Below the pieces are notes generated by a model. It was given only the letters and a program-made list of their open reading frames with translations. It was not told the DNA's origin and did no database searches. A stretch of DNA of 10,648 nucleotides, from IMG/VR virus record IMGVR_UViG_2529292735_000010, one strand, 5' to 3'. Origin of the DNA: a virus. Taxonomy: Duplodnaviria; Heunggongvirae; Uroviricota; Caudoviricetes. A program made the position numbers and the translations under genes. This document shows positions 1 through 10,648 of the stretch, piece by piece; within the stretch, counting starts at the first letter, position 1; the number at the start of each line of letters is the position of its first letter.

Positions 1-1
1 C

Positions 2-166
2 ACACGCGCCCTGATTCTGGAGCGTTACCGCGATGCGGACACAACGGACAAGGGCGACCGCCGGGCGGACGCACTGGATATACAGACATCGGATTTGTGG
101 CGCGATGTGAGCTGGGCCATCTCTGACATTCTGTGCCGCCCGCGAATTTTTGCGGAGCTGTGCTGA
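2..166 (+). CDS. 3' end of a head completion/stabilization-like gene (P2 gpL position); 5' end lies outside the window
   Basis: Frame 2 is open from the window edge to TGA at 164-166, which overlaps the ATG of the next gene (TGATG). Translation ends ...DILCRPRIFAELC. The call rests on position immediately upstream of the X-like gene (P2 synteny) and on recollection, not on a search. Confidence 0.4.
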   Translation, partial: TRALILERYRDADTTDKGDRRADALDIQTSDLWRDVSWAISDILCRPRIFAELC

Positions 167-367
167 TGAAAGTGAAGGCACTGGAAGGCGACACCGTGGA
201 TTCGCTCTGTTTCCGGTTACTACGGCACGACGCAGGGCGTCACCGAAAAGGTGCTGGATGCCAACCCCGGATTCTGTCAGCAGGTATTTCTGGACGCCGG
301 GCAGGACGTGGAGATGCCGGAGCCGGAGAAGAAGAAACGAGAAATGATTCAGTTGTGGGGGGAGTAG
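166..367 (+). pseudogene. X: Tail protein X (P2 gpX-like, LysM-type), apparently disrupted by a +1 frameshift near 217-218
   Basis: ATG at 166 gives MKVKALEGDTVDSLCFR. After an extra T at about 217-218 the adjacent frame reads YYGTTQGVTEKVLDANPG...EMIQLWGE and stops at TAG 365-367, just before the holin start. The gpX-like start and end are therefore in different frames. Because the original frame stays open, the ORF track fuses it with the holin as 133..693. Confidence 0.5.
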
Positions 368-369
368 CA

Positions 370-693
370 GTGAGCACCATTCAAACAGGGATCACAGAGC
401 AGGTTATTGCGTGGCTCTTTGACCACCTGCCAACGGTGTATGCAGTAGGCGCGGCAGTCAGCATTTCCGCGCTGATGAGTCTTTATGACGGACGAACACT
501 GGTTCAGACCGTAACGGGATCGCTGGCGTGCGGCGTTCTTGCCATGGCCGTGGCCGGGTCGTTGCGCTTCTTCGGTTTTCCTGAAGATGCCGTGACGTTT
601 ATCGGCGCATCAATCGGTTTTATGGGCGCAGAGAAAGCACGCGACAAGGTTATTGCAGCCTTTAATCGCAGGGTGAAGGAGAAGGACGAATGA
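370..693 (+). CDS. Holin (about 107 aa, three predicted hydrophobic segments and a highly charged C-terminus)
   Basis: GTG at 370 lies 6 nt downstream of GGGGGAG. Hydrophobic stretches VIAWLFDHLPTVYAVGAAVSISALM, VTGSLACGVLAMAVAGSLRFF and VTFIGASIGFMGA are followed by EKARDKVIAAFNRRVKEKDE. The stop overlaps the endolysin start (ATGA), and the gene sits directly upstream of endolysin and spanins. Confidence 0.55.
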   Translation: MSTIQTGITEQVIAWLFDHLPTVYAVGAAVSISALMSLYDGRTLVQTVTGSLACGVLAMAVAGSLRFFGFPEDAVTFIGASIGFMGAEKARDKVIAAFNRRVKEKDE

Positions 694-1083
694 GCAACAC
701 ATTTAAATTCAGCAGCCGGAGCGAAAAGAATTTGCAGGGCGTAAATCCTGATCTGGTGAAAGTGACCCGACGGGCACTGGAAATTTCGGAAGTGGATTTT
801 GGTATCACAGAAGGGTTGCGCAGCCGTTACCGCCAGAAGCAACTTGTGGCCACAGGTAAGAGCCAGACCATGAACAGCCGCCACCTTACGGGACATGCCG
901 TGGATGTTGTGGCTTATATCGGTAGCCAGGTGTCATGGGAATGGCCGCTGTACGAAAAAAATCGCAGCAGCATTCAGACAGGCCAGCCGGGAACTGAATA
1001 TTCCGGTGGAATGGGGCGGCGACTGGAAGACCCTGAAAGACGGACCGCATTTTCAGTTACCACACGGAGCCTATCCGGCATGA
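690..1083 (+). pseudogene. Endolysin, peptidase M15-type (L-alanyl-D-glutamate endopeptidase-like), with an apparent frameshift in an A7 run at 955-961
   Basis: The N-terminal part (frame of 690) reads MSNTFKFSSRSEKNLQGVNPDLV...SRHLTGHAVDVVAYIGSQVSWEWPLYEK. The C-terminal part is in the +1 frame (ORF 895..1083): KKIAAAFRQASRELNIPVEWGGDWKTLKDGPHFQLPHGAYPA. It contains the His/Asp residues expected of M15 zinc peptidases (HxxxxxxD and DGPHF). The junction coincides with GAAAAAAAT, and removing one A would give ...PLYEKIAAAF... in one frame. AGGAG lies upstream of ATG 690. Confidence 0.65.
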
Positions 1084-1637
1084 AGCTCTGGCCCACGCTG
1101 GGCGTCGCTTTCCTTCTGATTGCTGGATGGGGAACATCCATGCGTCTGTCGTGGTCGCTGGGCCGGGAGAACGCCAGAAACGAAGCGCAGGCCAGCACCC
1201 TGAAAAGTACCGTCGACACCCTGAATATCATCAGCGCCGGGGTACAGGATATGCAGCAGGTGCTGGCGCAACTCCGCGTGGAAAATCAGCAACGCAATCA
1301 GGACGGAGAGGTCAGACGTGAACAGCTACGCAACGATATTGCAAAAGATGAATGCGCCCACGCTTTGCCTGACGCTCGTTTTACTGACAGGTTGCGCAGG
1401 CACGCAGAACGCGCCACGGCCAGCGCCGTCAGTCCGGCTTATACCGCAGACGCTGACCATTCCGGTAACGCCGCCCCCTTCCCTGATACTCCCACATGGG
1501 GAAATCTCGGTATATGGGGCGACCGCCTTCTGGATGCACTGGAAACCTGTAACGCGGATAAACGGGCCATTGAATTACTGGAACAGCGCAGGCTGCAACG
1601 ACTGAACAACGAGGATAACAACCATGCTGAAAACTGA
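1080..1637 (+). CDS. Rz-like inner-membrane spanin (i-spanin, LysB-like)
   Basis: ATG at 1080 overlaps the endolysin stop (ATGA). The N-terminal transmembrane segment LWPTLGVAFLLIAGW is followed by a long charged, Q/R-rich periplasmic region (coiled-coil-like). A spanin partner gene is embedded in its +1 frame. Confidence 0.65.
   Translation: MKLWPTLGVAFLLIAGWGTSMRLSWSLGRENARNEAQASTLKSTVDTLNIISAGVQDMQQVLAQLRVENQQRNQDGEVRREQLRNDIAKDECAHALPDARFTDRLRRHAERATASAVSPAYTADADHSGNAAPFPDTPTWGNLGIWGDRLLDALETCNADKRAIELLEQRRLQRLNNEDNNHAEN
1318..1605 (+). CDS. Rz1-like outer-membrane lipoprotein spanin (o-spanin, LysC-like), embedded in the +1 frame of the Rz-like gene
   Basis: ORF 1318..1605 lies entirely within 1080..1637 in another frame. 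It carries a signal peptide with a lipobox (LTLVLLTGCAG) and a proline-rich mature region (PRPAPSVRLIPQTLTIPVTPPPSLILP), typical of Rz1-type o-spanins. The true start may be the internal ATG at 1348. Confidence 0.55.
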   Translation: MNSYATILQKMNAPTLCLTLVLLTGCAGTQNAPRPAPSVRLIPQTLTIPVTPPPSLILPHGEISVYGATAFWMHWKPVTRINGPLNYWNSAGCND

Positions 1638-2091
1638 TTCCCTGCGTGAAGCCATGACCCGTTCATGCCGATGGTGTCAGGCCAACCCGGAAAAATTCAC
1701 CATTTTCGTGGAGAGCGGCAACATTGAAACGACCGGAGAAACCCCATCGTTTGTTTACCGCTATCAGATGGTGATGTTTGTCATGGATTACGCCGGGGAG
1801 CTGGACGACCTCACGCTGCCGCTACTGGCGTGGTTATCCGAAAATCAGCCGCAATTGTTGCTCAATCCGGAGCGTAATCAGGACATCAAATTCTCCGCCG
1901 TTATCAATGACGATGACAGCGCCGATCTCCTGTTTACGCTCCCCCTGCGGGAACGCGTTCGCATCACGCGCAGCAGTCAGGGCACACCGCAGGCAGAACA
2001 CCTGCCGGAGCCAAAACCCCGCCTGCCATCTTCCGAAGGCGACTGGTCGCATGTATTCCAGGATGTGACGTGGGGTGAAAGCGATGGATAA
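1624..2091 (+). CDS. R: Tail completion protein (P2 gpR-like)
   Basis: 155 aa ORF with GAGGA 9 nt upstream of ATG 1624. It overlaps the end of the spanin gene and occupies the gpR position before the S/V/W/J/I block. The length matches gpR as I recall it. Confidence 0.7.
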   Translation: MLKTDSLREAMTRSCRWCQANPEKFTIFVESGNIETTGETPSFVYRYQMVMFVMDYAGELDDLTLPLLAWLSENQPQLLLNPERNQDIKFSAVINDDDSADLLFTLPLRERVRITRSSQGTPQAEHLPEPKPRLPSSEGDWSHVFQDVTWGESDG

Positions 2092-2719
2092 GGCATTCAC
2101 CCGCGTGGATGAAACCTTTGAGGCTATCCGCGACAGCCTGAATCAGCAGGCCATCAATAACATCGCCAGAAAGCTGGCACAGGATTTACGTCGCGCCCAG
2201 CAGGCACGTATCCGGTCACAGAAAGCGCCGGACGGGACTGCATGGACACCACGCAGACGCCGCGTAACCCGGATACAGGAGCGCATTCGCTTTATCTGGA
2301 ATAACGAAGCACGCACGCTGAAAAACTGGCATCACGACACGGGGAAATACGGGCGAACCATTACCGGGTGGGATGAGGATAAAAACAGTATCCGCACGTT
2401 TTACCGGGATGACATCGACCGTTTTCTGGAAATACGCACCCGGCGCATCAACCAGGACAGCACCAGGCGCGTCCCCATGTTCGTAAAACTGCGCACCGCC
2501 CGCTACCTGAAAGCCCGTGCAGATGCTTCCGGTGTGACGGTGGGTTGCAGCGGCGTGGCCGCACGTATTGCCCGCGTTCATCAGTTCGGTGAGCGCGATC
2601 AGGTTGCGCTGGGCATTTTCACCGATTACCCGGTACGTGAGCTGTTGGGTATCAGTCAGGCAGATGAACGCCTGATTTATAACACGGTGCTGGGCCGGAT
2701 TGCGGAGGCTGTACGGTGA
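2084..2719 (+). CDS. S: Tail completion / virion morphogenesis protein (P2 gpS-like), longer than I recall for gpS
   Basis: ATG 2084 overlaps the R stop (ATGGATAA). The C-terminal region has gpS-like motifs (KLRTARYLKA...ARIARVHQFGERD). Its stop overlaps the V start (GTGA). The ORF track begins at GTG 2075, but I prefer the ATG. Confidence 0.6.
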   Translation: MDKAFTRVDETFEAIRDSLNQQAINNIARKLAQDLRRAQQARIRSQKAPDGTAWTPRRRRVTRIQERIRFIWNNEARTLKNWHHDTGKYGRTITGWDEDKNSIRTFYRDDIDRFLEIRTRRINQDSTRRVPMFVKLRTARYLKARADASGVTVGCSGVAARIARVHQFGERDQVALGIFTDYPVRELLGISQADERLIYNTVLGRIAEAVR

Positions 2720-3297
2720 GCGCAGAACTCATGCGACTGCTGAGCAATATCATCCGCACCGGGATCATCTCTGAAGTTGATGAGAAGTCCTGGTGCGTGC
2801 GCGTTCGCAGCGGCGAACTGGAAACAGGCTGGTTACGCTGGAACACCACGCGCGCGGGAGCCTTCAATGTGTGGCTGCCGCCATCACCAGGCGAACAGGT
2901 GGTAATTGCCTGCATTGGCGGCAACCCGGAAACCGCCATGATAATTGGCAGCCTGTGGAGTGATGCCAGTCCGGCCCCCGGCAAAAGCCTGAAAGAAATC
3001 GTGGTCAGCGCGCCGGATGGCGCGGTGTTCCGCTACGACGCGGACGCAGGCGCACTGAGCGCCAGCGGCATGAAAACGGCCACCCTGCAGGCATCCGTCA
3101 GCGTGACACTGGATACGCCCGTCGTGGAATGCACAAACCTTCTGAAAACAGCCGAGATTGACGTCACAAAAGGGGGAAAGATGAGCGGCAATATCACGCA
3201 CAGCGGCGGCGATTTCACCTCAAACGGCATCACAGTGCATACGCATAAGCACGGTGGCGTTAAAGGTGGCAGCGATTCGACAGGAGGCCCGCAGTGA
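2716..3297 (+). CDS. V: Baseplate assembly / spike protein (P2 gpV-like)
   Basis: 193 aa with gpV-like motifs (IRTGIISEVD..., WLPPSPGEQVVIACIGGNPETAMIIGSLWS, C-terminal HTHKHGGVKGGSDSTGGP). GTG start overlaps the S stop. Confidence 0.8.
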   Translation: MSAELMRLLSNIIRTGIISEVDEKSWCVRVRSGELETGWLRWNTTRAGAFNVWLPPSPGEQVVIACIGGNPETAMIIGSLWSDASPAPGKSLKEIVVSAPDGAVFRYDADAGALSASGMKTATLQASVSVTLDTPVVECTNLLKTAEIDVTKGGKMSGNITHSGGDFTSNGITVHTHKHGGVKGGSDSTGGPQ

Positions 3298-3644
3298 CAA
3301 CCCGCTACACAGGAATGAACCCGGACGGAACGGGAAACCTGAACGATATGGAGCACCTGAAACAGTCAGTCAGGGACATCCTGACCACCCCGCTGGCAAG
3401 CCGGGTTATGCGACGGGAATATGGCAGCCTTGTGCCTGATTTGATTGACGAACCCATGAATAACACCACGCGTCTGCAATGCATGAGTGCTGCCGTGATT
3501 GCACTGACACGATGGGAACCCCGCATTGCCCTGGACGCCATCGACGTTGTCTGGAAAGCAGGAGGCCGCGCCGGGGTGACGCTGTCGGGCACTGTCATGC
3601 AGACCATGCTGAATGTTGAATTAACCATCACGCTGAGGGAGTAA
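3294..3644 (+). CDS. W: Baseplate protein (P2 gpW-like, GPW/gp25 family)
   Basis: 116 aa. GTG at 3294 overlaps the V stop (GTGA). Size and position between V and J match gpW. Confidence 0.75.
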   Translation: MTTRYTGMNPDGTGNLNDMEHLKQSVRDILTTPLASRVMRREYGSLVPDLIDEPMNNTTRLQCMSAAVIALTRWEPRIALDAIDVVWKAGGRAGVTLSGTVMQTMLNVELTITLRE

Positions 3645-3646
3645 TC

Positions 3647-4543
3647 ATGCCTGCCGTTGACCTTTCCCAGTTACCGGAACCCGCCATCATCGCGGAGCCT
3701 GACTTTGAGGCAATTCTGGCTGACACAAAGGCCATGATGATTGCGTCCTATCCTGCCGAACAGCGTGAAGCCGTCTCCGCCGCGCTGGAGCTGGAATCGG
3801 AACCCCTGAACGTTATCGCTCAAACCATGTCTTTTCGTGAAATGCTGTTACGCCAGCGGGTCAATGAGGGTGCACGCGCCTGCATGCTAAGCCACAGCGC
3901 CGGGACAGACCTGGACAACCTCGCGGGCAATATGAACACAAAGCGCCTGGTTATCACTCCGGCAACGGATACCACCGACGCAGTGATGGAAAGTGACACC
4001 TCGCTGAGACTACGGGCGCAACGGGCATATGACGGTCTGAGTGTTGCTGGCCCGTCAGGTGCATACGAGTATTTTGCACGCAGCGCCAGCGGTCTGGTAC
4101 GCGATGCGCGGGCCATCAGCCCGTCTCCGGCCAACGTGACGGTTTCCATCCTGTCCACTGAGGGCGACGGCACAGCAACGGAGGCGTTGCTTAATACCGT
4201 TCGCGCCGTTCTGAATGCAGAGGATACCCGCCCGGTGGCCGACCGCCTGACCGTACAGAGTGCCAGAATCGTGACATGGCGGCTGAATGCAAAACTGTAC
4301 TTTTACCCCGGTCCGGAATCCGAACCTATTCTGGCCGCGGCGGAATCGTCATTCAGGAAGTGGCTGGCTGAACAGGGGCTTATCGGTCAGGACGTGGCGT
4401 TGTCCGCCATTGCTGCCGCACTTCATGTACACGGCGTGCAACGCGTGGAGATAATCGAACCCACACAGAATATGGCCATCAGCGACATACAGGCGGCGCG
4501 CTGTGAGTCATTCACCATCAGCGAAGGTGGGCGTAATGAGTAA
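3647..4543 (+). CDS. J: Baseplate wedge protein (P2 gpJ-like)
   Basis: 298 aa ORF starting 3 nt after the W stop. Size and synteny match gpJ (about 300 aa). Confidence 0.8.
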   Translation: MPAVDLSQLPEPAIIAEPDFEAILADTKAMMIASYPAEQREAVSAALELESEPLNVIAQTMSFREMLLRQRVNEGARACMLSHSAGTDLDNLAGNMNTKRLVITPATDTTDAVMESDTSLRLRAQRAYDGLSVAGPSGAYEYFARSASGLVRDARAISPSPANVTVSILSTEGDGTATEALLNTVRAVLNAEDTRPVADRLTVQSARIVTWRLNAKLYFYPGPESEPILAAAESSFRKWLAEQGLIGQDVALSAIAAALHVHGVQRVEIIEPTQNMAISDIQAARCESFTISEGGRNE

Positions 4544-5066
4544 TTCACTGTTACCGCCATCAGCCAGCAGTTTCATGCGTTGTGCCGAAGCTGTCGGAAC
4601 GCGCATTACAGACATCCCGGTAGACCTCAACACACTGTGGTCACCAGATACCTGCCCGGTGCATCTGCTGCCTTATCTCGCCTGGGCATTTTCCGTTGAC
4701 CGCTGGGATCGCAACTGGCCGGAAGAGACAAAGCGACAGGTTATTCGTGATGCATGGCTGATACACCGACACAAAGGGACCATCAGCGCACTGCGCAGGG
4801 CCATTGAACCACTGGGATACCTCATTCGCGTGTCTGAGTGGTGGGAGTTCGGCGGAGAACCGGGAACATTTACCGTTGAAGTCGGCACACTGGACAGTGG
4901 TGTGACGGAGGAAATGTATCTGGAAATGGAGCGGTTGATTGCTGATGCCCGTCCGGTCAGCCGCCACATGACAGGGCTGAATATCATTCAGGAAATTCCG
5001 GGGAATATTTTCGCAGCGGCGGCAACTTATGACGGTGAAGTTATTACCATTTATCCAGGCGATTAA
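4536..5066 (+). CDS. I: Baseplate / tail protein (P2 gpI-like)
   Basis: ATG at 4536 overlaps the J stop (ATGAGTAA), with GAAGGTGGG upstream. It gives a 176 aa product, the length I recall for gpI. The ORF track's earlier GTG at 4503 is less likely. Confidence 0.75.
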
Positions 5067-5068
5067 GT

Positions 5069-6916
5069 ATGAGTACCACAACACGAAAATTTAAAACCGT
5101 TATCACCGATACGGGTGCAAAAAAATTAGCACAGGCAGCCGCGCCAGATGGTAATCCTGTCCGCCTGACACATATGGCCGTGGGTGACGGCGGCGGTACT
5201 TTACCCACGCCAGACAGTAAGCAGACTCGTCTTGTGCATGAGGTGTGGCGACATACTGTTAATCGCGTCTTCCTGGACGCAACACATCAGAACCGCATTA
5301 TTGCGGAGCTGGTTATTCCTCCTGAAACGGGCGGATTCTGGATCCGGGAAATTGGTGTGTTTGATGAGCACGGCGATTTGATCGCGGTGGGCAATACTGC
5401 CGAAAGTTACAAGCCAACCGTTGCCGAAGGGTCCGGACGTGCACAAACATTTCGCACCATTCTGACCGTATCCAGCACTGCCACCGTGGCGCTTACCGTG
5501 GATAACACCATGGTGATGGCCACAGTGGATTACGTGGATGACAAACTGAAAGAGCATGAACAGTCACGACGTCACCCGGACGCCTCACTGACCGCAAGAG
5601 GCTTTGTTCAACTCAGTAGCGACACTAACAGCGTGTCTGAAACACAGGCTGCAACACCAAAGGCGGTAAAGGCAGCATATGACCTTGCTAACGGGAAATA
5701 TACCGCTCAGGACGCCACGACAGCACAAAAAGGGATTGTCCAGCTAAGCAGCGCGACTAACAGCACATCTGAAACGCTTGCCGCGACACCGAAAGCAGTG
5801 AAAGCAGCTAATGACAATGCGAATGGTCGGGTACCTTCTGCCCGTAAGGTGAATGGTAAGGCGCTTTCAGCGGATATTACACTGACGCCGAAAGATATTG
5901 GTACGCTTAACTCAACAACTATGTCATTCAGCGGTGGTGCTGGTTGGTTCAAATTAGCAACGGTAACCATGCCGCAGGCGAGTTCTGTTGTTTCAATTAC
6001 GTTGATTGGTGGCGCGGGATTTAACGTGGGGTCACCTCAACAGGCAGGTATATCTGAACTTGTTTTGCGTGCAGGTAATGGTAATCCGAAGGGGATTACT
6101 GGTGCTTTATGGCAGCGCACATCGACAGGGTTTACAAATTTTGCCTGGGTCAATACATCAGGTGATACTTACGATATTTACGTTGCAATCGGAAATTATG
6201 CGACTGGTGTAAATATTCAATGGGATTATACCAGTAATGCCAGCGTGACGATTCATACGTCACCAGCATATTCTGCTAATAAGCCGGAAGGGTTAACGGA
6301 CGGTACAGTTTATTCACTCTATACGCCATCAGAGCAGTTTTATCCGCCTGGCGCACCAATCCCGTGGCCATCAGATACCGTTCCGTCTGGCTATGCCCTG
6401 ATGCAGGGGCAGACTTTTGACAAATCTGCATACCCGAAACTTGCAGCGGCTTATCCGTCAGGCGTGATCCCTGATATGCGTGGCTGGACGATTAAGGGCA
6501 AACCTGCCAGTGGTCGAGCCGTATTGTCTCAGGAACAGGACGGCATTAAATCGCACACCCACAGCGCCAGCGCATCCAGTACGGATTTGGGGACGAAAAC
6601 CACATCGTCGTTTGATTACGGAACTAAATCCACAAATAACACCGGAGCACATACACACAACTTTGCTTACAACAATACTTCAGCATACGCAGAAACTCCC
6701 GGTACCGGTGGTGGAATGCATGCAACTAACACAAACAAGGCAGCAAGTAATCGCGTATTAAGCGCAGGAGCTCATACTCACACCGTAGCAATAGGTGCGC
6801 ATACACATAAGCTCGCTATTGGTTCGCACACACACACCATTACCATTGCCGCTTATGGCAACGCGGAAAACACCGTAAAAAACATCGCATTTAACTATAT
6901 TGTGAGGCTTGCATAA
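5069..6916 (+). CDS. H: Tail fiber protein (P2 gpH-like N-terminus with a divergent HxH-rich C-terminal receptor-binding region)
   Basis: 615 aa. The N-terminal ~250 aa is gpH-like ([22 protein letters not shown]..., [15 protein letters not shown]...) and includes the characteristic duplicated [20 protein letters not shown] motif. The C-terminal third carries repeated GAHTH/SHTH motifs. Confidence 0.9.
5600..5830 (+). repeat. Two tandem, diverged copies of a ~44-codon coding repeat inside the tail fiber gene
   Basis: Copy 1 (about 5600-5698) encodes [33 protein letters not shown]. Copy 2 (about 5732-5830) encodes [33 protein letters not shown]. The period is about 132 nt. Confidence 0.8.
6550..6840 (+). 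repeat. HxH-motif-rich short coding repeats in the tail fiber C-terminal region
   Basis: The DNA has recurring GCNCAYACNCAYAC-like units encoding SHTHS, GAHTHN, GAHTHT, GAHTHK and SHTHT within about 290 nt. Confidence 0.7.
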
Positions 6917-7515
6917 TGGCATTCAGAATGAGTGAACAACCACGAACCATAAAAATTTATAATCTGCTGGCCGGAACCAATGAATTTATTGGTGAAGGTG
7001 ATGCATACATTCCACCTCATACAGGTCTACCTGCAAATAGTACTGATATTGCTCCGCCAGATATTCCAGCTGGCTTCGTGGCTATTTTCAACAGTGATAA
7101 GACGTCCTGGCATCTCGTTGAAGATCATCGTGGTAAAACGGTTTATGACGTGGCATCAGGGGGCGCGTTATTTATTTCTGAACTTGGTCCATTACCGGAA
7201 AATGTCACCTGGTTATCCCCGGAAGGGGAGTTTCAGAAGTGGAACGGCACAACGTGGGTGAAAGATGCAGAAGCAGAAAAAGTGTTCCGGATACGGGAGG
7301 CGGAAGAAACAAAAAACAGCCTCATGCAGGTAGCCAGTGAGCATATTTCGCCACTTCAAGATGCCGTAGATTTGAATATTGCAACAGAGGAAGAAACATC
7401 GTTACTGGTGGCATGGAAGAAGTATCGAGTGCTGCTGAACCGTGTTGATACATCAAGAGCACCGGATATTGAGTGGCCAGCTCCCCCAGTGGAATCAAGG
7501 AGTAAACAAGCATAA
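6916..7515 (+). CDS. G: Tail fiber assembly chaperone (P2 gpG / Tfa-like)
   Basis: 199 aa. ATG overlaps the H stop (TAATG). The C-terminal region ([32 protein letters not shown]) is typical of Tfa chaperones. It lies immediately downstream of the fiber gene. Confidence 0.85.
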
Positions 7516-7549
7516 AGGCTTTCATTTCAAACCATTGTAGTCCAGTTTT

Positions 7550-8254
7550 TTGTATAGTACCCTGCTCATTTCGGATGACATGTGTGATTTGGAATTTCAG
7601 GGTACCATTATGAATGTTATTTCATCATTAAAACAGCTTAACAGACAGCGAAATATTAAAACAAAAAAGATAAAGACGAAGGCCAGACTGGCATTTCTAA
7701 AAATGCGATACAGAAGGAAAACATCATTACAGCCGGATAGTTATAAAACAGTGTGCATTTTCATGCACATGCAAGCCATTGGTGACGGCATCGTTACCTC
7801 AGGGTTTATTAAACAACTTCAAAAATCCGGTATGGTGGTATATGTGATAGCACCTTCAAGAGTATCATTCCTCTTTACTGATATTGTTGGCGTGGATGCC
7901 TTTATATCTTACGAGAAAAATAAATTTAACGAACTAAAAGCAAAGATAAAAAAACTGAATGTAGATCTTGTTGTTGACTTCTCAAATTTTGATAACACAG
8001 CGATAACCAGATTGCAAACACTACATTTACTTAGACCTAAACACTCTATCTGTTTTAATCATCCTGCCGTAACTATTTTTGATACAAATATAATCGATAA
8101 TCGTTCCATTCACACATCTGAAAGAATGAAAAAAGTTTTATCTTTACTAAAGATAAAAAATAACAATTATGCTGCAGCGCTTAATTTTGACAACAAAATA
8201 TATGAACCAGCAAATATTGTTGCAAATGAATTCAGGAAGAAAAACAAAAATTAG
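7550..8254 (+). CDS. Glycosyltransferase family 9-like (heptosyltransferase-like) protein, N-terminal portion; the reading frame ends at TAG 8252-8254 inside an A-rich tract
   Basis: The segment KTVCIFMHMQAIGDGIVTSGFIKQLQK...VDAFIS...LNVDLVVDF resembles the N-terminal GT9 domain (conserved (A/L)GD motif after the first beta strand, then a hydrophobic D-L-V-(I/V)-D segment). The ORF track start is TTG 7550. ATG 7610, preceded by AGGG, is the more plausible start. Confidence 0.6.
   Translation: MYSTLLISDDMCDLEFQGTIMNVISSLKQLNRQRNIKTKKIKTKARLAFLKMRYRRKTSLQPDSYKTVCIFMHMQAIGDGIVTSGFIKQLQKSGMVVYVIAPSRVSFLFTDIVGVDAFISYEKNKFNELKAKIKKLNVDLVVDFSNFDNTAITRLQTLHLLRPKHSICFNHPAVTIFDTNIIDNRSIHTSERMKKVLSLLKIKNNNYAAALNFDNKIYEPANIVANEFRKKNKN
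7557..7605. promoter_or_regulatory. 8-bp perfect inverted repeat (GTACCCTG ... CAGGGTAC) spanning the putative ribosome-binding site just upstream of ATG 7610
   Basis: GTACCCTG at 7557-7564 and CAGGGTAC at 7598-7605 are separated by a 33 nt spacer. The distal arm overlaps the AGGG candidate Shine-Dalgarno sequence of the island gene. Confidence 0.25.
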
Positions 8255-8367
8255 TTATATTTAACCCTTATGGCTCTCAGAATAGCAGAACCTTATCTGA
8301 TGAACAGATAAACAAAGTACTAGCTTACCTTAATAACCTTAAGGGATATCACACAATAGTTTTTAAT

Positions 8368-8787
8368 ATGGGAAAACAGATTAATCACAATGGATTGGAT
8401 AATGTGTCTCTATCTCCATTTTCTGATGCCGGATGTTCATTTGCATTGGTTCGCCATGCTGATTTTGTTATAACTGTAGATACTGCTATTGTACATTTAG
8501 CCAGTGCATTAAACATTAGACAATACTGTATATATAATAACAGAATGCATGAAGGAAAATTCGAAAATAATATTGTGTGGGGGCCAAACAGCAAATTAGC
8601 GACTCAACTCACCACATCCGAACATCTAAGGTCTGAAGGGGGCGACGATATGCATAAATTCGACATAATGATCTTAATTAATGCTATCAAACAAGATTTG
8701 ACAAACGATATACCGAATTACCACTCGGATTTAGGTTGTAAAAATAGATCCAGAAACCCAGAATTAGAAAGTAGCAATTCTTTATAA
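8368..8787 (+). CDS. Glycosyltransferase family 9-like protein, C-terminal portion (frame open upstream to 8230, overlapping the end of the previous fragment)
   Basis: The frame reads ...KQKLVIFNPYGSQNSRTLSDEQINKVLAYLNNLKGYHTIVFNMGKQ...SPFSDAGCSFALVRHADFVITVDTAIVHLASALNIRQYCIY. This matches the GT9 C-terminal pattern (short NPG(A/S)S-type stretch, then hydrophobic-A-D-hydrophobic-hydrophobic-I-x-x-D-(S/T)-x-x-x-HLA-x-A-L). The frame is open for about 46 codons upstream of the first ATG in AT-rich DNA, which is unlikely by chance. Confidence 0.6.
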   Translation: MGKQINHNGLDNVSLSPFSDAGCSFALVRHADFVITVDTAIVHLASALNIRQYCIYNNRMHEGKFENNIVWGPNSKLATQLTTSEHLRSEGGDDMHKFDIMILINAIKQDLTNDIPNYHSDLGCKNRSRNPELESSNSL

Positions 8788-8840
8788 AGTAGAAACCTCA
8801 ACAGTTTTATCAGGACCTACTATATATTATATAACAACAA

Positions 8841-8874
8841 GCCGCCCATTACCCAATATGAGGGTATTAGCGGC
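8841..8874 (-). terminator. Candidate intrinsic terminator hairpin in the convergent intergenic region (downstream of U on the minus strand)
   Basis: GCCGC(8841-8845)/GCGGC(8870-8874) outer stem and TACCC(8850-8854)/GGGTA(8862-8866) inner stem with a 7 nt loop. On the minus strand the hairpin is followed by TTGTTGTTAT. No clean U-tract follows on the plus strand. Confidence 0.3.
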
Positions 8875-8883
8875 AATGTAAAA

Positions 8884-9378
8884 TCAGAATAGTCCTTTAA
8901 CTGAACTGGCCGCGCTGTTAAGGGATGATGTGACCTTATCTTTGAAGCCGGACAGCATATCACTGAACGATGAGGATTGCAGACGCTCCCGCAAGTCCTC
9001 ATCACAGCGTTCAAGGGTCAGTGAAAATTCTATCTTTTTCGCCTTACCGTAGCGATCAAACTCGGAACGGGTCGTATTCGTTTCAGTCAGTACATACATG
9101 CCGTAAATCTGCCCGACACCATCAATCAAAGGCCAGGGTCGTCCTGTATACGCCTGCGTGGTCAGCAGCGACAGCGACACTTCGCCACCTGTAATTTCAG
9201 GATAAAGCACACCAGAAAGCACGATGCGCTCATCACCTGCACCGATATACTGCCAGCTTGCTGAACGGTTAACGCGTTCATTTTTCACATGCCGCCAGCT
9301 TTTGTTTTGCTGTAACTGCTGATGCGGCAGCGTGCGCAGCTCAAAAACAAACATGCCGTAGATCATCATCATGGCCAT
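8884..9378 (-). CDS. U: Tail protein U (P2 gpU-like)
   Basis: 164 aa minus-strand ORF. The N-terminus (MAMMMIYGMFVFELRTLPHQQLQQNKSWRH) and internal VLSGVLYPEITGG and RPWPLIDGVGQIYGMYV resemble gpU as I recall it. GAGGA lies upstream of the ATG, which is 6 nt downstream of the T stop. Confidence 0.7.
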   Translation of the reverse strand: MAMMMIYGMFVFELRTLPHQQLQQNKSWRHVKNERVNRSASWQYIGAGDERIVLSGVLYPEITGGEVSLSLLTTQAYTGRPWPLIDGVGQIYGMYVLTETNTTRSEFDRYGKAKKIEFSLTLERCDEDLRERLQSSSFSDMLSGFKDKVTSSLNSAASSVKGLF

Positions 9379-9384
9379 GACTCC

Positions 9385-10648
9385 TCAATCTTTATCGTAA
9401 AAACTGCCACGCCCGGCACGAGCGCGCCGTTCCATTTCTGCCCTGACCATTTCACCGACCAGTTTCGCCAGTTCGCGGGGATTCTGCGTAACAACGTTAT
9501 GCAGATGAACATGAATTTCACCGCCAAATCCGGAGGCAACAGGCTCCCGGTTACGGGAAGTTGCAGGAACTGATGCCACTGGCGATCGTATGGCCTCTGC
9601 CACCGGGCGGGAGCTGGCCGCAACAACAGGGACCAGCGCCGGAGGCAGCGGAGCCGGAACCACAGGTGTGATATTAATTGCGGGGGCAGGCTTACTGACC
9701 TGCGCAACCTTCCGCTCCTGCCACTCCCCACGAACAGCCAGTGCGCGGGGCAGGTTCTTAAAGACAATATCGCCGGGGCCAATGCGTTTTTTCGTCTCAT
9801 CAACCAGCTTACCTGTGTTATCAGCAATTTTGCTGAGTCTGCGTAGCGTGCCGGTATTGCTGTCTGTGAGCGGTTTGTTGTCTTTGGGTTTATCACCTCC
9901 GGTGCCATTGCCATTTTCCACAGGCTTCGGCGGATTGATTTTCGCCAGGTCCCCCTGAAGCAAGGCAACCTTGTCCTGAAGAATGGCCGCACGCTGTGCG
10001 TCTTCGATTTTCTTGCGCGCCTTTTCCGCTTCATCCGGAAGGACGCCAAGTTTTTCAAGTATCCACGCCAGCGTATCCAGTAGCATTTTTGCAGGTGTCA
10101 GAACAAGCTGTAACGCACCGCCAAGAACGTTACCGAATATCTCGCCAGCACTGGTACATTTATCCAGCGTTTCCTTGCTGGACTCCATCGGTGACAGCAG
10201 CGATTTAAACCAGTTAAACACCTGGCTGATCCCGCTTCCGATTGCGTCAAAAACAGGACCAAACCGTTCAAAGGTTTCGCGCAACGGGGTCAGCCTTTCC
10301 ATAATCCCGCTGAACACCCCGGCAAAAAATAGCCCTGATGGGATCCCAGTATTTCCAGATAAGTACGGCAGCTCCGGCAAGCGCAGCCACGATAAGACCA
10401 ACCGGACTGAACAGCGCCCCGATAGCGCCTCCCAGTAAAGAAACGGAACCCGTCACCATTCCCCATAGTGCTGGCAGGACCCTGACAGCATTCATTGATC
10501 CGGTCAGGAGAGAAAAACCAAGACGCAGTTTTGCCAGCGGACCAGCAAGCACACCAATAGCCAGCGACAACGAGCCAACCGTTGCAGTCATTGCCAGCAA
10601 CGCACCGCCTGCTATCAGTAGCTGGCGCGTCAGTGCCGGATGGGCCTG
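9385..10648 (-). pseudogene. T: Tail tape measure protein (P2 gpT-like), C-terminal ~420 codons; 5' end outside the window; apparent frameshift in a homopolymer at 10324-10329
   Basis: Two minus-strand ORFs in different frames (10268..10600, open to the window edge, and 9385..10401) overlap at a T6 run (A6 on the + strand, 10324-10329). The upstream part is a glycine/alanine-rich hydrophobic tape-measure-type segment (GAIGALFSPVGLIVAALAGAAVLIWKYWDPIRAIF). The downstream part continues (F)AGVFSGIMERL... with coiled-coil-like and proline-rich regions. Removing one T joins them as ...DPIRAIFAGVFSGIMERL.... Confidence 0.75.

Follow-up and report, generated by a model that had tools for sequence, protein, structure and literature searches.

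Gene content of the window

The window, by which we mean the whole 10,648-nt stretch of DNA analysed here, is contig AIHM01000045.1 (10,648 bp) of the draft assembly GCA_000250455.2 of Escherichia coli DEC14C. Its content is the late region of a prophage that resembles P88 and belongs to the P2 family. The late genes stand in P2-family order, which the window shares with phage P88 and with E. coli prophages of the genus Xuanwuvirus (Peduoviridae, P2 family), and nucleotide identity to P88 and to many E. coli prophages is 96–97%, for P88 over the shared parts. The order L, X, holin, M15, LysB/LysC, R, S, V, W, J, I, H, G is the same in P88, and in both the genes U and T follow G on the opposite strand. 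The hallmark Pfam families looked for (Phage_tail_X, Phage_holin_3_1, Peptidase_M15_4, DUF2570/LysC, GpR, tail S, V, W/gp25, J, I, GpU and tape measure) were found on the gene calls of the window and on its repaired proteins. LysB/DUF2570 scored below the Pfam cut-off (19.3 bits vs 26.6). T, only part of which lies in the window, had no match in Pfam but is 98–99% identical to full-length T proteins.

On the plus strand, the window begins with the 3′ end of the head completion gene L (1–166; PF05926, Phage_GPL), which aligns with L of the relatives and is cut by the 5′ edge of the contig. It is followed by the frameshifted tail protein gene X (166–367), an intact holin gene (370–693; PF05106, local score 107/107 against a relative's protein), the frameshifted gene for an M15 metallopeptidase endolysin (690–1083) and a broken LysB (DUF2570) with the overlapping LysC (1080–1637). 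The tail and baseplate genes R, S, V and W (1624–3644) are intact, with near full-length single-frame matches and Pfam support. The stop codon of W and the W–J spacer (3642–3646) carry a neutral 1-base deletion, recognised by comparison with relatives. Further downstream, J, I, H (tail fibre) and G (tail fibre assembly) are intact (3647–7515) according to protein matches to relatives. At the place that a DNA invertase and an alternative tail-fibre cassette occupy in P88, the window has an AT-rich moron (GC 0.30–0.35) encoding a family 9 glycosyltransferase (GT9; 7610–8787). The gene is frameshifted in the window, and the GT9 variant itself is shared by 48 or more complete E. coli genomes. On the minus strand lie the intact tail protein gene U (8884–9372), which matches relatives and whose exact protein occurs on many contigs, and the 3′ part of the frameshifted tape measure gene T (9385–10648; residues about 516–935), which is cut by the 3′ edge of the contig.

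Six single-base indels

Using proteins of intact relatives as tblastn queries against the window, we obtained frame maps that bear out the four frameshifts of the original prediction (X, endolysin, GT9 and tape measure) at the places where it had put them. Its list was incomplete: a fifth gene-breaking event lies in LysB/LysC and a neutral one in the W–J spacer, and compared with its relatives the window has six single-base indels. Likewise, the view that the remaining late genes are intact proved right for the holin gene and for R, S, V, W, J, I, H, G and U and wrong for LysB/LysC.

In X, residues 1–17 are encoded in frame 1 and residues 18–66 in frame 2, with the junction at 217/218, where a single T is doubled (GGTAC to GGTTAC). 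The single T is present in 48 relatives and TT in the window only; the repaired protein has 66 aa and matches PF05489 over residues 1–52. The M15 endolysin is split between frame 3 (residues 1–90, 690–959) and frame 1 (residues 89–130, 955–1080) by a change from A6 to A7 at 955–961, again with A6 in 48 relatives and A7 in the window only. After repair, the protein has 130 aa, and its match to PF13539 (residues 58–123) bridges the break point. In LysB/LysC, C6 has become C5 at 1474–1478, which moves the final LysB residues into the LysC frame and splits LysC, stranding its N-terminus (from 1369 or 1441) in a different frame. The resulting LysB–LysC fusion ORF (185 aa, 1080–1637) yields a product found on the contig of the window only; C6 is the state of 52 relatives, and C5 was seen in the window only. 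Repair restores a LysB of 135 aa and a LysC matching over 65/65 residues.

The spacer between W and J has lost one of three A residues (TAAATC to TAATC at 3642–3645), which shortens it from 3 to 2 nt and preserves both the stop of W and the start of J. A3 is found in 55 relatives and A2 in the window and one other locus. For GT9, residues 1–213 lie in frame 2 (7610–8248) and residues 209–392 in frame 1 (8233–8784), and the tract A5CA6 has become A5CA5 at 8240–8250; the region spans 1362 nt in at least 40 complete genomes and 1361 nt in the window. The repaired protein has 392 aa and matches PF01075, and the truncated product occurs on one other contig, where it is of independent origin. T is read in frame −1 for residues 516–623 (10648–10325) and in frame −2 for residues 618–935 (10341–9388). 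Here an extra A at 10331 turns A6-T-G into A6-T-A-G and leaves the A6 at 10324–10329 unchanged; 35 relatives carry A6T-GCC, the window alone carries A6TA-GCC, and repair gives a single open frame as far as the stop. Overall, repair of the six bases results in full-length proteins that match those of relatives and their Pfam families.

Relatives, sequence context and selection

The comparison with close relatives went the way of the original prediction. In a census of indel states at 75 other loci, with 35–52 informative relatives at X, M15, LysB/LysC and T, the states TT, A7, C5 and A6TA were found in the window alone. The A2 spacer and the A5 GT9 tract each occurred once more, on unrelated backgrounds (loci L055 and L006, respectively). 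This recurrence is an observation that speaks against consensus error as the source of the indels; both variants can therefore arise, or be miscalled, independently. It would also fit a mixed case, in which most of the indels are errors and one or two are real, with the W–J spacer and the GT9 A-tract as candidates: a spacer change is selectively neutral, and the phage can do without a moron glycosyltransferase. We regard this case as unlikely in view of the GT9 comparators. L018, from the independent assembly GCA_017760365.1, has no mismatch to positions 6606–9305 of the window over 2,700 nt and differs from it only in having A6 instead of A5, which leaves its GT9 intact at 392 aa. The longer tract is moreover the one present in the at least 40 complete genomes mentioned above. 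L006 is a single large contig 99.97% identical to E. coli strain 165, which has A6; its GT9 deletion is therefore private as well and may likewise be an artefact of assembly. Since L018 carries all private changes of the window within 6606–9305, these are real alleles.

GT9 is the only one of the six sites with an identical comparator; elsewhere the nearest relatives are 98–99.4% identical. Over the first 1,750 nt, 11 substitutions and 3 indels separate the window from L070, the nearest relative of the left arm. We also scanned a viral contig collection for the private SNPs of the window beside each site, leaving the run length free. For M15 this yielded two contigs, both with A6, and for T one contig, in which the extra base is absent, while no contig matched at X or LysB/LysC; no long stretch of any of these contigs was identical to the window. 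In exact protein look-ups, H (615 aa) and S (with either its 211-aa or its 214-aa start) occurred on no other contig. The 188-aa form of V was unique, and its 193-aa form was found on five short contigs about 98% identical to the window. The exact J, I and U proteins are too widespread to point to close relatives, and J has an identical copy in more than 3,000 blocks of the collection.

The same census bears on functional recoding, that is, a programmed frameshift, transcriptional slippage or contingency tracts that switch genes on and off. The P2 family does have a programmed frameshift, which lies in E/E+E′ and outside the window (GpE genes were seen adjoining T), and A7 runs permit a low level of transcriptional slippage. 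However, every relative is in frame at every site and the two-frame arrangement is conserved in none of them; moreover, the tracts are short (1–7 nt) and near-invariant in length, no site showing more than one exception among the strains. We gave recoding hardly any credence, and programmed frameshifting and phase variation were rejected on the census of relatives.

The excess of indels in the window over natural variation is real: indels make up 6 of about 65 private differences in the window and 0 of 229 private differences in the relatives (Fisher p = 1e-4). Three of the six events (M15, LysB/LysC and GT9) are length changes of 6-nt runs, that of T adjoins an A6 run, and those of X and the W–J spacer affect runs of 1 and 3 nt. 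Of the 14 runs of at least 6 nt in the window, four are affected or adjacent, a strong over-representation of long runs. The original prediction had placed all events at homopolymers, which applies to M15, LysB/LysC and GT9 and fails for X and T. The signature is thus not one of homopolymer length alone, with two events at runs of 1–3 bases and one beside a run. One of the six indels falls into a non-coding spacer, as would be expected if the indels are blind to function.

The substitutions point to a lineage under purifying selection. In positions 1–5560 the private substitutions comprise 28 synonymous and 10 non-synonymous changes and no stop codon; four of the latter belong to an allele of V that also occurs in 28 viral contigs. 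The private cluster at 3146–3157 in V had at first been suspected of being a set of further errors, a view rejected on the basis of its exact motif in those 28 contigs. In the right arm, 9 synonymous and 11 non-synonymous changes were counted, the latter clustering in the host-range genes H and G. The spectrum of private substitutions is mainly G:C to A:T, and no IS element, large deletion or private nonsense mutation is present within the contig.

These data have to be set against genuine recent decay, in which the P2-like prophage of DEC14C would be cryptic and would have been inactivated very recently, in five genes, by real single-base frameshifts arising through slippage after selection was lost, with the GT9 A6 tract as a recurrent hot spot. 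The mutations would possibly have gathered in a mismatch-repair-deficient phase. If so, DEC14C and GCA_015476785.1 would have acquired the change in the GT9 tract independently of each other, and the tract would act as a crude on/off switch for a gene that modifies surface sugars. We consider such decay very unlikely. In its favour, real bacterial indels concentrate in homopolymers, which real slippage also prefers, and an identical comparator is absent at five of the six sites; the possibility of very recent real mutations at these five sites, where the nearest relatives are 98–99.4% identical, is a point against consensus error. Related prophages do decay: L012 and L016, two loci of the Shigella type, have a split capsid gene in common, and L006 and L017 have a large deletion from the capsid genes to I. 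However, inherited decay is shared, as in L012 and L016, whereas the lesions in X, M15, LysB/LysC and T occur in no other assembly, and the comparison with L018 gave one indel and no substitution. Private changes are mostly synonymous, whereas neutrality would predict about a 3:1 excess of non-synonymous ones, and the contig lacks private stops, IS elements and large deletions. Furthermore, the changes from T to TT and from A6T to A6TA are atypical of run slippage. Mismatch-repair mutators show an A:T to G:C bias, and a mutator lineage was rejected by the substitution spectrum.

The cryptic P2-like prophages of Shigella boydii Sb227 (L012) and E. coli strain 165 (L017) resemble the window in that their late genes are interrupted, from which one would predict a defective element. 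Their lesions, among them large deletions and IS elements, are common to independent assemblies. Unlike these, the lesions of the window are unique in four of six cases and recur once on an unrelated background in the other two; every one affects a single base, and the contig also bears the mark of purifying selection.

Probable consensus error and prophage annotation

Taken together, the sequence comparisons indicate that the six single-base indels are most likely consensus errors in a draft contig rather than gene decay. All tests that were run, namely the census of relatives, L018 and the mostly synonymous changes, agree with the preference of the original prediction for sequencing error over decay. 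On this explanation, base calling or consensus building would have miscalled run lengths (A6 to A7, C6 to C5, A6 to A5, A3 to A2 and T to TT) and placed a spurious base beside a run (A6T to A6TA). X, the endolysin, LysB/LysC, GT9 and T would all be intact in the real prophage, and the predicted failure to lyse cells or to build tails would be false. The cause could lie in a flow-based platform or in low coverage, or in a repeat left poorly resolved where one genome carries several P2-like prophages. Flow-based sequencing chemistry is linked to run-length errors.

Several features of the window resemble the consensus errors of early draft genomes: single-base indels are enriched at longer runs, with insertions and deletions mixed; an extra base copies the preceding run past an intervening base; the indels fall without regard to gene function; and at four sites the change was seen in a single assembly. 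They differ in that two of the six events lie at runs of 1–3 bases. Six consensus errors per 10.6 kb are also a high rate for a consensus of finished quality, a point that speaks against error; if the indels are errors, the contig would therefore be poorly covered.

Taken at face value, the contig describes a prophage unable to lyse its host (endolysin, LysB/LysC) or to build tails (X, T) and carrying a dead glycosyltransferase. This prediction of a dead prophage and a dead glycosyltransferase is probably false. Protein databases already list the fragments separately, for example the 214-aa GT9 piece as “hypothetical protein” (EHX89413.1 / WP_001439976.1). The value of the finding lies in annotation hygiene, and early drafts such as this one will inflate pseudogene counts, predictions of prophage viability and pan-genome gene counts. 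Two checks can be transferred to other cases: whether the same lesion is present in independent assemblies, and how many private indels there are for each private substitution in comparison with relatives.

Six single-base differences from related prophages

The window corresponds to contig AIHM01000045.1 (10,648 bp) of the draft assembly GCA_000250455.2, whose proteins carry the source name Escherichia coli DEC14C (EHX89411.1; locus tag ECDEC14C_2020). This name points to the drafts of the diarrheagenic E. coli (DEC) collection (Hazen et al. 2012). An exact-protein look-up for tail-fibre protein H returned no record besides the window's own contig. Its nucleotide sequence shares 96-97% identity with phage P88 (Xuanwuvirus, Peduoviridae) as well as with numerous E. 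coli prophages, and like P88 and related prophages the window carries L, X, holin, M15 endolysin, LysB/LysC, R, S, V, W, J, I, H and G, followed on the complementary strand by U and T. The prophage is of an ordinary, well-known kind. Position 1 lies inside the head-completion gene L and position 10648 inside the tape measure gene T; these breaks suggest that the assembly stopped where this prophage and a second P2-like element of the genome become too alike. Complete genomes with any match contain a median of two matching places.

The original prediction named frameshifts in X, the endolysin, a family 9 glycosyltransferase (GT9) gene and T, all at homopolymers. Alignment to four annotated relatives together with tblastn frame maps confirmed these four, but six single-base indels separate the window from all four relatives; a gene-breaking event in LysB/LysC and a neutral one in the W-J spacer had been missed. 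Column-wise inspection against 13-17 relatives at five sites, and against five relatives at GT9, gave their exact anatomy. GGTAC has become GGTTAC in X (217/218), A6 has become A7 in the M15 endolysin (955-961), C6 has become C5 in LysB/LysC (1474-1478), TAAATC has become TAATC in the spacer (3642-3645) and A5CA6 has become A5CA5 in GT9 (8240-8250). In T, GGCAAAAAAT-GCCC reads GGCAAAAAATAGCCC; the A6 run itself is unaltered and the added A comes after the T, at position 10331. When intact proteins of relatives were searched against the window by tblastn, X, M15, LysC, GT9 and T continued in a second frame at the indel points. Loss of the C lets the LysB frame run through into that of LysC, giving a 185-aa LysB-LysC fusion ORF (1080-1637) which gene callers label a DUF2570 protein and whose product was found on no other contig of the collection searched. 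The holin gene and R, S, V, W, J, I, H, G and U are intact, as had been predicted for all of these but the holin gene.

Three insertions and three deletions leave the net length unchanged. Three of the six indels are length changes of long runs, and the placement of all events at homopolymers is only partly right. With the six indels reverted, the window contains 14 runs of six or more bases, three of which had changed length while a fourth abuts an inserted base; shorter runs, of 1-3 bases, number about 7,700 and hold only two events. This repair (an extra T, A and A removed, a missing C, A and A put back) restored single ORFs for X (66 aa), M15 (130 aa), LysB (135 aa), LysC and GT9 (392 aa) and a continuous frame in T, with proteins nearly identical to those of relatives. 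The former breaks lie within or next to Pfam domains in repaired X (Phage_tail_X, residues 1-52, break at residue 17/18), M15 (Peptidase_M15_4, residues 58-123, break around residue 90) and GT9 (Glyco_transf_9, residues 206-312, break around residue 213). If the lesions were real, the genes hit would be dead.

Distribution of the variants among relatives

A comparison with close relatives, which the original prediction had proposed, was carried out by anchored matching in 75 further loci from complete genomes, draft assemblies, Logan and ENA assemblies and viral contigs. Four variants occur only in the window: TT in X (a single T in 48 loci), A7 in M15 (A6 in 48), C5 in LysB/LysC (C6 in 52) and A6TA in T (A6T in 35). 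The other two recur once each, in an unrelated background. The two-A spacer (A3 in 55 loci) is also present in a relative of ~93% identity (L055, IMGVR_UViG_2802429248_000008), and this neutral deletion may be natural polymorphism, or the same error may have occurred two times. The A5 state of GT9 (A6 in five loci) recurs in L006, a locus of GCA_015476785.1 (10001-10645). L006 is 99.97% identical over 10.4 kb to the locus of strain 165, in which GT9 is intact, and its GT9 segment lacks the window's three private SNPs. The deletions in the window and in L006 are therefore independent, and the one in L006 either arose anew or was miscalled independently at this tract. Given that both states recur, the spacer deletion and the GT9 tract could be real among otherwise erroneous indels, which we regard as unlikely.

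The closest comparison is provided by L018 (DADSNU010000119.1 of GCA_017760365.1), the one other contig encoding the window's G protein with its several private amino-acid changes. Across window positions 6606-9305 it shows no mismatch in 2,700 bases and has every private SNP of this stretch; the sole difference is one extra A in its GT9 tract, which yields the intact 392-aa protein. On this alignment, the GT9 frameshift appears as a lone difference on otherwise identical sequence. The GT9 insert (7550-8800) is AT-rich, with a GC content of 0.30-0.35 compared with 0.43-0.61 in the remaining window, and in P88 its position is taken by a DNA invertase together with an alternative tail-fibre cassette. 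This prophage variant is carried by at least 48 complete genomes. Among the matches listed, 40 complete E. coli genomes have a GT9 span of 1362 nt, against 1361 in the window, and 99.2-99.7% conservation of the cassette.

At the other sites no relative identical to the window was found. L070, a related locus, is separated from the window by 11 mismatches and the window's three indels over the first 1,750 nt, and is free of mismatches over 751-1000, where the M15 tract lies; L039 reaches ~99.2% identity in the first 1,700 nt, L040 and L071 are ~99% identical in the T segment, and five short contigs encoding the window's V protein are ~98% identical. All of these are intact at every indel site they cover. 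A further relative of ~98% identity, L072 (Logan SRR27143725), differs by a single base of its own close to where gene R begins, aligned near window position 1629, and R is called there with a length of 210 aa, not 155 aa. Relatives are all in frame and show essentially no variation in tract length, which contradicts programmed frameshifting or phase variation and makes this explanation extremely improbable. Most likely, the frameshifts are not a biological feature.

Indel excess and purifying selection

Multiple alignment of the left arm with 12 relatives gave 122 private differences among them, none of them an indel column, compared with 38 private substitutions and four indels in the window. 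Pooled over three aligned blocks, relatives show no indels among 229 private differences, compared with six among ~65 in the window (Fisher p = 1e-4). The indel excess over substitutions is statistically clear. Within 1-5560, 28 private substitutions are synonymous and 10 non-synonymous, one site being counted in both overlapping lysis genes, and none creates a stop codon. The right arm has nine synonymous and 11 non-synonymous private substitutions, the latter mostly in H and G, both host-range genes. The lineage shows purifying selection. The private substitutions are mostly G:C->A:T, an ordinary mutational bias; mismatch-repair mutators produce an excess of A:T->G:C instead.

Four of the 10 non-synonymous changes fall in a 12-nt patch of gene V (3146-3157), where five private changes turn the GCGACGC of most relatives into GCCGAGA, resembling a compensated +1/-1 pair. 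We considered this patch as a further error and ruled it out: as 28 viral contigs have exactly this motif and five other contigs encode the V protein of 193 aa, it is a natural allele.

Unlike the window, decayed relatives have lesions common to independent assemblies. The P2 capsid gene is split in both L012 (Shigella boydii Sb227, CP000036.1; 4017-5068) and L016 (4015-5066), cut at the same place into 60-aa and 290-aa pieces, apparently a case of genuine decay passed on by descent; similarly, L006 and the strain 165 locus (L017) have a capsid-to-I deletion in common. The window's lesions are inherited from no sampled relative, and its contig contains neither an IS element nor a large deletion. 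Genuine recent decay would have to bring five or six indels without one substitution in the 2.7 kb common to the window and L018, and with no other mark of decay in the contig; we consider it very unlikely.

Origin of the indels and consequences for the contig

The variants unique to the window, the identical, independent L018 sequence free of the GT9 lesion, the indel excess and the purifying selection favour sequencing error over decay, as originally proposed. The six indels are quite probably consensus errors of the draft contig, and they are blind to coding status. They would comprise miscalled run lengths and an extra copy of a run's base one position past an intervening T. Both patterns fit flow-based chemistry, which was often used for early drafts of this kind, and such chemistry at low coverage may have been the source. 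Alternatively, the consensus may have been badly resolved among several P2-like prophages of one genome. Public protein databases contain gene fragments of AIHM01000045.1 that are probably artefacts, and defects in lysis and tail assembly should not be inferred from this contig.

Follow-up and report, generated by a model that had tools for sequence, protein, structure and literature searches.

A putative WaaU-like family 9 glycosyltransferase encoded by a cargo cassette at the variable G/U site of a P88-like prophage

The window analysed here is a stretch of 10,648 nucleotides that constitutes the entire draft contig AIHM01000045.1 of assembly GCA_000250455, as an exact-sequence look-up showed. 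It contains the tail genes of a P88-like prophage, and an AT-rich cargo cassette lies between the tail fibre assembly gene, G, and the tail gene, U (Table 1). The GC content was 0.29-0.37 across positions ~7500-8850, compared with 0.49-0.60 in the phage genes (~0.53), and returned to ~0.50 beyond. The preliminary description had placed the edges of the island at 7516 and 8883. The shift in composition was confirmed, but these two positions are gene ends, because the reading frames of G and U terminate there, while the breakpoints of the cassette are at 7489 and 8828. Two prophages with other cargo at this site (L070 and L071) matched the window by blastn at 6817-7488 and 8829-9500 with no match in between, and the final 27 nt of G (7489-7515) were already inside the variable cassette. 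The short segment between the cassette and U belongs to the phage backbone and was retained in relatives lacking the cargo gene. RNA folding gave a hairpin in this spacer (-19.5 kcal/mol, z -2.6). The minus strand, but not the plus strand, has UUGUUGUU after the hairpin, which is likely the terminator of the minus-strand tail operon.

Table 1. Features in and around the cargo cassette (coordinates of the window)
Feature	Position	Strand	Remarks
H, tail fibre gene, 615 aa	5069..6916	+	directly upstream; Pfam Phage_tail_fib, Phage_fiber_2, Collar
G, tail fibre assembly gene, 199 aa	6916..7515	+	Pfam Caudo_TAP, E 7e-44
Cargo cassette	7489..8828		breakpoints relative to P88-like prophages with other cargo
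Leader hairpin	7557..7605	+	ends 4 nt 5' of the start codon; arms form inverted repeat I9
GT9 gene, N-terminal part, frame 2	7610..8254	+	residues 1-213, one wrong residue, premature TAG
Frameshift site	8246..8250	+	A5 in the window, A6 in complete genomes (pairwise alignment)
GT9 gene, C-terminal part, frame 1	8251..8787	+	residues 215-392; stop codon TAA 8785-8787
Backbone spacer 3' of U, hairpin ~8841-8874	8829..8883	-	kept in relatives without the GT9 gene
U, tail gene	8884..9378	-	convergent with the cargo gene; Pfam Phage_P2_GpU, E 8e-39

Two plus-strand open reading frames were present in the island in different frames, 7550/7610-8254 and 8368-8787. When aligned with E. coli strain 165, they proved to be a single gene broken by a one-nucleotide deletion in an A6 run, and segment 7610..8254 differed from the intact strain 165 gene by the indel and two substitutions within the gene. 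The intact product (for example, WP_001100987.1) has 392 amino acids, in agreement with the combined length of about 390-410 residues anticipated in the preliminary description. The N-terminal part contains the motif G58-D59, the counterpart of G12-D13 in WaaC, and the C-terminal part, as read from the translation of the intact gene, contains NPYGS...R227 and the donor-binding motif VDTAIVH. The C-terminal piece alone scored 25.8 bits against the Pfam GT9 family, above the gathering threshold of 22, while the N-terminal piece alone gave no GT9 match in Pfam.

The cargo gene has a native leader of 95 nt that contains a hairpin with a folding energy of -24.1 kcal/mol (z -3.5), and only 1 of 200 shuffled sequences was equally stable. 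The sole Shine-Dalgarno-like sequence, AGGG, is located in the 3' arm of this hairpin, which we infer might act as a regulatory element. A -10-like hexamer, TATAGT, was found at 7553-7558, and a promoter scan upstream of the cargo gene gave no sigma-70 consensus promoter above the chance level. The cassette is very AT-rich and could therefore be silenced in E. coli.

The intact protein matched the Pfam GT9 family (PF01075) over residues 206-312 with a score of 26.9 bits, a narrow margin above the cut-off of 22. Sequence searches of the PDB, both single-sequence and profile, returned only marginal matches to WaaC; placement of the protein required a fold search. The AlphaFold2 model (pLDDT 90.1, pTM 0.86) has a GT-B fold, and its best Foldseek matches were the GT9 structure 3TOV, WaaC and WaaF. 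The residues D59, R227, D291 and H296, as well as G58, were invariant across 34 family members. In the alignments D59 corresponds to WaaC D13, R227 to K192 (the lysine of RDDKHW), and D291 and H296 to the aspartate and histidine of DTGLSH, an instance of DTGxxH; in the published structures of WaaC these residues have catalytic and donor-binding roles. The profile search and structure prediction that had been proposed for the frame-corrected product thus upheld its original assignment to GT9, as the Pfam score exceeds the gathering threshold, the fold is GT-B and the catalytic residues are conserved. The claim that the function was undescribed was overstated, since the protein has a RefSeq name, "glycosyltransferase family 9 protein", and belongs to PHROG 36326, a family of unknown function. 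Literature searches on the protein accession, on heptosyltransferases in P2-like prophages and on GT9 enzymes with prophages and LPS core found no functional study of the protein. The one lead to emerge was that GT9 genes in Pseudomonas prophages are mentioned at the level of annotation.

Profile-profile comparison with hhalign aligned the cargo family with K-12 WaaU at 99.4% probability (E 8e-22, 307 columns), with WaaQ at 92.6%, with WaaC at 78.7% over 48 columns and with WaaF at 19.3% over 34 columns, the last two alignments covering only the local donor motif. By BLASTP the identity to WaaU was 23% (E 1e-17), and the similarity to every characterised enzyme was low. The NCBIfam heptosyltransferase equivalogs gave 23-25 bits, far from their cut-offs of 185-467. 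The cargo enzyme is therefore not an orthologue of the inner-core heptosyltransferases WaaC, WaaF and WaaQ (structures 2H1H, 1PSW), for which the resemblance in sequence is either restricted to the donor motif (WaaC and WaaF) or moderate (WaaQ), nor of the Veillonella GT9 protein 3TOV. The best profile match places the intact protein in a WaaU-like branch of GT9, which has at least 119 representatives, with WaaU, formerly RfaK and a putative ADP-heptose:LPS heptosyltransferase IV, as its closest E. coli paralogue. The two enzymes share the GT9 family, the GT-B fold, the GD and VDTAxVH motifs and an N-terminal basic helix, the second half of which is included in the alignment, which starts at residue 13 of WaaU. 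They differ in that the WaaU gene resides in the waa operon whereas the cargo gene is carried by a prophage, and in the disordered C-terminal tail of 22 residues in the cargo enzyme.

The genomic context of the homologues also pointed to LPS. A homologue with 55% identity is located in the waa cluster of Serratia marcescens, between two GT8 genes and waaA-coaD, a slot at the end of the outer-core genes that is the positional equivalent of waaU. Further homologues, in a Citrobacter-like genome, Orbus and Gilliamella, are found beside waaL/wzx or in clusters of GT2, GT8 and GT9 genes. The homologue in Symbiopectobacterium is surrounded by IS elements, and its context was uninformative.

The prophage had been called P2-like, which is loosely right; more precisely, its backbone is P88-like (Xuanwuvirus, Peduoviridae), with the FI-U block natively inverted as in P88. 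The orientation of U is the same in P88 as in the window. An inversion of the minus-strand U-T block specific to island carriers was considered and rejected because the arrangement is native both to P88 and to relatives without the island. The GT9 cassette was found in 49 of 5426 complete E. coli genomes. Complete P88-like prophages, for example that of STEC2018-607, contain the cargo gene between G and U, as expected of phage cargo and not of flanking chromosomal DNA, the reading given in the preliminary description. A blastn search of the island in distant mode against 50,697 phage records gave no match. The backbone matched P88-like phages, but this cargo was present in none of the deposited phages.

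The comparison of this site across related prophages, suggested earlier as a check, showed that the G/U junction is variable and accommodates other inserts. In P88 it contains an invertible tail-fibre segment with a DNA invertase, and in a prophage of E. coli O26 11368 it contains a hexapeptide acetyltransferase gene, named "serine acetyltransferase". These inserts occupy the same position as Z/fun in P2, 3' of the tail fibre assembly gene, and all of them relate to the use of receptors or to changes of the surface. The GT9 cassette is on the plus strand and co-directional with H and G, whereas the acetyltransferase cargo is on the minus strand. Homologues of the cargo gene also directly follow tail fibre or tail fibre assembly genes in three different tail types of Providencia prophages, where one is paired with a GT2 gene and one with a hexapeptide acetyltransferase gene. 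The latter acetyltransferase shares 41% identity with the one that forms the alternative cargo of the E. coli G/U site.

Taken together, these observations make it reasonably probable that the island, a cassette with one cargo gene at a variable site, encodes in its intact form a cytoplasmic WaaU-like GT-B enzyme acting on the LPS outer core as a lysogenic conversion function and changing phage adsorption, and that the split gene in the window is likely a sequencing error. A role in the LPS core, raised in the preliminary description, is the best-supported function judging from the waa-cluster homologues and the match to the WaaU profile. The GT9 family is not strictly limited to heptose. If the gene is expressed in the lysogen, the enzyme would use a nucleotide-activated sugar, most probably ADP-heptose, to extend the LPS outer core by a side-branch residue. 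This step would occur at the inner face of the inner membrane, prior to ligation of the O-antigen and to export. The altered core would in turn change the receptor for phages that bind the LPS core, P88-like phages included, and possibly also the O-antigen attachment site. The conversion would then operate at the level of the core, not of the O-antigen.

PhiSM, a P88-like phage, requires the outer-core residue GlcIII for adsorption (PMC6456863), and GlcIII is the residue to which WaaU adds HepIV (PMC4651636). However, K-12 has HepIV and is nevertheless infected by PhiSM (PMC6456863), so a WaaU-like addition need not block a P88-like phage. In K-12, HepIV is required for O-antigen capping as its attachment point, and the loss of HepIV alters bile sensitivity (bioRxiv 10.1101/2025.02.09.637341).

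The deposited sequence leaves two readings of the split gene: a sequencing error of the draft contig, or a genuine one-nucleotide deletion in the A6 run that has made the window copy a pseudogene, perhaps within the decay of a defective prophage. If the A5 deletion is real, this copy of the gene would be inactive. The frameshift does stand in the deposited sequence, and three IMG/VR prophage contigs lack one nucleotide in this A6 run or in another A6 run of the gene and contain few further unique indels in the flanks, so that real recurrent inactivation is possible. Some carriers have degraded prophages, such as that of strain 165, in which a capsid-tail fusion and an inserted IS3 element are present. 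Against this, the run was A6, one base longer than in the window, in all 49 complete E. coli genomes that carry the island, none of which had the A5 allele, and the intact 392-residue protein was annotated in 48 of them. Within the contig itself, 3 of 14 homopolymers of at least 6 nt were mis-sized, each breaking a gene, the other two being A7 for A6 in the endolysin gene near position 955 and C5 for C6 in the lysB/lysC region near position 1473; the tape-measure gene has an additional one-nucleotide insertion. No premature stop created by a base substitution was observed, and the combination is the pattern of homopolymer sequencing error. The affected IMG/VR contigs have low IMG genome identifiers and by this token are presumably older drafts. 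One-nucleotide indels elsewhere in the IMG/VR contigs served as a control for error, a noisy one owing to paired natural indel variants. Partial proteins in the 90% cluster, initially considered as independent frameshift alleles, were truncations at contig ends. Programmed frameshifting and phase variation at the A5/A6 run were also considered, but such a short run, with the alternative length in no complete genome, makes either of them unlikely. A pseudogene is thus an unlikely reading, and the frameshift is probably an artefact, given the A6 run in 49 of 49 genomes and the two other mis-sized long homopolymers. The earlier call for re-sequencing to settle the frame was apt, an assembly error being the most likely cause.

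With the gene taken as intact, two other readings of its function were weighed against modification of the LPS core as a receptor. One is that the cargo serves anti-phage defence or another non-glycan accessory function, or that an LPS-core enzyme serves host fitness (serum, bile, immune evasion or O-antigen ligation). Hotspots in P2-like phages are rich in defence systems (PMC9122126; PMC13586616). Glycosyltransferases are mentioned in neither of these two P2/P4 hotspot papers, and no PADLOC family of defence-system proteins matched the cargo protein at E values up to 1. A conventional glycan-building enzyme is indicated by the conservation of the GT9 catalytic residues and by the homologues located in waa clusters, and the recurrent placement beside receptor-binding genes and the pairing with GT2 and acetyltransferase genes fit a receptor-related role best. 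The K-12 HepIV added by WaaU provides the O-antigen attachment and its loss shifts bile sensitivity, so a change in the core could act mainly on host physiology; this variant is compatible with the explanation favoured here, and sequence cannot separate the two. As a whole, this reading was considered improbable. Still more so, to the point of being very improbable, is the idea that the target is a protein instead of LPS, with the cargo enzyme either acting as an Aah/TibC-type (BAHT) protein heptosyltransferase or glycosylating the tail fibre of the phage itself. The BAHT enzymes belong to GT9 (Aah/TibC are so classified in CAZy), the 392 residues of the cargo enzyme are near their size, and the gene adjoins tail fibre genes in several phages. 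However, the close similarity in structure and sequence to TibC that marks BAHT enzymes, including the conserved metal-binding cysteines, was not found in the cargo enzyme. The extra length, which had been read as a sign of an autotransporter heptosyltransferase, is accounted for by the N-terminal helix (residues 2-33) and the disordered C-terminal tail (371-392) in the model.

Modification of the LPS outer core by the cargo enzyme would have precedents in prophage biology. Prophage enzymes that modify the O-antigen are non-essential cargo, alter the LPS of the lysogen and are able to keep out phages dependent on the same receptor. The GtrABC systems and the O-acetyltransferases of Shigella, Salmonella and Pseudomonas phages follow the same logic, in which a surface-glycan enzyme is carried by a temperate phage. 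Gtr systems consist of a GT2 enzyme with membrane proteins and act on the O-antigen in the periplasm, whereas the cargo GT9 is a single soluble enzyme predicted to act on the core in the cytoplasm. The locations also differ, since Gtr genes adjoin the integrase gene and the cargo GT9 gene adjoins the tail fibre genes.

A broader proposal, which we put forward only tentatively, is that the WaaU-like GT9 gene is a mobile "receptor-editing" cargo, sometimes accompanied by a GT2 or hexapeptide acetyltransferase gene, that hops beside the tail fibre genes among unrelated myovirus tail modules of Enterobacterales phages (P88-like, E217/PhiTE-like and Mu-like). It might rewrite the LPS outer core of the lysogen, possibly including the O-antigen attachment site, and so bring about conversion at the core level and superinfection exclusion distinct from the O-antigen systems.

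The LPS core is the receptor of many coliphages, P2- and P88-like phages included, and bears the attachment point of the O-antigen, while the known phage-borne modifications of LPS affect the O-antigen by way of Gtr systems or acetyltransferases. The cargo enzyme gives experimental access to the WaaU branch of GT9, which is poorly characterised. The copy in the window is of lower practical value, as annotations of the gene exist elsewhere and its split probably stems from a sequencing error. If active, a WaaU-like core glycosyltransferase carried by a prophage would extend lysogenic conversion to the core, would help to explain why E. coli strains of one nominal core type differ in their susceptibility to phages, and would be relevant to core typing and to the prediction of host range in phage therapy.

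The window corresponded to the complete 10,648-bp contig AIHM01000045.1 of draft assembly GCA_000250455.2 and, as judged from the open reading frames (ORFs) and Pfam matches, carried late genes of a prophage of the P2 family (see the table of features). The GC content was 0.50-0.62 across most phage genes and 0.43-0.49 in G and the 3' part of H, and fell to 0.29-0.37 from about 7500 to 8850. The AT-rich island with a family 9 glycosyltransferase (GT9) reported in the preliminary description was confirmed, and its coordinates, 7516-8883, were correct, equal to the ends of G and U. A match to Rfam RF02111 ('IS009'; 187.7 bits, gathering score 117) lay wholly within the G coding sequence; the family probably represents conserved coding sequence that was taken for a candidate sRNA.

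Features of the window and single-base differences from the STEC2018-607 prophage
Feature	Position	Strand	Location or basis
Lysis genes, R, S, V, W, J, I, H, G	V 2716-3297; H 5069-6916; G 6916-7515	+	ORFs and Pfam
RF02111 match	7259-7457	+	within G
Leader hairpin	7557-7605	+	shortly before the GT9 start codon
First island ORF	7610-8254	+	
Second island ORF	8368-8787	+	
Tail gene U	8884-9378	-	ORF and Pfam
Tape-measure gene	beyond U	-	ORF and Pfam
Extra T	~217		vs STEC2018-607
A7 for A6	~955		M15 endolysin gene, vs STEC2018-607
C5 for C6	~1473		lysB/lysC region, vs STEC2018-607
Extra A	~10331		tape-measure gene, vs STEC2018-607

The backbone matched Escherichia phage P88 and its relatives (genus Xuanwuvirus, Peduoviridae) at about 96-97%. 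The sheath-to-U block of P88 natively lies on the strand opposite V-G, as it does in the relatives, and U and the tape-measure gene of the window occupy 8884-10648 on the minus strand. The arrangement in P2 is different. Since the opposite-strand block is native in P88, the convergence of G and U is characteristic of the genus, not the result of a rearrangement.

A comparison of the site across related prophages had been suggested, and it showed three occupants of the G/U junction: 1) a DNA invertase and the tail-fibre segment that is invertible in P88, phages 503458 and 520873 and Citrobacter phage PhiSM, 2) a 190-aa hexapeptide-repeat 'serine acetyltransferase' in the prophages of E. coli O26:H11 11368 (locus L070, 16823-17395, minus strand) and CRE1540 (locus L071, 10033-10605, minus strand) and 3) the GT9 cassette, present in 49 of 5426 complete E. 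coli genomes. Homology between the GT9 and acetyltransferase carriers stopped at window position 7488 and restarted at 8829, so that the cassette comprises 7489-8828; the 55 nt adjoining U belong to the backbone and contain a hairpin resembling a tail-operon terminator. The strain 165 prophage is degraded, while that of STEC2018-607 looks intact as a whole. Because the cassette lies inside both, it is genuine phage cargo rather than adjacent chromosomal DNA.

In the P88-like prophage of O26:H11 11368, the interval from gene D to ogr was occupied by a radical-SAM system of the His-Xaa-Ser type (hxsABCD; L070, 24563-27960) and is another cargo site of this lineage. In addition, parM-type partition genes were present in the prophages of strain 165 (locus L001, 8857-11967) and STEC2018-607 (locus L073, 3090-4365), the former also having an HTH/PIN pair between the replication and portal genes; the counterpart of this site is the P2 hotspot described in PMC9122126.

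The two island ORFs occupy different frames, and the second alone exceeds the Pfam GT9 threshold. E. coli strain 165 contains a segment that matches the island at 99.7% identity; this genome has A6 where the window has A5 (8246-8250) and encodes an uninterrupted ORF of 392 aa annotated 'glycosyltransferase family 9 protein' (WP_001100987.1). All 49 complete E. coli genomes matched by a 77-nt probe across the frameshift site had the longer allele, and an intact GT9 gene was annotated in 48 of them. Comparison with the closest complete prophage, STEC2018-607 (96.6%), showed single indels in the endolysin gene, the lysB/lysC region and the tape-measure gene, each of which accounts for one broken frame in the window ORF list. 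Another single-base indel was seen at ~3642, and the tail protein X/holin region was also among the parts broken. The compared segment had 14 homopolymers of at least 6 nt, three of which were mis-sized in the window contig, which appears to be error-prone at such runs. Given the longer allele in every matched genome, together with the mis-sized homopolymers and gene-breaking indels elsewhere in the contig, the frameshift is quite likely a homopolymer sequencing artefact rather than biological.

Three IMG/VR prophage contigs (L086, L087 and L090) likewise had one A fewer in an A6 run of the GT9 gene, either the run of the frameshift site (gene positions 637-642) or a second one towards the 5' end (54-59), with the A7 run unaffected. 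These contigs have low IMG genome identifiers and were taken to be older drafts, yet few further unique indels lie nearby, so the deletions could conceivably reflect real, recurrent inactivation at mutational hot spots instead of systematic sequencing error. However, 5 of the 14 long runs fall within the AT-rich GT9 gene, where sequencing errors would consequently concentrate, and for the window the artefact remains the preferred reading.

Profile search upheld the GT9 assignment of the intact protein, narrowly (Pfam, 26.9 bits; cut-off 22). The NCBIfam equivalogs RfaQ and heptosyltransferase I scored 23-25 bits against cut-offs of 185-467, PADLOC returned no match for the protein and PHROGs placed it in a family of unknown function. 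Among 5.8 billion proteins there were 34 clusters at 90% identity, from E. coli, Providencia, Orbus and metagenome contigs, and the full HMM search recovered 119 representatives at E ≤1e-30, merging gradually into general GT9. Modelling with AlphaFold2 from the family alignment gave a confident structure (pLDDT 90.1, pTM 0.86) in which a long helix at the N terminus (residues 2-33) accompanies two Rossmann-like domains, and residues 371-392 form a disordered tail. WaaU, the putative ADP-heptose:LPS heptosyltransferase IV, was by far the best match of the family profile among the four K-12 GT9 paralogues (99.4%, E 8e-22, 307 columns), with an alignment that begins at WaaU residue 13 and takes in the latter half of the N-terminal helix. 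WaaQ matched at 92.6%, and WaaC and WaaF at the donor motif only. The extra length, previously read as a sign of the Aah/TibC autotransporter heptosyltransferases, is explained by this helix, partly common to WaaU, and the disordered tail, and that class was rejected. The earlier interpretation was partly supported, and stood as regards family, phage cargo and variable site. The invariant residues G58-D59, R227, D291 and H296 aligned with the catalytic and ADP-heptose-binding residues of WaaC, namely G12-D13, the Lys within RDDKHW and the DTGLSH motif; for this reason, the intact enzyme is most likely active.

Chromosomal homologues sit among LPS genes. A 55%-identical homologue lies in a Serratia marcescens waa cluster, in the order waaL, waaQ-like, waaG-like, waaP-like, GT4, GT8, GT8, GT9 homologue, waaA, coaD, mutM, the place taken in K-12 by waaU, which closes the run of outer-core genes. 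In a Citrobacter-like contig the homologue is flanked by waaL-like/NTP-transferase genes and wzx, in Orbus its neighbours are a GT2, another GT9 and two genes of the sulfatase family, and in Gilliamella species it is found amid GT8, GT9 and GT2 genes.

Phage-borne homologues were repeatedly located beside receptor-binding genes, in unrelated tail modules. In Providencia stuartii the gene follows an E217/PhiTE-like baseplate, Collar fibre and tail-fibre assembly gene. In P. rettgeri a Mu-like baseplate, fibre and tail-fibre assembly gene precede it, and a convergent GT2 gene, DinI and the integrase follow (locus L065, 8001-11977), which suggests that the prophage end carries a glycan-modification cassette of two enzymes. 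In P. alcalifaciens it lies between a tail fibre and a hexapeptide acetyltransferase (locus L004, 9167-9733, minus strand) that shares 41% identity (E 1e-44) with the G/U-site acetyltransferase of the E. coli relatives. The two cargos that alternate in E. coli thus sit side by side in Providencia, which argues for one pool of tail-fibre-linked, surface-glycan-modifying cargo. The GC content of the GT9 gene was 0.26-0.33 in every context.

The leader hairpin (-24.1 kcal/mol, z -3.5) sequesters AGGG, the only Shine-Dalgarno-like sequence. The P. stuartii counterpart (locus L002, about 9957-10004) has 13 bp, overlaps the ATG and shows compensatory changes (GTACCC/GGGTAC against TTACCC/GGGTAA); the hairpin was absent from three other homologues. 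No consensus promoter stood out in a scan upstream of the GT9 gene.

The GT9 cargo gene is already annotated and clustered in databases, and GT9 genes have previously been listed in Pseudomonas prophage annotations; a literature search yielded no functional study of a phage-borne GT9. WaaU attaches the terminal HepIV to GlcIII of the outer core (PMC4651636), O-antigen capping in K-12 requires HepIV (bioRxiv 10.1101/2025.02.09.637341) and adsorption of the P88-like phage PhiSM needs GlcIII (PMC6456863). A WaaU-like enzyme of a P88-like prophage would thus be well placed to decorate the region that such phages bind. K-12 has HepIV yet stays sensitive to PhiSM, so the carrier phage itself might not be excluded. 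We infer that the prophage GT9 would modify the outer core, the donor, acceptor, expression and phenotype being likewise proposed. The cargo falls under putative prophage-encoded LPS modification, in a form that would rely on a cytoplasmic core enzyme of WaaU-like type whose gene is linked to those of the tail fibre. In the lysogen, the enzyme would add a side-branch sugar, most likely heptose, onto the outer core, and the modified core may present an altered receptor and possibly alter O-antigen ligation.

Follow-up and report, generated by a model that had tools for sequence, protein, structure and literature searches.

The annotated record of P2 gives the order V, W, J, I, H, G, fun(Z), FI, FII, E, E', T, U, D and ogr, with all of these genes oriented rightward. 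The map of P88, of the genus Xuanwuvirus, has V, W, J, I, H and G on the plus strand, followed by an invertible fiber segment with an invertase, then U, T, E', E, FII and FI on the minus strand, and D on the plus strand. P88 is inducible, lyses E. coli hosts and has been imaged with head and tail (PMC5285337), and PhiSM has been described as a fully functional temperate phage (PMC6456863). The P88 paper states only that the modules are similar to those of P2. Our search of the literature on Xuanwuvirus, P88, P2-like inversion and Peduoviridae synteny found no explicit description of this arrangement.

We analyzed a stretch of viral DNA of 10,648 nucleotides, called the window below, in which two tail genes face the rest of the late genes. 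A preliminary description had compared the window with P2, in which the sheath-to-D genes follow G in the same direction as V to G, and had taken it for part of a rearranged or recombinant prophage. The P2 record agrees with this order. Our analysis indicates that the window is, very probably, the late region of a P88-like prophage (Xuanwuvirus, Peduoviridae) in which reversal of the F transcription unit was inherited in the lineage and is best explained by one old inversion.

Gene content and strands of the window

Pfam matches place R, S, V, W, J, I, H and G on the plus strand of the window. The baseplate genes V (2716-3297; Phage_base_V/Phage_spike), W (3294-3644; GPW_gp25), J (3647-4543; Baseplate_J) and I (4536-5066; Tail_P2_I) make up a rightward late operon (2716..5066) that converges on U and T, and the V-I region is colinear with P88 at 96.5% identity. 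The tail fiber gene H (5069-6916; Phage_tail_fib, Phage_fiber_2 and Collar) is P88-like in its N-terminal part, and homology to P88 stops at position 5804. The C-terminal part of H has been swapped and is like lambdoid side tail fibers, with positions 6336-7481 ~90% identical to lambdoid stf/tfa. The final gene of the rightward operon is the tail fiber assembly gene G (6916-7515; Caudo_TAP, E 7e-44). On sequence similarity, the C-terminus of H and G are of lambdoid phage origin.

G is followed by an AT-rich island (GC 0.30-0.36 across ~7600-8800) that carries, on the plus strand, a cargo gene for a glycosyltransferase of family 9 (GT9; 7610-8787). PF01075 was matched both on the window fragment of this gene, which is split by a 1-bp deletion at 8245 within an A-run, and on an intact 392-aa homologue (L003:26742-27920). 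The GT9 stop and the U stop are separated by a 96-nt convergent gap. A consensus terminator scan found no intrinsic terminator between 8787 and 8884. Folding gave an imperfect GC-rich hairpin at 8841-8874, with -19.5 kcal/mol and a z of only -1.4 for the minus strand and a z of -3.5 for the plus strand. This hairpin is at best a candidate terminator of the leftward operon; as with the promoters discussed below, the assignment comes from motifs only. At the corresponding position, P88 has another hairpin, of 18 nt (L001:27555-27596). The boundary of the conserved block lies at 8877..8883: the P88 alignment begins at 8877, and in nearly all matches homology to P88-type prophages begins 1-7 nt past the U stop, whatever the cargo.

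The tail protein gene U (8884-9378, minus strand; phrog_76) closes the leftward FI-FII-E-E'-T-U operon. It belongs to the GpU family PF06995, which it matches at full length (E 8e-39; score 132.5 bits, gathering cut-off 27.5; profile positions 1-120 of 120), and its amino acid identity is 99% to U of P88, 62% to that of Klebsiella phage 3LV2017 and 39% to that of P2. The tape measure gene T (9385-10648, minus strand) runs past the end of the window, which holds its C-terminal part, roughly 420 codons. We identified T by its matches to tape-measure PHROGs (phrog_28 and phrog_17114) and by its position adjoining U. The T region is 96-98% identical to annotated tape measure genes, and the full-length homologue contains PF10145 in its N-terminal part, beyond the end of the window. 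The Pfam and PHROG identities and the strands confirm what had been noted before, that U and T are on the opposite strand with their 3' ends facing the fiber and cargo region. They also bear out that sheath, tube, E and D are absent from the window, as no ORF had a Pfam match to any of them.

The window copy has private 1-bp frameshifts in X, the endolysin gene, lysB, GT9 and T, the last caused by an insertion at 10331 within an A-run. The five frameshifts lie at 217, 955, 1472, 8245 and 10331. T is likewise annotated as frameshifted in the O157:H7 copy. A common slippage hotspot in T was considered and rejected, since the position in O157:H7 differs and the indels of the window are private.

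The convergent layout is shared with P88-like phages

The window is P88-like in sequence, with 96.5% identity to P88 over positions 1-5804 and 96.3% over 8877-10648. P88 covers 71% of the window, and the rest is the variable fiber and cargo segment. P88, 503458 and 520873 are 96.5-96.8% identical to the window and colinear with it on both sides of this segment. Judged by its ORFs and their Pfam matches, the window departs from canonical P2-type synteny, since U and T lie on the strand opposite to G and nothing D-like is found downstream of U, and it follows the Xuanwuvirus/P88-like order of V, W, J, I, H, G, cargo, and then U and T on the minus strand.

The preliminary description had named reference P2-like phages with the convergent arrangement as evidence that would refute a rearrangement. 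Such phages exist: the arrangement is common to P88, 503458, 520873, 500465-2, P884B11, Shae_phiSM and Klebsiella 3LV2017. The convergent layout is standard in the P88/Xuanwuvirus group, a very common family among the P2-related prophages of E. coli.

The order in the clade is V, W, J, I, H and G on the plus strand, variable cargo, U, T, E', E, FII and FI on the minus strand, and D and ogr on the plus strand. Full prophages of E. coli that carry this GT9 island have the same map, continuing with E', E, FII and FI (minus strand) and then D, ogr and hok (plus strand). Indeed, E', E, FII and FI followed by divergent D, ogr and hok were found in every colinear relative examined, at positions that correspond to sequence beyond the end of the window. 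D is thus missing from the window, as had been reported, but not from the relatives, all of which have it past FI on the plus strand.

Distribution of the layout

The inverted layout was found in 54 of 80 loci with P88-type U from GTDB species-representative genomes, a fraction that overstates its frequency among all P2-like elements because the loci were picked by similarity to the U of the window. Both junctions were inverted in 46 loci; eight more were inverted at a single informative junction or had one conflicting weak match. The remainder were canonical (24 loci) or uninformative (two loci). Inverted loci came from more than 20 genera, including Salmonella, Enterobacter, Serratia, Pantoea, Erwinia, Pectobacterium, Providencia, Morganella, Photorhabdus, Xenorhabdus and Edwardsiella, plus one Aeromonas MAG. 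The canonical loci include some from distant hosts (Azonexus, Shewanella, Thiobacillus and Propionivibrio). Among 5426 complete E. coli genomes, 1360 contained the U-T segment and 1356 the divergent FI/D junction, with both segments carried by ~25%. The idea of a non-canonical, rearranged or recombinant prophage does not survive these results: P88, 3LV2017 and others share the layout, as do 54 of the 80 loci and about one quarter of complete E. coli genomes.

Quick neighbor-joining trees of FI and of D, rooted at the midpoint and without support values, separated inverted from canonical loci, with neither kind falling among the other. In a tree of the short U protein, the root fell inside the inverted group.

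Origin of the inverted block

In this lineage, the F transcription unit (pF, FI sheath, FII tube, E/E', T and U) is reversed as a whole relative to P2, so that two late operons converge on the cargo slot and, on the far side, FI and D diverge from a short shared control region. The layout is inherited and marks, within Enterobacterales, a large clade of phages related to P2. The reading that we favor, based on gene identities and strands, colinearity with functional phages, prevalence and the clean separation of the two layouts in the trees, is a single old inversion, with one end point between the G/cargo slot and pF and the other between U and D. The clean split of the sheath and D trees, together with the canonical order in distant relatives, agrees with a single, old inversion of pF-FI...U with respect to P2. 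We infer that the canonical order is ancestral and that there was a single event. One inversion is an argument from parsimony, because a trace of the mechanism is absent: in P88 no long inverted repeats flank the F block, and in the window the search for inverted repeats gave short matches only, at chance level.

Part of this had been anticipated. The preliminary description proposed an inversion of the sheath-to-U block with a breakpoint in the cargo site, and the block is indeed inverted relative to P2, with one end at the position after G that fun(Z) occupies in P2 and with variable cargo. What fails is the supposition that the event was private to this prophage. A recent inversion or recombination in one prophage, broken in the cargo site and tied to the arrival of the AT-rich island, would account for an inverted block with one end abutting the island, but we consider it extremely improbable. 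The inverted layout occurs with an invertase cassette, an O-acetyltransferase or no cargo at all at the G/U junction, so the arrival of the island cannot be connected with the inversion, contrary to the link suggested earlier; the inversion long predates the GT9 island. In addition, 1356-1360 complete E. coli genomes and over 20 further genera have the layout, the edge of the conserved block falls at the same 1-7 nt past the U stop irrespective of cargo, and the sharing of the arrangement by reference phages already refutes a private event. Misassembly, in which two prophage fragments were joined at the AT-rich island, has a negligible probability. Several 1-bp homopolymer indels do suggest imperfect sequence quality in the window, but 44 complete E. 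coli genomes, each assembled independently, match positions 6900-10648 (G, GT9, U and T) in one colinear piece at 97.5-98.4% identity and have the island gene annotated as GT9, and the entire window aligned at a coverage of at least 80% in 99 genomes.

Two further explanations accept that the layout is widespread and differ in how it arose. The F block might be switched by a Gin/Pin-type invertase, as many P88-like phages carry one beside U; in P88 and an ST131 prophage, the invertase gene is ~30-40 bp from the U stop, next to the invertible fiber segment. A programmed switch is nevertheless highly unlikely, as the forward orientation was seen in none of 58 loci with P88-type genes, the long inverted repeats of P88 flank only the fiber segment (23.8-26.9 kb) and not the F block (27.6-33.2 kb), and the window is without an invertase. 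The separation of U from D and the pairing of pF with D also look fixed, with a conserved spacer. Alternatively, an FI-U cassette from another contractile-tail element could have replaced the resident one and been inserted in reverse by chance. P2-like genomes are mosaic, as the lambdoid-derived H C-terminus and G of the window illustrate, and we give module replacement a small probability. Against it, D, outside the block, and FI, inside it, give the same clean split between inverted and canonical loci, the dyad at pF keeps its P2 distance to FI, and a foreign origin was not seen: U, FI, FII and T match their P2 homologues and have the same internal order.

The spacer between FI and D

In the inverted clade, D lies just past FI and diverges from it across a spacer of 124-200 bp. 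A dyad, T[G/C]T-N12-A[C/G]A, was present in 53 of 56 FI-D spacers and in 4.6% of shuffled sequences. Its center is 75-89 bp from the FI ATG, compared with 83 bp for the center of the pF activator site of P2. In the P88 type, the only one for which the distance to D is exact, the dyad lies ~70 bp from the D ATG, and in P88 itself it is at about L001:33256-33273. The conservation and placement of the dyad suggest an Ogr-type activator site that moved along with pF, and it may also serve D.

A more speculative reading, which we put forward with more doubt than confidence, is that the old inversion cut D from the F operon and put pF back to back with D, so that one Ogr-type dyad could drive both FI...U and D in the manner of P2 pP/pO, while the convergent pocket between G and U became the cargo slot of the clade. 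The literature searched held no description of such a bidirectional dyad combined with a convergent cargo pocket. The spacer between FI and D makes a neat candidate for a late promoter that acts in both directions.

The finding serves mainly as a calibration point. Gene order in P2-like prophages cannot safely be taken from P2, since the sheath-to-U operon is reversed in a large clade that about one quarter of complete E. coli genomes carry. Annotators and scanners should not flag the layout as rearrangement or misassembly. The convergent G/U junction is a recurrent site of lysogenic-conversion cargo (glycosyltransferase, O-acetyltransferase or invertase cassette).

Comparison with described phages

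The Xuanwuvirus phages (P88, 503458, 520873, 500465-2, P884B11 and Citrobacter Shae_phiSM) are 96-98% identical in nucleotide sequence to the window over the lysis genes, R, S, V, W, J, I, the N-terminus of H, U and T. Gene order and strands are identical to those of the window, with U and T converging on the fiber genes and D on the plus strand past FI. Between G and U, P88 has an invertible alternative-fiber segment and a DNA invertase, whereas the window has a lambdoid-type H C-terminus and G and the GT9 island. Klebsiella 3LV2017 (Reginaelenavirus) has its F block inverted likewise, with D divergent from FI, but it belongs to another genus and host and is without cargo between the last fiber gene and U.

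P2 (Peduovirus) and the Gegavirus ST15-OXA48phi14.1 share with the lineage of the window both the gene set and the order within each operon. The Gegavirus, with 50% identity in U, is canonical, as is P2. P2 has the nonessential cargo gene fun(Z) after G, much like the cargo at the G/U junction. FI to ogr of P2 run in the same direction as V to G, and D, which U overlaps, is part of the F operon; in the lineage of the window, by contrast, the FI-U block runs the other way, and D is a separate gene, divergently placed. At pP/pO of P2, one annotated activator site (3057-3087) lies 56 and 55 bp from two divergent start sites, and the inverted clade similarly has one dyad, placed centrally between the divergent late genes FI and D.

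Gene content of the window

We assigned the genes in the window by listing open reading frames and scanning them against Pfam and PHROG. On the forward strand there are a tail protein X gene fused with the holin gene through a frameshift, an endolysin/LysB/LysC region that is frameshifted as well, and R, S, V, W, J and I, recognized by the Pfam/PHROG scans. The same strand carries tail fibre gene H (5069-6916), tail fibre assembly gene G (6916-7515) and a family-9 glycosyltransferase gene (GT9; 7610-8787), the last within an AT-rich stretch (GC 0.30-0.36). The reverse strand has U (8884-9378; PF06995, 132 bits) and, from 9385 to the window end, the part of gene T that encodes the C-terminus of the tape measure. 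These scans found no gene similar to sheath, tube, E or D anywhere in the window, so that the preliminary description was correct in placing U and the tape measure opposite to G and in noting that those four genes are missing.

The C-terminal half of H together with G (5804-7515) differs from the P88 type and is ~90% identical to side tail fibre and tfa genes from coliphages of lambdoid and other types (mEp460, ev099, 2H10, PhiR42_1). It is a host-range module exchanged across phage families. There are also five 1-bp indels private to the window (217, 955, 1472, 8245 and 10331), which frameshift the genes for tail protein X, M15 endolysin, lysB, GT9 and the tape measure. Four of the five are at or beside short homopolymer runs; P88, the E. 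coli relatives and the Salmonella locus lack all five. The indels are either homopolymer sequencing errors or decay of a defective prophage.

The tail block is inverted in functional phages

In the annotated P2 record, V W J I H G run rightward, followed by fun(Z) on the reverse strand and then pF, FI (sheath), FII (tube), E, E', T, U, D and ogr, all rightward, with U abutting D. In phage P88 (Xuanwuvirus, Peduoviridae), the arrangement is convergent exactly as in the window: V W J I H G (+), an invertible alternative-fibre segment with a DNA invertase, U T E' E FII FI (-), and D (+). A Hok/Gef gene lies past D in the P88 map, and tblastn placed an ogr homologue between the two. Megablast matches of the window among phage records were P88, 503458, 520873, 500465-2, P884B11, PhiR44_2 and Citrobacter phage Shae_phiSM, with 96-98% identity to either side of the variable fibre/cargo segment and unchanged relative orientation. 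Two E. coli chromosomes with this GT9 island are colinear with the window across its full length or its right half; past the window end they have E', E, tube and sheath (-) and then D, ogr and hok (+). D and ogr are therefore not lost but placed on the far side of the reversed block, beyond FI on the forward strand.

P88 is inducible and lyses E. coli hosts, and its head and tail have been imaged (PMC5285337); PhiSM was described as a fully functional temperate phage (PMC6456863). A phage with the inverted layout can thus be functional. The layout is visible in deposited, ICTV-classified phage genomes, although we found no explicit published description of it in the literature searched. P88-like prophages also encode ParM and a partition protein (P88, 8856-10131), and 29 of the E. 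coli matches to the U-T segment are plasmid-borne, a hint that some members persist as plasmid prophages.

Distribution of the inverted layout

Klebsiella phage 3LV2017 (Reginaelenavirus; U 62% identical) shares the layout of the window, whereas Klebsiella phage ST15-OXA48phi14.1 (Gegavirus; 50%) and P2 (39%) are canonical. From a set with one genome per GTDB species we retrieved 80 loci with genes for U relatives, and mapped V, W, J, I, FI, FII, T, U, D and ogr onto them by tblastn. Both junctions were inverted in 46 loci, and the sole junction present was inverted in eight more (one with a conflicting weak I match); 24 were canonical and two uninformative. Because this sample is biased toward relatives of the query, the inverted share is not a population frequency. 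Genera with inverted loci include Salmonella, Citrobacter, Enterobacter, Klebsiella, Kosakonia, Trabulsiella, Serratia, Pantoea, Mixta, Erwinia, Brenneria, Pectobacterium, Symbiopectobacterium, Edwardsiella, Providencia, Morganella, Photorhabdus, Xenorhabdus and others, as well as an Aeromonas MAG. Symbiopectobacterium genomes (L018-L022, L068) have at least three near-identical inverted-type prophage tail regions each. A P88-type prophage whose U is 97% identical to that of the window was found on a 226-kb contig labelled Vagococcus sp. WN89Y, a Gram-positive (NZ_JBQPOM010000071.1); the likely explanation is contamination with enterobacterial DNA or a wrong label on the assembly.

Among 5426 complete E. 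coli genomes, 1360 have the U-T segment at ≥80% coverage, and 1356 contain the divergent FI|D junction of P88 in a single colinear piece. Carriers include O157:H7, O104:H4, O26, O111, O145, O55:H7 and ST131 strains. In each of 44 complete genomes, all assembled independently, the segment from G through GT9 and U to T (6900-10648) aligned in one piece at 97.5-98.4% identity, which rules out the misassembly considered earlier. The proposal of an inversion relative to P2 that ends at the cargo slot holds, but the arrangement is not a private rearrangement or a non-canonical synteny, as P88, 3LV2017 and widespread prophages have it too.

Origin of the inversion

We made quick neighbour-joining trees, without support values, of FI (inside the block), D (outside it) and U. 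Inverted and canonical loci were mutually exclusive in the FI tree (54 versus 20) and in the D tree (52 versus 23). In the tree of U, a short protein, the canonical group was monophyletic and the midpoint root fell within the inverted set. Some of the canonical loci belong to distant hosts (Azonexus, Thiobacillus, Propionivibrio, Shewanella). Read most simply, the P2 order came first, and a clade of Enterobacterales phages, this prophage among them, is set apart by a single, ancient inversion of pF-FI...U; given the kind of trees used, "single" is a parsimony argument. A switchable, invertase-driven flip of the block is unlikely, because no long inverted repeats border the block in P88 and none of the P88-type loci has it in the forward orientation.

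The inverted block has one end 1-7 nt past the U stop codon, where homology among all P88-type prophages starts whatever adjoins. The 96-nt gap between GT9 and U contains a moderate hairpin (8841-8874) with weak statistics, which a consensus terminator scan did not call; at the corresponding place, P88 has another hairpin, of 18 nt. The G-U interval matches the position of the fun(Z) site of P2 and varies in content among prophages, as expected of the suspected cargo hotspot. P88 and an ST131 prophage have an invertase and alternative fibre cassette there, the window and 44 complete E. coli genomes have GT9, a remnant in E. coli O157:H7 F6667 (L087, 8275-8847) has a serine O-acetyltransferase gene, some genomes have IS elements, and 3LV2017 has nothing. 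The F6667 remnant belongs to the same prophage family; its tape measure gene is frameshifted at a position unlike that in the window, and its D is truncated by IS elements. The GT9 product is heptosyltransferase-like with a weak Pfam match, and its sole PHROG match is phrog_36326 (function unknown); GT9 is a candidate gene for lysogenic conversion through LPS modification. All of these insertions are far younger than the inversion, and arrival of the island, which had been linked to the rearrangement, is therefore uninformative about it.

A conserved dyad between FI and D

The other end of the block parts pF from D. In 56 loci the start codons of FI and D are divergent and 124-200 bp apart, and the aligned spacers share a conserved core. 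This core has a dyad, T[G/C]T-N12-A[C/G]A, in 53 of the 56 loci, centred 75-89 bp from the FI ATG; the same dyad occurs in 4.6% of shuffled spacers. In P2, the centre of the annotated pF activator site lies 83 bp from the FI ATG and 57 bp from the start site. Judged by its motif, a putative Ogr-type site has evidently travelled together with the block. In the spacers (P88, 33175-33333, and 55 others) the central T[G/C]T-N12-ACA dyad is followed by ACAAAAA, and CACG / CGCGCGTG elements are roughly symmetric on both flanks. The spacer looks like a bidirectional late promoter. The dyad would then serve D too, which has lost its place in the F operon. This is plausible because, in the P88 type, ~70 bp separate the D ATG from the centre of the dyad, and because in P2 the divergent promoters pP and pO share a single annotated activator site, whose distances from their start sites are 56 and 55 bp.

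Follow-up and report, generated by a model that had tools for sequence, protein, structure and literature searches.

A one-base shortfall in an A-tract, probably a draft-sequence artefact, splits a GT9-type cargo gene in a P88/P2-like prophage contig of Escherichia coli DEC14C

By exact-protein look-up, the window, the whole stretch of DNA analysed here (10,648 bp), corresponds to contig AIHM01000045.1 in full, from the draft assembly GCA_000250455.2 of E. coli DEC14C. The AIHM accession lies inside the range given for the DECA collection, and the DEC14C product is named ECDEC14C_2020 at source. The prophage belongs to the P2 family and is of the P88/Xuanwuvirus type, and the window holds a segment of its late genes, which run in the order gpL (partial), X, holin, M15 endolysin, Rz-like DUF2570/LysC genes, R, S, V, W, J and I, followed by the tail fibre gene H, the tail-fibre assembly gene G and gpU (Table 1); beyond gpU the start of the tape-measure gene is found on the minus strand. 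A protein identical to J is present in 3301 index blocks. Among approximately 15 billion proteins, the tail fibre H of the window (615 aa) is unique to this contig and the 305-aa fragment of the tape-measure protein occurs nowhere else. The tail fibre is 44 aa (132 nt) shorter than that of the closest relative, and overlapping BLAST segments are seen at 5604-5815; these segments suggest that an internal repeat of H has been collapsed or deleted, especially in this interval.

The segment between G and gpU is a cassette of low G+C content, as against 51-61% in the upstream late genes (window 1-5400). Its position is constant wherever the genomic context was fetched, and the slot appears as a cargo hot spot among relatives. 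Phage P88 carries an invertible fibre segment and a DNA invertase there instead of the GT9-type gene, relatives L057 and L058 carry a hexapeptide-repeat protein, and relative L055 has an ORF without Pfam match in the slot itself and a Macro-domain gene just upstream of G. The cassette thus combines the three marks of P2-family moron cassettes: atypical composition, a fixed slot among late genes and unrelated cargo in relatives. Scans of the cassette with promoter and terminator consensus sequences returned sites no more numerous than in shuffled sequence. The textbook cargo (moron) slot following a tail-fibre assembly gene is that of Z/fun in P2. The present cassette resembles the P2-family slot in being a low-G+C insert between gene G and the next tail gene, and is unlike it in its cargo, a GT9-type enzyme.

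Table 1. Features and private one-base indels of the window, with window coordinates
Feature	Position	Strand	Remarks
Private indel, +1 (extra T, GGTAC -> GGTTAC)	217	+	frameshifts tail protein X (gpX)
Private indel, +1 (A6 -> A7)	955..961	+	frameshifts M15 endolysin, fused with next ORF (690-1637)
Private indel, -1 (C6 -> C5)	1473..1478	+	breaks Rz-like DUF2570/LysC region, ORF extended to 1637
Private indel, -A	3643		intergenic
Tail fibre H	5069-6916		after I
Tail-fibre assembly gene G	6916-7515		
Low-G+C cargo cassette, ~30-35%	7516..8883	+	composition profile; between G and gpU
N-terminal fragment ORF, 214 aa, ...EFRKKNKN*	7610..8254	+	translation
C-terminal frame	8230..8787	+	opens after TGA 8227-8229, ends TAA 8785-8787
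A5-C-A5 tract	8240..8250	+	A5 8240-8244, C 8245, A5 8246-8250
Private indel, A6 -> A5	8246	+	breaks GT9 gene
gpU	8884-9378	-	
Private indel, +1	10331	-	splits tape-measure gene into 9385-10401 and 10268-10600

The cargo is read in two frames. The N-terminal frame begins at ATG 7610, with a TTG upstream at 7550, reads ...ANIVANEFRKKNKN and stops at TAG 8252-8254; ATG 7610 is also the RefSeq start of the intact 392-aa gene. The fragment encoded comprises a basic N-terminal helix and the N-terminal Rossmann-type domain of a GT9-like protein. After TGA 8227-8229 the C-terminal frame reads IQEEKQKLVIFNPYGS... and encodes the nucleotide-sugar-binding domain (KLVIFNPYGS ... TVDTAIVHLASALN); its first in-frame ATG, at 8368, lies beyond conserved core elements. 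The two frames share only AAAAACAAAAA at 8240-8250, also given as GAAGAAAAACAAAAATTA. A reading of the window from its sequence only had reported these frame limits and an overlap confined to the A5-C-A5 tract, and translation confirms both. It had further taken the two ORFs for halves of one GT9-like gene, which is borne out by the match to PF01075, by the alignment to strain 165 and by Foldseek. In strain 165 the locus is one ORF of 1179 nt, which differs from the window by three substitutions and one gap, the sole length difference being an extra A in the second run; the same single gap separates the window from the relatives L001 (strain 165), L002 and L003. A chance juxtaposition of two genes was rejected on the strength of this ORF and its one extra A. 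The second run, 8246-8250, is one A short of an in-frame A5-C-A6, and the frame shifts at codon 214, where Lys becomes Asn. The proposal that a single-base indel in either A-run would restore one ORF is correct in that one base separates the halves, but not any indel serves: the repair requires a +1 insertion or a -2 deletion.

The cassette was matched in 49 of 5426 complete E. coli genomes. In 48 of the 49 at least 80% of the cassette is covered at 95.5-99.7% identity (the 49th matches 59%), and 47 of these 48 span 1369 nt, compared to 1368 in the window. The RefSeq annotation of the orthologues is a single 392-aa 'glycosyltransferase family 9 protein'. Comparison with orthologous loci, which had been recommended as a check, gives the native state of the tract: in each of the 49 gene-carrying RefSeq complete E. 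coli genomes a 102-nt probe over it matches a stretch of exactly 102 nt, and by span A5-C-A6 stands in frame in 49 of 49. The tract was read out at more than 60 loci in all. A5-C-A6 was also found in 4/4 metagenome contigs and, within the allele class of the window, in 7/7 IMG/VR contigs and 10/10 sampled loci. The idea that the two ORFs are normally separate genes is refuted by these single-ORF orthologues and by the in-frame proteins of two allele classes, which occur in 1944 (class of the window) and 1978 index blocks. The truncated product of the window's class occurs in 2 blocks; by exact look-up the product ending in ...KKNKN is limited to two assemblies, DEC14C and GCA_015476785.1. Megablast against the phage collection detected no copy of the cassette, and neither tract pattern had a match in the collection of species-representative genomes.

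The repaired 392-aa protein matches Pfam PF01075 over residues 211-312 with 26 bits (gathering cut-off 22, E 7e-6) and belongs to PHROG 36326, which is annotated as 'unknown function'. An AF2 model built on a 34-sequence alignment reached a pLDDT of 90.1 and a pTM of 0.86; the model relied on this alignment of homologues, the single-sequence AF2 run giving a pLDDT of 33. In the model, residues 47-161 form the strands of the first domain. By AF2 and Foldseek the protein has a GT-B fold of two Rossmann domains, closest to solved GT9 enzymes. The top Foldseek matches in the PDB are almost all GT9 proteins, namely 3tov, WaaC (2h1h, 6dfe, 2gt1) and WaaF (1psw), with E values of 5e-14 to 3e-11 and target-normalised TM scores of about 0.7. 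Chains of plant NDH-PSI supercomplexes take ranks 5 and 11, and other GT-B families begin at E ~1e-6. A single-sequence search of the PDB with the repaired protein gave no matches. The NCBIfam models for RfaQ (24.6 bits, cut-off 467) and heptosyltransferase I, WaaC (22.9 bits, cut-off 185.3), score far under their cut-offs, and the protein is therefore not an equivalog of the heptosyltransferases WaaC, WaaF or WaaQ. The homologues show 39-57% identity; the named ones are from Providencia and Orbus, and most of the others are nameless.

With the GT9 heptosyltransferases of the LPS core (WaaC, WaaF, WaaQ, and 3tov of Veillonella) the protein shares the PF01075 assignment and the best fold matches, and its C-domain motif VDTAIVHLA aligns to the corresponding region of WaaC at the sequence level. 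It differs from them in being only 12-17% identical, in its extra basic N-terminal helix of about 45 aa, and in being encoded on a prophage with its nearest homologues in Providencia and Orbus. The helix is long and very basic (residues 1-45, window 7610-7750; H2-33 in the model), is absent from WaaC and WaaF, and lies outside the PHROG 36326 profile, which aligns from M52 onward only; the extension possibly serves membrane association. From the analogy with GT9 heptosyltransferases, which rests on family membership, the intact enzyme is inferred to modify the LPS core. A full-text literature search for GT9 or heptosyltransferase cargo of prophages returned nothing on the gene by title or abstract.

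The tract codes for residues 210-214, which form a loop between the helix 199-210 and the strand 214-219. This strand is the first of the C-terminal (donor-binding) domain, and the break falls directly before it in the AF2 model. Among homologues the linker at this place varies in sequence and length; a relative with 89% identity reads RGGGKK. Read literally, the split allele is a null, since it supplies the N-terminal domain only (214 aa), without a usable start for the C-terminal frame, and breaks the protein at the domain boundary.

The sequence-only reading had left three explanations for the missing base: artefact, inactivating mutation or switching. The first is favoured by the other private indels of the contig, the second is possible in view of GCA_015476785.1, and the third is unsupported. 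According to the favoured explanation, which is held here at a probability of roughly three in four, the missing A is a homopolymer-length error, that is, a sequencing or assembly artefact of the 2012 draft, and the real DEC14C gene is intact. One A of an A6 would have been lost, the run being read as A5, within a single 392-aa GT9-type cargo gene of a P88/P2-like prophage.

The evidence for an artefact comes from the remainder of the contig. The references for calling private indels were phage P88 and eleven prophage relatives, and each was compared over its overlap with the window. Six private single-base indels were found, one in the GT9 tract and five elsewhere (Table 1); none of these five occurs in P88 or in the other relatives aligned at the respective site, and the relatives encode an intact 66-aa X. 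A 4979-nt alignment of the left half with 10 relatives gives 4 singleton indels for the window and 0 for each relative, whereas the 28 singleton substitutions of the window are inside the range of the relatives (5-58). The singleton substitutions of the window comprise 19 synonymous, 9 nonsynonymous and 0 nonsense changes, and the 4 that fall in the frameshifted endolysin are all silent when read in its native frame. These substitution classes, together with the identity of the J protein to the protein of 3301 blocks, suggest a prophage without sign of long decay or relaxed selection, apparently under purifying selection to the present. A decaying prophage was rejected as the source of the indels, the excess being in indels only and both the singleton counts and the synonymous and nonsynonymous classes giving no indication of relaxed selection. 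As judged from the alignments, such a burst of indels alone is characteristic of sequencing or consensus error rather than of decay. Only 12 runs of at least 6 nt exist in the window, and three of the six indels fall where the relatives have a 6-nt run. Since the missing A is accompanied by five further private one-base indels, four of them gene-breaking, in a sequence whose substitutions still look selected, the indels are inferred to be of technical origin, in sequencing or assembly, and not biological. The unique tail fibre protein and tape-measure fragment fit an imperfect consensus as well.

Some observations weigh against an artefact. Neither the indel at 217 nor that at 10331 lengthens a run of three or more bases, which makes them less typical of homopolymer miscalls, and a cryptic prophage could tolerate real frameshifts. 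A sister assembly of the DEC14C prophage that shares or lacks the indels was sought and none was found, the closest backbones being only about 97% identical. GCA_015476785.1 shows that the exact A5-C-A5 mutation does arise in nature. It is an independent, chromosome-scale assembly in which the allele lies on a different prophage haplotype and backbone, and the A5-C-A5 is its only indel in approximately 14.8 kb aligned to strain 165. In GCA_015476785.1 (L004) and strain 165 (L001) the GT9 cassette resides in a shortened prophage remnant in which the capsid is fused to tail protein I, indicating that the cargo gene was kept after the phage was crippled; the L004 remnant carries further deletions.

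The same observations are the best argument for a real inactivating mutation, in which slippage removed one A in the DEC14C lineage and left an ordinary pseudogene of dispensable cargo, of no regulatory meaning. The identical -1 allele in an otherwise indel-free assembly on a different haplotype speaks for it, as do low-frequency ±1 frameshift products at other runs of the gene, which show that nulls arise and persist. The population data suggest that an identical -1 mutation can be real but is rare, and the base rate of about 0.1% (2 against 1944 in-frame blocks) counts against it in DEC14C. So does the company of the lesion, five private indels without relaxed selection; five or six recent true indels in 10.6 kb without a nonsense change are unlikely. 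On balance a true mutation in DEC14C is improbable beside an artefact, yet it is the one alternative of some weight.

Slipped-strand phase variation would make the A-tract an evolved contingency switch that happened to be OFF when DEC14C was sampled; as an explanation for the window it is far more remote. It draws on the facts that ±1 in the tract toggles the frame, that the product is a probable surface-glycan enzyme by analogy, and that a sister A8 allele varies repeatedly (see below). Genes for surface-glycan enzymes are typically phase-variable in Haemophilus, Neisseria, Campylobacter and Helicobacter. The locus resembles the simple-sequence-repeat (SSR) contingency glycosyltransferases, such as the poly-G LOS and capsule loci of Campylobacter, lgtA/lgtC of Neisseria and futA/futB of Helicobacter, in having an intragenic mononucleotide run and in that a ±1 change toggles a putative surface-glycan enzyme between full-length and truncated forms. 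Unlike these loci, the run of the window is A5/A6, interrupted, and free of excess polymorphism; only the A8 sister allele looks hypermutable. Measured against what is expected of contingency loci, an intragenic repeat with a frame-shifting ±1 is present (A5-C-A6 in frame, A5-C-A5 out), a mononucleotide run of about 8 or more is lacking in the window allele (5 and 5, or 6 if intact), and an excess of two-way length polymorphism is absent from the class of the window and present in the A8 class. Runs of A5 and A6 are shorter than the length at which high-frequency homopolymer switching occurs. The tract is not conserved in homologues (e.g. RGGGKK), and neither + variants at the tract of the window's class nor the compensated in-frame A6-C-A5 occur in the collection. 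A literature search on phase variation returned only unrelated papers on Campylobacter and Helicobacter.

Nor does the tract of the window stand out within its own gene. The notion that the tract is unusual for this gene was discarded, as the intact gene, with about 30% G+C, contains 14 homopolymers of at least 5 nt, among them one A7, longer than either run of the tract, and four A6. As a control, the predicted ±1 products were looked up for five other runs of the GT9 gene. The -1 product was found on 4 contigs for the A7 at nt 339 and on 5 contigs for the A6 at nt 520, and the +1 product on 0 and 1 contig, respectively. Neither product was found for the A6 at nt 546 or the T5 at nt 752, and the G5 at nt 971 gave 0 contigs for -1 and 1 contig for +1. 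With 2 out-of-frame against 1944 in-frame blocks, the tract of the window falls within the 0-5 contigs seen per tested product and is not above the other A6/A7 runs. The comparison indicates a tract that is not special, and slippage switching is not supported for A5-C-A6; the earlier suggestion of on/off switching has some merit only for the A8-C-A6 allele, which the window lacks.

Programmed recoding, in which -1 ribosomal frameshifting or transcriptional slippage would join the frames, is the least credible reading and was rejected for the missing slippery heptamer and the lack of conservation: -1 is the correct direction and A-rich sequence is slippery in general, but the zero-frame codons at the junction (AAG AAA AAC AAA AAT TAG) contain no X XXY YYZ heptamer (neither candidate, G AAA AAC or C AAA AAT, conforms), the two-frame layout is not conserved, orthologues being nearly all in frame, and A5 is too short for slippage of RNA polymerase.

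The sister allele differs from the window by A for G at 8239, which fuses AA+G+A5 into an A8 (A8-C-A6, in frame, amino acids unchanged), with linked changes that include N235K and R380S. A8-C-A6 was found in 9/9 sampled loci with the in-frame protein. The sister-allele loci (L010-L031, L033-L041, L043 and L047-L049) have tracts homologous to window 8234-8251. The allele came to light through three other predicted truncated products, two of them on far more contigs than that of the window; A4-C-A6 and A6-C-A6 were rejected as their source, since the DNA shows the A8 allele class. Out-of-frame products of this class occur in 107 blocks against 1978 in frame, or about 5%. The -1 product accounts for 74 blocks, the sampled loci having A7-C-A6, or A8-C-A6 with AGG -> AGA; the +1 product accounts for 31 blocks, with A9-C-A6 or AG-A10-C-A6 in the sampled loci; and A8-C-A7 accounts for 2 blocks. 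IMG/VR contigs add A8-C-A5 and A7-C-A5. A7, A8, A9 and A8-C-A7 co-occur on identical flanking haplotypes of 2580 nt, with at least 7 extra tract states over 29 loci. The out-of-frame share of about 5%, compared to 0.1% in the class of the window, gives a Fisher p of ~1e-28, a value to be read with the index blocks not being independent lineages.

These data show recurrent slippage of the A8 allele in both directions, at a frequency that scales with run length. The A8 tract is a candidate for an evolved switch, or else a mere hot spot under weak selection. That it is a true homopolymer on/off switch for an LPS-modifying enzyme of lysogenic conversion in E. coli is doubtful, and reverted or compensated in-frame variants of the A8 class were not found in the collection. 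To our knowledge, the glycosyltransferases of E. coli have no established record of SSR-type phase variation. If the A8 switch were true, the interrupted A5-C-A6 of the window's class would be its stabilised or ancestral version. The N235K change makes another A7 run at window 8311-8317 (GATAAAAAAAGT, against GATAAACAAAGT in the window), so that the sister allele is richer in long A-runs. The partial proteins P0009, P0011, P0017, P0021 and P0024, all from short-read assemblies and homologous to ~8234-8260, end or begin exactly at the tract (ends ...ANEFR; starts KNKKLVIF, KKNKKLVIF, KKLVIF and NKKLVIF), which indicates that contigs break there; the cause could be a mixture of run lengths in the cultures or low read quality there.

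The GT9 split itself is an ordinary finding. Its practical consequence is that the DEC14C draft contig is unfit for pseudogene calls, since single-base indels absent from all relatives break at least five of its genes; a real frameshift would mean only the loss of one accessory prophage enzyme from DEC14C. The comparison as a whole delineates a widespread and uncharacterised GT9-type gene that P88/P2-like prophages carry as cargo and that about 1% of complete E. coli genomes contain. The LPS core is commonly regarded as the adsorption site of P2-type phages, and the putative GT9 enzyme could for this reason plausibly alter that phage receptor. The A8 allele, length-variable in natural isolates, would be a modest and testable candidate for switchable lysogenic conversion.
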